A stretch of 64,000 nucleotides of DNA from an uncultured Actinomycetota bacterium (GCA_963718235.1 CAVQYR010000002.1:288001-352000), one strand, 5' to 3'; positions 1 through 64,000 are shown, counted from the first letter of the stretch. Notes: generated from the sequence alone by a model not told the origin. Numbers and translations: made by a program.

Positions 1-1200
1 GTCGTCGAACCGGGCGACGAACGCGGCCAGGTCGGTACCGGCCAGCCGTTTGCGGAAGGTCTCGGCCGTGGCCTGGCGCAGCAGGTGGGCCAGCACGTCG
101 AGCTCTCGGCCCTCCTCGCTGACCTCGAACTCGACCTTGCCGCGCAGCGTCGCCACGATCGCACCCAGGTCGACCGGGCGAGCCACCGCAGGGTGCTCGC
201 CGGTGATCGCGGCCCGTCGGGCAGCCGAGGCGGCGAGGGTCTCCAGGGCGGCGACGGAGAACCTCGCCGAGACGCCCGAGCGCGCGTCGACGGCGCTGGA
301 CTCGCGAACGAGTCGGGTGAAGCGGGCGACGGCCTCGACCAGGAAGGGCGGGACGATGGCCTGCAGGTCGGACTCCTGACGCAGCAGTGCCAGCTCGTCG
401 TCCAGGTCGAGCAGGTAGTGCGTACGGATCTCGGCGCCGAAGCGGTCCTTCAGCGGCGTGATGATGCGTCCGCGGTTGGTGTAGTCCTCCGGGTTGGCGC
501 TGGCGACCAGCAGCAGGTCCAGCGGCAGGCGCAGCTGGTAGCCGCGCACCTGGATGTCCCGTTCCTCGAGCACGTTCAGCAGCGCGACCTGGATGCGCTC
601 GGCGAGGTCGGGCAGCTCGTTGACCGCGAAGATCCCCCGGTTGGTGCGGGGGATCAGCCCGTAGTGGATCGTCTCCGGGTCACCCAGCGTGCGACCCTCG
701 GCCACCTTGATCGGGTCGATGTCGCCCACCAGGTCCCCGACGCTGGTGTCCGGTGTCGCGAGCTTCTCGCCGTACCGCTCGCTGCGGTGCCGCCAGTCGA
801 GCGCGGTCGCCTCACCGTGCTCGGCCACCAGGCGGCGACACCGCACGCAGACAGGCTGGTACGGGTGGTCGTTGATCTCACATCCCTCGACGATCGGCGT
901 CCACTCGTCGAGCAGTCCGATCAGGGTCCGGGCGAGCCGGGTCTTGCCCTGTCCTCGTTCCCCCAGCAGCACGAAGTCGTGACCGGCGAGCAGCGCCCGC
1001 TCCACCTCGGGAACCACCGTGTCCTGGAAGCCGACGATCCCCGGGAGCGTGTCGTCCCCGGCCGAGAGCCGGGCGACGACGTTCGCGCGGAGCTCCTGTT
1101 TGACCGTGCGGTGCTCGTGGTCGGTCGTTCGCAGCTCACCCAGGGACCGTGGGAGGTCGCTGGGTGGTGACGGGGCCGGCTGCTGCGGGTCGAGGTGCAT
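1..1200 (-). CDS. Magnesium-chelatase-like/MoxR AAA+ ATPase (Rv0958-like), truncated at left window edge
   Basis: Manual translation of minus strand from ATG 1200: MHLDPQQP...LGELRTTDHEHRTVKQELRANV...LLGERGQGKTRL (Walker A)...IFAVNELPDLAERIQVALLNVLEERD...ASANPEDYTNRGRIITPLKDRFG; open to position 1 (hence absent from ORF track); TAGGTT -10 box 6 nt upstream. Confidence 0.88.
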   Translation of the reverse strand, partial: MHLDPQQPAPSPPSDLPRSLGELRTTDHEHRTVKQELRANVVARLSAGDDTLPGIVGFQDTVVPEVERALLAGHDFVLLGERGQGKTRLARTLIGLLDEWTPIVEGCEINDHPYQPVCVRCRRLVAEHGEATALDWRHRSERYGEKLATPDTSVGDLVGDIDPIKVAEGRTLGDPETIHYGLIPRTNRGIFAVNELPDLAERIQVALLNVLEERDIQVRGYQLRLPLDLLLVASANPEDYTNRGRIITPLKDRFGAEIRTHYLLDLDDELALLRQESDLQAIVPPFLVEAVARFTRLVRESSAVDARSGVSARFSVAALETLAASAARRAAITGEHPAVARPVDLGAIVATLRGKVEFEVSEEGRELDVLAHLLRQATAETFRKRLAGTDLAAFVARFDD

Positions 1201-1265
1201 CCACCGAACCTACGTCGCTTCGCCGGCCGGCGCACCAGGTGCCGCACGTGGTCCAGGATGGGGGC

Positions 1266-2480
1266 ATGGCCGAGTCGCTGCACCACGCCGACGTCCGGTG
1301 TGCCGACGGCCTGGCCCTCGGCGCCGACCTCGTCGAGGCAGCCCGAGCGGCGACCCGGTCCGCCCTGACCGGACTGCGGGGAGTGGTCCCGGACCTCGCG
1401 CTGGTGTTCGTGAGCGGTGACGACCCCGACCAGGTCGGGGCCGCCCTGGCCGCTGCCGGCCGGGACTCCGGTGCGTCGACCACGCTCGGGTGCACGGCCC
1501 GAGACGGCGTCATCGCCACGGGTCGCGGGGTGCAGGGGGTCGGAGCGGTGGCCGTGTGGCTCGCCGCCCTGCCGGGCGCCCGGCTGCGGGCCTTCCACCT
1601 CGAGGTGATCAGGACCGCCGACTCGATCGCGGTGGTGGGGATGCCCCCCGCCCGGACCGACGACGCCGTCGCCCTGGTGCTGGCCGACGCGTGGTCGTTC
1701 CCCGTGGAGGGGTTCGTGGACCACTCGTCACAGGCCTGCCCCGGTCTGTCCATCTCCGGTGGCCTGGCTGCCGGCGGGTCATCGGCCGGAGCCACCCGCC
1801 TGCTCGTCGACGGTCGAGTCGTCGACCGCGGCGCTGTCGGTGTGCTGGTCGGGGGCGACGTCAGGGTGCACACGCTCGTCAGCCAGGGCTGTCGTCCGGT
1901 CGGAGAGCCGATGACGGTCACCGCTGCCGACGGAAACCTCGTCCAGCAGCTGGCCGGTCGTCCGGCAGTCGAGCAGATCGAGCGACTGGTGCAGCAGCTG
2001 GACGGCTACGACCAGGCCTTGGCCACACGGGGGCTGCAGCTCGGGATCGCCCGTGACGAGTACAGCGACGACCAGGAACAGGGTGACTTCGTCGTGCGAG
2101 GCATTGTCGGCGTCGACCGCGCCTCTGGCGCCATCGCGATCGGCGACGTCGTCGAGGTCGGTCGCACGGTGGCCTTCCACCTGCGCGACGCTGCTGCCGC
2201 CGACGCCGACCTCGTGACCACCTTGGGAGGGCTCCGACGCTCCGGGGTCGGCCGGGTTGACGGGGCCGTGCTCTTCTCGTGCAGCGGGCGGGGTGCCTCG
2301 CTGTTCTCCAGCGCCGACCACGACCCCAGCGTCGTCCGCGAAGCCTTCGACGGCGCACCGGTAGGGGGCTTCTTCGCGGCCGGCGAGATCGGGCCGATCG
2401 CCGGGCGCAACTACCTGCACGGGTTCACAGCGTCGCTCGTCACGTTCGGGGCGACCGACCAGTCCACGCGAGGTGAGTGA
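1266..2480 (+). CDS. FIST signal-transduction domain protein (FIST_N + FIST_C)
   Basis: PDLALVFVS, LGCTARDGVI, ISGGLAAG, VSQGCRPVG, FVVRGIVG, LFSCSGRG, GFFAAGEIGP motifs typical of FIST proteins; start chosen at ATG 1266. Confidence 0.88.
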   Translation: MAESLHHADVRCADGLALGADLVEAARAATRSALTGLRGVVPDLALVFVSGDDPDQVGAALAAAGRDSGASTTLGCTARDGVIATGRGVQGVGAVAVWLAALPGARLRAFHLEVIRTADSIAVVGMPPARTDDAVALVLADAWSFPVEGFVDHSSQACPGLSISGGLAAGGSSAGATRLLVDGRVVDRGAVGVLVGGDVRVHTLVSQGCRPVGEPMTVTAADGNLVQQLAGRPAVEQIERLVQQLDGYDQALATRGLQLGIARDEYSDDQEQGDFVVRGIVGVDRASGAIAIGDVVEVGRTVAFHLRDAAAADADLVTTLGGLRRSGVGRVDGAVLFSCSGRGASLFSSADHDPSVVREAFDGAPVGGFFAAGEIGPIAGRNYLHGFTASLVTFGATDQSTRGE

Positions 2481-3438
2481 CATGACCCAGATGGCTGCCG
2501 ATGGTTGCGTGCTCGCGCTCGACGTCGGAGGGACCAAGCTGGCAGCCGCCCTGGTGGGTCCGCACGGCGAGATCCTCCGGAGTGCACGCACACCGACACC
2601 CGTGGGGATCGGACCGACCGCCCTGTTCGAGCTGGTCCTTGCCCTGCTGCGTGACGTCTCCGGCTACACCCCGGTGTGCGGGATCGGAGTGGGCTGCGGC
2701 GGACCCATGCTGTGGCCGGCGGGTGTCGTCTCGCCGCTGAACATCCCGGACTGGCGGGACTTCCCGTTGCGGGCGGCGCTGGCGGAGTACTACCCCGGAG
2801 TACCCGTGCGGGTGCACAACGACGCCGCCTGCGTCGCCGTCGCCGAGCACTGGGCCGGTGCCGGAGTGGGGTCGCTCAACGTGCTCGGGATGGTCGTGTC
2901 GACCGGGGTGGGTGGCGGGCTGGTCCTCGACGGCCGGCTGGTCCTGGGGTCGACCGGCAACGCGGGCCACATCGGGCACGTCGTCGTCGACCCCTCCGGC
3001 CCCCCGTGCGCGTGTGGCGGCAACGGGTGCCTGGAGGCCATGGCCAGCGGCCCCAGCCTGGTGCTGTGGGCGTCCTCCCAGGGTTGGCGGCCGCTCCTCG
3101 GACCGGGCGAGACCGCCGACGCCCGCCGGCTCGCCGTGGACGCGGCGGCCGGGGTCCCGGTGGCGGTCGCGGCGTTCGCCCGCGCGGGCTGGGCGCTCGG
3201 TGTCGGCATCGCCTCCGCAGTCGCCCTGACCGACGTCGACGTCGTCGCAGTCGGGGGCGGGCTGACCCAGGTCGGTCCGCTGCTCTTCGACCCGCTGGCC
3301 GCCTCGTACGCGCGGCATGCCGGCCTGGGGTTCACCCGGCGACCTCGCGTGGTGCCGGCCGCGCTCGGCCAGGACGCCGGGCTCGTGGGTGCGGCCGCCC
3401 TGGTCCTGGCCGGAGACCGGTACTGGACCGCTGACTGA
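2473..3438 (+). CDS. ROK family sugar kinase (glucokinase-like)
   Basis: LDVGGTK, HNDAAC, STGVGGG, GNAGHIGH, CACGGNGCLE zinc motif. Confidence 0.92.
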   Translation: MSDMTQMAADGCVLALDVGGTKLAAALVGPHGEILRSARTPTPVGIGPTALFELVLALLRDVSGYTPVCGIGVGCGGPMLWPAGVVSPLNIPDWRDFPLRAALAEYYPGVPVRVHNDAACVAVAEHWAGAGVGSLNVLGMVVSTGVGGGLVLDGRLVLGSTGNAGHIGHVVVDPSGPPCACGGNGCLEAMASGPSLVLWASSQGWRPLLGPGETADARRLAVDAAAGVPVAVAAFARAGWALGVGIASAVALTDVDVVAVGGGLTQVGPLLFDPLAASYARHAGLGFTRRPRVVPAALGQDAGLVGAAALVLAGDRYWTAD

Positions 3439-3451
3439 CTCACGGGCAAGG

Positions 3452-4684
3452 ATGGCCGACGTGTCCGTCCTCCCCGCCGCAGTCGAACCGGTCGGCCTGG
3501 CCGACGTGGAGGCGGCGGACGCCCTGCTCGAGGGCGTGGTGCGGCGCACCCCGATGGAGACCTGTCGGCCCCTGCGCGACCTGGTGGGGGGCGCCGTCTC
3601 GTTGAAGTGCGAGAACCTGCAGCGCGCGGGATCGTTCAAGATCCGTGGGGCGTACACGCGGATGAGCCGGCTGTCGGACTCCGAGCGCGCGCGTGGAGTC
3701 GTCGCGGCCAGCGCGGGCAACCACGCGCAGGGTGTCGCCCTGGCCGCCCAGATGCTGGGTCTCTCCGCGACCGTGTTCATGCCCGAGGGCGCCGCGCTGC
3801 CCAAGGTGTCGGCCACCAAGGGCTACGGAGCCCAGGTGCGGCTGGGGGGTGCGACGCTCGGCGACGCCCTCGTGCTGGCCCATGGGTTCGCCGAGGAGAC
3901 CGGTGCCGTGCTCATCCACCCCTACGACCACCCCGACGTGGTGGCGGGTCAGGGCACCGTGGGACTGGAGATCCTGAGGCAGCAGCCGGACGTGCGCACG
4001 GTCGTTGTGTGCACCGGCGGCGGCGGGCTGCTGGCCGGCATCGCGACGGCGGTCAAGGCCACGGACCCCACCGTTCGGGTGGTCGGTGCCCAGGCCGCGC
4101 GGGCCGCCGCCTACCCGCCGTCCTTGGCGGCGGGCACCCCGGTGACCCTGCCGCACATGGACACGATCGCCGACGGCATCGCGGTGCCCCGACCCGGAGA
4201 CGTGCCGTTTGCCATCGTCTCGGAGCTGGTCGACGACATCGTCATGGTGACTGACAAGGACATCTCGCGGGCCCAGCTGATGCTGGTCGAGCGGGCCAAG
4301 CTCGTGGTCGAGCCGGCGGGAGCGGCCGCAGCCGCGGCGGTGCTTGCCGATCCCGCTGCGTTCGAGCCGCCCGTGGTCGTCGTCCTGTCCGGCGGCAACA
4401 TCGACCCGCTGCTCCTGCTGCGGGTGCTGCGCCACGGCATGGCGGCTGCCGGGCGCTACCTGGCCCTGTCGGTGCGTATCCCCGACTCCCCGGGAAGTCT
4501 GGCTCGTCTTCTGACGTTGCTCGGTGAGACCGATGCCAACGTGGTGGAGGTCGAGCACGTGCGGATCCAGCCGCAGCTCCGCCTCGACGAGGTCGAGGTG
4601 GCCCTGCAGCTGGAGACGCGAGGACCGGTGCACGCCGCCGAGGTGACCCAGCGGATGCGTGAGGCCGGATACTCGCTGGCCTGA
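3452..4684 (+). CDS. ilvA: Threonine ammonia-lyase with C-terminal ACT domain
   Basis: KCENLQRAGSFKIRGA PLP-lysine motif, ASAGNHAQG, GGGGL, SGGNID, C-terminal PDSPGSLARL ACT. Confidence 0.93.
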   Translation: MADVSVLPAAVEPVGLADVEAADALLEGVVRRTPMETCRPLRDLVGGAVSLKCENLQRAGSFKIRGAYTRMSRLSDSERARGVVAASAGNHAQGVALAAQMLGLSATVFMPEGAALPKVSATKGYGAQVRLGGATLGDALVLAHGFAEETGAVLIHPYDHPDVVAGQGTVGLEILRQQPDVRTVVVCTGGGGLLAGIATAVKATDPTVRVVGAQAARAAAYPPSLAAGTPVTLPHMDTIADGIAVPRPGDVPFAIVSELVDDIVMVTDKDISRAQLMLVERAKLVVEPAGAAAAAAVLADPAAFEPPVVVVLSGGNIDPLLLLRVLRHGMAAAGRYLALSVRIPDSPGSLARLLTLLGETDANVVEVEHVRIQPQLRLDEVEVALQLETRGPVHAAEVTQRMREAGYSLA

Positions 4685-4761
4685 CCGGCCGGCCGTGCGC
4701 AGACTGGACGATCCGACCTGGACGACCCGACCCTGCCCGGGGGCGACCCGAGAGGAAGCAG

Positions 4762-5766
4762 ATGTCCGACCATGCCGTAGAGGCGCACGACCTGGTCAAG
4801 ACGTACGGCAAGACCGTGCGGGCCCTGGACGGGCTCAGCCTGTCGGTCGACGAGGGCACCGTGCTCGGGCTGCTCGGCCCTAACGGCGCCGGCAAGACCA
4901 CCACCGTCCGTGTGCTGTCCACCCTGCTCAAGCCGGACTCCGGCCGGGCCTCGGTCAACGGGCTCGACGTGGTCGCCGACGCGCAGCGCGTACGGTCGAT
5001 GATCGGCCTGTCGGGTCAGTACGCGGCCGTCGACGAGAACCTCACCGGCCGGGAGAACCTCACGATGTTCGGTCGGCTTTACCAGCTGCCCAAGGCCGTG
5101 GCCCGTGACCGGGCCGACGAGCTGCTCGAGCAGTTCACCCTGACCGACGCCGGCGACCGGGTCGCCAAGACCTACTCCGGCGGCATGCGACGACGCCTCG
5201 ACCTCGCCAGCGCTCTGATCGGGCGACCGCGGTTGCTGTTCCTCGACGAGCCCACCACCGGGCTGGACCCGCGCAGCCGGCTCGGCATGTGGGAGGTCAT
5301 CCGCCAGCTCGTGAGCGAGGGGACCACGCTGCTCCTGACCACTCAGTACCTGGAGGAGGCCGACGAGCTGGCCGACGTCATCGCGGTCGTCGACGCGGGC
5401 CGGATCATCGCGCAGGGCACCGCCGACGAGCTGAAGGCCCAAGTCGGTGGTGAACGGATCGAGGTCGTCGTCCACGACCGGGCCGAGATCTCTCGTGCCG
5501 CCGAGCTGCTCATGCAGGACTGCCACGGCGCGGCCGAGGTCGACAGCCACACCCGTCGGCTCACCGTTCCCGCCGAGGGCGGCGCAACGCAGCTGGTGCA
5601 GGTCGTGCGAGACCTCGACGAGGCGGGGATCGGGATCGATGACATCGGGCTGCGACGCCCCACGCTGGACGACGTGTTCCTGAGTCTCACCGGGCACGCC
5701 GCGGAGCAGCTGGACTCCGCCGCAGACGACGTCGCGGCGACGGAATCCGAGAGGACATCGGCATGA
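4762..5766 (+). CDS. ABC exporter ATP-binding protein, DrrA family
   Basis: GPNGAGKTT, YSGGMRRRLDLA, LFLDEPTTGLDP, RPTLDDVFLSLTG. Confidence 0.93.
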   Translation: MSDHAVEAHDLVKTYGKTVRALDGLSLSVDEGTVLGLLGPNGAGKTTTVRVLSTLLKPDSGRASVNGLDVVADAQRVRSMIGLSGQYAAVDENLTGRENLTMFGRLYQLPKAVARDRADELLEQFTLTDAGDRVAKTYSGGMRRRLDLASALIGRPRLLFLDEPTTGLDPRSRLGMWEVIRQLVSEGTTLLLTTQYLEEADELADVIAVVDAGRIIAQGTADELKAQVGGERIEVVVHDRAEISRAAELLMQDCHGAAEVDSHTRRLTVPAEGGATQLVQVVRDLDEAGIGIDDIGLRRPTLDDVFLSLTGHAAEQLDSAADDVAATESERTSA

Positions 5767-6593
5767 CCACAGCTACGGAGACCTCTCACACTTCGGTCGG
5801 TGGACGGGGCCTGCCCCCGGCCGTCTCCGACGGCCTGGTCGTCATGGGGCGCAACCTCAAGCGCATCCCGCGCATCCCCGAGCTCGCCATCTTCGCGATC
5901 CTGCAGTCGATCATGTTCGTGCTGCTGTTCGCGTTCGTGTTCGGTGGCGCCATCGTGGTTCCCGGTGGGTACCGGTCGTACCTCATGCCCGGGATCTTCG
6001 TCCAGACGCTGGCCTTCGCCTCGATCACCACGGCGATCGGCATGGCCGAGGACATGAACAAGGGGATCATCGACCGGTTCCGGTCGCTGCCGATGGCCCG
6101 GTCGGCGGTGCTGTCCGGGCGGACGTCGGCCGACGTGGTCTACAACGCCGGGATCCTGCTCGTACTGATGGTCACGGGCCTCGCCATCGGATGGCGGGTC
6201 AACACCGGGCTGGCTGGCTTCGTCGCTGGCGTGACGCTGCTGGTGGCTTTCGCCTACGCGATGTCGTGGGTGGGTGTGTACCTGGGGATGTCCGTGCCAA
6301 CGGTCGAGGTGGCCCAGCAGCTGGGCTTCATCGTCATCTTCCCGCTGACGTTCGTGTCGAACGCGTTCGTCACCACCGCGGGCATGCCCAAGCCACTGCA
6401 GGTCTTCGCTGACTGGAATCCGATCAGTGCCCTCGTGGCGGCGTGCCGCGAGCTGTTCGGCAACGCGCAGCCGGTGAACGACTCGTTCCCGATGCAGAAC
6501 CCGGTGCTGATGTCGGTGTTCTGGATCGTGCTGACCGTCGTCGTGTTCGCCCCGCTCGGGGTGCGCAAGTACCGGATGGCCGCCTCGCGCTGA
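5763..6593 (+). CDS. ABC-2 type permease, DrrB family
   Basis: Six hydrophobic segments, GIIDRFRSLPMARSAVL motif, ATGA overlap with ATPase gene. Confidence 0.92.
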   Translation: MTTATETSHTSVGGRGLPPAVSDGLVVMGRNLKRIPRIPELAIFAILQSIMFVLLFAFVFGGAIVVPGGYRSYLMPGIFVQTLAFASITTAIGMAEDMNKGIIDRFRSLPMARSAVLSGRTSADVVYNAGILLVLMVTGLAIGWRVNTGLAGFVAGVTLLVAFAYAMSWVGVYLGMSVPTVEVAQQLGFIVIFPLTFVSNAFVTTAGMPKPLQVFADWNPISALVAACRELFGNAQPVNDSFPMQNPVLMSVFWIVLTVVVFAPLGVRKYRMAASR

Positions 6594-6615
6594 TCACCGT
6601 CAGCGGCTGTGCTGG

Positions 6616-7104
6616 TCAGGGCTGGAACGGGTGGGAGTCCTCGACTCTGACCGTCAGCTGCTTGCCGTTCGGCAGGCTGTAGGTGGCCTCGCTGCCGACC
6701 TCTTGGCCGAGCACGGCGCCCCCGAGCGGTGACTGGGGGCTGTAGACGTCGATGTCGTGGTGTCCGGCTTGCTCGCGGGACCCGAGCAGGAAGGACTCGC
6801 CCTCGCCGTCCAGCGCGCCCCCGACGAAGGTGACGCTGACCACGTGGCCGACCTGGGCGGTTCCGTCGGCCGCGGGCGGCTCACCCACCTGGGCCGTCTC
6901 CAGCAGGTGGCGCAGCTGCTTGATCCGGGCCTCCAGCTTGCCCTGCTCCTCGCGCGCGGCGTGGTAGCCACCGTTCTCCTTGAGGTCGCCCTCCTCGCGC
7001 GCGGCGGCGATCTTGTTCACGACCGCTTGGCGACCCTCACCGGAGGCGTGCTCGTACTCCGCCTTCAGCCGGTCGTAGGCGTCCTGAGTCAGCCAGGTCG
7101 TCAT
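6616..7104 (-). CDS. greA: Transcription elongation factor GreA
   Basis: WLTQDAYDRLKAE, AREEGDLKENGGYHAAREEQ, YSPQSPLG. Confidence 0.97.
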   Translation of the reverse strand: MTTWLTQDAYDRLKAEYEHASGEGRQAVVNKIAAAREEGDLKENGGYHAAREEQGKLEARIKQLRHLLETAQVGEPPAADGTAQVGHVVSVTFVGGALDGEGESFLLGSREQAGHHDIDVYSPQSPLGGAVLGQEVGSEATYSLPNGKQLTVRVEDSHPFQP

Positions 7105-7176
7105 CGTCGATGCACTCCTTCAGGGCTCACGCGGGTGCTCACCACACCCATCATGCCTCCGGATGGGCCTGGCCGT

Positions 7177-7599
7177 TCATCCTTGGGTGCGCGTGCAGCT
7201 CTCGACCTGGGCCGACGTCGGTCGATGAGTCACGGGCAACTCGTAGGTGACATGGACGTCCCCCCGTTCGCCGGAGACCTCGACCCGGGCCTGACCGACC
7301 ACCTCGTTGGTCACGTCCAGGGCCTGAACCGTGCAGGTCACCGTCTCCCCGGGCGACTTGAACACGTCGAACTCGACGGTGACCGACGTGTCCGACACGT
7401 CGCTGTAGCCGAAGGTGCTCCAGCGGACGTCCGCGGACGACTGCTGCAGGGCGGCCCAGCCGACCCAACCGAGAAAGACCACGGCGACGCCGCCGAGCAG
7501 GGCCAGGGCGACGACCGGGGTCCGCCGGGCCGGGCCGTAGCGCTGCTGCAGCAGCGCGCGCTGCTCGGGGGTCAGCCCTGGCGCTGTGGGGGAGATCAC
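7177..7599 (-). CDS. DUF4307-like membrane-anchored protein
   Basis: Single TM then SVTVEFDV...CTVQALD...VVG; conserved position between greA and mca in Actinomycetes. Confidence 0.8.
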   Translation of the reverse strand: MISPTAPGLTPEQRALLQQRYGPARRTPVVALALLGGVAVVFLGWVGWAALQQSSADVRWSTFGYSDVSDTSVTVEFDVFKSPGETVTCTVQALDVTNEVVGQARVEVSGERGDVHVTYELPVTHRPTSAQVESCTRTQG

Positions 7600-7657
7600 T
7601 CCTCCATTGTGGGGCCCTCGGTTCGCGTGCCGGGTCCGGCCTCCCTATCGTGACTGC

Positions 7658-8575
7658 GTGCCGCACCAGGAACCGCTTCGGCTGATGGCCGTGCATGCCC
7701 ACCCCGACGACGAGTCGAGCAAGGGCGCAGCCTGCATGGCCCGCTACGTCACCGAGGGCGTCGAGGTCCTCGTCGTGACCTGCACCGGGGGCGAGCGCGG
7801 CGATGTCTTGAACCCCAAGCTGGCCGAGGACCCCGAGGTGCTCGTTGACCTGGCCGGCGTGCGACGTCGCGAGATGGAGCGGGCGCGGGAGATCCTCGGC
7901 GTTCAGCAGGTCTGGCTGGGATTCGTCGACTCCGGCTACATCGAGGACTACTCCGTCGACGGCCACCTCCACCAGCTGCCCGACGGCTGCTTTGCGAGGA
8001 CCCCCGTGGAGGAGGCCGCCGTGCCTCTGGCCCGGGTCATCCGGTCGTTTCGTCCGCACGTGCTGACGACGTATGACGAGAACGGGGGATACCCGCACCC
8101 GGACCACATCATGACCCACCTGGTCAGCATCGCCGCGATCGAGGCCGCAGCCGACCCGACGAACCAGGTGGTTCCCGGTGACCCTTGGCAGGTGCTGAAG
8201 GTCTACTACAACATCTCGTTCCACCGGGAGCGGCTCCAGGCGCTGCACGAGGCCACGGTTGCGGCCGGGATCGAGTCGCCGTTCGGTCAGTGGCTCGACG
8301 AGTGGGTCGACGACCCCGACGATGCCGGTCGGGTCACCACCCGCGTGCCGTGCGGCGACTTCTTCGCGGTCAGGGACGACGCCCTGCGCGCCCATGCCAC
8401 CCAGATCGACGACGAGGGCTGGTGGTTCGGCGTCCCGCTCGAGGTGCAGGTCGCCGCCTGGCCGACCGAGGACTTCCAGCTCGCGAGCTCGCTCGTGCCT
8501 TCACCGGTCCCTGAGGACGACTTGTTCGCCGGAGTCTCCGAGTACCTCGCAGCCAGCGACGGCGACGAGGGATGA
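7658..8575 (+). CDS. mca: Mycothiol conjugate amidase
   Basis: LRLMAVHAHPDDESSKGA, TYDENGGYPHPDHI, RAHATQID, WPTEDF; GTG start 6 nt after TATCGT -10. Confidence 0.95.
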   Translation: MPHQEPLRLMAVHAHPDDESSKGAACMARYVTEGVEVLVVTCTGGERGDVLNPKLAEDPEVLVDLAGVRRREMERAREILGVQQVWLGFVDSGYIEDYSVDGHLHQLPDGCFARTPVEEAAVPLARVIRSFRPHVLTTYDENGGYPHPDHIMTHLVSIAAIEAAADPTNQVVPGDPWQVLKVYYNISFHRERLQALHEATVAAGIESPFGQWLDEWVDDPDDAGRVTTRVPCGDFFAVRDDALRAHATQIDDEGWWFGVPLEVQVAAWPTEDFQLASSLVPSPVPEDDLFAGVSEYLAASDGDEG

Positions 8576-8582
8576 TGACTGC

Positions 8583-8846
8583 GTGAACCCAGCCCTTGCA
8601 CAGCTCCATGCCACGGCCGCCGAGGCGGCGACGACGCTCGGTCGGATGGAGGAGTCCAAGACCGGGGACCTCGGGCCGGGGGTCGTCGCCTTCGGCATCG
8701 TGGCCCTGCTCGCCGTCGCGACCGCGCTGTTGATGTGGTCGATGGTGCGCCAGATCCGCAAGGTCCCGGCCGACCTCAACACGCCCACCGGCCGTCGGCC
8801 ACGTGCGGCCCGAGCACCGGAGGCCGACCCGCCCGCGGAGGACTGA
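8583..8846 (+). CDS. Small membrane protein downstream of mca (Rv1083-like)
   Basis: GPGVVAFGIVALLAVATALLMWSMVRQIRKVP single TM; typical position after mca; start approximate. Confidence 0.7.
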   Translation: MNPALAQLHATAAEAATTLGRMEESKTGDLGPGVVAFGIVALLAVATALLMWSMVRQIRKVPADLNTPTGRRPRAARAPEADPPAED

Positions 8847-8850
8847 CGGG

Positions 8851-9198
8851 TCAGTCGGCGTCCGTCGGGGCGGCCAGTGCGGCGCGGGTCTCGCGGGTGA
8901 CCCGGTGCTCCATCACGAACGACAGGAACGGAACGACGCCACCCAAGACGGTCAGGATCGCCTTGCCGGGGCCCCATCGTTGGCGCAGGGCGAGGTCCAG
9001 CACCGTGGTGATGTAGAGGATGAACAGCCAGCCGTGCGCGGTCCACGCGATCGCGACCTGCTCCTCCGCCATTCCGGCCAGGTACTTCAGGGGCAGCGCG
9101 ACGAACACCAGCGTGACCAGGACGACACCCACGACGTAGGCCATGACCCGGTAGCGCAGCAGGGCGCCGGGAACGCCCTTCATCGAGCCGGTGGACAC
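8851..9198 (-). CDS. DUF3817 membrane protein
   Basis: ALLRYRVMAYVVG, HGWLFILY, GGVVPFLSFVME. Confidence 0.85.
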   Translation of the reverse strand: MSTGSMKGVPGALLRYRVMAYVVGVVLVTLVFVALPLKYLAGMAEEQVAIAWTAHGWLFILYITTVLDLALRQRWGPGKAILTVLGGVVPFLSFVMEHRVTRETRAALAAPTDAD

Positions 9199-9962
9199 GA
9201 GGACTCCTCAGGGAACGCGGGGGTCGGGGCTGTTGGCTGGCCTTCGAGGGCGGCGTCGCGGAGCCAGCGGAACCAGACGAACGCCGCGAACCCGGCGAAG
9301 AACCACCATTGCAGGGCGTACCCGGCGTTGAGCAGGTGCCACCCTCCGGACGCCGCGACCTCGACGTTCACCGGCTGGAGGCCGGCGCTGGGTGGGTCGG
9401 CCAGCAGGAACCCGTCGAAGACCTCCCGGGTGGGGTAGATCCCGATCAGCTCGGCCGTGCTGACGATCAGGACCTCGTCGGTCTGCAGCGGCGCGTCGAG
9501 GCGGCTCGGCGCGAGTGCGGAGCTCTCCGAGCGCTGGAGCACCCCGGTGACCTCCACCGTGCGCCTGGGTGCCGCCGGAGCCTTCGCTCGGTCGTCCACC
9601 CAGCCTCGTACGACGGGGAGCAGGTCGCCGGAGGAGGTCCGCAGGGGGGTCAGCACCCAGAAGCCGCCGTCGGCACCGGGATCGGTGCCCTCGACGGGTG
9701 CCCGGTCGACGACGAACAGCTCGAGCGTGGGGTCATAGACGCCCGAGGCGGTCACGGTGCGACCGACCGCCTCGGGTGGGAGCTCATCTCCGGCCGACGC
9801 GACGTCGTCCAGAGGCACTGCTGCTGTCGACGTGGGGTCGGTCTCCGGCTCGAGGTGAGCGCGGCCGAACTGCCATCGGCCGAGTGCCACGCAGGTGACC
9901 ACCACGACGAGCATCAGCAGGGTGAGCGCGATGCCCTTACCGGTGAACAGGGCGCGCGCCAT
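9180..9962 (-). CDS. SURF1 family protein
   Basis: LGRWQF, GFWVLTPLR, VVRGWV, NAGYALQWWFFA. Confidence 0.88.
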   Translation of the reverse strand: MARALFTGKGIALTLLMLVVVVTCVALGRWQFGRAHLEPETDPTSTAAVPLDDVASAGDELPPEAVGRTVTASGVYDPTLELFVVDRAPVEGTDPGADGGFWVLTPLRTSSGDLLPVVRGWVDDRAKAPAAPRRTVEVTGVLQRSESSALAPSRLDAPLQTDEVLIVSTAELIGIYPTREVFDGFLLADPPSAGLQPVNVEVAASGGWHLLNAGYALQWWFFAGFAAFVWFRWLRDAALEGQPTAPTPAFPEESSCPPAR

Positions 9963-10008
9963 GCGTCACACGGTACGGGGGCGCCGCCACCCGCCACCAA
10001 CCGGCGGC

Positions 10009-10437
10009 TCAGTCGTCGTCGGAGACCCGGCGCAGGCGCTTGGTCGAGGCGCGGCGCTGCTTGGCCGCCAGCCTGCGCTCGCGCGAGCCTGCGGTGGGCC
10101 GGGTGGGCCGGCGGGGACGTGCGGGGGCCCGCGTCGCCTCCCGCAGCAGGTGCACGAGCCGGTCCGTCGCGATCTGCCGGTTCAGGTGCTGGGAGCGCTC
10201 CCGGTCGACGTGCACGGTGAGGACGCCGTCGACGAGCCGGTTCGACAGTCGGTCCAACGCCCTTCGCCGCAGCTGCTCGGGGATCGAGGGGGACCGCCCG
10301 ACGTCGTACGACACGCTCGCCCGGGAGTCGGTCGTGTTCACCGACTGGCCCCCCGGCCCACTCGAGCGGCTGAACCGCCAGGTGAGCTCGCCGGCAGGCA
10401 CGACGAAGCCTGCGCGCACCTCCAGCGGCCCGGACAT
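10009..10437 (-). CDS. arfB: Alternative ribosome-rescue peptidyl-tRNA hydrolase
   Basis: FSRSSGPGGQSVN (GGQ), ERSQHLNR, basic tail RRPTRPTAGSRERRLAAKQRR. Confidence 0.93.
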   Translation of the reverse strand: MSGPLEVRAGFVVPAGELTWRFSRSSGPGGQSVNTTDSRASVSYDVGRSPSIPEQLRRRALDRLSNRLVDGVLTVHVDRERSQHLNRQIATDRLVHLLREATRAPARPRRPTRPTAGSRERRLAAKQRRASTKRLRRVSDDD

Positions 10438-10526
10438 GAGACCACTCTGCCGTAGCAGGGGGCTCGAACGTGCTGGTCGGAGCGGGTCAGGTGTCGCCGC
10501 CGGAGGGAACGGGTGAGGATGTCGGC

Positions 10527-12557
<2,031 letters not shown>

Positions 12558-12612
12558 AGGCACGCTCGACACGATGGCTCGAGCCGTCGTCAGACCCCAG
12601 TGGGAGGCCGCC

Positions 12613-13077
12613 ATGGCGTTGACCGAGCTCGATGCTGACCTGAGTCGCTGCGTCGTGGTGGGCGACGACGGATCCGCGGAGTCGGCCCACGCCGTCCGTT
12701 GGGCGGTGACCGAGGCGGCCGTGCGCGGCTGCACCCTGGTGGTCCTGCGTGCCTGGTCGCTGACGACGGCTCCCCGGCCCGAGTCGTGGCAGCCGGGATA
12801 CGTGCCGGCGGAGGACGAGTTCGCGCAGGCGGTCCACGACCAGCTCGCCGACGACGTCCAGGTGATCCTGGGTGACTCCCCGGGGGTCACGGTGACCTTC
12901 CTGCCCGTGCACGCGGCTGCGGACGATGCCCTGGTCGCGGCGTCCCGACACGCGCCACTCGTCGTCGTGGGTTCCCATGGTCGCCACCTGGCCCGCGGGC
13001 TGCTGGGTTCGACCGCCGAGCATCTCGTCCGCCACACCCACGGACCGGTGGTGGTCGTGCCGGTCACCGGCCGCTGA
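12613..13077 (+). CDS. Universal stress protein (USP)
   Basis: VVVGDDGSAESAHAVRWA, LVVVGSHG, LLGSTAEHLVRH; GGAGG RBS. Confidence 0.9.
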   Translation: MALTELDADLSRCVVVGDDGSAESAHAVRWAVTEAAVRGCTLVVLRAWSLTTAPRPESWQPGYVPAEDEFAQAVHDQLADDVQVILGDSPGVTVTFLPVHAAADDALVAASRHAPLVVVGSHGRHLARGLLGSTAEHLVRHTHGPVVVVPVTGR

Positions 13078-13110
13078 GCGGTCGGTTCGCTGTCGGTGAA
13101 CGAGGCACAC

Positions 13111-13134
13111 GTAATCGAGTAATCATGTAATCAT
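13111..13134 (+). promoter_or_regulatory. Triple GTAATC direct repeat (8-bp period), candidate operator
   Basis: gtaatc-ga-gtaatc-at-gtaatc-at immediately upstream of ATG 13141; AT-rich island in GC-rich DNA. Confidence 0.55.
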
Positions 13135-13140
13135 GAGTGC

Positions 13141-13689
13141 ATGAACCGACCATCGATGACCGAAGACGCTCCGGACCCGGACGCACTGCTCGGATGGTTC
13201 GCCGGGAGGCTCCCCAAGGAGTGGTTCCTCGGCGGGCCGACCGTCGAGGTCGACCGCGAGGAGATCACCGTGATCGGGGCCCTGTCCGCACCCGACCTGC
13301 CGACCGACGCACCAGAGGCGCAGCGGGCCGCGGCTCGGGCGGGGCGGGCCAAGGCCTTCCGAGAGGCCACCCGGGCGCAGCGGATGGCCATCGCCGACGA
13401 GGTCGAGCACCGCACCGGTCGCAAGGTCGCCTGGGCCGTGACCGTCGGGGCCGGGGTCGACGACCCGATCCGGTTCACCCACCTCGCGGTCCCGGTGATG
13501 ACCCGGCTTCGGCAGCCCGAGCGTCAGGTGCTCGACACGCTCGTCGACTCCGGTGTCGCCCGGTCACGGGCGGACGCCCTGGCCTGGTGCGTGCGCCTGG
13601 TGGGGCAGCACACCGGTGAGTGGCTGGACGAGCTGCGCACGGCCATGGCCGATGTGGAGCGGGTGCGCCGCACCGGCCCTGGAGCCTGA
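13141..13689 (+). CDS. Conserved actinobacterial protein with C-terminal ribbon-helix-helix-like segment
   Basis: GWFAGRLPKEWF...VDREEITVIG...PVMTRLRQPERQVLDTLVDSGVARSRADALAWCVRL (CopG/RHH-like pattern). Confidence 0.75.
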   Translation: MNRPSMTEDAPDPDALLGWFAGRLPKEWFLGGPTVEVDREEITVIGALSAPDLPTDAPEAQRAAARAGRAKAFREATRAQRMAIADEVEHRTGRKVAWAVTVGAGVDDPIRFTHLAVPVMTRLRQPERQVLDTLVDSGVARSRADALAWCVRLVGQHTGEWLDELRTAMADVERVRRTGPGA

Positions 13690-13785
13690 TCGAGGGCCCT
13701 GGTCAGGGTCCCGATCGGTGGGTCCTGATCGGGGTAGGGTCGCCTCGGTTCGACAACCGTGGCGATCACTCGGTGAGGTGAGTGC

Positions 13786-14547
13786 GTGGGCGTGCGCGAC
13801 CTGGCCTACGAGGCCTACGAGCGCCGGTTGCTGGCCTCGCTCAAGGACGCCGAGATCCCCCGGCACGTGGGGGTGATCCTGGACGGCAACCGGCGCTGGG
13901 CGAAGGCCCTGGGCACCGACAGCCGTAGCGGTCACCAGCGGGGAGCCGACAAGATCGCCGACCTGCTCGGCTGGTGCGAGGAGGCTGGCGTCGACGTCGT
14001 CACGCTGTGGCTGCTGTCGACCGACAACGTGTCGCGCCCGGCCGCAGAGCTCGACCCCCTGCTGCGGATCATCGAGAACGTGGTGGGCGAGCTCGCGGTC
14101 GCGCGTCGCTGGCGACTCAACCCGGTGGGCGCGCTCGACTTGCTCCCCGACGTCACGGCTGAGGTGTTGAAGGAGGCTGCGGCGCAGACGGCTGACATCG
14201 ACGGACTCCTCGTCAACATCGCGGTCGGCTACGGCGGACGACGCGAGATCGCCGACGCGGTGCGCTCCCTGCTCGCCGAGCACGCCGACAAGGGCACGAC
14301 GCTCGAGGATCTCGCCGCCGACCTCGACGTCGACCACATCGCCGAGCACCTTTACACCCGTGGTCAGCCCGATCCCGACCTGGTCATCCGCACGTCCGGT
14401 GAGCAACGGCTCAGCGGGTTCATGCTGTGGCAGAGCGCGCACAGCGAGTTCTACTTCTGCGAGGCCTACTGGCCCGACTTCCGACGGGTCGACTTCCTGC
14501 GCGCGCTGCGCTCCTATGCGCAGCGCCATCGCCGGTTCGGCAGCTAG
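13786..14547 (+). CDS. cis-isoprenyl diphosphate synthase (UppS family, short-chain Rv1086-like paralog)
   Basis: PRHVGVILDGNRRWA, LSTDN, GYGGRREI, PDLVIRTSGEQRLSGFMLWQS. Confidence 0.93.
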   Translation: MGVRDLAYEAYERRLLASLKDAEIPRHVGVILDGNRRWAKALGTDSRSGHQRGADKIADLLGWCEEAGVDVVTLWLLSTDNVSRPAAELDPLLRIIENVVGELAVARRWRLNPVGALDLLPDVTAEVLKEAAAQTADIDGLLVNIAVGYGGRREIADAVRSLLAEHADKGTTLEDLAADLDVDHIAEHLYTRGQPDPDLVIRTSGEQRLSGFMLWQSAHSEFYFCEAYWPDFRRVDFLRALRSYAQRHRRFGS

Positions 14548-14561
14548 TGACCCTGCACGCG

Positions 14562-14602
14562 TGCTGAGAAATCAGGACCGCTCAGGGGGCTCTGTCTCAG
14601 CA
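14562..14602. terminator. Inverted repeat after isoprenyl transferase (possible terminator or REP-like element)
   Basis: tgctgaga (14562-14569) / tctcagca (14595-14602). Confidence 0.35.
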
Positions 14603-14671
14603 AGGTTCGGGTCAGCGACTGACGGGCCCCCGCGTCCGGCGTGGCGCGCCCGTTCGGTGGGGCCGCCGTCG

Positions 14672-14852
14672 TAGCGTCGCACTGACGCGCGGACGCCCGT
14701 CGGCGCGTAGGGGAGGCCCCCTCGGTGCTGTCGTCGATGCGCGAACAAGACGATGAGCGGGGGCCGGCACCCGGCCCTTGGGGCCTGGTCCCGGTCCACC
14801 CTTCGTCACTGGTCGGGCGTGGTGTGCGCCTCGGTCGGGAAGTCCGTGATCT
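14672..14852 (+). promoter_or_regulatory. Candidate promoter (-10 TAGCGT) and structured 5' leader of phoH2
   Basis: TAGCGT 14672-14677; stems acgcgc/gcgcgt (14685-14708) and aggcccc/ggggcct (14714-14786), the latter enclosing tcgtc/gacga and gggccgg-cac-ccggccc (14761-14777). Confidence 0.45.
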
Positions 14853-16163
14853 GTGACTCAGGCTCGCCGTGACCCGCGCCGCACCTACGTCCTCGACACC
14901 TCCGTCCTGCTGGCTGACCCCGCGGCACTGCTGCGGTTCGACGAGCACGAGGTGGTCGTCCCGGTCGTGGTGATCACCGAGCTGGAGGCCAAGCGGTCCC
15001 ATCCTGAGCTCGGCTACTTCGCCCGGACGGCGCTGCGCATCCTCGACGACCTGAGGGTGCAGCACGGACGTCTCGACGAGGTGCTCCCGGTCGGTGGTGC
15101 CGGCGGCACGCTGCGGGTCGAGCTCAACCACACCGACCCGGCGGTGCTGCCCGCGGGGTTCCGGCTCGACGACAACGACAGCCGCATCCTGGCGGTGGCG
15201 CGCAACCTGGCGGCCGACGGTCACGACGTCACCCTCGTCTCCAAGGATCTCCCGCTGCGCGTCAAGGCCTCGGCCGTGGGGGTGGACGCCGAGGAGTACC
15301 GCGCGGAGCTCGCGCTCGAGGCCGGCTGGACGGGGATGGCCGAGCTGGAGATCGCGGGCGCCGACCTCGACCGGCTCTACCACGACGACGTGATCGACCT
15401 CGACGAGGCGCGCGAGCTGCCCTGCCACACCGGACTCGTGCTCGTCTCCGAGCGCGGGTCGGGACTCGGGCGGGTGACGGCGGACAAGCAGGTTCGTCTG
15501 GTGCGCGGTGACCGCGAGGCCTTCGGTCTGCACGGCCGCAGTGCCGAGCAGCGCGTGGCCCTGGACCTCCTGCTCGACTCCGACGTCGGCATCATCTCGC
15601 TCGGGGGGCGCGCCGGTACCGGCAAGTCGGCGTTGGCCCTGTGCGCAGGGCTCGAGGCCGCGCTGGAGCGGCGACAGCACCGCAAGGTCGTCGTCTTCCG
15701 TCCGCTGTACGCCGTGGGTGGCCAGGAGCTCGGCTACCTCCCCGGCAGCGAGGCCGAGAAGATGAACCCCTGGGGGCAGGCGGTGTTCGACACCCTCTCG
15801 GCGCTGACCACCCAGGAGGTCGTCGAGGAGATCGTCGACCGCGGGATGCTCGAGGTGCTGCCGCTGACGCACATCCGCGGACGGTCCCTGCACGACGCGT
15901 TCGTGATCGTCGACGAGGCCCAGTCGCTGGAGCGCAACGTCCTGCTCACGGTGCTGTCCCGGATCGGCCAGGGGTCACGCGTCGTGCTCACCCACGATGT
16001 GGCGCAGCGGGACAACCTTCGCGTCGGTCGTTACGACGGTGTGGTCGCGGTCGTCGAGAAGCTCAAGGGGCACCCGCTGTTCGCACACGTCACGCTGACC
16101 CGGTCGGAGCGGTCTCCGATCGCCGCCTTGGTCACTGAGATGCTCGAGGACATCACGCTGTAG
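14853..16163 (+). CDS. phoH2: PIN-PhoH family protein (PhoH2)
   Basis: N-terminal [12 protein letters not shown]...VITELE...DNDSRIL...LVSKDLPLR; C-terminal [30 protein letters not shown]. Confidence 0.93.
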
Positions 16164-17556
16164 GGCGGGTCATCCGCAACGGGTCGAGCGCCTCGTCGAG
16201 CTGCTGCTCGGTGAGGTGTCCTGTTGCGACGTGTCCCCGGGCGACCACGACATCCCGGATCGAGGAGCCCTCGGCCAGTGACTGCCGCACGATGGCGGCG
16301 ACCTCGTCGTAGCCGAGGTACCGGTTGAGGGCGGTCGCCAGAGCAGGGGACCGTTCGGCCGCCCTCCGCAGCCTGGCCACGTCGACGGTCAGACCGTGGA
16401 TGGTCCGGTCGGCCAAGACCACCACACCGGCAGTCAGCAGCTCGATCGACGACATGAGGTTCCTGGCCAGCACGGGCAGCATCGCGTTCAGCTCGAAGGC
16501 TCCCTGGGCACCGGCCGCACCGATCGCGGCATCGTTGCCGACCACCTGTGCGCAGACCATCAGCACGGCCTCGGGAATCACCGGATTCACCTTGCCGGGC
16601 ATGATGCTCGACCCAGCCTGAAGCGCGGGCAGGGTGATCTCGCCCAGACCTGCGGTGGGGCCAGAGCTCATCCAGCGCAGGTCGTTGCAGATCTTGGTGA
16701 GCCCGACGGCGAGGGTGCGCAGCTGCCCCGACAGCTCGACCAGCGCATCGCGCGCCCCTTGCGCCTCGAACGGGTTCCGGGCGCGACGCAACGCGAGCCC
16801 CGTCGTGGTGCTCAGCGCGGCGACCACGGCGTCGCCGAAGCCCACGGGGGCGTTGACCCCGGTGCCGGTCGCGGTGCCACCGAGCGGCAGCTCGAGGAGG
16901 CGAGGCAGCGTCGACTCCACCCGCTCGACACCGTAGGCGACCTGCGCGGCGTAGCCGCCCAGCTCCTGGCCCAGTGTCACCGGCACGGCGTCCATCAGGT
17001 GGGTGCGGCCGGGCTTGACCGTGTCGGCGTGGTGGATCGACTGGACCTCCAGCGCTGAGTGCAGGTGCCACAGGGCCGGGACCAGCTCGTTGACCACCGC
17101 ATCGGCCGCAGCCAGGTGGATCGCACTGGGCACCACGTCGTTGCTGGACTGCGAGGCGTTCACGTCGTCGTTGGGGTGGACGTCGCGACCCAGGCGCCGC
17201 CCGGCGAGGGTGGCCACCACCTCGTTGACGTTCATGTTCGTCGAGGTCCCCGAGCCGGTCTGGAAGACATCCACCGGGAACTGCCCGTCGAGCCCGCCGC
17301 CTGCCACCTCGTCGGCGGCCAGCGCGATCGCCTCACCCACCCCCTGCTCCACGACGCCGAGGTCGGCGTTGACCCGGGCGGCCGCCGCCTTGATCAGCGC
17401 CAGCGCGTGGATCACCGACGCGGGCATGGGCTCACCACTGATCGGGAAGTTCTCCAGCGCGAGCCGGGTCTGCTCACCCCACAGTGCACCGTCCGGCCCG
17501 GTGGTCGGAGGTGTTGGGCGGTCGTGCCTGCGTCTCGGGAGTTGGTGCCCCTTCAC
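16153..17556 (-). CDS. fumC: Class II fumarate hydratase
   Basis: [44 protein letters not shown]; GTG 17556 preceded by GAGGAG. Confidence 0.93.
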
Positions 17557-17566
17557 GGTCGGCTCC

Positions 17567-18745
17567 TCAGGTGGGTAGGTAGAACGTGAGTAGGTCGGCG
17601 GCCTGTGGGGGGAACAGGACGTGCATGAGCGCCTGCTGGGCCCCCAGGTGCGCATCGGGGAAGCGCTCCTCCAGACCGGCCGCCCCGCAGCCGAACAGCA
17701 GGGCACCGAGTGCGTCGCCGGGTAGCCCCGACCCGCCCGCGGAGACCGGAGCCTGGAAGGGACCCCCCTCGGACACCGACCCCACCCCCTCCGGCCCGTA
17801 GTCGAACCTCAGGTGGCTGCGCCAGAACGAGATCAGGGCGGCCCCGTGCAGGTCAGGGGCGTTGGCCCGCAGGCGACGGGACAGCTCCGGCCGCAACGCC
17901 TCGAGCAGGTCTCGTGGGCGGGGCACCCGCACGTAGTACCAGTCGACACGTTGGTGGTCGGTGGTCAGCCGGGCGAGGCCAGGAACTCCGGGCCGGTCCA
18001 CCACGAGTGCGGGTTCGTGGCCGCCCTGCCGCTCGAGCGCCGCGGCGGCCAGTGCCCTCGTCGCCTCCTCGTCGCGGGTCGCGACCTCTCCGACCAGCAC
18101 TGCTCCGTCGTCGATGCAGACGCGTGCGGTCCCGACGACCGACCCCGACCGTTCGGCGACCCACTGCTGGGAGCCGTCACGATCGACCAGCCACGTCCAG
18201 CAGGCCGGCTGGTGCGGCATCGCGACATCGAACCGTGTCTGCACGGACTCTTGGAGCTCCGCCATGGCTGGGATGTCGTCGGCGGCTGCGGGCCGAACCC
18301 GGCACCGGCTCGGCGGGCCTGGGGCCGCGCTGCTGAGGCTGGCCCAGGGGTGCATCGGAATGGCATAGGAGTAGCCGAACTGCCGGTAGAAGTTCGGGAT
18401 CCCGATCATCACCTGGACGACGTGGCCGCGAGCCGCCGACCTCTCGTGGCACCAGTGCATCAGCGCCCGGACGAGCCCCTGGTGCTCGAAGGTGTGGTCG
18501 GTGGCCACCAGCTCCACCTGGCCGGCACGGAGCGTGACCGTTCCGACCCTGAGCTGCTCGTCGAGCAACGTCGCGGTCGCGGCCACGACACCGTCGACCT
18601 CGGCGACGGCCGTCCCGCCGAGACCGACCGTGTCCGCCACGAGCTGCATGTCGACCGCGTCGTCGTCGTCCCCGCGGACGGCCAGGAGAGTGCGGATCGC
18701 GGGGAGGTCGCCGGGTCGGGCTGCTCGGATGACCGAGCTGCTCAC
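17567..18745 (-). CDS. Double-GNAT (Eis-like) N-acetyltransferase
   Basis: [42 protein letters not shown]; second [16 protein letters not shown] repeat. Confidence 0.82.
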
Positions 18746-19161
18746 TCCGGCGTCGCCTTGCTCGCCTGCACCGAGGCCTCGACAAGTCGGCGCAGCACCG
18801 AGGCGTCCACGTCACTGAGCGCCTTGATGTACAGGCACGACTTGCCGAGCGAGTGTCTGCCCAGCTGGTCCAGCAGGTCGCCGTGCTGGTCGAAGCCGTC
18901 CATCAGGTAGAGGGTCAGGCTCTGCTTGCGAGGCGAGAAACCCACGACCGGCCAGTCTCCCTCCCGACCGCTGGCGTACCGGTAGTGCTTGACGCCGAAA
19001 CCGACGATGGCCGTGCCCCACATGGTGGGAGGCTCGCCCGTGACCTGCGCCATCAGCTCGCACACTGCCTCGGCGTCAGCGCGCCGCCCAGGGTCGGGGA
19101 CCGACGCGAGAAAGGCCGCCACGTCGCCGTCGTTGCGTTTGGTCTTCGGCTCTGCCATCAC
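18742..19161 (-). CDS. DUF1801 (YdhG-like) protein
   Basis: VTGEPPTMWGTAIVGFG..HYRYASGREGDW..VGFSPRKQ..LGKSCLYIK. Confidence 0.9.
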   Translation of the reverse strand: MMAEPKTKRNDGDVAAFLASVPDPGRRADAEAVCELMAQVTGEPPTMWGTAIVGFGVKHYRYASGREGDWPVVGFSPRKQSLTLYLMDGFDQHGDLLDQLGRHSLGKSCLYIKALSDVDASVLRRLVEASVQASKATPE

Positions 19162-19236
19162 GCCTCCCGGCCCCGTTGTTGGCGACGAGCCTACGTCGAA
19201 ACACCCAGGTGCGACCGGGGTGAGGCGCCGGCGCTC

Positions 19237-20625
19237 TCACCAGGTGAAGCCGGGTGGGACCGGGCTACAGCCAGCCCTCGCCTGTCGGCGGAGGGAGAGC
19301 ATCTGGGGGCGGTAGTCAGGGTCCAGTGCCAGGTTGTCGAGTTCATAGGGGTCGGTGCGGTAGTCGTAGAGCTCCCGTCCCTTGTTCGCGGTCCACTCGA
19401 CGAACAACCATCGTCTGGTGCGCCACGCACAGTAAGGCGGGCTGCCCTGTGAGCTGAGTCCTATTCCCTCGAGCACGCTGCCCGACCTGGTTCTTGGCCG
19501 CAGAAGAGACGAGCCGCTGACGGGCTGACGGACTCGAGCCGCCCGGAGAATGGTCGCCGTGATGTCGACGTTCAAGGCGATCCGCCGGTCCTGGGTCCCC
19601 GGGTCCAGGTGGCCGTCCCAGCGGAGAAGCAGGGGGACCTCCGCCGATGATGCGTGCGGGACTGACTTGCCTGTCAGCCGATGGCTGCCGAGCATCAGGC
19701 CGTTGTCCGACGTGAAGACGAAGAGCGTGTTCGAGGCACGGTCCCCGAGAGCGCTGACGATGGCTGCAACTGCGTCGTCGACCGCCATGAGCGACTCGTG
19801 CTGAAGGGTCGTCTTTCGGGCGAGCCTCACCTCATCGAATGGTTCCAGCGCCTGCATCCAGGGTGGCTTGTCGGACATGTCGAGCTCGTTCACGTCCGGT
19901 GTTGTCGGAGGCTCCCACGGCCACGTGCCCACATCACGTGGCGCGGGTGTCATCGGACTGTGGGGGGCCATCGGGGTGAAGACCAGGAAGAGGGGTCGTT
20001 CGGCCGGCGTGCCCTCGATCGTGTCGACCGCCCGTGCCGCAAGAACGTCGGTGGAGTACTCGTCCGGAGCGCTCCCGTAGGGAATGTCGATGGTGGACCC
20101 GTTCGCCTGAGCTCGCAGCGTGTAGTCGTAGAAGCCGCCTCCACGCAGGTGAGCGACGAAGGTGTCCCAGCCCGGTGGCGTGTACCCAGGTTCGGAGTCC
20201 GCGAACTTGTTGAGGTACTTGCCGACGAGGGCTGTCTCGTAGCCCTTCGAGTCCAGCCAGGTGGCCAGCGTCCGCGACTCGGCGCCGCGTGCTTGGAACG
20301 TGGGCCATCCTCCATCGGGAGGCTTGTTTCCGTAGATGCCGGTCTCGTGTGAGTAACGGCCGGTCAGGAACGATGTCCGCGACGGAGTGCACAGCGGGCT
20401 GGGCACCATCGCGTTCGGGTAGGTCACGCCCTGCTGCTTGATCAGGGCCTGAACGGCGGGCATCGCGTCCAGACGGCCGAGGGGCTGGTCGTCGGTCATG
20501 ATGACCACGATGTTCGGCCGCCCTGGAGCGGCGACGGCCGCTGCCTCCGGGGCGGGTCCTTGGACACCCAGAAGTGCCCCGAGCAGTGCGACGGGTGCTA
20601 GGACCGCGCCAGGTGCTTTCGGCAT
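19237..20625 (-). CDS. Secreted formylglycine-dependent sulfatase (N-acetylglucosamine-6-sulfatase-like)
   Basis: Signal-like N-terminus, PNIVVIMTDDQ, LCTPSRTSFLTG (CxPxR), GKYLN, APHSP, FTSDNG, ELYD..DPYE..NLA. Confidence 0.9.
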   Translation of the reverse strand: MPKAPGAVLAPVALLGALLGVQGPAPEAAAVAAPGRPNIVVIMTDDQPLGRLDAMPAVQALIKQQGVTYPNAMVPSPLCTPSRTSFLTGRYSHETGIYGNKPPDGGWPTFQARGAESRTLATWLDSKGYETALVGKYLNKFADSEPGYTPPGWDTFVAHLRGGGFYDYTLRAQANGSTIDIPYGSAPDEYSTDVLAARAVDTIEGTPAERPLFLVFTPMAPHSPMTPAPRDVGTWPWEPPTTPDVNELDMSDKPPWMQALEPFDEVRLARKTTLQHESLMAVDDAVAAIVSALGDRASNTLFVFTSDNGLMLGSHRLTGKSVPHASSAEVPLLLRWDGHLDPGTQDRRIALNVDITATILRAARVRQPVSGSSLLRPRTRSGSVLEGIGLSSQGSPPYCAWRTRRWLFVEWTANKGRELYDYRTDPYELDNLALDPDYRPQMLSLRRQARAGCSPVPPGFTW

Positions 20626-20888
20626 GAGCCCCTCTGTCGGTCGTGCTGGCCCGGCTCCCGCCCCTGCCGGATGCCAAGCAGACTAGTGACCGGGTCGTTG
20701 CCCCGGGTGGTCAGCCTACGGGTGCAGACCCCCCGGGCCACGGCATCAGAGGTCGGGCTACCGGGAGTGGCAGCCCTGACGTCGCTGCTGTTGGGTGCGG
20801 AGAGGAAACTGGGTCGGCCCCCGAGCATGCCCAGCGCCCACCGCACTCAGGCACGAAGACCGGTCACAGCCGCATCCTGGCGGCGGCG

Positions 20889-21341
20889 TCAGCTGACCGA
20901 CGTCTCGACCAGCAGGTCGGCGAGGGTGTCGAGGTTCGCTCGCACGGTCCGGGTCTGAGCCTTGGTGATGAGGGGGTCGGCCAGTCGGCCGAACACGCCA
21001 CCGAGCCCGGACTCCGCGTGGATCCGGTAGGTGAGCCGAGTCCCATCCGACTCTGCTTCCAGGGCACTCGTGACGGTGAACGTCATCGGCCCCTCGATGG
21101 ACGTGTAGGTGACGCCTGTCGGTGACTCGAAGTGGGTGACCTCGGTCACCCAGTCGAACCGCTTGCCCATGATCTTGCTGGCCCCTTTGGTACGTGTACC
21201 CAGTCCGAGGGGTCCGTCACCGACCTGGTCCGCCGCGATCACCGAGGCGTCCCACACAGGGAGGTTCTCGGGGTCGATGACGAAGTCGAAGACGTCTTCG
21301 GGCGATCGGGCGATGAGAACACTGGCCTCGATGTCTGGCAT
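20889..21341 (-). CDS. SRPBCC/START (polyketide cyclase/dehydrase-like) protein
   Basis: IEASVLIARSPEDVFDFVIDPENLPVWD, GPLGLGTR, GTRLT, NLDTLADLL. Confidence 0.85.
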   Translation of the reverse strand: MPDIEASVLIARSPEDVFDFVIDPENLPVWDASVIAADQVGDGPLGLGTRTKGASKIMGKRFDWVTEVTHFESPTGVTYTSIEGPMTFTVTSALEAESDGTRLTYRIHAESGLGGVFGRLADPLITKAQTRTVRANLDTLADLLVETSVS

Positions 21342-21423
21342 CAGGGTGATCCCTCCAAGGTCGAAGCGTCGGTGCCGACGTGACACCGGTACCCAGCCTC
21401 GGTCAGGGGGCGTCCTGAAACCG

Positions 21424-23089
21424 TTACGGTCCGCCGGGCGGAAAGGCTGGGTTGGGCAACGACACCGCTGGGTCACCCGGGTTCTGGAAGAAGTCGTTTC
21501 CCTTGTCGTCGACGACGATGAACGCGGGGAAGTCCTCGACCTCGATCTGCCAGACCGCCTCCATGCCGAGCTCGGGGAACTCGAGCACCTCGACCCGCTT
21601 GATCACGTCCTGGGCGAGGCGCGCGGCGGGGCCGCCGATCGAGCCGAGGTAGAAGCCGCCGTTGTCCTGGCACGCCTGGGTGACCTGGGCGCTCCGGTTG
21701 CCCTTGGCGAGCATGACGAACGAGCCACCGGCCTTCTGGAACTGGTCGACGTAGGAGTCCATCCGCCCGGCAGTGGTGGGGCCGAACGACCCGGACGCGT
21801 AGCCGTCGGGTGTCTTGGCCGGGCCGGCGTAGTAGACGACCCGGTCGGCCAGGTAGGCGGGCATGGGCAGGCCGGCGTCGAGCTGGTCCTTGATCGTCGC
21901 GTGCGCGATGTCTCGGGCTACGACCATCGGGCCGGACAGTGACAGTCGGGTCTTCACCGGGTACCGGCTGAGCTCGGCCCGGATCTGCGACATCGGGCGG
22001 TTGAGGTCGATGTGGACGACATCGCCGTCGAGCTCGTCATGACCGGTGTCGGGCAGGTACGACGCCGGGTCGGTCTCCAGCTGCTCGAGGAACACGCCGT
22101 CCGCAGTGATCTTGCCCTTGGCCTGCCGGTCGGCCGAGCACGAGACAGCGATCGCGACGGGGAGGCTGGCACCGTGGCGGGGGAGACGGACGACCCGGAC
22201 GTCGTGGCAGAAGTACTTGCCGCCGAACTGGGCGCCGATGCCGAACTCCCGGGTCAGCTGCAGGACCTCGGCTTCGAGCTCGACGTCACGGAAGCCGTGA
22301 CCGGTGGCCGCGTCTCCGTGCTGAGGCAGGGTGTCGAGGTAGTGGGCACTGGCGAGCTTCGCGGTCTTCAGCGCATGCTCGGCGCTGGTGCCGCCGATGA
22401 CGACGGCCAGGTGGTAAGGCGGGCACGCTGCCGTCCCGAGACTGCGCAGTTTCTCGTCGAGAAACCGCCGCATCACCGCGGGGTTCAGGATCGCCTTGGT
22501 CTCCTGGAACAGGAACGACTTGTTCGCGCTCCCGCCGCCTTTGGCCATGAAGAGGAAGTGGTACTCGTCTCCGTCGGTCGGCGAAGACCTCGATCTGGGC
22601 GGGCAGGTTGGACCCGGTGTTCTTCTCGTCCCACATGGTCACCGGCGCCATCTGGGAGTAGCGCAGGTTGAGCCGGGTGTAGGCGTCGTACACGCCGCGG
22701 CTCACGGCCTCGGCGTCGCCGCCGCCGGTGTTCACCCGCTCACCCTTCTTGCCCATCACGACGGCGGTCCCGGTGTCCTGGCACATCGGGAGCACACCAC
22801 CGGCCGCGATGTTCGCGTTCTTGAGCAGGTCCAGCGCCACGAAGCGGTCGTTGGCCGAGGCCTCGGGGTCGTCGACCACGGCTCGCAGCTGGGCCAGGTG
22901 GGCCGGGCGCAGGTAGTGCGCGATGTCGTGCATCGCCTCGTAGGTGAGTCGGGTCAGCGCATCCGGCTCGACCGCGAGCACCTGCCCGATCGGCGTCTCC
23001 ACGACCGATACGCCGTCGGTGGTCAGCAGCCGGTACGGCGTGTCGTCAGGAGTGGTCGGCAGAAGGTCGGAGTAGGCGAACTCGGGCAT
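21424..23089 (-). pseudogene. Class I (Fe-S) fumarate hydratase interrupted by a +1 frameshift near 22580 (or sequencing error)
   Basis: 5' frame [25 protein letters not shown]; 3' frame [46 protein letters not shown]; removing one G from GCC-G-ACC-GAC-GGA-GAC-GAG-TAC restores ..[12 protein letters not shown].. Confidence 0.88.
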
Positions 23090-23109
23090 GGTCCAAGCCT
23101 ATGACCCGG

Positions 23110-23895
23110 TCATCCCACGAGCTTGGCGCGCAGCCCCCTGATCGCCAGCAGCCACATGGCGACGGCGAAGGCGGCGAGGAACGACACGTGGCCGAGGTCC
23201 TCCGGCCAACGCCAGCCGAACGACGCGTCTCGGACCAGTTGGACGCAGTGGTAGAGCGGGTTGAACTGGGCCAGGAACTGCAGGCCGGGCGGCAGGTTGG
23301 TGATCGGGAAGAAGGTCCCCGCGACCAGGAACAGGGGCGTGAGGACCGCCGAGGTCACGTAGGTGAACGAGTCGATCGTCTTGACCACCGACGAGACCCA
23401 CATGCCGAAGAACGCGAACCCCAGGCCGGTGAGGAACCCGATGAACGGGACGGTGAGCATTCCCCACGTCGGGGTGAGCCCGAAGAAGAACGTGACGACC
23501 AGGGGGACGGTGCCGTAGACCCCGGCCTTGGCGGCCAGCCACGAGCCCTCGGCGGTGACCAGCTCGTCGACGCTGACGGGGGCGGCGAGCACGGCGTCAT
23601 AGGACCTCTGGAAGACCCGTCGCACGAAGGTGGCGAACATGCCGGGGAAGGCAGAGGCGAACAGGACGGCGGTGGCCACCGTGCCCGTCCCGACGAACTC
23701 GACGTACGGCACGCCGTCGACGGTCTCGACGAGCGTCCCGACCCCCAGCCCGAAGGCCAGCAGGTAGATCGTCGGCTGGACCACCGAAGAGAAGGTCGTC
23801 GAGGCCCAGTACCGCTTGAAGAGGGTGAACTCCTTGTTCCACACCCCCTCGAAGGTCGGCCGCTCGAAGCGGTGCACTGCTCGGTCGAGACTCAT
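23110..23895 (-). CDS. ABC-2 type permease (NodJ-like)
   Basis: QPTIYLLAFGLGVG, YVEFVGTG, PLFLVAGTFFPI, NPLYHCVQLVR. Confidence 0.88.
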   Translation of the reverse strand: MSLDRAVHRFERPTFEGVWNKEFTLFKRYWASTTFSSVVQPTIYLLAFGLGVGTLVETVDGVPYVEFVGTGTVATAVLFASAFPGMFATFVRRVFQRSYDAVLAAPVSVDELVTAEGSWLAAKAGVYGTVPLVVTFFFGLTPTWGMLTVPFIGFLTGLGFAFFGMWVSSVVKTIDSFTYVTSAVLTPLFLVAGTFFPITNLPPGLQFLAQFNPLYHCVQLVRDASFGWRWPEDLGHVSFLAAFAVAMWLLAIRGLRAKLVG

Positions 23896-24809
23896 TCCAG
23901 GACCTCCCCGGTCAGGAGCACGAAGACGTCTTCGAGGTTGGCCGCCCGGGCGACGCCGTCGCCCAGCTCGGTGAGCAGGCTCGCCTCGGCCCGCTCGGAA
24001 CCGAGCACCGACACCGACGGTCCCGTTCGCCGGGTGGGCAGTCCCGCCTCCTGGGCCCGGCTCTCGATCTCCGCGACCCGGTGCGGTGGGCCGTAGTACT
24101 CGATCGCCTGCTCACCGACGTGAGTGGCGAGCAGGGCCGAGGGGGAGCCCTGGGCCACGACCCGGCCGTGTGACATGACCGCGACGTCATCGGCGAGGCG
24201 CTCGGCCTCCTCGATGTAGTGCGTGGACATGAGCACCGTCTTGCCCTCGCCGCGCAGCCCGTCGATCAGGGACCAGAGGTCCTGACGCACCTGCGGGTCG
24301 AGCCCCACGGTCGGCTCGTCGAGCAGGACGAGGTCCGGGTCGTGCACGAGCCCGCGGGCGATGAGCAGGCGTCGTTTCATGCCGCCAGAGAGGTCGTTGA
24401 CCTTGGCGTCGGCGCGCTCGGTCAGCTGCGCCAGCGCCAGGGCACGGTCGATGGCCGCGCGTCGTTCGCGACGGGGGACCCGGTAGAACACCGCGAACAT
24501 GGCCAGGTTCTCGAACACGGTGAGCTCGGTGTCGAGGTTGTCCTGCTGTGGCACGACGCCCATCAGGGCCCGGGCCTGCTTGGACCGGGCGGGGATCGGG
24601 AGTCCGAGGACGTCGATGGTGCCGGAGTCGGCGACGGCCTGCCCGGTGAGCATCCGCATCGTCGTCGACTTGCCGGCACCGTTGGGACCGAGCAGTCCGA
24701 GCACGATGCCGCGGGGGACGACCAGGTCCAGACCGTCGACCGCCTTGAGCGAACCGAAGTGCTTGACGACCTGGTGCAGCGAGATCGCCGGTGTTTCCGT
24801 GGGATCCAC
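23892..24809 (-). CDS. ABC ATP-binding protein (NodI-like)
   Basis: GPNGAGKSTT, GVVPQQDNLD, LSGGMKRRL, DEPTVGLDPQ, NLEDVFVLLTG. Confidence 0.9.
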   Translation of the reverse strand: MDPTETPAISLHQVVKHFGSLKAVDGLDLVVPRGIVLGLLGPNGAGKSTTMRMLTGQAVADSGTIDVLGLPIPARSKQARALMGVVPQQDNLDTELTVFENLAMFAVFYRVPRRERRAAIDRALALAQLTERADAKVNDLSGGMKRRLLIARGLVHDPDLVLLDEPTVGLDPQVRQDLWSLIDGLRGEGKTVLMSTHYIEEAERLADDVAVMSHGRVVAQGSPSALLATHVGEQAIEYYGPPHRVAEIESRAQEAGLPTRRTGPSVSVLGSERAEASLLTELGDGVARAANLEDVFVLLTGEVLE

Positions 24810-24813
24810 CAGC

Positions 24814-25812
24814 TCAGAACTCGACGCTGGCGTACTTGCGCAGCTTGTTGAGCTGGTGCTCGCTCTCCATGAAGCGCACCGTGCCGCTCTTGCTGCGCAT
24901 CACCAGGGTCTGGGTGGATGCCCCGCCCGGATGGAAGCGCACACCCTGCAGCAGCTCGCCGTCGGTCACTCCTGTGGCGGAGAAGAAGACGTTGTCGCTG
25001 CGCACGAGGTCGTCGGTGGTCAGCACCGCGTCGAGGTCGTGCCCAGCCTCGATGGCCCTGACCCGCTCCGCCTCGTCGTGCGGCCACAACCGACCCTGGA
25101 TCACCCCGCCGAGGCACTTCATGGCGCACGCGACGATGATGCCCTCGGGCGTGCCGCCGACGCCGAGCATCAGGTCGACGCCGGTGTCCTCGCGGGCCGC
25201 CATGATGGCTCCGGCGACGTCGCCGTCGGTGATGAACTTGATCCGCGCGCCTGTCTCGCGGACCTCACGCACGAGGGACTCGTGACGGGGCCGGTCGAGG
25301 ATGCAGACGGTGACGTCCTGGACGTCGACGCTCTTGGCCTTGGCCACCCGGCGCACGTTGTCCTTGACCGGCAGTCGGATGTCGACGACGTCGGCTGCTT
25401 CTGGCCCGGTCGCGAGCTTGTCCATGTAGAAGACGGCCGACGGGTCGAACATCGTGCCCCGCTCGGCCACCGCGATGACCGAAAGCGCGTTGCCCATGCC
25501 TTTGGCGGTCAGCGTCGTGCCGTCGATCGGGTCGACGGCGACGTCGACCTCTGCGCCTGTGCCGTCGCCCACGTGCTCGCCGTTGAACAGCATGGGGGCG
25601 TCGTCCTTCTCGCCCTCGCCGATGACGACGATCCCGTTCATCGCGACGGTGTTGATCAGCCGCCGCATGGCGTTGACGGCCGCCCCGTCGGCACCGTTCT
25701 TGTCACCCCGCCCCACCCAGCGGGATCCGGCGATCGCCGCCGCCTCGGTGACGCGTCCGAGCTCGAGGCCGAGATTTCGGTCCGGCTCCTCGTTGCGTGA
25801 CTCGCTGCTCAC
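24814..25812 (-). CDS. glpX: Class II fructose-1,6-bisphosphatase
   Basis: [58 protein letters not shown]. Confidence 0.96.
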
Positions 25813-25880
25813 GTGTCCTCCCGCTCGACGGTGACGTCGGTGATGTGTGTGTGCGACAGTATCCGGCCCGCCGGCACGGC

Positions 25881-26921
25881 TCAGAGCCGGATCGTGGAGA
25901 CCTCGGTGGCCTTCACGGCCACCCAGACGGGTGAGCCCTGGCTCAGGTGGAGGGTGGCGACGGCCTCGGGAGTCACCTCGGCCACGACGTCCGGCGGACC
26001 CTCCAAGGTGACCCGGACCCGACTGCCCACCGTCTCGAGGCCGCGTAGGCGCGTGCTCCAGACATTGCGAGGACTCCCCTCCGGTGGGCGCCGGTGCAGT
26101 GCGACGGCGGCCGGGGACACCACGACGATGAGCTCCGAGCCGACCGGGACGGGGTCGCCCGGCGTGATCACTCCGCCGCCGTCGAGGGTGATCTGGTTCG
26201 TGGTCGCTGCCCGTCCCCGCCAGGCGTTGAGACCGAGCAGGGAGGCGACCCAGGGGGACCGTGGAGCCCGGACCAGCTCGGCGAGCGGTGCCTGTTGCGT
26301 GGAGGTCCCCTCCTCCAGGACGAGCACTGAGTCAGCCAGCGCCCATGCGTCGGTGGGGTCGTGGGTGACCAGGACCGCCACGCCGGGGTACTCGGCCAGA
26401 TGAGTCCGCAGGGCCGAGCGCACCTCGAGTCGTGACGAGGCGTCGAGGGCCGACAGCGGCTCGTCGAGCAGCAGCACCTCGGGTGTGGTCGCAAGGGCGC
26501 GGGCCAGGGCGACGCGCTGGGCCTGCCCGCCGGACAGCGTGTGTGGCCGGCGCCCTGCCAGCTCGGCGATCTCGAACCGCTCGAGCTCGGTTATCGCTTG
26601 GCGGCGTGCCTTCGTGCGACCGTGTCCGCGCGATCGAAGGCCGAAGGCGACGTTGTCCAGGACGCTCAGATGGGGGAAGAGCGCGCCGTCCTGTGGGACG
26701 TAGCCGACCTGTCGTTGGCTCGGGGGCAGTGCCGTGATGTCACGGTCCCCCAACCGCAGCCGGCTGCCCGGTTCGCACGCGGTGAGCCCGGCGATGGCCC
26801 TCAGCAGAGTGGTCTTGCCGGATGCGTTCGGGCCGACCACCACGGTCGTGACTTCGGCTGGGAAGGTCACACCGAGGTCGACGATGCCGGCGCGGACCTG
26901 CCCCGTGAGTCCTTCGCTCAT
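25881..26921 (-). CDS. modC: Molybdate ABC transporter ATP-binding protein with TOBE domain
   Basis: [52 protein letters not shown]. Confidence 0.9.
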
Positions 26922-27742
26922 GACCCGCCTCGGGGGCGCAGGCCCGACAACCAGCGGTGACGCAGGCCGACGACCACGCCGACGCTGATGGCCAGCATCA
27001 GCATGCTCAGGGTCAGTGAGCCGTCGGGGTCCACGGGCAGGGTCTGGTAGACCGCCAGTGGCATGGTCTGGGTCACGCCGGGCAGGTTGCCGGCGAAGGT
27101 GATGGTGGCTCCGAACTCCCCGAGCGCGCGTGCCCATGCGAGCACGAGCCCGGCGGCCAGGGCCGGGGCGAGGAGGGGGACCGTGACCGTCGTGAACGTG
27201 CGCAGGCGACCCGCTCCCAGCGTTGCTGCCACGTCCTCGTGCCGTCGGTCGAGCCCCGTGAGTGCCCCCTCGACGGACAGCACGAGAAAGGGCAGGGCGA
27301 CGAAGGAGGCCGCGACGACGGTGCCCGCGGTGCTGAACGGCAGGACGATGCCGAGGTTCTCAAGGGCCGGTCCCAGCAGCCCTCTGGGACCGAAGGCGAG
27401 CAGCAGGGCGACGCCGCCCACGACCGGCGGCAGCACCAGCGGAACGAGCACGAGGGCCCGCAGCACCGACCGACCGGGAAAGTCGGTGCGAGCCAGCAAC
27501 CAGGCGAGAGGCACGCCGACGACGGCCGCGACGGCCGCAGCGCCGAGCGACGAGACGAGCGACAGCCGCAAGGCGTCCAGGACCACGGGGTCGGTCAGAG
27601 ACTCCGGAACCCGCGTCCACGGCGTTCGCAGGAGAAGAGCCAGGACCGGTACTGCCACGAAGAGCAGTCCGAGCGTCCCGAGCAGGAGCAGACTGACCGG
27701 CGCTCGCTCCTTCGCCAGGCGCGATGCGCGGTCGGTCACCAA
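26918..27742 (-). CDS. modB: Molybdate ABC transporter permease
   Basis: PLVLPPVVGGVALL, AWARALGEFGATITFAGNLPG.TQTMPL. Confidence 0.93.
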   Translation of the reverse strand: MVTDRASRLAKERAPVSLLLLGTLGLLFVAVPVLALLLRTPWTRVPESLTDPVVLDALRLSLVSSLGAAAVAAVVGVPLAWLLARTDFPGRSVLRALVLVPLVLPPVVGGVALLLAFGPRGLLGPALENLGIVLPFSTAGTVVAASFVALPFLVLSVEGALTGLDRRHEDVAATLGAGRLRTFTTVTVPLLAPALAAGLVLAWARALGEFGATITFAGNLPGVTQTMPLAVYQTLPVDPDGSLTLSMLMLAISVGVVVGLRHRWLSGLRPRGGS

Positions 27743-28530
27743 GGGGGAGGTGCCAGGAAGCCCGCGTCACGCAGTTCCGACTGCGCGGGGTTGCTCAACA
27801 AGAACTCGACGAAGTCGGCGGCCGCACTTGCTTGCGTGCTCGTGTCGATGGTGACGGCCGGGTAGGTGGCGATGACGTTGAGGCGCTTGGGTATCTCCAA
27901 GGACTCGACGGAGTCGCCTGCGGCGCTGGCGTCGGTCACGTAGACGATCCCGGCATCCGCTCCGCCGAGGGCGACGCGCGAGACCACCGCCTTGACGTCG
28001 GCCTCCTCCGAGACCGGGGTGACGACCAGTCCTGCGTTGTCGAGGATGTCGCGTGCGTACTGTCCGGCCGGCACCTCCGGTGCAGCGAGGACGACGGCGA
28101 CGCTCGGATCGGCCAGGTCGTCCATGCTCTGGACGCCGGCTGGGTTCCCGGGCGGGACGATGATCGTGAGCTTGTTGCCGGCGAAGGCGACCGGCTCGGA
28201 GATCTCATCCTGCACCGGCTCGAGCGCGGACGTCCCGGCCAGCGCGAGCACGTCGGCTGGTGCTCCGCCGTCGACCTGGGCGACGAGCTCCTGCGAACCC
28301 GCGAACGAGAACTGGACGGTTACGTCGGGGTTCGCCTCGGTGAACGCCGACCCGATGTCAGGGAACACCTCGGTGAGCGAGGCGGCGGCCAGCACCGTGA
28401 GCGTCGTCGATGGCATCTGCGGGTCGTTGTCGCTACTGTCACCGCCGGAACTGCAGGCGGTGAGAACGAGCAGGGGCAGGAGCGCGAAGGCCAGGGCTCG
28501 TCGCTTCGCTCGCGACGTCGTCGCCCTCAT
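27736..28530 (-). CDS. modA: Molybdate ABC transporter substrate-binding lipoprotein
   Basis: Lipobox LTAC, AAASLT, FAGSQEL, GAPADV, VPAGQYA, DAGIVYVTD. Confidence 0.93.
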   Translation of the reverse strand: MRATTSRAKRRALAFALLPLLVLTACSSGGDSSDNDPQMPSTTLTVLAAASLTEVFPDIGSAFTEANPDVTVQFSFAGSQELVAQVDGGAPADVLALAGTSALEPVQDEISEPVAFAGNKLTIIVPPGNPAGVQSMDDLADPSVAVVLAAPEVPAGQYARDILDNAGLVVTPVSEEADVKAVVSRVALGGADAGIVYVTDASAAGDSVESLEIPKRLNVIATYPAVTIDTSTQASAAADFVEFLLSNPAQSELRDAGFLAPPPW

Positions 28531-28931
28531 GGTCGCTCCACCATGACGCTCGTCGCCTTGACCGACGCGATCACCTCGTCTCCGACGGCGAGCCCCAAGT
28601 CCTCGACGGACTCCCGGGTCAGCAGCGAGACCACACGGTGGGGGCCGGCCTGCACCTCGACCTGAGCGGCCACCGCCCCCAGCTGGATCCGGGTGACCAG
28701 TCCCGGGAAGGCGTTGCGGGCCGAGACCCGGCGGCCGCGACCGGCGGCCTGCTGGGCCAGACCGTCGGCCGCCTGGGCCAGGGCGAAGGCCGCCAGGACC
28801 TCGCCCTCGACCACGCGGTGGCCCTGGTCGTCGGTGATGGCGTCGAGCCGGCCAGTGTCCGCCCAGCGGCGCACCGTGTCGTCACTCACACCGAGCAGTT
28901 GCGCGGCCCGGCTGAATCGATAGAGCGGCAT
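28527..28931 (-). CDS. HTH (MerR/excisionase-like)-TOBE molybdate-binding regulator
   Basis: AAQLLGVSDDTVRRWAD HTH; SARNAFPGLV...SVKATSV Mop/TOBE; alternative start 28943. Confidence 0.88.
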   Translation of the reverse strand: MPLYRFSRAAQLLGVSDDTVRRWADTGRLDAITDDQGHRVVEGEVLAAFALAQAADGLAQQAAGRGRRVSARNAFPGLVTRIQLGAVAAQVEVQAGPHRVVSLLTRESVEDLGLAVGDEVIASVKATSVMVERP

Positions 28932-28955
28932 CTGCGGAAGCATACACGCGCAGAT
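28930..28955. promoter_or_regulatory. Inverted repeat at head of mod operon, candidate operator
   Basis: atctgcg (28930-28936)-N12-cgcagat (28949-28955) overlapping the regulator start. Confidence 0.4.
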
Positions 28956-29051
28956 AGAACCGCGAATACGGCGACAAGTCCTTGATTGCTCCGTGTCTAC
29001 GAAGTCGGTTCTCGGTTCGCCTTGCCTCGGGCCGTCGGCGACGATGGGGGG

Positions 29052-29609
29052 ATGGCCAAGCCCCGCGGGTTCGAGACCGTCACCGACATGGTGCGGTCGC
29101 TGTCCGTCGTGGGCGTGTTCGTGCTGCTGCTGTTCCTCGTCGTGTGGTGGCAGCGTCCCGAGGCCCAGGGCCCGATCGACCGGGTCGTCGACGTGCCAGG
29201 AGTGGCGCAGGCCGCGTCGATCGGTGCGTCGTTCGCCGTGTGGGTCCCGGTCGGCCTCGCTTCCACATGGACGCCGACCAGCGCCTGGGCCGAGGGCGCC
29301 GAGACCAGCGACTACAACGGCCTCGTCGTCCATGCCGGGTACCTGACCCCGTCCGGCTCCTACGCCGAGGTTCGGCAGACCGATGGCCTGCGGGCGAAGG
29401 CGCTCGACGACTGGACCGAAGACGGACGGCCGACAGGGACCACCGAGGTTGATGGGCGCACCTGGCAGACCTACGAGTCGTCGACCCGCAAGGCGCTCGT
29501 CCTGACCGAGGGTCCGGTCACCAGAGTGGTCACCGGCAAGGCCGACTGGCCCGAGCTCGAGCAGCTGGCCGGGTCGCTCCAGCCGGTCACCGCTCAGTCG
29601 TCGGCGTGA
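29052..29609 (+). CDS. DUF4245 family protein
   Basis: TVTDMVRSL + TM, WTPTSA, GYLTPSGSY, VDGRTWQTY; usual neighbour of glpX/xseB. Confidence 0.82.
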   Translation: MAKPRGFETVTDMVRSLSVVGVFVLLLFLVVWWQRPEAQGPIDRVVDVPGVAQAASIGASFAVWVPVGLASTWTPTSAWAEGAETSDYNGLVVHAGYLTPSGSYAEVRQTDGLRAKALDDWTEDGRPTGTTEVDGRTWQTYESSTRKALVLTEGPVTRVVTGKADWPELEQLAGSLQPVTAQSSA

Positions 29610-29857
29610 CCCTTGCGAGTGGCCAGGACGTCGTCCAGCCGCCGGCGCGCGTCGTCGAGCCAGCGCTGGCAGACCGCGGCGAGCTCCTCACCGCGTTCCC
29701 ACAGGGCCAGCGACTCCTCCAGCGACAGCCCGCCGCCCTCGAGCGCGGAGACCACCGCGACCAGCTCGTCGCGCGCCTGCTCGTAGCCCATCGTCGGGGG
29801 GACCGTGAGGCTCGTCTCCTGGTCCGGCTCGCCACGTTCTGCGTCGACGTCGGTCAC
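29594..29857 (-). CDS. xseB: Exodeoxyribonuclease VII small subunit
   Basis: [45 protein letters not shown] at 3' end of ORF 29594..31018; GTG overlaps xseA stop. Confidence 0.93.
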
Positions 29858-31083
29858 GGTGCCGAGCCTACGGCGTCTGGGTCGACCCGGACGTCGAAGG
29901 ATCCCACCGACACCCGCACGTGCAGCGCCTCGCCGGAGGTGACCGTCGTCGCGCTGCGCACCACGGCGCCGTCGGCTCGCTGCACCACCGCGTAACCGCG
30001 AGCCAGGGTTGCCGCAGGTGACAGGGCGCGCACTCGTGCTGTGGCGTGACGCAGGTCGTCGACCGCCCGGTCGATGTGGGTGCTGGTGTGTTGGCGGGAC
30101 CGCCGCAGGAGGTCGTCGACCAGCTCCTGGCGCCGGGTGACCAAGACGTGCGGATCGGCGAGCACGGGTCGATCGACGAGCTGCCGCACCCCGCTCGTCT
30201 CCCGATCGAGTCGATCTGCGACCACGCGACGCAGCCGGCTCGTGGCTGCGTCGAGTGAGGACTGCTGCTCGGCGACGTCGGGGACGATGCGTCGCGCCGC
30301 GTCGGTGGGGGTGGAGGCCCTGACGTCGGCCACGAGGTCCAGCAGGGGGGTGTCCGGCTCGTGGCCGATCGCGCTCACGACCGGGGTTGCGCAGCGCGCC
30401 ACGACCCGGACCAGCTGCTCGTCGGAGAACGGCAGCAGGTCCTCGACCGATCCTCCTCCTCGGGCGATCACGATCACGTCGACGGCATGGTCTCGGTCGA
30501 GCCGCTTGACCGCCTCGCTCACCGCGCTGACGGCGGTAGGGCCCTGGACGGCCACCTCCTCGACCCGGAACCGGATGGCCGGCCACCGCCGTCGGGCGTT
30601 CTCGACCACGTCGCGCTCGGCCGCGCTCGCTCGTCCGCACACCAGGCCGACGGTTCGGGGCACGAACGGAAGCCGGCGTTTGCGCTCGACCGCGAACAGC
30701 CCCTCGGCGGCCAGCATCGCCTTCACCTGTTCCAGGCGGGCGAGCAGCTCGCCCAGCCCCACCGGACGGATCTCCCGGGCGGACAGTGAGAGGGTGCCCC
30801 GGGCCAGGTAGAAGTCGGGTCGGGCGTGCACCACCACCCGAGCCCCCTCCAGCAAGGGCGGCACCGCGCGCTCCAGCACCTGACGCGGAGCCGTGACACT
30901 CAGCGAGACCTCCGCGGCGGTGTCCCGAAGCGTGAGGAAGACCATCGACGCACCCGGTCGCCGACTGATCTGGGTGAGCTGCCCCTCGACCCAGATCGGG
31001 CCGAGCCGGCCGACCCACTGGCTGATGGCATGAGCCACGGTGCGAACCGGTGCTGGCTGCTCGGCGGAGGTGTCCAGGCCCAT
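29854..31083 (-). CDS. xseA: Exodeoxyribonuclease VII large subunit
   Basis: [55 protein letters not shown]. Confidence 0.96.
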
Positions 31084-31142
31084 CCGTGGAGCGTAGGCGC
31101 CTTCGACCGGCAGCAGTGGTTCACCCCGCCTACGATGGGCAG

Positions 31143-32120
31143 ATGCCCGAGTCCTTACCGCCGACGCCGGTCCGCCGGGTGCTTCTGGCTGCCCCGCGGG
31201 GCTACTGCGCAGGCGTCGACCGGGCCGTGATCACTGTCGAGCAGGCGCTGGAGCTCTACGGACCTCCCATCTACGTGCGTAAGCAGATCGTCCACAACCG
31301 CCACGTGGTCGAGGACCTCGAGGCGAAGGGTGCGGTCTTCGTCGAGGAGACCGACGAGGTTCCGGAGGGTGCCACCGTGGTGTTCTCCGCCCACGGAGTG
31401 GCTCCCGTCGTACACGAAGAAGCCGAAGCCCGACACCTGAAAACGATCGACGCGACGTGTCCCCTGGTCACCAAGGTGCACTACGAGGCGCGCCGGTTCG
31501 CAGCCGAGGACTTCGACATTGTGCTCATCGGCCACGAGGGGCACGAGGAGGTGGTCGGGACGACGGGGGAGGCCCCGGCGAACATCACCCTGGTCGACAG
31601 CCCCGCCGACGCGGCCACGGTCGAGGTGCGCGACCCGGACAAGGTGGCCTGGCTGTCCCAGACGACGCTGTCGGTCGACGAGACCATGGCCACCGTCGGT
31701 GCGTTGCGCGAGCGGTTCCCGAACCTGCTCGACCCGCCGAGCGACGACATCTGTTACGCCACTCAGAACCGCCAGCAGGCGGTGAAGGAGATCGCCTCGG
31801 CCTCCGACCTGCTCATCGTCGTGGGCTCGGGCAACTCGTCGAACTCGGTGCGTCTCGTCGAGGTGGCCCTGGAGGCCGGTGCGCGCGCGGCGTACCGCGT
31901 CGACAACGCCAGCGAGCTCGACCCTGACTGGCTCGTCGACGTGAGCACCGTGGGGGTCACTAGCGGCGCGTCGGTTCCGGAGAGTCTGGTCACCGGGGTG
32001 CTCGACTGGCTGGCGGAGCGGGACTTCTCCGCCGTCGAGGAGGTCACCGCGGCCAGCGAGAGCCTCGTCTTCGCGCTGCCCCCAGAGCTGCGGCGCGACC
32101 AGAAGGCCGCTGCTCGCTGA
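31143..32120 (+). CDS. ispH: 4-hydroxy-3-methylbut-2-enyl diphosphate reductase
   Basis: [59 protein letters not shown]. Confidence 0.97.
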
Positions 32121-32123
32121 CGC

Positions 32124-32720
32124 TCAGCGAGCGCGCAGGCGACGGACCAGCAGCAGGGTCGCGCTCACGGCGACGGCTGCGACCAGCATGGGCGCCGCCG
32201 AGGCCAGCACGGTGATGACGCCGGAGGCCAGCAGCCGCAGATCGACCAGGCCGTGGTCGAACACGGTGTCGACGATGGCGACCAGGAACAGGGTCAGCGG
32301 TGGTGCGAGCAGGGCCGCGCGCTGGTCGCTCGTTCGCACCTCCCACGCGCAGTAGGCGGCCACCAGGACGAAGGGCACGGCGAACAGCCACCCCAGGCCG
32401 CCGGTGAACAGGATCGACAGCACCCCGAAGACCAGGCCTACGCCGGTGGAGAGCACGGCCACGCCGGGTGTGGTCAGTCCGGGCCGGCGCGCAGCCCGGT
32501 AGGTCGTTGCGGCCTCTGAGGGGGGTTGTGGCTTGACCGGCTGGCCGGCCGGGGTGGGGACGGGTCGAAACGGCTCCGGCGGCTGGTCCCCCGAGGTGGT
32601 GCTCACCACGACCGCCGGGCGATCTCCGGGGCGCTGCGCCACCGGCGACGAGGGCTGAGTCGACGGGGACGCGACCGGGCCGGCCGAGGCACGGGCTGAG
32701 GACATGGGTGGTACGGACAC
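32124..32720 (-). CDS. Membrane protein (DUF6542-like)
   Basis: Pro-rich N-terminus then PGLT..GV and four TM segments with APPL motif; position between ispH and rmuC. Confidence 0.65.
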   Translation of the reverse strand: MSVPPMSSARASAGPVASPSTQPSSPVAQRPGDRPAVVVSTTSGDQPPEPFRPVPTPAGQPVKPQPPSEAATTYRAARRPGLTTPGVAVLSTGVGLVFGVLSILFTGGLGWLFAVPFVLVAAYCAWEVRTSDQRAALLAPPLTLFLVAIVDTVFDHGLVDLRLLASGVITVLASAAPMLVAAVAVSATLLLVRRLRAR

Positions 32721-32756
32721 CCCACCACGGTAAGGGGTCCGCGGCGGTGCCCGGGT

Positions 32757-33851
32757 TCACCCGGTGTCAGCGACCACCGTGTCGCGCAGGCTGCGGACGG
32801 TGGGGTCGACCGGGCGAACCACGGTTTCGCCGGTGAGCCGGCCGTCCCCGACCTGTAGCTCGTCGAGCCGACGAGCGCTCACCGTGACCCGGCTCTCCCA
32901 GGAGCCGACCGCCTGGTTGTAGGCGGTGACCGCCGACTCGAGCGAGTGGCCGACCCGGCCCAGGTGCCCGGCGAACGTGGTCAGCCGGGCGTAGAGGTCG
33001 CGCCCGACCTGGTGGACCTGCAGCGCGTTCTCGGCCAAGGCCTCCTGGCGCCAGCCGAGGGCGACCGTGCGCAGCAGCGCGACGAGCGTGGCCGGGGTGG
33101 CGATCACCACGTTGCGCGAGAACGCATGCTCGAGCAGTGCGGGATCCTGCTCGAGGGCGGCTGTGAGGAAGGTCTCAGCCGGGACGAACAGCACGACCAG
33201 CTCGGGGGAGTCGCCAACGTGGCTCCAGTAGGCCTTGGAGGCGAGGTCGTCGACATGGGCGCGCAAGTGGCGGGCATGGGCACGCATCCGCTCGTCGTGC
33301 ACTCCGGGGTCGTCGGTCGTGACGGCGTCCAGGTAGCCCGCAAAGGGGACCTTGGCGTCGACCACGAGATGACGGTCACCGGCCAGGTGGACGACGAGGT
33401 CAGGGCGCAGCAGGCCGTCGTCGGTGGTGAGGGTGCGCTGCTCCTCGAAGTCGCAGTGCTCGACGAGCCCGGCGAGCTCGACGACCCGTCGCAGCTGCAT
33501 CTCGCCCCAACGGCCGCGCACCTGGGGAGCGCGCAGGGCGGTGACCAGTGAGGCGGTCTCGTGGCGCAGCGCCTCGGAGGTCTGACCCATGCTCGCAACC
33601 TGGGCCCTCAGCTCGCCATGCGCCTGATCGCGCAGCCGCTCGCTGGTGGCCAGGTGCCGCTCGACCTGCTGCAGGGAAGCCTGGAGGGGTGCCACCAGGT
33701 GCTCAACCGCCTGCTGGCGGTGGGCGAGGTCGGTGGCCAACGCCTGCTGGTGCTCGCGCTGCCACGCGCGGGCGAGGGCCCACCCGGCCCCGACCCCGAG
33801 GAGGAGCCCGAGCGCCAAGCCGGCCAGGAGGGAAGCGGCAGAGAGGTCCAT
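32757..33851 (-). CDS. rmuC: DNA recombination protein RmuC
   Basis: N-terminal TM, RGRWGEMQLRRVVELAG, RPDLVVHL, VDAKVP, VLFVPAE, ATPATLVALLRTV. Confidence 0.93.
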   Translation of the reverse strand: MDLSAASLLAGLALGLLLGVGAGWALARAWQREHQQALATDLAHRQQAVEHLVAPLQASLQQVERHLATSERLRDQAHGELRAQVASMGQTSEALRHETASLVTALRAPQVRGRWGEMQLRRVVELAGLVEHCDFEEQRTLTTDDGLLRPDLVVHLAGDRHLVVDAKVPFAGYLDAVTTDDPGVHDERMRAHARHLRAHVDDLASKAYWSHVGDSPELVVLFVPAETFLTAALEQDPALLEHAFSRNVVIATPATLVALLRTVALGWRQEALAENALQVHQVGRDLYARLTTFAGHLGRVGHSLESAVTAYNQAVGSWESRVTVSARRLDELQVGDGRLTGETVVRPVDPTVRSLRDTVVADTG

Positions 33852-33953
33852 GAGCCCACAGTGACGGGTCCCTCTGACAATTCGCCCCAACGCCGTGCGC
33901 GGGTGCTACCGCGCCGAAGGCCACGGCCTGGTCGCCGCCTAGGATCCTGCGCT

Positions 33954-35027
33954 GTGGCACTCACCATCGGCATCGTCGGCCTGCCGAACGTCGGCAAGTC
34001 CACGCTGTTCAACGCGCTGACCAAGAACGACGTCCTGGCGGCCAACTACCCGTTCGCGACGATCGAGCCGAACGTTGGCGTGGTCGGCGTGCCGGACCCG
34101 AGGCTGGGCACGCTCGCCGGGATCTTCGGATCGGCCAAGCAGCTCCCGGCCACCGTGTCGTTCGTCGACATCGCGGGCATCGTCAAGGGGGCCAGCGAGG
34201 GTCAGGGTCTGGGCAACAAGTTCCTGGCCCACATCCGTGAGGCCGACGCGATCTGCCAGGTGATCCGGGTGTTCACCGACCCCGACGTCGTCCACGTCGA
34301 CGGTCGGGTCGACCCGAAGGACGACATCGAGACGATCAACACAGAGCTGTGCCTGGCTGACCTGCAGACGATCGAGAAGGTACTGCCTCGGCTGCAGAAG
34401 GAGAGCCGGCTCGTCAAGGAGAAGTCGAGCGTGGTGCCGGCGGTCGAGGAGGCGCAGGCGGTCCTGGAGTCGGGTCGAACCATCTGGTCGGCGGATCTGG
34501 ACCTCGACCCTCTGCGCGAGCTGTTCCTGCTGACCGCCAAGCCGTTTCTCTACGTCTTCAACATGGACGAGGAGGAGCTCGCCAACGAGGCGCTGAAGAG
34601 CGAGCTGCGCGCGCTCGTGGCGCCGTCCGAGGCGATCTTCCTCGACGCCAAGATCGAGGCCGAGCTGGTCGAGCTCGACGACGCCGAGGCGCTGGAGCTG
34701 TTGCAGTCGATCGGTCAGGACGAGAGCGGGCTCGACCTGCTCGCACGAGTGGGCTTTGCCACCCTCGGGCTGCAGACCTACCTGACGGCGGGGCCGAAGG
34801 AGGCGCGCGCGTGGACGATTCCCAAGGGCGCCACTGCTCCGGAGGCGGCCGGGGTGATCCACACCGACTTCCAGAAGGGCTTCATCAAGGCGGAGGTCGT
34901 GTCGTTCGACGACCTGGTGACCGCCGGCTCGATGGCCGAGGCCAAGGCGGCCGGAAAGGTGCGGATCGAGGGCAAGGACTATGTGATGTCCGACGGCGAC
35001 GTCGTGGAGTTCCGCTTCAACGTCTGA
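33954..35027 (+). CDS. ychF: Redox-regulated ATPase YchF
   Basis: [68 protein letters not shown]. Confidence 0.97.
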
Positions 35028-35121
35028 CGGCGTCGCCCTCAGGGCGCCGACCTGCGGGTTTGCCTCGCCCGAGACCGCCAAGTCCGCAGCCAGTGCACAA
35101 GAGACCGAGGCGGATCGACCG

Positions 35122-35330
35122 ATGGACATCGGCAGAGCTGCACAGCCGGCCGCACGGGAGGCGATCGTCCGAGCATCCCTCGATCCGGACGGGCTGCTGC
35201 TCTCGACCTGCTTGAGCTGCTCGGACTGGCACGGCCCGACTGCTACGGCGATGTCACCCCGCCCGACGACGCCATCGATGCGGTCCTCGTCGTCCCTCAG
35301 GACGGCGTGGCCCCCTCGCCCTGGGGGCGT
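35122..35330 (+). pseudogene. Probable degenerate remnant of a small hypothetical gene
   Basis: ATG 35122 MDIGRAAQ... then a frame switch near 35190 gives protein-like AAALDLLELLGLARPDCYGDVTPPDDAIDAVLVV with GC3-rich codons; no intact ORF. Confidence 0.35.
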
Positions 35331-35539
35331 GACTGCGGAAGTCGGTGTGTGCACCCGTGCTGCCTCCCTAGCGTGGGACCAGGCCGCGAGGCTTGTCGCA
35401 GCAATCCCGAAGCGCCGTCTGGGTGACCGCGTCGCTGATGGGTCGGTCCCCGCGGTGGCCTTCGTCGGGGCGCCGGGGACCGTAGCCTCTAGTCGGTTGC
35501 TGCCCCAGGGTGGAGGCTGATCTCGTACCGGAGGTCGGC

Positions 35540-36334
35540 ATGAAGACTGCCTCGGCCAGTCAAGTGGAAGCCTGCTGTGACGCGCTGGTCGTCAGCCGTG
35601 CCCGGTTGTCGGCGGTCATGCGCCAGGTCACGGACCCGAGCGCGACGGCTGTGGGGACGTGGACGATCGGGGAGACCGCCCAGCACTTGTCTGGCTCAGC
35701 GGAGTACTGGCTGGCCGCGATCCGCGGCGACACCGACTTGGAGCGCCTGGACGAGGTTGCCGCATCCAACGCCCGCGCGCTCGCGGCGAACCCCGAGCGC
35801 GACCCGCGCGTCCTAGCCGACCGGCTCGACCGGGGCGAGGACGCCCTGGTCGCCTTCGCCCGGCAGGTCGACGGGGACCCCACCATCGCGCCGTTCGTGG
35901 GCGCGGAGATGCCCCTGTCCACCGTGCTCGGCCTGGAACTGGGGGAACTCCTCGTCCACGGCCACGACATCGCCCGCGCGGCCGGCCTGGCCTGGCCCAT
36001 CGACCCGCACCACGCGCAGCTCACCCTCCAGGGGTACCTCCCGCTGTTCCCCTACCTGTTGAACCGGGAGCGTGCCGCGGGCGTCCACCTCGCGCTGGAC
36101 CTACGGGTGCGAGGCATGCGCCCGGTGGTCGTCCGGATCGAGGACGCAATCTTGACCGTGGAGGACTCCCGCGGCCAGCCGGTCGACGCCCACCTGTCGG
36201 CACAGCCTGCGACTTACCTGCTGCTGACCTGGAACCGGATCTCCCCATGGAAGCCCATACTGCGCGGCCAGCTGACCGTGTGGGGACGCCGGCCATGGCG
36301 TGTGACCGAACTGGGCCCCCTCCTTCTGACCTGA
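35540..36334 (+). CDS. Mycothiol-dependent maleylpyruvate-isomerase (MDMPI/DinB) family protein with SCP2-like C-terminus
   Basis: WTIGETAQHL and ELLVHGHDIARA metal-binding motifs; GGAGG RBS. Confidence 0.85.
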   Translation: MKTASASQVEACCDALVVSRARLSAVMRQVTDPSATAVGTWTIGETAQHLSGSAEYWLAAIRGDTDLERLDEVAASNARALAANPERDPRVLADRLDRGEDALVAFARQVDGDPTIAPFVGAEMPLSTVLGLELGELLVHGHDIARAAGLAWPIDPHHAQLTLQGYLPLFPYLLNRERAAGVHLALDLRVRGMRPVVVRIEDAILTVEDSRGQPVDAHLSAQPATYLLLTWNRISPWKPILRGQLTVWGRRPWRVTELGPLLLT

Positions 36335-36553
36335 CCCCTGGGAGACGCACGCGATCGGCACCTCGGTTCGGCCCGCCCTCGCCGCTGCGCGATTCAGGTC
36401 GACCATGGCTGCCCGTGCTGAGCGAGCAAGCCGCCGAGCCGTGGCTTCCGCGCCTTCCTCGATGCCTGCGTGCTCGTCTCGAGCCGCACCGCCTCAGCCC
36501 CTAGCCGCAAGGTCGCCTTCCGCTGCCGCAACCAGGCTGACAGAATCCAGAGA

Positions 36554-37654
36554 GTGGACCCACTTGGCCAGAGCACCGCCGGCTCGAAGACGATCGACAA
36601 GGCACGCCACCTCGGCGGACGGCTGCGCCGACGGGCAGCGAATCTGTGGGCACGGACGGCCGCCGGGGGCCGAGGCAGTCGCCACGATGCAGCGACCCAC
36701 GAGGTGCGGCTGGCGTCGGACCTCTCCATCGTGGAGCAGAGTCCCAAGCAAGGCGACATGCTCAAATGGGTGAGACTCGACCAGGACGCTGTTGTCCTCG
36801 CCCGCGGCTCGAAACCGAAGCTGACTCGGCTGGACGCACACACAACCGTGATTCGAAGTGGTGCCCCCGAGCCGAAGAATCGCGGTGGCTGGCTGGTTGA
36901 GGGCCGACAAGTCACCCCCATTGCCGGGCCCAAGGCACTCATCGACACCGTGGCAGCGCGCGAGATGCGGCGTCTGCTCCGCATGCACAAGGTCAACTGC
37001 GTGATCGATGCCGGGGCGAACATCGGTCAGTTCGCGGGCCGGGTGCGCGAGTCGGGCTTCACCGGCCGGATCATCTCCTTCGAACCGGTCCCGCAGCTGT
37101 TCAGCGTCTTGGCGGAGTCGGCTGCGAACGACTCGGAGTGGCGGACAGTCCAAGCCGCTTTGGGCCGCGAGGACACGACGGCGACCATCAACGTGACTCC
37201 CGGTGCGGGCCGCTTGAGCTCGCTGCTGCCGTCGAGTGAGTACGGGCGACGGAGGCAGGAGCGGCTGGCGGATGCGTACCCGGTCACGGTTGATGTCCGC
37301 CGCCTCGAGTCGCTGCTGCCGGAACTGCTCGACGGCATCGACGAGCCGCGTATCTACCTCAAGATGGACACCCAGGGATACGACCTCGAGGTGTTCGGCG
37401 GAGTGGGCAGCGGATTGGACCTGGTCGTTGCAGTGCAGTCCGAGGTTTCGTCGATCGCACTCTACGAGGGGATGCCCCACCTGACCGAGGCGCTCGACGC
37501 GTACCGCGAAGCAGGCTTCGACCTGTGCGGGCTCTGGCCGATCACCTTCGAGCCTGGCACCCATCGAGCTCTTGAGTTCGACGCGTTGATGGTGCGCGGG
37601 CCGCAGGAAGACCAGGCACGGCCGTCGCGCAGCCCATCACACGCCATACCCTGA
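36554..37654 (+). CDS. FkbM family SAM-dependent methyltransferase
   Basis: VIDAGANIGQF, IISFEPV, YLKMDTQGYDLEVFGG, QSEVS; start uncertain (36554 GTG or 36758 ATG). Confidence 0.85.
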   Translation: MDPLGQSTAGSKTIDKARHLGGRLRRRAANLWARTAAGGRGSRHDAATHEVRLASDLSIVEQSPKQGDMLKWVRLDQDAVVLARGSKPKLTRLDAHTTVIRSGAPEPKNRGGWLVEGRQVTPIAGPKALIDTVAAREMRRLLRMHKVNCVIDAGANIGQFAGRVRESGFTGRIISFEPVPQLFSVLAESAANDSEWRTVQAALGREDTTATINVTPGAGRLSSLLPSSEYGRRRQERLADAYPVTVDVRRLESLLPELLDGIDEPRIYLKMDTQGYDLEVFGGVGSGLDLVVAVQSEVSSIALYEGMPHLTEALDAYREAGFDLCGLWPITFEPGTHRALEFDALMVRGPQEDQARPSRSPSHAIP

Positions 37655-37783
37655 CCGGACTCGAGTGTCCCATCGTCTTCAACGTCGTTGCCCTGGCACC
37701 GTCCTCCAGCGGGGATCCATGCAGTCGGGTGCCAGTTCAATCCGATCAGTATCGGATCGGGAACGGATCCCCCCGGCCAGGCT

Positions 37784-38455
37784 TCACGCCCCCGCGGCAC
37801 TCCCCGCCTCGTCCGTACCGAAGTAGGCATCGAACGCCTTGTACCGTCCGGGTGCGAGATAGTCCAAGATCTTGGCGCGAAACGCGCCATCGGGCTGCGG
37901 GAAGGCCAAGAAGTCGGCGACCTCGTTGACCAGTTCCTCGGTCTTGACGATTGCCTTCTCGTGACTCACGAGCAGACAGGGCCGCCCGCTCGCCAAGACG
38001 AATCCCGTGTTGGTGTTGGCGTTGGCGTTGGACTCATGCAGGGACATCCGGGGCGAACGCCGACGGCCGGGTCGGTCCTTACCCGCCTGACTCAGCGCCG
38101 CGGCGACGGCGTCTCGGTAGACGACGATGAAGTAGGGGTTCCGGATGGCGGGTGCCACCTCTGGCAGGTACCCGGCAGCGGCCGGGAACTTCCAGCCCCA
38201 GACGTCGAACTCGGCGTTACGCGCCTCGATCGTCTCCAACATCTCGGCGCGGGTCCGGTACTGGAAACGAGCGTCCTCGTTGTTCTTGCGCGCACCCACG
38301 TTGCCCAGGTCGAGCCCCAGCGCACGGACGAGCCCCGCGATCATGCTCGTTCCGCCCCGCCGGGTACCGAAGATGACATACGTGCGCTGGGACTCAGGTT
38401 CGGCTGCTGGGTTGATGACCACGCTGGTCTCATTCACCAAGTCGGAGTCGGCCAT
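37784..38455 (-). CDS. Sulfotransferase-like P-loop protein (in frame with upstream GT4, own RBS)
   Basis: AAGGAGA RBS then ATG 38455 MADSDLV; VIFGTRRGGTSMIAG (5'-PSB-like), WGWKFP, IVVYRDAVAAALS (3'-PB-like). Confidence 0.7.
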   Translation of the reverse strand: MADSDLVNETSVVINPAAEPESQRTYVIFGTRRGGTSMIAGLVRALGLDLGNVGARKNNEDARFQYRTRAEMLETIEARNAEFDVWGWKFPAAAGYLPEVAPAIRNPYFIVVYRDAVAAALSQAGKDRPGRRRSPRMSLHESNANANTNTGFVLASGRPCLLVSHEKAIVKTEELVNEVADFLAFPQPDGAFRAKILDYLAPGRYKAFDAYFGTDEAGSAAGA

Positions 38456-39706
38456 GGGTCTCCTTGGTCGCTGGTCGTGAACCTGGCGGCTAGGCGCTCG
38501 AAGCCTGGCTGCGGTGTAGAGGGTCTGCAGTCTGGTCGGTTTGTCGGCAGCCACGTCTTTGGCTGCGGCCAGCTCGCTGATGAGCTGCTCCCAGCGGGCA
38601 GAGATCACCGACTGCGACCGCGTCCGGGCGGTACTCAAGGCCGCGGCCGCAAGCACCTGGCGGCCGTCTTGGCCCAGGTCGATCGTCGCGATGATCTGGT
38701 CGGCAAGGGCCTGCACGTTGCCATTGGGGACGAGGAACCCATTCTTACCTTGCTCGATGATGCTGGCCGGGCCGGAAGGGCAGTCGAAGCTGACCACGGG
38801 GAGCCCGCAGGACATGGCCTCCGCGATCACCATCCCGTATCCCTCGGCTCGGGAGCTGAGCACGAAGATCGATGCCGCTGCGAGCTCGGCGGTCAACCGC
38901 GTGGTGTAGCCCGCCAGGGTGGCCGAGTGCTGCAGACCAAGGCGTTCAATCTGGCTCAGCAGCTGACCGTGCTCAGGCCCCTGGCCGAAGATCTTCAGCT
39001 GCCAGCTCGGGCGGGCCTTCGCCACGATCACCCAGGCGTCCAGCAGCAGGTCGAAGCCCTTGCTGCGCTTCAGTTGTCCCGCTGCCACCACGACCGACTG
39101 CGACAGGTCCGACGGTGGCCCTGGGTAGTCCGGAGTGGCGTTCGGCATGCACTCGATGCGTAGGCCGCGGCCCAGCAGCTTTCGGTATCGGACCGCATCG
39201 GGCTCGGTCAACGTGAGAAACGCGTCCAGGCGCGGCAGGTCCTTCACCATCGCCTGCTTCAGGTCACCGCGGCGGTCCTGGAACGGCCGGTGGTCTTGGC
39301 CGATCCGGACCACCTCGGGTCGACCAAGCCGAGCAACAGCCAAGTTCACTCCGGGTTGCATCCCGACAAGCGCGCCGTCGTGAACGTCAGCCAGGTACCT
39401 CTCCAACGCCCTGTCGGAAGCGATGCTGTAGGCCCGGAAATGCGGCTCGTTCGGTGGCATGAACACGCTCGGAGCCGCTAAGTCCTCGCGCGTCAGGTCA
39501 GACGAAGGCGCCCCCGGCCAGTTCTCGACCAGCGACCGCACGGTCACCCCACGCGGCAGCGCATGCACGGGTTCCTCTTGGTTGCGCACGACGCTGACGA
39601 GCTCTACCTCATGGCGCGTAGCCAGATCCTCAGCGAGGTTGCGGACGACCGTCAGCACTCCTCCGCCTGCACCGAAAACGGTGTGCATGAGAAATCGGAT
39701 CTTCAC
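38456..39706 (-). CDS. Glycosyltransferase family 4 (GT-B); reads through without stop into the downstream sulfotransferase-like ORF (total ORF 37784..39706)
   Basis: GGGVLTVVRNLA, AAGQLKRSKGFDLLL, FVLSSRAEGYGMVIAEAMSCGLPVVSFDCPSGP (ExxxxxxxE). Confidence 0.88.
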
Positions 39707-39778
39707 GAGACTCCAGATCGGGTTAGGTCACCGAGTCGGCATCCTACGGGCAACTCTCGCGGACGTCGTTGTGACAGG

Positions 39779-40882
39779 ATGGGAGTCGTGGAGCTGCCGC
39801 GGGGGCCGGGTTCTTCACCCCCCGTCGTCTTCGTGCACATTGGTTGCCCGAAGTCTGGAACCAGCCACATTCAGGCACGGTTGTCGGCCAACCATGACGA
39901 GGCTGCCCGGCAAGGCCTCTATTGGCCGATGCCGTGGGGCCGCCAGGTCCGGGCTGTCCGGGACGTCCGGTCGCTGGGTGTCGACGACCGACTGAAGCCA
40001 GCTGGAGCCTGGACCCACTTGTGCCGCGAGATCAACAGCTGGGAGGGCGGCGCGGCGCTCGTGTCCATGGAGTGGTTGGTAGGTCTTCGGCCACATCAGA
40101 TCAAGTCCTGCATCGAAGCACTCGAGCCGGCGAGGGTCGAGGTAGTCTGCAGCGCCCGGGACCTGGGGCGCACCTTGCCTGCTCACTGGCAGGAGTCCAC
40201 GCAGAACTACAAGCAGTGGACTTGGGACGAGTTCGTCTCAGCCGTCACCAGCGACAGCGACGTCAGACATCCCGCCAAAGCGGAGTTCTGGAATCAGCAC
40301 AACGTCCCGAACATCCTGCGACGGTGGAACGCAGTCGTGCCAATGGACCGCATCCACCTGGTGACGATCCCACCTGCGGGCACCGACCCCGATGCGCTCT
40401 GGCAACGCTTCGCATCGGTGCTACCGATTGACGGCAGTCGATTCCACCCTCCGGATCGGCAGAACACTTCCCTTGGGGTGGTCTCGGCCAGCCTCATGCG
40501 GCGGGTCAACGAGGAGGCTCGAGTCCGCGGCGTCTCCAAGGCCGTTTACACGCGCTACATCAAGCAGTTGCTGGGCAAACAGGTACTAGCACAACGAAGC
40601 GAGTCGGAGGATCCGATTGCCGTTCCACGGCGCGTCGAAGCCTGGTTGCGCCGCAGAGCCGACTCCATGGTCCGAGAGCTGGCTGACATGCCCGTTGACG
40701 TCGTCGGAAGCCTTGATGACCTTTTTCCCCGCCCCGCCCCATCTGATGGCCGGTCGCCCAATGCGGTCAACGACCACGAGTTGCTCGCAGCCGCGGTCAG
40801 CACGTTGGTGGAAGTTCTAGAGGTGATGGCCCGTGGCGACGCCGGCCCGGAACCGCTCGGGGACACCGGCGCGACGCAATGA
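39779..40882 (+). CDS. Sulfotransferase-like P-loop protein
   Basis: VFVHIGCPKSGTSHIQ, LVSMEWL, SARDLGRTLPAHWQE, LWQRFASVL, NTSLG, VVGSLDDL. Confidence 0.8.
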   Translation: MGVVELPRGPGSSPPVVFVHIGCPKSGTSHIQARLSANHDEAARQGLYWPMPWGRQVRAVRDVRSLGVDDRLKPAGAWTHLCREINSWEGGAALVSMEWLVGLRPHQIKSCIEALEPARVEVVCSARDLGRTLPAHWQESTQNYKQWTWDEFVSAVTSDSDVRHPAKAEFWNQHNVPNILRRWNAVVPMDRIHLVTIPPAGTDPDALWQRFASVLPIDGSRFHPPDRQNTSLGVVSASLMRRVNEEARVRGVSKAVYTRYIKQLLGKQVLAQRSESEDPIAVPRRVEAWLRRRADSMVRELADMPVDVVGSLDDLFPRPAPSDGRSPNAVNDHELLAAAVSTLVEVLEVMARGDAGPEPLGDTGATQ

Positions 40883-40912
40883 GCTCCACGTCAGGGCTGG
40901 TACGCTCCCGAA

Positions 40913-41959
40913 GTGGCCAAGGGCTTTCTGCACATTGGAACAATGAAGTCGGGCAGCACCTTCCTCCAGAGCACGTGCGCCGAGAACCGTCGGGTCCTTC
41001 GACGGGCAGGAATCGGTTTCTACGGACCGGAGACGAGAAGCGCCGTCCTTGACCTGAAGCAGGCGCGCAAGCTCCCCGAAGAGAATGTCGGCGACTGGTC
41101 GAGGTTCGCCGCCAAGGTGAGAGCAACACCAACCGACGTGTTGATCTCCAACGAGTTGCTGTTCCCCATTCCGACCGAGACGATCCGGGAGGTGGCGACC
41201 TCACTCAGCAGCCACGAGTTGCATGTCATCGTCACGCTTCGAGACATCACGAAAGTGGCACCTTCGCACTGGCAGGAGCGCATTGCCGAGGGCTCACGCG
41301 TCGGATGGACCGAGTTCTGCAACGCGGTGTGTCGCGACTCTCGAGTCACGAACGCCTCTCGGGGCTTCTGGGCTGCCTACGACGTCGTACCGGTGATCTC
41401 GAAATGGTCGCAGCTGCTGCCCGCTGAGCGATTCACCGTCGTGGTGGTACCGCCGTCCGGGAGCGACCCCCGGTTGCTGTGGGATCGGTTCCTCGCGGCC
41501 ATCAACGTGCCGGGCGCCGGTACGGAGCTGGCTTCGCACAGCAACCCGTCGATGGGCGCGACTTCCACTGAGCTGCTCCGAGAGGTTGCCGCGCAAGCCA
41601 CGGATCTACCTGGTCTTGACCGACGGCGCGCATTCAGGAACGTGCTCGCAAAGCAAGTCCTGACCCAGCGCAGCTCGAAGGAGCCTCGTTTCACACTCAC
41701 GCCCGCACATCAGACAATTCTCAAGGCACGAGCAATCGAGATGGCAGACGGTATCCGGGCCGCGGGGGTTCGGGTGATCGGCAATCTGGACGACATGATT
41801 CCAGCTGACGAGCCTTCGCCCGGGATCCAACCGGACGAGATCACCGAAGCCCAGCTGCTCGAGGCGGCCGTCTTCGGGTTGGCCGAGATGTGCCGCCAGA
41901 TGGCACAAGACCGAGCGCAGATCATTGCTCTGAAGAACGAGAGCGCCACCGAGCGGTAG
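40913..41959 (+). CDS. Sulfotransferase-like P-loop protein (paralog of upstream gene)
   Basis: FLHIGTMKSGSTFLQ, LISNELL, TLRDITKVAPSHWQE, LWDRFLAAI, NPSMG, VIGNLDDM; TACGCT -10 box 6 nt upstream. Confidence 0.8.
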   Translation: MAKGFLHIGTMKSGSTFLQSTCAENRRVLRRAGIGFYGPETRSAVLDLKQARKLPEENVGDWSRFAAKVRATPTDVLISNELLFPIPTETIREVATSLSSHELHVIVTLRDITKVAPSHWQERIAEGSRVGWTEFCNAVCRDSRVTNASRGFWAAYDVVPVISKWSQLLPAERFTVVVVPPSGSDPRLLWDRFLAAINVPGAGTELASHSNPSMGATSTELLREVAAQATDLPGLDRRRAFRNVLAKQVLTQRSSKEPRFTLTPAHQTILKARAIEMADGIRAAGVRVIGNLDDMIPADEPSPGIQPDEITEAQLLEAAVFGLAEMCRQMAQDRAQIIALKNESATER

Positions 41960-41965
41960 CGGCGG

Positions 41966-44521
41966 TCAGCGGATCAGAGCGTGCACAGCCTCCCGGATCG
42001 TGCGCGACCCGGGCGCGACGCTCGTGGTCCAAGCTGGAAGCTGGTCTGGGTCCATCGACCTGGCGAACAGGTAGCCCTGCCCGTACTCGCAGCCGAGCTT
42101 GCGCAGCCGGTCCCGCACGACCGGCTCCTCGATCCCCTCGGCGATCACCTGCAGACCAAGGTGGTGCGCGAGGTCGATGAGCGAGGTCACGATCGCCGCG
42201 TCCCGGTTGGAGTCGATGATCCGGGCAACGAACGAGCGGTCGATCTTCAGCTGTTGGATGGGGAGCGCACTGAGGTAGGTCAGCGAGGAGTAGCCGGTCC
42301 CGAAGTCGTCCAGGGCCAGTCTGATGCCGAGAGCCCGCAGCTCGCCGAGCAGGGCCAGCGCCCTGGCTTCGTCGCTGATCACGATGCTCTCGGTGATCTC
42401 CAGGGTCAGCAGGTGCGCGGGCAGAGCGTGCCGGGCGAGAACCTCCGCCACCTTCTGCGGCAGGGTCTGGTCGAGAAGTGACCGGGTCGACAAGTTCACC
42501 GAGATGCTGATGGGAAGGCCTTGGCGCTGCCATGTGGCGCAGGCAGCCACCGCCTGGTCGAGCACCTGCTCGGTGAGAGCGGCGATGAGTCCATTGCGCT
42601 CGGCCAGCGGGAGGAAGACCCCGGGGGCCAGCGTGCCGCGCGTCGGATGGTGCCATCGGACCAGCGCCTCAGCGGCGATCACCCGACCGGAGAGCAGGTC
42701 GAGCACCGGTTCGACCTCGATCGCGATCTGACCCTGGCCGATGGCCGAGCGCAGCTCGGCGGTGAGCGACAGCAGGGAGGGGTCGTTCAGGTCGATGTCC
42801 GGCCGGTAGACGACGACGCTCTCGGCTCCGTTCTTCGCGGCATACATCGCGATGTCCGCCCGGCGCAGCAGGTCGGAGACGGTGGTGGCGTGGTCGGGTG
42901 CCAGCGCGATCCCCATCGAGCCGGCGAGGTGGAGCCGTTCCTCCCCGACGACCATCGGCTCGAGCAAGGCCTCGCACAGGGTCTCGGCGACGCCGAGGCC
43001 GTCGTCCTCCACCGGCTCGACCAGCACGGCGAACTCATCGCCGCCGAGCCGGGCCACCGTGACGCCCGGCCCGGCGGCTGCACTCAGGCGGCGTCCGACC
43101 TCGGTGATCAGCGTGTCGCCCACATGGTGTCCGAGGGTGTCGTTGACCGCCTTGAACCCGTTGAGGTCGATGATCAGCATCGCGACGCGCCCCTGGCCCG
43201 ATGTTGCTCTCGCCACTGCTGCGGTCGTCAGAGTCATCAGCTGAGCGCGGTTGGGAAGACCGGTCAGGGGGTCGTGCATGGCCTCGTGTCGGAGCCGGCC
43301 CATGAGCGACTCGTTGTGCATGGCCATCGAGGCGTGGTTCGCAACGGTCTTGATCAGGGTGACGTCGGTCTCGGCGAACCCGCGCACCTCACCGAGGCGG
43401 TCGTAGGCGGCGATTGCGCCCACCGTCTCCCCGTCGACGACCAGCGGTGCCATGACTGCCTCGCGGGCCCCCCGGAGCAGCAAGAACCCGGCCGCCTCGG
43501 TCTGGGTGCAGCTCAGCAGCCGCGCCTCTCCGTCTGCGACGAGCCGGGAGACGGCGAGCAGGACCTGCTTGACGACTTCGCCGCCCTCCGGTTCCACCCG
43601 CTCACCGTCGTAGCGCCAAAGGCTGCCGCTGCCAGCATGGCGGGCGAGTGTGAACACCTCCACGACCTCGGCTCGCAGCAGCTGCCGCGCCTGGCCGAGC
43701 ACGGCCGGCAGCACGTTGGCCGCCGCGGGCGCCGAGCTGAGCTCGCGGCTGAAGCTGAACAGCCGCTCCAGGCTCGTGTGCCGGTCGGACAGGCGGGAGT
43801 AGGCGCGGTAGGACAGCATGAGGGCGATCCCGGAGGCGAGCAAGGGAATCGCTGCCAGTGGTCCGAGTCGCAGGGTCAGCACCGCCACGATGCCGATCGT
43901 CGAGCTCGCGGCGGCCATGACCACCGCCGGCCACGACCCGCGAAGGCCGTCCCTGGGGTTCGCCTCGGTGTACCAGCTGAGGATCAGGGTCAGCACGAGC
44001 AGGTCGACGACGATCGCCAGGGTCGACGCCGCGACCGCGGCGAACCACTCGCGCAGGCCGTCATGCGTGCTGGCCCCGGAGAGCAGGGTGAAGGTGAAGA
44101 GCGCGACGGCCCCGTTCGCGTAGAACAGGGCCAGGTTGAGTGCGGACTTGACTGCGGTCTGACGCCGCAAGAAAAGCACGACGACGGCGGGGCCTACCAC
44201 CTTGGCCAGCATCAGGTCGCCTGGCGTGGAGCAGAACAGGGCGATCACCAGCGGGATCTCGCTGATCGAGATGCTCTTGGCTTCCCGGCCGAACTGGATG
44301 TGGACCACCCACATCTCAGTGGCTGCGAAGGCAGCGGCCAGCACCCACCAGGGGATCTGCTGGTCCGGTGGTGGCCCGGCCAGCTCCAGAGCAGCCAGGA
44401 ACAGGCCCGTTCCGAGGAGGAACAGCAGCACGGTCAGGCCCAGAACGCGCCGGGTCGGGCGGACCACCCCCCGTGGGACCGCCGGGCTCGACCCGCTGAT
44501 GGCGCTCATCCCGGGAGTCAT
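41966..44521 (-). CDS. Membrane-bound bifunctional diguanylate cyclase/phosphodiesterase (multi-TM + GAF + GGDEF + EAL)
   Basis: About 7 N-terminal hydrophobic segments; GAF (APLVVDGETVGAI); HDPLTGLPNR, DLNGFKAVNDTLGH, RLGGDEF; AEALVRW, EITE, DDFGTGYSS, KIDRSF, EGIE, QGY. Confidence 0.93.
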   Translation of the reverse strand: MTPGMSAISGSSPAVPRGVVRPTRRVLGLTVLLFLLGTGLFLAALELAGPPPDQQIPWWVLAAAFAATEMWVVHIQFGREAKSISISEIPLVIALFCSTPGDLMLAKVVGPAVVVLFLRRQTAVKSALNLALFYANGAVALFTFTLLSGASTHDGLREWFAAVAASTLAIVVDLLVLTLILSWYTEANPRDGLRGSWPAVVMAAASSTIGIVAVLTLRLGPLAAIPLLASGIALMLSYRAYSRLSDRHTSLERLFSFSRELSSAPAAANVLPAVLGQARQLLRAEVVEVFTLARHAGSGSLWRYDGERVEPEGGEVVKQVLLAVSRLVADGEARLLSCTQTEAAGFLLLRGAREAVMAPLVVDGETVGAIAAYDRLGEVRGFAETDVTLIKTVANHASMAMHNESLMGRLRHEAMHDPLTGLPNRAQLMTLTTAAVARATSGQGRVAMLIIDLNGFKAVNDTLGHHVGDTLITEVGRRLSAAAGPGVTVARLGGDEFAVLVEPVEDDGLGVAETLCEALLEPMVVGEERLHLAGSMGIALAPDHATTVSDLLRRADIAMYAAKNGAESVVVYRPDIDLNDPSLLSLTAELRSAIGQGQIAIEVEPVLDLLSGRVIAAEALVRWHHPTRGTLAPGVFLPLAERNGLIAALTEQVLDQAVAACATWQRQGLPISISVNLSTRSLLDQTLPQKVAEVLARHALPAHLLTLEITESIVISDEARALALLGELRALGIRLALDDFGTGYSSLTYLSALPIQQLKIDRSFVARIIDSNRDAAIVTSLIDLAHHLGLQVIAEGIEEPVVRDRLRKLGCEYGQGYLFARSMDPDQLPAWTTSVAPGSRTIREAVHALIR

Positions 44522-44602
44522 CGACGGACCGGTGCGTGAGCCTTAGGCGACGGTGGGCACGGGTGGGTCAGATCCACGAGGCGCCGGCGGCGCGGGTGGC
44601 GG

Positions 44603-46324
44603 TCACGAGTAGTCCTCACTGGCCCAGTTGCACCCGGCCCAGGAGGCACCCGACCAGGAGGCACCCGACCAGGAGGCACCCGACCAGGAGGCACCCGACC
44701 AGGAGGCACCGGCCCAGGACGCTCCGGCCCAGGACGCTCCGGCCCAGGACGCTCCGGCCCAGGACGCTCCGGCCCAGGAGGCTCCGGCCCAGGACGCTCC
44801 AGCCCAGGAGGCTCCAGCCCAGGAGGCTCCAGCCCAGGACGCTCCGTTCCACGATCCGCCGTCCCACATGCCGCCGTTCTCACGCTGCGCGGCGACCGCT
44901 GCCGCATCGAACGGGTTGCCGAAGATGTCTTGCTCACCCACGAGGTCGGTGGTGCCGTCGGACAGGTGGACGCCGCCGCGCGAGGTCTCGAGCGACCCAG
45001 CGCCCGAGCCACGCGTCGCCGTCTGGCGCCAGCTGGACGCAGACCATGTCACGCCCCGTTGGAGGTCCACAGTGCGTGGGTTACCAGGAACCCCCCAGAG
45101 GTAGGTCCCCTTCGCGAGCAGCCGCTTCACCTGGTCCGGCGACAGTCCGGGGCGAGCGCTCAGCAGGACCGCGGCGGCCCCGGACGTGAGTGCTGCCGCC
45201 TGGGAGGTTCCGCTGCCCCTCAGGTACTCGGAGTTGATCCCACCCGACTCGCCGAGCTTCGTATCCACGTACGAACCGGGGACTCGCAGTCCCTGCACCC
45301 GCGTGCCCGGTGCGACCACGTCGAGGCGACGTTCGCTCGTGCCCTTGGCGCTGAACGAAGCGAGCCTGTCGTCACTGGCATCGAGCGTGCCCTTGGTGTC
45401 GAGCGCACCGACGGCGATGACATAGGGGTCGGCGGCCGGCATGTCGATCGGGGTACCCCCACGGTTGCCCGCCGAGGCGACCACCACGATGCCGGAGCGC
45501 CAGGCGACCTCGGCGGCGTGGGCCAGGGGATCCAGCGTGTAGTCCTGGGCCGACTCGGTGCCGTAGGACAGGTTGAGCACCCGGATGTTCAGTCCGTCGT
45601 CGTGCGCGTGCTGCACGACCCAGTCGATGCCGGCGATGACCTGAGAGACGTCCGCGCGCCCGACCGCGTCGCCCACCTTGACGTTGACGATCCGAGCGTC
45701 GGGTGCGATGCCCTGGTAGGCACCGGGCTCCGACGAGGAGGCCCGCCCGGCGATCAGGCCGGCCATGAACGTCCCGTGCCCGTTCAGGTCGAGGTAGCGG
45801 GTCGAGTCGGACTGGCCGTCGAAGGACAGGTCCGGCCCGTTGACCACGGTGCTGGGGTCAGCGAGCGGACCCACGGGGGCCACACCGGTGTCGATGAGCG
45901 CGACATCGATGCCCTGTCCCGAGGCTCCGGCGTCCCACGCCGCCGGAGCCTTCATGAGGCGTGCGCTGTTGGAGACCGATCCAGCGTCGCCGACCGGGTC
46001 ATAGCTGTCCGCGCTCGACTCGAGGCTCACATCGGGGCTGACGGTGGCAACGTGGGACAGGGCGCGCAGGGCGGGAACGGCTGACTCCGGGACCCGGACG
46101 ACGGCTGTGTCCATGGTCTCGAAGGCCTGCTCGACACCGACCCCGCTCTCTCCCAGCTCGTCCAGCAGGGCTGGGAGCTGACCGGGCTCGGCGCGCACGA
46201 TGTATGCGGCGGTGGTGTCCGAGCCCGATGGCAAAGTCGTCGCGTGTGCTGTGGCAGGCACGGCCAGTCCGAGCACGACTGCTGCTGCGAGCAGCCGAGC
46301 CGCACGACGGCGGATCCACCCCAT
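44603..46324 (-). CDS. Secreted S8 subtilisin-like serine peptidase with C-terminal Trp pentapeptide repeats
   Basis: Signal peptide MGWIRRRAARLLAAAVVLGLAVPATAHA, I9-like propeptide, triad IDTG / NGHGTFMAG / GSGTSQAA, oxyanion SAGN; alternative start 46354. Confidence 0.93.
   Translation of the reverse strand: MGWIRRRAARLLAAAVVLGLAVPATAHATTLPSGSDTTAAYIVRAEPGQLPALLDELGESGVGVEQAFETMDTAVVRVPESAVPALRALSHVATVSPDVSLESSADSYDPVGDAGSVSNSARLMKAPAAWDAGASGQGIDVALIDTGVAPVGPLADPSTVVNGPDLSFDGQSDSTRYLDLNGHGTFMAGLIAGRASSSEPGAYQGIAPDARIVNVKVGDAVGRADVSQVIAGIDWVVQHAHDDGLNIRVLNLSYGTESAQDYTLDPLAHAAEVAWRSGIVVVASAGNRGGTPIDMPAADPYVIAVGALDTKGTLDASDDRLASFSAKGTSERRLDVVAPGTRVQGLRVPGSYVDTKLGESGGINSEYLRGSGTSQAAALTSGAAAVLLSARPGLSPDQVKRLLAKGTYLWGVPGNPRTVDLQRGVTWSASSWRQTATRGSGAGSLETSRGGVHLSDGTTDLVGEQDIFGNPFDAAAVAAQRENGGMWDGGSWNGASWAGASWAGASWAGASWAGASWAGASWAGASWAGASWAGASWAGASWSGASWSGASWSGASWSGASWAGCNWASEDYS
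44621..44875 (-). repeat. 15-bp coding tandem repeat, 17 units (GGMWD, GGSWN, 9x GASWA, 4x GASWS, GASWA, GCNWA)
   Basis: Plus-strand units ggcccaggaggcacc, cgaccaggaggcacc x4, ggcccaggacgctcc and synonymous variants; core 14 units at 44636-44845. Confidence 0.97.
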
Positions 46325-46676
46325 GCCCGGCGCGCCGGAGTACAGGTCTTCCATGACAGGCCCCCCCTGTCCGCCACCGCGGGTGCGGTCGGCGTCCTAC
46401 CTGGATGCGTTGCGTAACCGATCCACCACGCATCGTGGGGTCGGGGGCGGGCCCGCACAATCCCTCGTGCGGCGTATTCACCCGTAGGGGCGTACCGATT
46501 GCCACTGGTTGGCCCAGCCTTGCGCCCAGTGACCGCGTGGCCGGCTCCGGGCGCAGCGGCGAGGCCCTACGCCTCTAGCCGTGCTCCTCGGGAACGACGA
46601 CCCTTGCAAGTGGGCGGAGGCGACCTCTCGGCAGGGCGGCCTGTCCCGACGCCTCCGGGATCGATGGGGGTGCGTG

Positions 46677-47876
46677 ATGATCACCCGCAAGTCCTTCTTC
46701 GCTGCTGCGGCTGCCTTGGTGCTGGGCTGCACCGCAAGTGTCTCGGTGGGAGCAGCCGTGGCCGCACCGGCAGAGGCGGCGGCGTCCGGCTCGGTGGTCT
46801 CTCGGGTCGGGGTGCCGTGGACGGCGGAGGACGCCACCAGCGGCTCGGCGGTGTTGACGTACGGCAACGCGGGCTGCGAGGCGGTCGACGCCGACGGGTT
46901 CTGCACCAGCGGCCAATGGCCGACCATTCCTGGGGCTCACTGGATCTGGCGCAGCCAGAACGTCACGCCCGAGGAGGACGCGAGCGGCACGCCAGTCGTC
47001 ACGTTCACCGACACCTTCCAGATCGACCAGGCAGGCGGCAGGACCACCCTGAGGGTCTCGGCCGATGACTACTACACCGTCACGCTGAACGGCGAGACGA
47101 TCGGGTCCGGGTCCCTCTCCAGCATCGACACCTACAGGTTGGCTCCGGTCGTCGGGCTGAACACGATCACGGTCGCCGCTTCGAGCAGTTCGGGGCCAGC
47201 CGGGGTGACCTATCGGGTCGACACGACCTGGAAGTCCGCGCTGACCCTGACGGCGTCTGCGGCTCAGGTCACCTACGGACGGTCCACCGTTCTGAACGCG
47301 AGCCTGACTTCGGCGTCGACGAACCGCACCGTGTCGGTGTTCGCTCAGCCGGTCGGGGGCAAGAAGGTTCTCTTGACGAAGGACGAGGTCAACGCCGCCG
47401 GAAGCCTGGACATCCGGGTGACGCCGCGCGCGACCACGACCTACACCGCCAGCTACACCGGGGGTGACGGCTGGTCGGCTGCAAGCTCCAAACCCGTGAA
47501 GGTGGCGGTGGCGGGTCGCTGGGCGGCCAGGAGCCTGGGCGGCTACGACACGGTAGGCAGGTACCGGCTGTACCACTACCGGACCAGTTGCCGACCGCCC
47601 GAGTACAACGGCTGTCCGACCGAGCGCTTCACGCTGGCCCCGGGGCACCCTCGCGAGCGGGTCACGATGACCTTCCAGTACTGGGCCAAGGGTCGCTGGA
47701 GCACATACAGCACGCATCGCTGGCTGCTGAGCAAGCGGAGCGTCATGACCGTGTTCACGTGGTACGACTCACGGGGCATCATCGGCACGCGAATCCGCGT
47801 GGGAGCGACGTTCAACGGAGACGGCAGCCACGCTTCCGCTGCCTCGCCGTGGGTCTACTGGAGGGTGACCCGCTGA
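46677..47876 (+). CDS. Secreted beta-rich protein (jelly-roll/carbohydrate-binding-like N-domain plus Ig-like domains)
   Basis: Signal peptide MITRKSFFAAAAALVLGCTASVSVGAAVA; IPGAHWIW...VTFTDTF...LRVSADDYYTVTLNGETIG..GLNTITV pattern; Thr/Val-rich strands. Confidence 0.7.
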   Translation: MITRKSFFAAAAALVLGCTASVSVGAAVAAPAEAAASGSVVSRVGVPWTAEDATSGSAVLTYGNAGCEAVDADGFCTSGQWPTIPGAHWIWRSQNVTPEEDASGTPVVTFTDTFQIDQAGGRTTLRVSADDYYTVTLNGETIGSGSLSSIDTYRLAPVVGLNTITVAASSSSGPAGVTYRVDTTWKSALTLTASAAQVTYGRSTVLNASLTSASTNRTVSVFAQPVGGKKVLLTKDEVNAAGSLDIRVTPRATTTYTASYTGGDGWSAASSKPVKVAVAGRWAARSLGGYDTVGRYRLYHYRTSCRPPEYNGCPTERFTLAPGHPRERVTMTFQYWAKGRWSTYSTHRWLLSKRSVMTVFTWYDSRGIIGTRIRVGATFNGDGSHASAASPWVYWRVTR

Positions 47877-47902
47877 GTCGCCACGGGGTGAGCGAGACGT
47901 GG

Positions 47903-48688
47903 TCAGCGCGGGGGACGGCGGTAGGCCTGCGCGTTGCCGACGTCCGGCTCGAACCCGACCCGGCGGTAGACCCGCCCGGCCGGGTTCGTCGCCTCGGTGA
48001 TGATGACCCACCGGTCACAGCCGTGCGACGCCGCCCATCGGGCGGCCACGCCGAGCAGGTGTGAGGCGAGCCCCTGGCGCCGGTGCTCCACCTCGGTGCT
48101 GACCGCCTGGTAGCGCGCCGTGGTGCCGCACCGGACGATGCCGAGGTCGGCCACGAGGGTGTCACCGGAAAACGCGCCGAAGAACGCTGCGACCTCCCGG
48201 TCGGAGAGGTCGCGACGGGTCTGGACGCGCGCGCGGACGAAACGCTCGTGCCCGGTCGGCTCGTACTCGCCGGTCCGGTCGTTCTCGGCCAGCTCCCGCC
48301 CCACGCACTGCTCCCAGTCGTCGCCGCCGAGCCGGCGGACGGTGTAGTCCTCGGCCAGCGGCGTCTGCCTCGGCAGCGTGCGCGTGCTGAGCACGTCGTC
48401 CAGCTCCAGGTCGAGTCCCTGCGCCACCCACGCGTCCGCATCGTCGGGCATCCGGGCCAGCCCGATCGCGACCCAGGTGGCCCGGGGGAAGGTGTCGTGG
48501 AATGCGGCGACCCAACGCGGGGCGTCGTCCACGGTGTCCGCGGCGGTCACGAACAAGCAGTTGCCCCAGTGGTAGTCGGGGTTCAGCGGGGTGCGGACGA
48601 CGAGGTGGTCCCCCCGGTCCTCCACGACCGACCCGCTGTACTCAAGCACGGCGAGGTCGGTGGCCCATCCGGGGGAGAGGTCGCGCAT
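47903..48688 (-). CDS. GNAT family N-acetyltransferase
   Basis: GWATDLAV..VRTPLNPDYHWGNCL; ARYQAVSTEVEHRRQGLASHL, AGRVYRRVGF. Confidence 0.85.
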   Translation of the reverse strand: MRDLSPGWATDLAVLEYSGSVVEDRGDHLVVRTPLNPDYHWGNCLFVTAADTVDDAPRWVAAFHDTFPRATWVAIGLARMPDDADAWVAQGLDLELDDVLSTRTLPRQTPLAEDYTVRRLGGDDWEQCVGRELAENDRTGEYEPTGHERFVRARVQTRRDLSDREVAAFFGAFSGDTLVADLGIVRCGTTARYQAVSTEVEHRRQGLASHLLGVAARWAASHGCDRWVIITEATNPAGRVYRRVGFEPDVGNAQAYRRPPR

Positions 48689-48777
48689 GCCCCTCACGCT
48701 AGCCAACACGCCGCGTGATGTCGTCAACAGCGCCCTGCTCACCATCCCTGTCGCACTGAGGTGCACCTGGGCGGGGC

Positions 48778-50091
48778 TCAGTAGGCCCCGAGCCTCGGGT
48801 TGGTCGGGGAGAGCCGGCGCGCCTCGGCCAGTGCAGCCGAAGCCGCGGCACCCTCGCCTGCCTCACGGTGCAGGCGGGCCGAGGTGATCAGCGCGTCGGC
48901 CCGCTCGGGCGCGGGGCGGTGCCAGGCCAGGACGTCGTCGATCTCGCGCCGCGCGGCGACCTCGTCTCCGCCGAGGGCGTGCATGAGCGAGGCCTTGTGG
49001 GCGAACGCCGCACTCCCCGTCATGGCTGCCGCTTGGCGCATGGCGTCAGTGACCTCGGCTCGCGTCTCTTCGGTGTAGGGCAGCTGCCCGGACTCCGCGG
49101 CGCACAGCAACGACCATCCGTAGGTGGTGACCGCCTCGCGCCGGGCGTTGCCTCGGCCACCGACGAGTGAGATCCGCTTGCGCGAGGTCTGCGCCGCCTC
49201 GTCGAACCGGCCTTGGGCGAACTGTGCCCCCGCCAGGACCCCGAGGGCGGCCTGGTCGCTCGGCTTGTCCACCAGGCGGGCGCGGGCGGCCTGCTCGGCG
49301 CCGGTGACGTCACCGCGTTGAAGCGCCTGCGCGGCTTCCTTGTCCCCCCGCGTGGGGATCCTCGTGCCGATGACGAACACCGGGTCGTACTTGGCGTCGA
49401 CGACGCGCTCCTTCATCGGGATGATCGCGTTGTCGGTGATGTGGATGCCTTCGGGGCACACCTCGGTGCAGCACTTGGTGATGTTGCAGTACCCGATTCC
49501 GGCGTCGGCCTGCGCATCGCGACGCCGGTCGCGGGTGTCCAGCGGGTGCATGTCCAGCTCGGCGATCCGGATGAAGAACCGAGGCCCGGAGAACTTGGGC
49601 ATGTTCTCCTCGTGGTCGCGGATCACGTGACACGTGTTCTGGCACAGGTAGCACTCGATGCACTTGCGGAACTCCTGGCTGCGCTCGACGTCGACCTGCG
49701 ACATCCGGAAGTCCCCGGGTCTGAGGTCCGGCGGTGGTGCGAAGGCGGGCACCTCGCGCGCCTTCTGGTAGTTGAACGAGACGTCGGTGACGAGGTCGCG
49801 AATGATCGGGAACGTGCGCATTGGTGTGACGGTGACGGTCTCGGTCTCGTCGAAGGTGCTCATCCGGGTCATGCACATCAGACGAGGCTTGCCGTTGATC
49901 TCGGCGCTGCACGACCCGCACTTGCCGGCTTTGCAGTTCCAGCGCACGGCCAGGTCGGGGGTCTGGGTGGCCTGCAGGCGGTGCACGATGTCGAGGACGA
50001 CCTCACCCTCCTTGACCTCGACGGTGTAGCTCTCCAGGCTGCCCCCGGTGTCGTCTCCGCGCCAGACCCGGACGTTCGCGTCGTAGCCCAT
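48778..50091 (-). CDS. sdhB: Succinate dehydrogenase/fumarate reductase Fe-S subunit (Sdh1, Rv0247c-type) with ~190 aa TPR-like C-terminal extension
   Basis: WNCKAGKCGSC, CIECYLCQNTC, CNITKCCTEVCP; canonical domain ends near KERVVDAKYDP, then helical Ala-rich extension. Confidence 0.92.
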   Translation of the reverse strand: MGYDANVRVWRGDDTGGSLESYTVEVKEGEVVLDIVHRLQATQTPDLAVRWNCKAGKCGSCSAEINGKPRLMCMTRMSTFDETETVTVTPMRTFPIIRDLVTDVSFNYQKAREVPAFAPPPDLRPGDFRMSQVDVERSQEFRKCIECYLCQNTCHVIRDHEENMPKFSGPRFFIRIAELDMHPLDTRDRRRDAQADAGIGYCNITKCCTEVCPEGIHITDNAIIPMKERVVDAKYDPVFVIGTRIPTRGDKEAAQALQRGDVTGAEQAARARLVDKPSDQAALGVLAGAQFAQGRFDEAAQTSRKRISLVGGRGNARREAVTTYGWSLLCAAESGQLPYTEETRAEVTDAMRQAAAMTGSAAFAHKASLMHALGGDEVAARREIDDVLAWHRPAPERADALITSARLHREAGEGAAASAALAEARRLSPTNPRLGAY

Positions 50092-51989
50092 CAGGCCGCC
50101 CCTCCTTCGGTGTCCAGCGGCGCCAGCTCAGCATCGGTCATGTACTTCGAGAGCTCACTGCGGTCGAACAGCCGCAGCAGCTCCGGCGGCATGACCGGCA
50201 GGGGCTGCTGGTCCACCCGGATGCCGTCGCCGTCGACCCGGCAGATCAGGTTGATGTCACGCCACCGCGGGCTCATTCCAGGGAAGTCCTCCCGGGTGTG
50301 GCCCCCACGGGACTCCTGGCGGGTCAGCGCCGCGCGGGCGACGCACTCCGAGACCTGCAGCATGCGCCGGAGGTCGAGCGACAGGTGCCAGCCGGGGTTG
50401 AACTGTCGGTGACCCTCGACCGTGAGCCGGCGAGCGCGCTGTTTGATCGACTCGAGCTGCTCGAGCGCCTGCTCGACCTCGTGGGCGCTGCGGATGATCC
50501 CGACGAGGTCGTTCATGGTCTGCTGCAGCTCGTGGTGAAGCGTGTAGGGGTTCTCACCGCCCTCCTCCTCGAACGGCTCCAGGGCAGCGACTGCTGCCTG
50601 GTCGATGTCGTCCTCGGCGACGCTCGGACGACGCTCCAGCGCTTGGACGTAGCTCGACGCGCCGAGCCCGGCGCGACGCCCGAACACCAACAGGTCGGAC
50701 AGCGAGTTGCCGCCGAGCCGGTTCGACCCGTGCATCCCCCCGGCGACCTCCCCGGCGGCGAACAGCCCGGGAACCCCGACGGCTGCCGCGGTGTCCGGGT
50801 CGACCTCGACCCCGCCCATCACGTAGTGGCAGGTCGGCCCGACCTCCATCGGCTGGGCGGTGATGTCGACGTCGGCGAGCTCCTTGAACTGGTGGTACAT
50901 CGACGGCAGCTTCTTGCGGATGGTCTCGGCCGGGAGCCGGGAGCTGACGTCGAGGAACACCCCTCCGTGGGGTGAGCCGCGTCCGGCCTTGACCTCGGAG
51001 TTGATGGCGCGGGCGACCTCGTCGCGAGGGAGAAGCTCGGGCGGACGTCGGTTGTTGTCGGCGTCGGTGTACCACCGGTCGCCCTCCGCCTCGTCCTTGG
51101 CGTACTTGTCGACGAAGACGTCGGGGACGTAGTCGAACATGAACCGACGACCCTCGGAGTTGGTGAGCACGCCGCCGTCACCGCGCACCGACTCGGTGAC
51201 CAGGATCCCCTTCACACTGGGTGGCCAGACCATGCCGGTCGGGTGGAACTGGACGAACTCCATGTTCACCAGGGAGCCGCCGGCCTCGAGTGCGAGTCCG
51301 TGCCCGTCACCGGTGTACTCCCAGGAGTTGCTCGTCACCTTGAAGCTCTTGCCGATCCCCCCGGTGGCGAGGACGACGGCCGGTGCCTCGAACAGCACGA
51401 AGCGCCCGGACTCCCGCCAGTAGCCGAAGCCCCCCGCGATGCTTCCGTCCTCGAGCATCAGCCGGGTGATGGTGCACTCGGCGAACACCTTCAGCCGGGC
51501 CTGCGCGTCGCCGTGCTCGTGCTCGTCCTCCTGCTGCAGCGAGACGATCTTCTGCTGCAAGGTGCGGATGAGCTCGAGCCCCGTCCGGTCGCCCACGTGG
51601 GCCAGGCGTGGGTACTCGTGGCCCCCGAAGTTCCGCTGGCTGATCCGGCCGTCGGGCGTGCGGTCGAACAGCGCCCCCCAGGACTCGAGCTCCCACACCC
51701 GCTGCGGAGCTTCGCGCGCGTGCAGCTCGGCCATCCGCCAATGGTTCAAGAACTTGCCGCCGCGCATCGTGTCACGGAAGTGGACCTGCCAGCCGTCGTT
51801 GCTGTTGACGTTGCCCATGCTGGCGGCGATACCGCCCTCGGCCATGACGGTGTGGGCCTTCCCGAACAGCGACTTGCAGACGATGGCCACGCTGTGGCCC
51901 TGCTCGCGTGCCTCGATCGCCGCACGCAGGCCGGCCCCTCCGGCGCCGATCACGACGACGTCGTACGTGTGCCGTTCGAGGTCGGTCAT
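50091..51989 (-). CDS. sdhA: Succinate dehydrogenase/fumarate reductase flavoprotein (Rv0248c-type)
   Basis: VIGAGGAGLRAA, KAHTVMAEGG (covalent FAD His), QFHPTG, HYVMGG, HGSNRLGGNSL, RQESRGGH. Confidence 0.96.
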   Translation of the reverse strand: MTDLERHTYDVVVIGAGGAGLRAAIEAREQGHSVAIVCKSLFGKAHTVMAEGGIAASMGNVNSNDGWQVHFRDTMRGGKFLNHWRMAELHAREAPQRVWELESWGALFDRTPDGRISQRNFGGHEYPRLAHVGDRTGLELIRTLQQKIVSLQQEDEHEHGDAQARLKVFAECTITRLMLEDGSIAGGFGYWRESGRFVLFEAPAVVLATGGIGKSFKVTSNSWEYTGDGHGLALEAGGSLVNMEFVQFHPTGMVWPPSVKGILVTESVRGDGGVLTNSEGRRFMFDYVPDVFVDKYAKDEAEGDRWYTDADNNRRPPELLPRDEVARAINSEVKAGRGSPHGGVFLDVSSRLPAETIRKKLPSMYHQFKELADVDITAQPMEVGPTCHYVMGGVEVDPDTAAAVGVPGLFAAGEVAGGMHGSNRLGGNSLSDLLVFGRRAGLGASSYVQALERRPSVAEDDIDQAAVAALEPFEEEGGENPYTLHHELQQTMNDLVGIIRSAHEVEQALEQLESIKQRARRLTVEGHRQFNPGWHLSLDLRRMLQVSECVARAALTRQESRGGHTREDFPGMSPRWRDINLICRVDGDGIRVDQQPLPVMPPELLRLFDRSELSKYMTDAELAPLDTEGGAA

Positions 51990-52029
51990 GCAGGAGACCT
52001 TTCCCGTGTCGTCGCTGACGGTCGCAGCA

Positions 52030-52818
52030 TCAGAAGAACCGGATGTCGGTGATCGTCCCGGTCGCGAGCAAGCGGATGTAGAAGTCCGACAGCGCCACGC
52101 TGAACAGGGAAAGCCAGGCGAACATCGGGTGGCGGGTGTTGAGCCGCGACACCCAGGTCCACAGGCGGTAGCGGACCGGGTGCTTGGAGAAGTGCTTCAG
52201 GCGACCGCCAACGGTGTTGCGGCAGGAGTGACAGGACGCCGTGTAGAGCCACAGCAGCGTGGCGTTGGTGACCAGGATCAGCGTGCCGAGCCCCATGTGA
52301 CCCCAACGCAGCTCGGCGTCACGGAAGGAGATGATCGCGTCGTAGGTCAAGATCAGGTTGAAGACGAGCCCGAAGTAGAAGAAGTATCGATGGCTGTTCT
52401 GCAGGAGCAACGGCATCCGGGTCTCGCCCGTGTACTTGCGATGCGGCTCGGCCACGGCGCATGCGGGTGGAGACAGCCAGAACGAGCGGTAGTACGCCTT
52501 GCGGTAGTAGTAGCAGGTCATCCGGAACCCGAGCGGGAAGACCAGGATGAGCAGGGCCGGGGAGAAGGTCCACCAGTCGCCGACCAGGCGCCCCAGGTCG
52601 TCTGAACCCGGCGTGCAGTTCTCCGAGACGCACGGGGAGTAGAAGGGCGACAGGTACGGAGCGGCGAAGTAGTGGGCGTTCTCGAAGGCACGCCAGGTGG
52701 CATAGACGACGAAGGACAGCAGGACGAGCATCGTGATCCCTGGCATGACCCACCATCGGTCGGTGCGCAGGGTGCGGAAGGGGATGTGCGCGCGTACGGT
52801 CGTGCTCTGGTTCGCCAT
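52030..52818 (-). CDS. Sdh1 membrane anchor subunit (Rv0249c-type)
   Basis: RTLRTDRWW, YLSPFYSPC, FRMTCYYYRKAYYRSFW.SPPAC, SCHSCR. Confidence 0.92.
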   Translation of the reverse strand: MANQSTTVRAHIPFRTLRTDRWWVMPGITMLVLLSFVVYATWRAFENAHYFAAPYLSPFYSPCVSENCTPGSDDLGRLVGDWWTFSPALLILVFPLGFRMTCYYYRKAYYRSFWLSPPACAVAEPHRKYTGETRMPLLLQNSHRYFFYFGLVFNLILTYDAIISFRDAELRWGHMGLGTLILVTNATLLWLYTASCHSCRNTVGGRLKHFSKHPVRYRLWTWVSRLNTRHPMFAWLSLFSVALSDFYIRLLATGTITDIRFF

Positions 52819-52843
52819 CGGGGCCTCCGGCCGTCGCGTCGGG

Positions 52844-53098
52844 TCAGTCGTGGTCGGCGTCGCGGAAGAACTCCGGCGGGTAGGCGTGGTCGGGGACGAC
52901 GATGTGGGGCTCGTCGTTGGTCGGCGGCGCCTCTGGACCGACGAGCAGGTCGAGGTCCTCGGAGATCCGCTGGGCGTCGGCGAGCAGACGACGCATGTCG
53001 ACGGAGTCCCCGTGGTGGTCCTTGAGGACCTCCACGGCCGCGACGAGGTCTCGGGCCGCCTTCCGGGCTGTGGTGATCTCCGACTGCGACACGCTCAT
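52844..53098 (-). CDS. Small Sdh1 operon protein (Rv0250c-like)
   Basis: HGDSVDMRRLLADAQRISEDL...VPDHAYPPEFFRDAD; first gene of Sdh1 operon. Confidence 0.8.
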   Translation of the reverse strand: MSVSQSEITTARKAARDLVAAVEVLKDHHGDSVDMRRLLADAQRISEDLDLLVGPEAPPTNDEPHIVVPDHAYPPEFFRDADHD

Positions 53099-53239
53099 GG
53101 GGCGACCTCCGGACGGGCTGCGCCGGCCTGCGACGACGCTGTGCGTGGGCAGTCTGTCTCAGGAGAGCATCGGCCGCCAGCACCTCGGCCAAGTCCGCGG
53201 ACCGGTGGGTGCGACGTCACCCGTGGCCGGGGGCCGGGG

Positions 53240-53881
53240 TCACTCGTCGACACACACGCACAGCTCGTTGCCCTCGGGATCGGTCAGGACCCAGAACGTC
53301 TCGAACGTGGCGACCAGGGACCCCCCGAGGGACACGAGGAGGTCACGCTTGGCTGCTGCCTCGTGGCGGGGCAGGTACAGGTCGAGGTGCAGTCGGTTCT
53401 TCACCGACTTGTCTTCGGGCACCTCCTGGAACCACACGGTCGGTCCGTGCCCCTCGGGGTCGATCAGGACACCGTCGTGGTCGATGTACCGCAGCGCGGT
53501 GGCCCACCAGGGACGCAGGATGGTGGCGTCTCGGCAGTCGATTCCGACCTCAAGTCGCGGCTTGCGGTCGAGCGCGTCGTCGGTGTGGACGCCGTGGTCC
53601 GCGGCGATCGCGGAGATCCGGTGAGCCATCTCGACGTCGAGCTGGGTGACCCCGCCGGCGGAGTGGGTCGACAGGGTGAGGTGCAACGTGCGCCACCGGA
53701 TGTCGATGTCGGGGTGGTGGTCCATGTCCTCGGCGGCGGTGGCGATGTCGTCGACCATGCGCACTGCGGTCGGGAAGTCGGCGGCGGAGATGCTGCGCAG
53801 CAGCGAGCGGTCGGCCAACCGCCATCCAGGGAGGTCGACCAGCTGGCGGGTGATCTCTTCGGTGTCGAGGAGGCGCGGCAT
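53240..53881 (-). CDS. Pterin-4a-carbinolamine dehydratase fused to VOC/glyoxalase domain
   Basis: AEDMDHHPDIDIRW..LSTHSAGGVTQLD (PCD); FQEVPEDKSVKNRLHLDL, LTDPEGNELC (VOC). Confidence 0.88.
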   Translation of the reverse strand: MPRLLDTEEITRQLVDLPGWRLADRSLLRSISAADFPTAVRMVDDIATAAEDMDHHPDIDIRWRTLHLTLSTHSAGGVTQLDVEMAHRISAIAADHGVHTDDALDRKPRLEVGIDCRDATILRPWWATALRYIDHDGVLIDPEGHGPTVWFQEVPEDKSVKNRLHLDLYLPRHEAAAKRDLLVSLGGSLVATFETFWVLTDPEGNELCVCVDE

Positions 53882-53911
53882 GATCCCCACCCTGGCTGAC
53901 CCGCCCCACAG

Positions 53912-53946
53912 TGTCACTTCCGCTGTCACTTCCGCTGTCACTTCCG
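53912..53946. repeat. 12-bp tandem direct repeat (TGTCACTTCCGC x ~3) in divergent intergenic region
   Basis: tgtcacttccgc tgtcacttccgc tgtcacttccg. Confidence 0.9.
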
Positions 53947-53971
53947 GCCGAGGAGCCGGCGGGTGGCGGGT

Positions 53972-53993
53972 TGAACAAGATGTGAACTAGTTT
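53972..53993 (+). promoter_or_regulatory. TGAAC-N6-TGAAC direct repeat abutting -10 box TAGTTT of ABC operon
   Basis: TGAAC 53972-76 and 53983-87 (11-bp period; reverse complement GTTCA-N6-GTTCA); TAGTTT 53988-93, ATG 54000. Confidence 0.5.
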
Positions 53994-53999
53994 GGGCTC

Positions 54000-55100
54000 A
54001 TGTCCTTCGCGCTGCTGGAGATTCGTCGGGCAGCCCTGAAGTACGGCCTGCTCGCCGCAGCGGTCGCGCTCCTCGTCTTCCTGGTGCTCTTCCTGTGGAC
54101 GCTGTCCGGCGCGCTCATCCGCTCCTTCATCGGCACCCTGGAGGCCGCCGAGCTCGACGTCGTGGTCTACAGCGCGCAGGCCCGGGACAACGTCCAGGCC
54201 AGTCGACTCGAGCCCGACGTGGTAGCGGCGGTGGCGGCGGTGGATGGCGTGTCCGCCGCGGCGCCGTGGTCGACGACGACGCTCACCGGTGAGCTCGACG
54301 GTGAGCCGTCGGACCTCGGGTTGTTCGGGATCGACCCGCAGGGACCTGGGGCGCCGGCCGGGCTGACCGACGGCCGGCTGCCCACGGCGCTCGACGAGAC
54401 GGCGGTCGATGCGGGTGGTCAGGCGCAGATCGGCGACCTCATCGTGCTGCGCCCCAGCGGCATCGAGCTGAAGGTCGTCGGGCTGCTGAGAGGGGCCCAG
54501 TTCCTGGCCCAGCCCACTGCGTTCGTCGACCAGGCGACGTTCGACGAGGTGACCCGCGCCGCGAACCCCGAGGTGCCGTTCGTGCCGATCAACGCGGTGG
54601 CTGTCACCGCCGACGCCGGTACCGACCCCGGCGTGGTGGCTCAACGGGTCGAGGACGCAGTGCCAGGGGTGACCGCATACACCAAGCGGGCCGCTGTCGA
54701 TGCGGTGCCGGGAGTCGACCAGGTGGGCAGCACCTTCGTCATCCTGATCGCCGTCACCTTCCTGATCGCCGTGGTGGTCGTCGGCTTCTTCTTCCTCATC
54801 CTCACCGTCCAGAAGCAGCGGGTGTTCACGCTGCTCCGCGCGCTCGGTGACCCACCGCACCGTCTGGCCGCCGGACTCGCGCTCCAGATCACGGCCGTGG
54901 TCGCCGTGGCGTCGGTGGTCGCAGTCGGCGTGACGGCGTTGGCGATCGCCGGGCTCAACACCGGCATCCCGGTCTCGTTGTCGCCTCAGAGAGTGGCGAT
55001 CGTGGTGGCCGCGGTCCTCGCCTTCTCCTTGCTGGCCGGGATGGTCTCGGTGTCTCGCATTGCCCGACTCGACCCCGCGGCTGCCGCAGGTGCCAGGTGA
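54000..55100 (+). CDS. FtsX/MacB-type ABC permease (HrtB-like)
   Basis: ALLEIRR, N-terminal TM, large extracytoplasmic loop, FFLILTVQK..LLRALG, RIARLDPA. Confidence 0.87.
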   Translation: MSFALLEIRRAALKYGLLAAAVALLVFLVLFLWTLSGALIRSFIGTLEAAELDVVVYSAQARDNVQASRLEPDVVAAVAAVDGVSAAAPWSTTTLTGELDGEPSDLGLFGIDPQGPGAPAGLTDGRLPTALDETAVDAGGQAQIGDLIVLRPSGIELKVVGLLRGAQFLAQPTAFVDQATFDEVTRAANPEVPFVPINAVAVTADAGTDPGVVAQRVEDAVPGVTAYTKRAAVDAVPGVDQVGSTFVILIAVTFLIAVVVVGFFFLILTVQKQRVFTLLRALGDPPHRLAAGLALQITAVVAVASVVAVGVTALAIAGLNTGIPVSLSPQRVAIVVAAVLAFSLLAGMVSVSRIARLDPAAAAGAR

Positions 55101-56200
55101 GGGTCGGGATCGCCGAGATCCGGCGACAGAAAGGCCGATTCCTGTTCATCACCGGTGCGCTTTCGTTCCTCGTCCTGCTCGTCCTGCTCCTGTCCGCCCT
55201 GTCCGACGGGCTGTTCTACGGCAACACCGGCGCCATCCGGAACGCTGACGCCCAGGCTTTCGCGTTCAGCTCCGACGCCGAAGGTTCCTTCGTGCGGTCG
55301 CGACTGCCAGATGCGGCGGTTGCCGAGCTGTCTTCGACGCCGGGGGTGAGTGCCGCCTCCCCCCTCGGCCTGCTGCTCACCGGCGGTGAGGGCCCGGACG
55401 GCGGCGTTGACGTTGCCCTGTTCGGTTTCGAGCCCGACGGCGCGGGTGCGCCGACGGGGCTCGTCGAGGGGCGGTTGCCCCGGCCTGAGGAGAACAATGT
55501 CTCGGCCGTGAGCACCGCAATGCGGGACCAGGGGGTCGTCCTCGGCTCGACCATCACCCTGGGCACGGTTGCGATCGAGGTGGTCGGGTTCGTCGAGGAC
55601 GCCGAGTACCAGGGGCAGTCCTCGATGTGGGCCACCGTGCCGACCTGGGCCGAGGCTCGGGCAGCAGTGCGCCCTGAGACCCGCGGGGAGACCGGCGTCA
55701 TCACCGCGGTGGCGCTGCAGCTCGACGACGGCGTCACCGTGGACGACCTCGAGGCGCCCGCTGGCACCAGCATTCTCACCACGGCCGAGTCCTACCTGGC
55801 GATCCCCGGGGTCGAGCAGCAGCGTTCGACGTTCTCCAGCATCGTCACCACGACCTACCTGGTCGCGGCCATCGTCGTCGCTCTCTTCTTCGCCCTGCTC
55901 ACCTTGGAGAAGCGTGACCTGTTCGCCGCACTGAAAGCCCTGGGTGCCTCGACCCGACGCCTGGCCGGGATCCTGTTCTCCCAGGCCATCGTGACGTCGG
56001 CCATCGCGCTCGTGGCGGGGGCAGGTCTGGCGTGGCTGCTCGGTGGCGCTGTGCCCGACCAGGTGCCGGTCCTGTTCCTGCCCGGCACGTTGATCACCGT
56101 CGCGATCTCCACGTTCGTGTCATCCCTCGTCGGCGCCGTCTTCTCGTTACGTCGCATCGCCCGGATCGATCCAGCCACCGCACTCGGAGGAACCCTGTGA
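55097..56200 (+). CDS. FtsX/MacB-type ABC permease (paralog)
   Basis: AEIRRQKGRF, FFALLTLEKR..LKALGAS, RIARIDPATALG. Confidence 0.87.
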   Translation: MRVGIAEIRRQKGRFLFITGALSFLVLLVLLLSALSDGLFYGNTGAIRNADAQAFAFSSDAEGSFVRSRLPDAAVAELSSTPGVSAASPLGLLLTGGEGPDGGVDVALFGFEPDGAGAPTGLVEGRLPRPEENNVSAVSTAMRDQGVVLGSTITLGTVAIEVVGFVEDAEYQGQSSMWATVPTWAEARAAVRPETRGETGVITAVALQLDDGVTVDDLEAPAGTSILTTAESYLAIPGVEQQRSTFSSIVTTTYLVAAIVVALFFALLTLEKRDLFAALKALGASTRRLAGILFSQAIVTSAIALVAGAGLAWLLGGAVPDQVPVLFLPGTLITVAISTFVSSLVGAVFSLRRIARIDPATALGGTL

Positions 56201-56916
56201 ACGCGCTCACCGATGTCCGCTCGCTGCTGGTCGCCGAAGACGTCACGAAGACGTACGGCAGTGGGCACACCGCCGTCACCGCCGTGGAGAATGCGTCGCT
56301 TGCGGTGAACGAAGGTGAGTTCGTCGCCCTCGTCGGACCGTCGGGCTCGGGCAAGACGACGCTGCTGTCCATCCTCGGGGGGCTGCTCACGCCGACGAAT
56401 GGTCGGGTCCTGATGGGTGACACCAGGGTCGACGAGCTCAGCAAGAAGGACTTGACCAAGTTCCGCGCTGCCCGGGTCGGCTTCGTGTTCCAGACGGCCA
56501 ACCTCGTGCCGTTTCTCACCGCGCGGGAGAACATCACCCTGATGAACGACCTGGCCGGTGGTCGGCTCTCGCGCAAGGACGCTCGACTTCGGGCCGAGCG
56601 ACTCATGGCCGAGCTTGGCCTTGCCGAGCGTGCCGACAACGTGCCGGAGAAGCTGTCGGGCGGTGAGCGGCAGCGAGTGGCCATCGGCCGGGCCCTGATG
56701 AACGACCCCGAGATCCTGCTCGTCGACGAGCCCACAGCCTCGCTGGACACCGAACGTGGGCGGCAGGTCGTCCAGCTGTTGGCGCGGGAGATCAAGGAGC
56801 GTTCCAAGACCGGGATCATGGTCACCCACGACCTGCGGATGGTGGAGTACACCGATCGGGTCTACGAGATCCTGGACGGGCACGTCACCGAGGAAGCGCG
56901 CACACAGGAGGCATGA
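56197..56916 (+). CDS. ABC ATP-binding protein (LolD/MacB-type)
   Basis: GPSGSGKTT, GFVFQ..NL, LSGGERQRVAI, DEPTASLD, VTHD. Confidence 0.92.
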   Translation: MNALTDVRSLLVAEDVTKTYGSGHTAVTAVENASLAVNEGEFVALVGPSGSGKTTLLSILGGLLTPTNGRVLMGDTRVDELSKKDLTKFRAARVGFVFQTANLVPFLTARENITLMNDLAGGRLSRKDARLRAERLMAELGLAERADNVPEKLSGGERQRVAIGRALMNDPEILLVDEPTASLDTERGRQVVQLLAREIKERSKTGIMVTHDLRMVEYTDRVYEILDGHVTEEARTQEA

Positions 56917-57839
56917 TGTCGCTGGAGAGGTCGGTTCGGCATCACCTTCTGGCAGGTCGTGACTTCGACCTCCGCCACCATCCTTCCGACTGGTTGCCTG
57001 ACGAGTGGCGACACCTTGACAAGGATGCGCTCAAGCAGGCGAGCTCGGAGGCACTCGAACGCAGCAAGGACGACCTGGACCGGGCCCAGGAGCTGCTCTA
57101 CGCGGATGACCGCTACTCGTTGCTGCTCGTGTTCCAGGCCATGGACGCTGCGGGCAAGGACGGCACGATCCGACATGTCATGTCGGGGGTGAACCCACAG
57201 GGCTGCCAGGTCACGTCGTTCAAGCAACCGAGCGCCGAGGAGCGCGACCACGACTTCCTCTGGCGGTGCACGAAGGCACTCCCCGAGCGCGGAAGGATCG
57301 GGATCTTCAACCGCTCCTACTACGAGGAGGTGCTCGTCGTCCGGGTGCACCCGGAGATCCTGGACGGCCAGCAGCTGCCGCCCGGGCCGCGCGGTGAGGA
57401 GCTCTGGGCGCAGCGGTACGCGTCGATCGTCGCGTTCGAGCGACACCTCGTCAGCAACGGGACTGTCGTGGTGAAGTTCTTCCTGAACGTGGGCCCTGAC
57501 GAGCAGAGGAAGCGGTTCCTCGATCGACTGGAGGAGCCGGCGAAGAACTGGAAGTTCAGCGCCGGTGACGTCGCCGAGCGCCAGCACTGGGACGACTACA
57601 TGGCTGCCTACTCCGCGGCCATCCGCGCGACGTCCACGCAGGAGGCGCCCTGGTACGTGATCCCGGCCGACCGCAAGGGCGTCATGCGGGCCCTGGTGGC
57701 CGAGGTCGTCACCGAGACCGTGCGGCGGCTCGACCTGCGCTTCCCGCAGGTGAGCGACGAGCAGCGCCGGGAGTTCTTGCGGGCGCGGGCGCTCCTCGAC
57801 GCCGAATCCGCGGGAACCGGGTCGGTCGGGACGGCGTAG
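56913..57839 (+). CDS. ppk2: Polyphosphate kinase 2 family protein
   Basis: [57 protein letters not shown]. Confidence 0.93.
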
Positions 57840-57941
57840 GATAGGCCCTCGTCTGCTGCAGACGGCGTTCCTCGGGTGCGGTCTCGGCGTTCCGCCCGCG
57901 GGCTCCGTTCGCGGCATCCCTCCTCTGAAGTGAGCCTTGGC

Positions 57942-59802
57942 ATGTCCACGCCCGTCCCCACGACCAGCCGCGCCGACCTGCGCAACATCGCCATCGTCGC
58001 CCACGTCGACCACGGCAAGACCACCCTCGTCGACGCCATGCTGTGGCAGTCAGGGGCGTTCCGGGAGAACCAGGACGTGGCCGACCGGGTCATGGACTCC
58101 GGGGAGCTGGAGCGGGAGAAGGGGATCACGATCCTGGCCAAGAACACCGCCGTGAAGCACGGTGGGATCACCCTCAACATCATCGACACCCCCGGACACG
58201 CCGACTTCGGCGGTGAGGTCGAGCGAGGGCTGGAGATGGTTGACGGCGTCCTGCTCCTCGTCGACGCCAGCGAGGGGCCACTGCCGCAGACCCGTTTCGT
58301 GCTGCGCAAGGCACTTGCAGAAGCGGCTGCCCGTCGTCCTGGTGGTGAACAAGGTCGACCGCCCTGATGCCCGGATCAAGGAGATCGTCGACGAGACCTA
58401 CGAGCTCTTCCTCGACCTCGACGCCACCGACGACCAGATCGACTTCCCGATCGTCTACGCCTCTGCGAAGGCGGGGCGGGCGTCTCTGCAACGCCCCGAC
58501 GACGGTGGGATGCCCGACGCGGAGGACCTCGAGCCGCTGTTCGAGACCATCGTCGGCACCATCCCGGCCCCCGCCTACACCGAGGGCGCGCCGCTCCAGG
58601 CGCACGTCACGAACCTGGATGCGTCGCCCTACCTGGGTCGGCTGGCCCTGTGCCGGGTGCACGAAGGCTGGATCCGCAAGGGTCAGCAGGTCGCCTGGTG
58701 CCGCACGGACGGAAGCATCGTCCCGGTCAAGGTCACCGAGCTGCTCGTCACCGAGGCCCTCGACCGCGTCCCCGCAGACGAGGCGGGGCCCGGCGACATC
58801 ATCGCCATCGCAGGAATCCCCGAGATCACCATCGGTGAGACGCTCGCCGACGCCGACGACCCCCGTCCGCTCCCGGTGATCACCGTCGACGAGCCGTCGA
58901 TCTCGATGACGATCGGCATCAACACTGCCCCGCTGGCCGGGCAGAGCGGCAAGAAGCTCACCGCCAGCCAGGTGAAGAGCCGGTTGGACGCCGAGCTCGT
59001 CGGCAACGTCTCGATCCGGGTACTGCCCACCGAGCGGCCTGACACCTGGGAGGTACAGGGCCGCGGCGAGCTGCAGCTCGCCGTCCTGGTCGAGCAGATG
59101 CGTCGAGAGGGGTTCGAGCTGACCGTGGGCAAGCCCCAGGTCGTGACCCGTGAGATCGACGGCAAGGTGCACGAGCCGGTCGAGCGGCTGACCGTCGACA
59201 TACCCGAGGACTACCTGGGCGTCGTGACCCAGCTGATGGCCCTGCGCAAGGGGCGCATGGAGCAGATGGTCAACCACGGCACCGGCTGGGTCCGGCTGGA
59301 GTACATCGTGCCGGCCCGGGGCCTGATCGGCTTTCGGACCGAGTTCCTCACCGAGACCCGCGGCACGGGGCTGCTGCACCACGTCTTCGACCGGTACGAG
59401 CCGTGGTTCGGCGAGCTGCGCACCCGCCCGACGGGCTCCCTGGTCGCTGACCGTCGCGGCGCCACGACCGGGTTCGCGCTGGCGAACCTGCAGGAGCGCG
59501 GCACGATGTTCGTCGGCCCCGGTACGGAGGTGTACGAGGGCATGATCGTGGGCGAGAACTCCCGGTCCGACGACATGGACGTCAACGCGACCAAGGAGAA
59601 GAAGCTCACCAACATGCGTCAGTCATCCGGCGACGTTCTGGTGCCGCTTATCCCCCACAAGCAGGTGTCGATGGAACAGGCGCTGGAGTTCTGCCGCGAG
59701 GACGAGTGCGTGGAGGTCACCCCCGCTGCGGTCCGGATCCGCAAGCAGGTGCTGGACGCCGCCACCCGAAATCGGACCCGGGCCCGGGCCAAGCGGGACT
59801 GA
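57942..59802 (+). pseudogene. typA: Translational GTPase TypA/BipA split by a +1 frameshift near 58315 (probably sequencing error)
   Basis: [38 protein letters not shown] in frame 1; [36 protein letters not shown] in frame 2; deleting one T in GCA-CTTG-CAG restores [18 protein letters not shown]. Confidence 0.93.
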
Positions 59803-59979
59803 CCAGGGGGCCCGGCCGGGGGCCGAGGTCGCCGTCCGGTAAACGGGCGGTCTCGACTGGGCGCAGGTGGGGTCACGATTCGGCATACCCGGCGCCACAC
59901 GTTCCGCCAGTGGCGGTTCAGGCTTTAGTGTTCGCAGGGTTCGCCCCCCTGAACCGTTCCCGGAGGATCGCGCCGCCCT

Positions 59980-61011
59980 ATGTCGAGCCCGCACTTCCCG
60001 AGCCCCGTCGAGGAGCAGATCCTCGACCAGGCACCGACGTCGACCCTGGTCGACGTCGAAGAGCCCAAGGCGGTCGCCGGGCGGTCCCTGACCCAGCTGG
60101 CCTGGGCCCGGCTGCGGCGGGACAAGTGGGCGATGGCCGCACTCATCTTCATCATCCTGCTCACGCTGACCGCTCTGCTGGCCCCGCTGGTCGCCAACGT
60201 GCTGAACATCGACCCGAACGAGCCCGACCGTGACTACCTCGACGACGCGACGGGCGGGCTTCCGATCGGGTGGCTCAAGTCGGGAATCAGCTGGGACCAC
60301 CCACTGGGCGTCGAGCCCGGTAGTGGGCGCGACATCGCGGCCCTTCTGCTCTACGGCGCCCGGATCTCGCTGCTCATCGCGGCTGCGTCCACGATCATGG
60401 TGGTCATCCTGGGCGTCGTCATCGGTGCCGCCACGGGCTACCTGGGTGGCCGGTTCGACGCGGTGGTCGGCCGGATCATGGACTTCGTCCTCGTGTTCCC
60501 CCTGCTGCTGATGCTGGTGGCCCTGTCCAAGCCACTCACCGAGCGGCTGCAGGACGCGCTGAGCCTCACCGGCCTCCAGGCCCGGATCCTGTACATGATC
60601 CTGGTCTTCAGCTTCTTCGGCTGGCCCTACCTGGCCCGGATCGTGCGTGGCCAGGTGCTCAGCCTGCGTGAACGTGAGTTCGTCGAGTCGGCGATTGCGA
60701 TGGGCGCCGGCAGCCGACGGATCATCTTCAAGGAGGTCGTCCCCAACCTCTGGGCGCCGGTGATCGTGTACGCGACGCTGGCGCTGCCGACGTTCATCGC
60801 CGCCGAGGCGGCCCTGTCCTTCCTGGGCGTGGGCATCGTCCCACCGGAGGTCACCTGGGGCAAGATGCTGGCCGACTCGGTGGTCTACTACAACGTCGTC
60901 CCGACCTACCTCTTCATCCCGGGCACCCTGCTGTTCCTGGTCGTGCTCGCCTTCAACCTCTTCGGCGACGCCGTCCGTGACGCGCTCGACCCACGGGCAG
61001 GCCGGGTATGA
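59980..61011 (+). CDS. oppC: Oligopeptide/dipeptide ABC permease
   Basis: AWARLRRDK, HPLGVEP..GRD, ARIVRGQVLSLREREFVESA..MGA, AEAALSFLG. Confidence 0.92.
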   Translation: MSSPHFPSPVEEQILDQAPTSTLVDVEEPKAVAGRSLTQLAWARLRRDKWAMAALIFIILLTLTALLAPLVANVLNIDPNEPDRDYLDDATGGLPIGWLKSGISWDHPLGVEPGSGRDIAALLLYGARISLLIAAASTIMVVILGVVIGAATGYLGGRFDAVVGRIMDFVLVFPLLLMLVALSKPLTERLQDALSLTGLQARILYMILVFSFFGWPYLARIVRGQVLSLREREFVESAIAMGAGSRRIIFKEVVPNLWAPVIVYATLALPTFIAAEAALSFLGVGIVPPEVTWGKMLADSVVYYNVVPTYLFIPGTLLFLVVLAFNLFGDAVRDALDPRAGRV

Positions 61012-61112
61012 ACCCAGACTCGCACGACCCAACCGGTCGGGCAGAAAGCCGCCCTTCGTGGCGGTCCGACGGACCGGGGCAACCGCCCCGGCCGCAGATC
61101 AGGAGGAGATTC

Positions 61113-62843
61113 ATGGGCAAGGCCACGACTGGCCTGCGCGCGGCAACTCTCGTCGGTGTGGGCGCTCTGCTCCTCACCGCGTGTGGTGGCAGCGGCGGCG
61201 GAGATGACAACACGGCAGCGGCAGGTGACGCCCAGCAGGGTGGCACGCTGCGAATCCTGTCCCAAGGAACCCAGATCCTGAGTCTGGACCCGCAGCGCAA
61301 CTACACCGGCGAGGACCTCGCGTTCGCGAACGGCTTCCTGACCCGGAGCCTGACCTCGTACGTGTACGAGGAAGGATCCGCGGGGTGGAACATCGAGCCC
61401 GACCTCGCCACCGACACCGGTACGTCCAACGAGGACGCCACCGAGTGGTCGTTCACCCTGCGTGACGGTGTGACCTGGCAGACCGGTGACCCGGTCACCT
61501 GCGAAGACGTGAAGTACGGCGTCTCCCGCACGTTCGCCCAGACGGTCATCACCGGTGGCCCCACCTACGCGATCTCGATGCTGGACATCCCCAAGGACAA
61601 GGACGGCAACTCCGTCTACAAGGGACCGTACGAGACCAAGAACAACGACACCGCCGCGTTCGACGAGGCGGTCACCTGCTCCGACGACAACAAGACCATC
61701 ACCTTCAAGATGTCGCGACCGGTGCCGGACTTCAACAGCGCCGTGACGCTGTCGGCGTTCTCCCCGGTGCCCAAGGATGCCGACACTGGTGAGAAGTACC
61801 AGGACAACATCGTCGCGACGGGGCCTTACCAGATCCAGGAGTACAAGAAGAACCAGCAGCTCGTGCTGGAGCGCAACCCGAACTGGGACGCCGCCTCCGA
61901 CCCGAGCCGCCCGGCCTACCCCGACGAGATCATCATGGAGTTCGGCCTCGACGGGAACACGATCGACCAGCGGCTGATCGCCAGCCAGGGCGACGACACG
62001 ACGGCGCTCTCGAACTCCGACCTCCAGTCGACCGTGCTGAACCAGGTCTTCAACGACCCGCAGTACGAGGACCGCAGGTTCAACGAGCCCGACCCGTACA
62101 CCAGCTACATCGCCATCGACACCCTCCAGGTGCCGAACGTCAAGCACCGTCAGGCGCTGGCAGTCTGCCTCGACCGGGCCGCTCGCCGCACGATCGCCGG
62201 TGGCGACTTCGCCGGTGACCTCGCCGACGGTGTGATCAAGAACAACTTCATCGGCTACGAGCCCACGGGCATGTGGGACGGCGCACTCGGCGAGACCATC
62301 CCGGCCGAGGGCAACGTCGAGTTCGGCAAGAAGCTGCTGGCCGAGGCCGGAGAGCCGATGCCGAAGATCCGCTACGACTACTCGCAGAGCCCCACGGCCG
62401 ACAAGTCGGCAGCGTCGCTCGTCGAGTCCGAGAAGCGCTGTGGCATCGAGGTCGAGGCCAACCCGATCGACTCCGGTCAGTTCTACGGCATCGTGCTCGA
62501 CCCCGCCAAGCGCGGTGCGATGATCAGTGGTGGCTGGGGTGCCGACTGGGGCAACGCGTCCACCGTCGTGCCTGAGCTGCTCGCCAGCTTCGGCGGGTGG
62601 AACCTGTCGGACTGGAAGAACGCCGAGTTCGACAAGGGTGTCGAAGAGGCACTCGTGACGCTCGACCCGGAGGAGCAGCAGGGTCAGTGGAACGCCCTCA
62701 ACGCGCAGGCGATGACGGAGGCTCCGGTGATCCCGACGCTGTTCGGCAACCTGCAGCGGATGGTCGGCACCGACATCGGTGGCGAGTTCATCTGGGCGCC
62801 GTACGGGTCCTGGAACTACGGCACGATCTACATCAACCAGTAG
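61113..62843 (+). CDS. oppA: Peptide ABC substrate-binding lipoprotein (family 5)
   Basis: AGGAGGA RBS, lipobox LTAC, QGGTLRI, LDPQRNY, PDLATD, FTLRDGVTW, ATGPY, LERNPNW. Confidence 0.92.
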   Translation: MGKATTGLRAATLVGVGALLLTACGGSGGGDDNTAAAGDAQQGGTLRILSQGTQILSLDPQRNYTGEDLAFANGFLTRSLTSYVYEEGSAGWNIEPDLATDTGTSNEDATEWSFTLRDGVTWQTGDPVTCEDVKYGVSRTFAQTVITGGPTYAISMLDIPKDKDGNSVYKGPYETKNNDTAAFDEAVTCSDDNKTITFKMSRPVPDFNSAVTLSAFSPVPKDADTGEKYQDNIVATGPYQIQEYKKNQQLVLERNPNWDAASDPSRPAYPDEIIMEFGLDGNTIDQRLIASQGDDTTALSNSDLQSTVLNQVFNDPQYEDRRFNEPDPYTSYIAIDTLQVPNVKHRQALAVCLDRAARRTIAGGDFAGDLADGVIKNNFIGYEPTGMWDGALGETIPAEGNVEFGKKLLAEAGEPMPKIRYDYSQSPTADKSAASLVESEKRCGIEVEANPIDSGQFYGIVLDPAKRGAMISGGWGADWGNASTVVPELLASFGGWNLSDWKNAEFDKGVEEALVTLDPEEQQGQWNALNAQAMTEAPVIPTLFGNLQRMVGTDIGGEFIWAPYGSWNYGTIYINQ

Positions 62844-62857
62844 TAGCTGGTACCGAG

Positions 62858-62896
62858 GGTCTGGTCCGGGGCGCCACGAGCGTCCCGGACCAGACC
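62858..62896 (+). terminator. Intercistronic stem-loop after oppA (mRNA stabiliser or partial terminator)
   Basis: ggtctggtccggg (62858-70) / cccggaccagacc (62884-96), perfect 13-bp stem, no U-tract. Confidence 0.7.
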
Positions 62897-62938
62897 ACGG
62901 TTCACGCAACACTCTGATCTTCTCGAGAAGGGGCAGCC

Positions 62939-63928
62939 GTGACGGGTTTCGTGATCCGACGACTCATCGCCATGGTGCTGATGCTGGTCGCGCTCTCGAT
63001 CGTCACCTTCTTGATGTTCGCCGTGCTCCCGTCCGATCCGGCAGCGCTCACCTGCGGCAAGTCCTGCAGCCCCCAGGTGATCGAGGCCAACCGGATCCGA
63101 CTCGGGCTGGACAAGCCGCTGGTCGAGCAGTACACGACCTTCGCCAAGGCGATCTTCGTCGGTCGTACCTACGGATCCGGAAGCCAGACCTTCGAGTGCC
63201 CCGCCCCGTGCTTCGGTTACTCGTTCAACCGGGGCGAGGAGGTCCGGACCCTCATCCGCGACGCGCTCCCGGCCACGATCTCGGTGGCGATCGGGTCGTT
63301 CATCGTCTGGATGGTCACCGGTGTCCTGTTAGGGATCTTCGCTGCCCTTCGAAGAGGTAGGTGGCAGGACCGTTCGGCGATGGGGTTCGCACTGATCGGC
63401 TACTCGTTCCCCTCCTTCTTCATCGGGTACGTCCTGCTCTTCTTCCTAGTGTTCAAGTTCCCGGTCTTCCCTCCACCACGCTACGTGCCGTTCGCCGAGG
63501 ACCCGGGTCTGTGGTTCCAGGGCCTGATCCTCCCGTGGATCACCCTGGCCATGCTCTACGCCGCGTACTACGTGCGGCTGACCCGCAACCAGATGCTGGA
63601 GACCCTCGGCGAGGACTACATCCGTACCGCGCGGTCCAAGGGGCTGAGCGAGCGCACGGTCATCTACAAGCACGGTTTCCGGGCCGGCCTCACACCGCTC
63701 GTCACCTCCGCAGGGCTCGACCTCGCCGGACTGCTGGGCGGGGCGATCATCGTCGAGTCGATCTTCAACATCCCCGGTCTCGGCCGGCTGGCCATCCAGT
63801 CGGTGCTCGACTCCGACCTGCCCGTGGTGATCGCCATCGTGCTGGTGACGGCGGTCTTCATCATCGTGGCCAACATCGTCGTCGACATCCTGTACGCGGT
63901 CATCGACCCACGGGTGAGGCTCGCATGA
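62939..63928 (+). CDS. oppB: Peptide ABC permease
   Basis: FVIRRL, LGLDKPL..QY, EDYIRTARSKGL, GGAIIVESIFNIPGLG, DILYAVIDPRV. Confidence 0.93.
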   Translation: MTGFVIRRLIAMVLMLVALSIVTFLMFAVLPSDPAALTCGKSCSPQVIEANRIRLGLDKPLVEQYTTFAKAIFVGRTYGSGSQTFECPAPCFGYSFNRGEEVRTLIRDALPATISVAIGSFIVWMVTGVLLGIFAALRRGRWQDRSAMGFALIGYSFPSFFIGYVLLFFLVFKFPVFPPPRYVPFAEDPGLWFQGLILPWITLAMLYAAYYVRLTRNQMLETLGEDYIRTARSKGLSERTVIYKHGFRAGLTPLVTSAGLDLAGLLGGAIIVESIFNIPGLGRLAIQSVLDSDLPVVIAIVLVTAVFIIVANIVVDILYAVIDPRVRLA

Positions 63929-64000
63929 CCCAGCCCTTCCTCGACGTCACCGACCTGACCGTCGCCTTCCCGACCGAGGACGGCATCGTCCATGCGGTCA
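63925..64000 (+). CDS. oppD: Peptide ABC ATP-binding protein, 5' fragment
   Basis: MTQPFLDVTDLTVAFPTEDGIVHAV.. overlapping oppB stop, runs off window. Confidence 0.85.
   Translation, partial: MTQPFLDVTDLTVAFPTEDGIVHAV

Follow-up and report, generated by a model that had tools for sequence, protein, structure and literature searches.

Sequence comparisons strongly indicate that a secreted subtilisin-type (S8) protease with a C-terminal tryptophan (Trp) repeat and a membrane sensor with c-di-GMP output domains form a conserved two-gene unit, with near-obligate adjacency across phyla. The pair was analyzed in a 64,000-nucleotide stretch of DNA from an uncultured Actinomycetota bacterium (GCA_963718235.1 CAVQYR010000002.1:288001-352000), referred to here as the window. 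We regard as evenly balanced the proposal that the two proteins make up a signaling unit in which the exported Trp-repeat segment is the outside input read by the membrane domain of the sensor. That the repeat tail is what this membrane domain senses is likely; here we rely on repeat proteins that are encoded on their own before the same sensors and on a predicted fold of the membrane domain that resembles the S-components of ECF-type transporters.

Results

Layout of the gene pair

Both reading frames were found where the preliminary description had placed them, and the same-strand gap that it had put at about 80 nt measured 81 nt, with both genes on the minus strand (Table 1). In 33 related loci, with each sensor taken from its most upstream start, the spacer ranges from -4 to 99 nt. 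No terminator-like site was found in 41500-47000, and no promoter-like site was found on the strand of the pair in the region 5' of it (46355-46580). A search with Rfam gave no match at E ≤ 1 in 41000-48000, spacer and upstream region included; thus, neither c-di-GMP riboswitch model (RF01051 or RF03167) was found upstream of the window's protease gene.

Table 1. Features of the protease-sensor locus, numbered from the first nucleotide of the window
Feature	Position	Strand	Basis
Membrane sensor gene, MASE9-like domain + GAF + GGDEF + EAL, 851 aa	41966..44521	-	ORF; Pfam
EAL domain, aa 589-821, EALVR and DDFGTGYSS intact	42059..42757	-	PF00563, 242.7 bits
GGDEF domain, aa 414-565, RLGGDEF intact	42827..43282	-	PF00990, 136.1 bits
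GAF domain, aa 270-400	43322..43714	-	PF01590, 29.2 bits against a cut-off of 22.4
Membrane domain, MASE9-like, predicted S-component-like fold, aa 1-265	43727..44521	-	hhalign, AF2, structural matches
Intergenic spacer, protease stop to sensor start	44522..44602	-	81 nt, read from the sequence
S8 (subtilisin-type) pre-pro-protease gene, 583 aa	44603..46354	-	ORF; PF00082
Trp pentapeptide repeat tail, aa 496-577, 17 Trp, 16 x-G-x-S-W units	44624..44869	-	Translation, repeat count
Family-specific extension, aa 416-495, invariant G473/E474/D476/G479 (GEQDIFG)	44870..45109	-	Invariant alignment columns
Catalytic S8 domain, aa 146-415	45110..45919	-	Pfam match range
Predicted signal peptide region, approximately aa 1-37, hydrophobic core LLAAAVVLGLAVPATAHA	46244..46354	-	Read by eye from the translation
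Region 5' of the pair	46355..46580	-	Faces a divergent gene at 46581

The protease and its repeat tail

The upstream gene had been described as encoding a secreted S8 protease with an intact D/H/S triad, and this assignment was upheld. The match to PF00082 (Peptidase_S8) over residues 146-415 scores 146.6 bits against a cut-off of 21.8, and neither the D155/H193/S384 triad nor the oxyanion residue N297 varies among 32 aligned family members. In the AF2 model (mean pLDDT 75.5), the catalytic part lies above 80, residues 1-40 lie below 50, and residues 48-107 form a pro-domain-like beta-alpha unit. The nearest solved chains, 9ues_B and 3afg_A, span only residues 128-414, which correspond to the catalytic domain. 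The extension that follows it (residues 416-495) was modeled with confidence, with block pLDDT values of 71-92, and was assigned no Pfam family. By these sequence features, the protein is an active-looking secreted S8 enzyme, and its hallmark is a C terminus made up of consecutive x-G-x-S-W units. The protein database contains thousands of members of this S8 family. PF26036 is annotated on four homologs of the window's protease.

The 17 tandem Trp pentapeptides claimed for the C terminus were confirmed by counting, with 17 Trp residues separated by 16 spacings of exactly five residues each. The units run in the order DGGSW, NGASW, nine AGASW, four SGASW and AGCNW, followed by ASEDYS; in the DNA, Tandem Repeats Finder reports a period of 15, 14.2 copies, 93% matches and a score of 272 at 44634-44846. 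A comparable tail is present on all 120 of the 120 best protease homologs. The tail has no confident predicted fold in AF2 (pLDDT approximately 25), and the repeat period is 5, 7-10 or 9 residues depending on the lineage. The variation in period argues against one rigid solenoid and, together with the low-confidence fold, fits a short linear motif. A pentapeptide-repeat beta-helix is another form compatible with the strict five-residue period and the A-S-W-x-G pattern. Known pentapeptide-repeat proteins (PF00805, A[D/N]LXX) share the strict period of five; in A-S-W-x-G, position i-2 is likewise small and position i hydrophobic, and the A-S-L-T-G units of a stand-alone repeat protein (L116, described below) fit the PF00805 consensus. 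In contrast to that family, the tail alone reaches only 14.7 bits (E 0.023) against a cut-off of 20.2, carries Trp in place of Leu/Phe, has no AF2 fold and belongs with related tails of period 7-10.

Elsewhere in the window's own genome, the tail matched a low-complexity region that is unrelated to it and one protein of the ordinary pentapeptide-repeat kind; both matches were set aside. No small proteins (54-174 aa) resembling the window's tail were found in a search of the protein database. Co-folding of the membrane domain with S8 residues 430-583 gave an ipSAE of 0.00 in two runs, in which the fold of the partner was uncertain. The preliminary description had also raised co-variation between repeat sequence and membrane domain; examined as charge, repeat units and outer loops of the sensor did not co-vary (Spearman rho -0.16, p 0.25, n = 56; inner-loop control, rho -0.13).

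The membrane domain

Approximately seven transmembrane segments had been counted in the sensor, but the AF2 model of its membrane domain (pLDDT 91.8, pTM 0.84) has eight helices, two of them short (residues 23-47, 58-70, 88-97, 100-119, 123-148, 156-185, 197-219 and 221-263), connected on the outer side by very short loops. The domain has no Pfam match of its own: PF20972 (MASE9; cut-off 24.3 bits) returns nothing at E ≤ 10, and a genome-wide search with this family misses the sensor gene. The same model matches the membrane domains of 14 of 58 relatives at E ≤ 1 (best 2.6e-5). When 58 S8-linked domains were compared with 23 canonical MASE9 domains in hhalign, the two sets aligned with a probability of 99.1% (E 1.7e-18, 223 columns), and by this profile comparison the membrane domain is a divergent MASE9 relative. 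It shares with MASE9, as portrayed in the main text of the paper on that family, eight helices of which two are too short to span the membrane, charged or polar residues within the membrane, fusion to c-di-GMP enzymes and a K-x-x-F-N motif (bioRxiv 10.1101/2021.11.05.467447); unlike MASE9, the window's domain falls below the Pfam model. Canonical MASE9 genes of the same class mostly encode proteins of approximately 440-520 aa, and a Trp-tailed S8 gene lies upstream of just one among 25.

Structural searches pointed to a family of transporter subunits. In VIA-align (48,161 chains), the top 15 matches were all ECF-type S-components (RibU, BioY, FolT, ThiT, PanT, BtuM and the CbiM/NikM type), with Z 13.0-8.9, rmsd 3.2-4.7 Å and 147-185 residues aligned, and the next unrelated chain scored Z 7.4; by the program's own caveat, Z values of up to about 13 for helical bundles may reflect common arrangements. 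Foldseek ranked the same family first (TM 0.64-0.67, best E 3.1e-3). The models therefore predict a small-ligand-binding, S-component-like fold, and fusion to GAF-GGDEF-EAL argues for a receptor role of such a domain. At the sequence level, S-component families gave no match, save for one member at E 0.15. PF07694 (5TMR-LYT) was absent among the matches of the window's membrane domain and was not in the 25 most frequent of the 38 families matching the 58 relatives at E ≤ 1.

Output domains

The Pfam matches in Table 1 support the GAF-GGDEF-EAL architecture originally reported, and intact RLGGDEF, EAL and DDFGTGYSS motifs are legible in the translation. By Pfam and site motifs, the GGDEF and EAL domains belong to their respective families, and both enzyme activities are predicted. 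RLGGDEF occurs in 46 of 66 related sensor ORFs, and one sensor (L047) has GGDEF as its only output domain. In eight others (L042, L050, L051, L061, L062, L066, L069 and L074), HisKA and HATPase_c stand in place of GGDEF-EAL; GAF was found in all of these except L069. The output domain is thus exchanged while the membrane domain, the GAF domain (in seven of the eight kinase variants) and the protease persist. Of eight loci scanned (seven of the kinase variants, L066 omitted, and L017), only L051 has a same-strand response regulator in the 1.3 kb downstream.

Conservation of the pairing

Linkage of protease and sensor across genomes, put forward at the outset as a check on the pairing, was found at 66 of 70 evaluable S8 loci from two or more phyla, where the membrane domain is encoded beside the protease. 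The S8-anchored set comprised 79 loci; 13 lack the membrane domain, and nine of these have less than 200 nt after the S8 gene and were left out of the evaluable set. The sensor lies downstream on the same strand in 60 of the 66, upstream on the same strand in four and on the opposite strand in two. At two loci (L005 and L009), the tailed S8 gene lies apart from any sensor. Among the carriers of the pair is a cultivable species, Blastococcus deserti CGMCC 1.15935 (L070). Among 198 published genomes of the phylum, 69 of 92 S8-family matches have the membrane domain within 2.5 kb downstream; 46 of the 47 genomes with the S8 family also encode the membrane domain, so that the module is found in 46 of the 198.

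No third gene is conserved with the pair, and the largest flanking family is common to six loci. In two related genomes (G005 and G006), the single block conserved is 42025-46439 (75-78% identity), and the sequences that flank it in the window are found at other places; in three others (G001, of the same genus, G003 and G008), the flanks are present and the pair block is absent. Viewed from the sensor side, 128 profile matches comprise 66 with an S8 gene upstream on the same strand, one with an S8 gene nearby on the opposite strand, four with a divergent S8 gene, seven with a stand-alone repeat ORF, 37 with nothing detectable and 13 that were not evaluable. The 37 sensors with nothing detectable imply that a neighboring repeat gene is not essential to the function of this sensor family. 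Judged by these loci, the pair is kept across soil Actinomycetota and Chloroflexota.

Stand-alone repeat genes and riboswitches

Repeat ORFs without a protease domain lie directly before sensors of the same family in three lineages, with GASLT, GISW and STTWS units, respectively. The L116 ORF combines a signal peptide with approximately 19 GASLT units and lies 14 nt before a GAF-GGDEF-EAL sensor. L121, L122 and L134 have a signal peptide and GISW[VT] units; L128, L129 and L136 have STTWSR units, and these three show no obvious signal peptide. Upstream of four more sensors that had at first counted as unpaired (L120, L125, L141 and L154) are divergent S8 genes, or fragments of such genes, that carry other Trp repeats. 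No counterpart of any stand-alone ORF was found in the protein database (for L121, no relatives of 87-279 aa at E ≤ 0.001), so the status of the stand-alone ORFs as genes rests on their conservation within a genus or family. The presence of repeat proteins without an enzyme before the sensor points to the repeat, not the protease, as the sensor's partner.

A c-di-GMP riboswitch directly precedes the S8 gene in two related loci, c-di-GMP-I in L048 (72 bits) and c-di-GMP-I-GGC in L014 (67.8 bits). This corresponds to two of the nine loci in a batch mostly titled Chloroflexia or Dormibacterota; none was found in the nine loci of the other batch, all of which are titled Actinomycetota, Actinomycetes or Mycobacteriales.

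Discussion

In the mechanism that we propose, export would bring the repeat to the outer face of the membrane, either as a flexible multivalent string or as short Trp peptides that the attached S8 domain has cut out; subtilisins cleave after large hydrophobic residues. A Trp-containing unit would fill the ligand pocket of the S-component-like membrane domain, and the resulting change would be relayed by the long helix and GAF to the output domains, where it would alter how c-di-GMP synthesis by GGDEF is balanced against breakdown by EAL. In some Chloroflexia relatives, the c-di-GMP riboswitch before the protease gene could close a feedback loop; the window is without one. A fuller version of this proposal is a self-contained extracellular signaling cassette of a new type, in which the multi-copy Trp motif would be the encoded ligand of a MASE9-type, S-component-like receptor, exported on its own maturation protease or as a stand-alone protein, with occupancy of the intramembrane pocket by a Trp unit setting c-di-GMP or kinase output. 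We put this forward tentatively and consider it rather doubtful as a whole. Release of five-residue signaling peptides by an extracellular S8 protease would resemble the Phr pentapeptides of Bacillus, which are reportedly freed from exported precursors by subtilisin, Epr and Vpr. The Phr precursors are said to carry one peptide each, to be encoded by separate genes and to yield peptides that are imported and then sensed inside by Rap proteins, whereas the window's protease itself carries 16 units, and a membrane domain is the candidate receptor.

The tail might instead be an envelope anchor that keeps the protease at the membrane interface or cell wall, where it would trim envelope or matrix proteins, with the sensor monitoring a membrane state independently and co-expressed only through a common role in surface remodeling. 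Trp strongly prefers membrane interfaces, and an anchor would also suit the wide differences in tail sequence and period among lineages, the lack of charge co-variation between repeat units and sensor loops, and the approximately one-third of evaluable sensors that have no detectable repeat gene. The best-scoring NCBIfam model for the protease is that of the membrane-anchored mycosins (TIGR03921, E 3.1e-41), actinobacterial S8 enzymes that reportedly associate with a polytopic membrane complex via a C-terminal element; however, the protease reaches 141.7 bits, under the cut-off of 278.75, and ends in Trp repeats and ASEDYS without a hydrophobic transmembrane helix. Enzyme-free repeat proteins precede the same sensors, where an anchor lacking cargo makes little sense, and the adjacency outlasts both exchange of the output domain and altered genomic context; we therefore judge an anchor unlikely. 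It is improbable, too, that the protease is only a c-di-GMP-controlled output for dispersal or matrix turnover, coupled in expression by a putative shared operon to a sensor that it never contacts. The pair persists in histidine-kinase variants, which have no c-di-GMP enzyme, stand-alone repeat ORFs take the place of the protease in three lineages, and the riboswitch is absent both in the window and in the nine loci of the actinobacterial batch. In favor of such an output are the riboswitches before the S8 genes of L048 and L014, the asymmetry of occurrence, in that S8-family genes are almost never seen without a sensor but sensors often stand alone, and a precedent in Clostridioides difficile, where secreted proteases are reportedly under c-di-GMP riboswitches.

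Control could also run from the inside out, with cytoplasmic c-di-GMP, bound by the GGDEF-EAL part, altering the membrane domain and thereby making it capture or let go of the protease by its Trp tail. The model would be LapD/LapG of Pseudomonas fluorescens, in which a membrane GGDEF-EAL protein is reportedly encoded beside the secreted protease to whose action it is linked, the same layout as in the window. The sensor's match to the LapD model NF045673 (E 3.7e-40) reflects generic GGDEF-EAL similarity and amounts to 137.9 bits against a cut-off of 1020. LapG is said to be a cysteine protease; LapD is said to signal inside-out and to have, besides degenerate domains, a HAMP domain and a large periplasmic one. 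The window pair differs in its S8 protease, its intact rather than degenerate GGDEF and EAL motifs and the very short outer loops of its sensor, in which a Pfam search found no HAMP or periplasmic LapD domain (LapD_MoxY_N); kinase output is possible in this family, and the histidine-kinase variants could not operate in the LapD manner. We consider inside-out control highly improbable.

The preliminary description knew of no characterized system with this architecture, and a literature search, which took in the main texts of the two closest papers, likewise found no published description of the pairing. For MASE9, Galperin and Chou proposed ligand binding within the membrane; the main text of their paper names one characterized protein, which was poorly expressed, and the words "protease" and "subtilisin" are absent from it (bioRxiv 10.1101/2021.11.05.467447). 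The 5TMR-LYT kinases are documented S-component-like receptors, and the order of membrane domain, GAF and kinase or GGDEF-EAL in our family mirrors the receptor layout given in the main text of that account, where MASE domains and proteases are not mentioned (Partipilo and Slotboom 2024, PMC11109136). Unlike the S-components and 5TMR-LYT, the window's domain has two extra helices and no sequence match to PF07694.

To our knowledge, few signals have been assigned to membrane-embedded MASE-type sensor domains. The pair described here offers a genetically encoded candidate signal for one MASE-type sensor family, and it would extend the link from transporter to receptor among S-component-like proteins, so far represented by the 5TMR-LYT kinases, to c-di-GMP enzymes. 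Were the repeat processed into peptides, the arrangement would amount to a polyprotein-style signal fused to its own protease. Should the fuller cassette proposal hold, soil Actinomycetota and Chloroflexota would share a widespread circuit of the autocrine or quorum type, and the repeat would be the first ligand assigned to any sensor of the MASE9 family.

A subtilase family with a tryptophan repeat tail

The first protein of the pair is a subtilase. As the preliminary description had it, this is a secreted S8 protease with an intact D/H/S triad: PF00082 matches residues 146–415 (146.6 bits), and D155, H193 and S384, together with N297, are invariant in an alignment with 32 relatives. The translation begins with a hydrophobic signal-like segment, and the AlphaFold model has a pro-domain-like unit (residues 48–107), a confidently modeled catalytic core and a family-specific extension to residue 500. 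Only the catalytic domain is matched by solved structures, and the best NCBIfam model, mycosin, scores below its cut-off (141.7 versus 278.75 bits).

Seventeen tandem Trp pentapeptides had been noted in the last ~90 amino acids; by our count, 17 Trp residues lie at an exact 5-residue spacing within the final 88. The units run DGGSW, NGASW, nine AGASW, four SGASW and AGCNW, followed by ASEDYS. The underlying DNA is a 15-nt array (14.2 copies, 93% identity) in which identical units stand in blocks; it includes five synonymous variants and a single Ala-to-Ser change. The tail has a pLDDT of about 25 in the AlphaFold model and does not reach the pentapeptide-repeat model (14.7 versus 20.2 bits).

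Among 8,000 scored candidates from the database search, 7,799 were homologous at E ≤ 0.001, and all of the best 120 of these end in Trp-centred pentapeptide runs, with units that include GASWA, GASWD, GSSWA, GNSWS and GTSWS. Their source names are only "AprX" or "S8 family peptidase." Judged from these homologues, the tail is a defining trait of a very large S8 protease family. PF26036 is listed in the database for four homologues (P0036, P0064, P0109 and P0118), and no such family was returned by the Pfam copy used. A divergent 627-aa S8 protein (L154 848–2728) has roughly 45 Trp units of the [ST]W[DA] type versus 9–26 in other loci. An ordinary secreted pentapeptide-repeat protein of the window's genome (562 aa; G000:C1:2115440–2117128, L106 941–2629, minus strand) matched weakly, through repeat composition (E 6.2e-4), and was rejected as a relative of the tail.

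The protease and a membrane sensor are conserved as a pair

The gap of ~80 nt on one strand and the intact RLGGDEF and EAL/DDFGTGYSS motifs reported earlier were confirmed, the motifs by reading the translation. No terminator-like site was found between the genes.

Features of the protease–sensor pair (nucleotide positions in the window; aa, residues of the sensor)
Feature	Position or extent	Strand	Remarks
S8 protease gene	44603–46354	minus	583 aa, ORF
Spacer, S8 protease gene to sensor gene	81 nt	minus	
Sensor gene	41966–44521	minus	851 aa, ORF
Membrane part of sensor	265 residues, ahead of GAF		without Pfam family
GAF domain of sensor	aa 270–400		Pfam
GGDEF domain of sensor	aa 414–565		Pfam; RLGGDEF intact
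EAL domain of sensor	aa 589–821		Pfam; EALVR and DDFGTGYSS intact

We fetched 79 loci encoding protease relatives from contigs of one genome per species (record titles: Actinomycetota, Mycobacteriales, Frankiales, Thermoleophilia, Dormibacterota, Chloroflexia and a few other bins). The window's membrane part was matched by tblastn in 66 of them: in 60 it directly follows the S8 gene on the same strand, in four (L048, L049, L056 and L072) it precedes the gene on that strand, and in two (L016 and L057) it is encoded on the opposite one. In nine of the 13 loci without it, the sequence ends <200 nt past the S8 gene. In L017, the gene 10 nt downstream of the Trp-tailed S8 gene encodes a different membrane PAS-histidine kinase, L058 has a membrane GGDEF-EAL gene on the other strand 3 kb away, and L005 and L009 have a tailed S8 gene without a nearby sensor. 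In L017, the kinase is followed by a trypsin-like peptidase gene (11771–12604, plus strand; PF13365, 84.8 bits). The spacer, counted from the most upstream possible start, was −4 to 99 nt in 33 loci, and no further flanking family was common to more than six loci.

Within the window's taxonomic family, the pair is present in two of 19 other genomes (G005 and G006), where window 42025–46439 is the sole conserved block, the genes that flank it in the window being located elsewhere; in G001 (same genus), G003 and G008, the flanks are present and the block is absent. In an even phylum sample of 201 genomes (three unpublished ones excluded before counting), the membrane domain lies within 2.5 kb downstream for 69 of 92 S8-family hits. 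It is present in 46 of the 47 genomes carrying the S8 family and, without that family, in 11 genomes. The adjacency that the preliminary description proposed to look for across genomes recurs in both samples, and the comparative data support well a functional unit of protease and sensor. We found no published description of the pairing, in keeping with the earlier statement that this architecture was uncharacterized.

Beside the pair, window 36470–41959 has a lower GC content (0.64–0.66 versus about 0.70) and encodes an FkbM-type methyltransferase and a GT4 glycosyltransferase (640 aa) extended by a long additional C-terminal part; ORFs 39563–40882 and 40913–41959 matched no Pfam or NCBIfam family. 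The region looks like a glycan-modification islet. On the other side, a divergent 431-aa ORF (46581–47876, plus strand) has weak Big_3_5 and Cadherin-like matches, below cut-off, and is not conserved beside the pair in other loci.

The membrane domain as a divergent MASE9 branch

The Pfam MASE9 model had no match on the window's sensor; of the 58 relatives in the alignment, 14 were matched at E ≤ 1. At the profile level, comparison with 23 canonical MASE9 domains of the same class gave a probability of 99.1% (E 1.7e-18, 223 columns), and a K-x-x-F-N motif is common to both groups; on these grounds, we assign the domain to a divergent MASE9 branch. Its AlphaFold model (pLDDT 91.8, pTM 0.84) has eight helices instead of the ~7 first described, in the MASE9 layout with a short intramembrane pair, plus a small extra beta-hairpin on the side assigned to the cytoplasm; net loop charge supports an N-in topology. 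Canonical MASE9 likewise has eight segments including such a pair, and its ligand has been suggested to bind within the membrane; "protease" and "subtilisin" are absent from the main text of that preprint (Galperin and Chou, bioRxiv 10.1101/2021.11.05.467447). Canonical MASE9 genes show no linkage to the protease, which is present at one of 25 loci.

Foldseek ranked ECF-transporter S-components first (TM 0.64–0.67, best E 3.1e-3). An independent all-against-all structure search agreed: the first 15 rows were only ECF-type S-components, CbiM/NikM-type included (Z 13.0–8.9), and the next, unrelated chain scored Z 7.4, although the tool cautions that helical bundles may reach such values by chance. 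Because of the uniform top family and the gap in Z below it, the domain is likely to be similar in predicted fold to S-components, whose small ligands bind close to the outer face. An S-component fold, like that predicted here, has been reported in 5TMR-LYT sensor kinases, in a paper with no mention of MASE domains or proteases in its main text (PMC11109136).

Exchangeable outputs and stand-alone repeats

HisKA and HATPase_c replace GGDEF-EAL in eight loci, with GAF detected in seven of these, and one locus has GGDEF only. Since the output is exchangeable, the putative input module tied to the protease is the membrane domain, in most cases joined by GAF.

Upstream DNA was fetched for all 52 sensor hits left unpaired in the phylum sample: four (L120, L154, L141 and L125) follow divergent S8 genes, or gene fragments, that carry other Trp repeats, seven follow stand-alone repeat ORFs, four were not evaluable and nothing was detected for 37. 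The stand-alone ORFs lack a protease domain and directly precede the sensor. L116 encodes a signal peptide and about 19 GASLT units, 14 nt ahead of a GAF-GGDEF-EAL sensor; L121, L122 and L134 (three species, one genus) encode a conserved signal peptide and GISW[VT] units of 7–10 residues ahead of a PAS-histidine kinase; and L128, L129 and L136 (three species, two genera, one family) encode 9-residue STTWSR units with no obvious signal peptide. Thus, the repeat persists beside the sensor without the enzyme in three lineages.

In L116 (genome G069), a 478-aa ORF (1431–2867, plus strand) lies ~600 nt upstream of the repeat gene; if that ORF is part of a mobile element, loss of the S8 domain could be a rearrangement. 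In G236, classical pentapeptide repeats (ANLTN, ANLSN; L156 941–1131) precede another MASE9-like sensor by ~1.6 kb; they may be coincidental or represent an additional repeat partner.

Repeat periods differ among lineages (5, 7–10 and 9 residues), the [ST]-W core stays constant and the tail has no predicted fold; therefore, a repeated short linear motif would fit better than one rigid solenoid. A pentapeptide-repeat helix would also suit tails with a strict 5-residue period, as it would the A-S-L-T-G units in L116.

Discussion

The preliminary description proposed a self-contained protease–repeat–receptor module. This proposal is supported in part: comparative genomics upholds the conserved two-gene unit, and we infer the signal's direction and its nature. 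That the sensor reads the repeat as its extracellular input, whether or not the S8 domain processes it, has about an even chance of being correct. A stand-alone repeat makes sense as a ligand or its precursor; as an anchor it would have no cargo, and an anchor role for the tail is accordingly unlikely. Several observations count against the repeat as ligand: its charge does not co-vary with that of the sensor's outer loops, co-variation having been proposed earlier as a check; about one-third of evaluable sensors have no detectable adjoining repeat gene; two tailed proteases have no sensor; and no relatives of the stand-alone ORFs were found in the database. Mere co-regulation of protease and sensor seems quite improbable, and inside-out control of the LapD/LapG kind, against which the exchange of sensor outputs argues, very improbable.

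No Rfam family, riboswitches included, was found in window 41000–48000 at E ≤ 1, nor any c-di-GMP riboswitch in nine loci of a batch with Actinomycetota-type titles. In another batch, mostly titled Chloroflexia or Dormibacterota, a riboswitch directly precedes the S8 gene in two of nine loci: c-di-GMP-I in L048 (72 bits) and c-di-GMP-I-GGC in L014 (67.8 bits). In such loci, a feedback loop would be closed.
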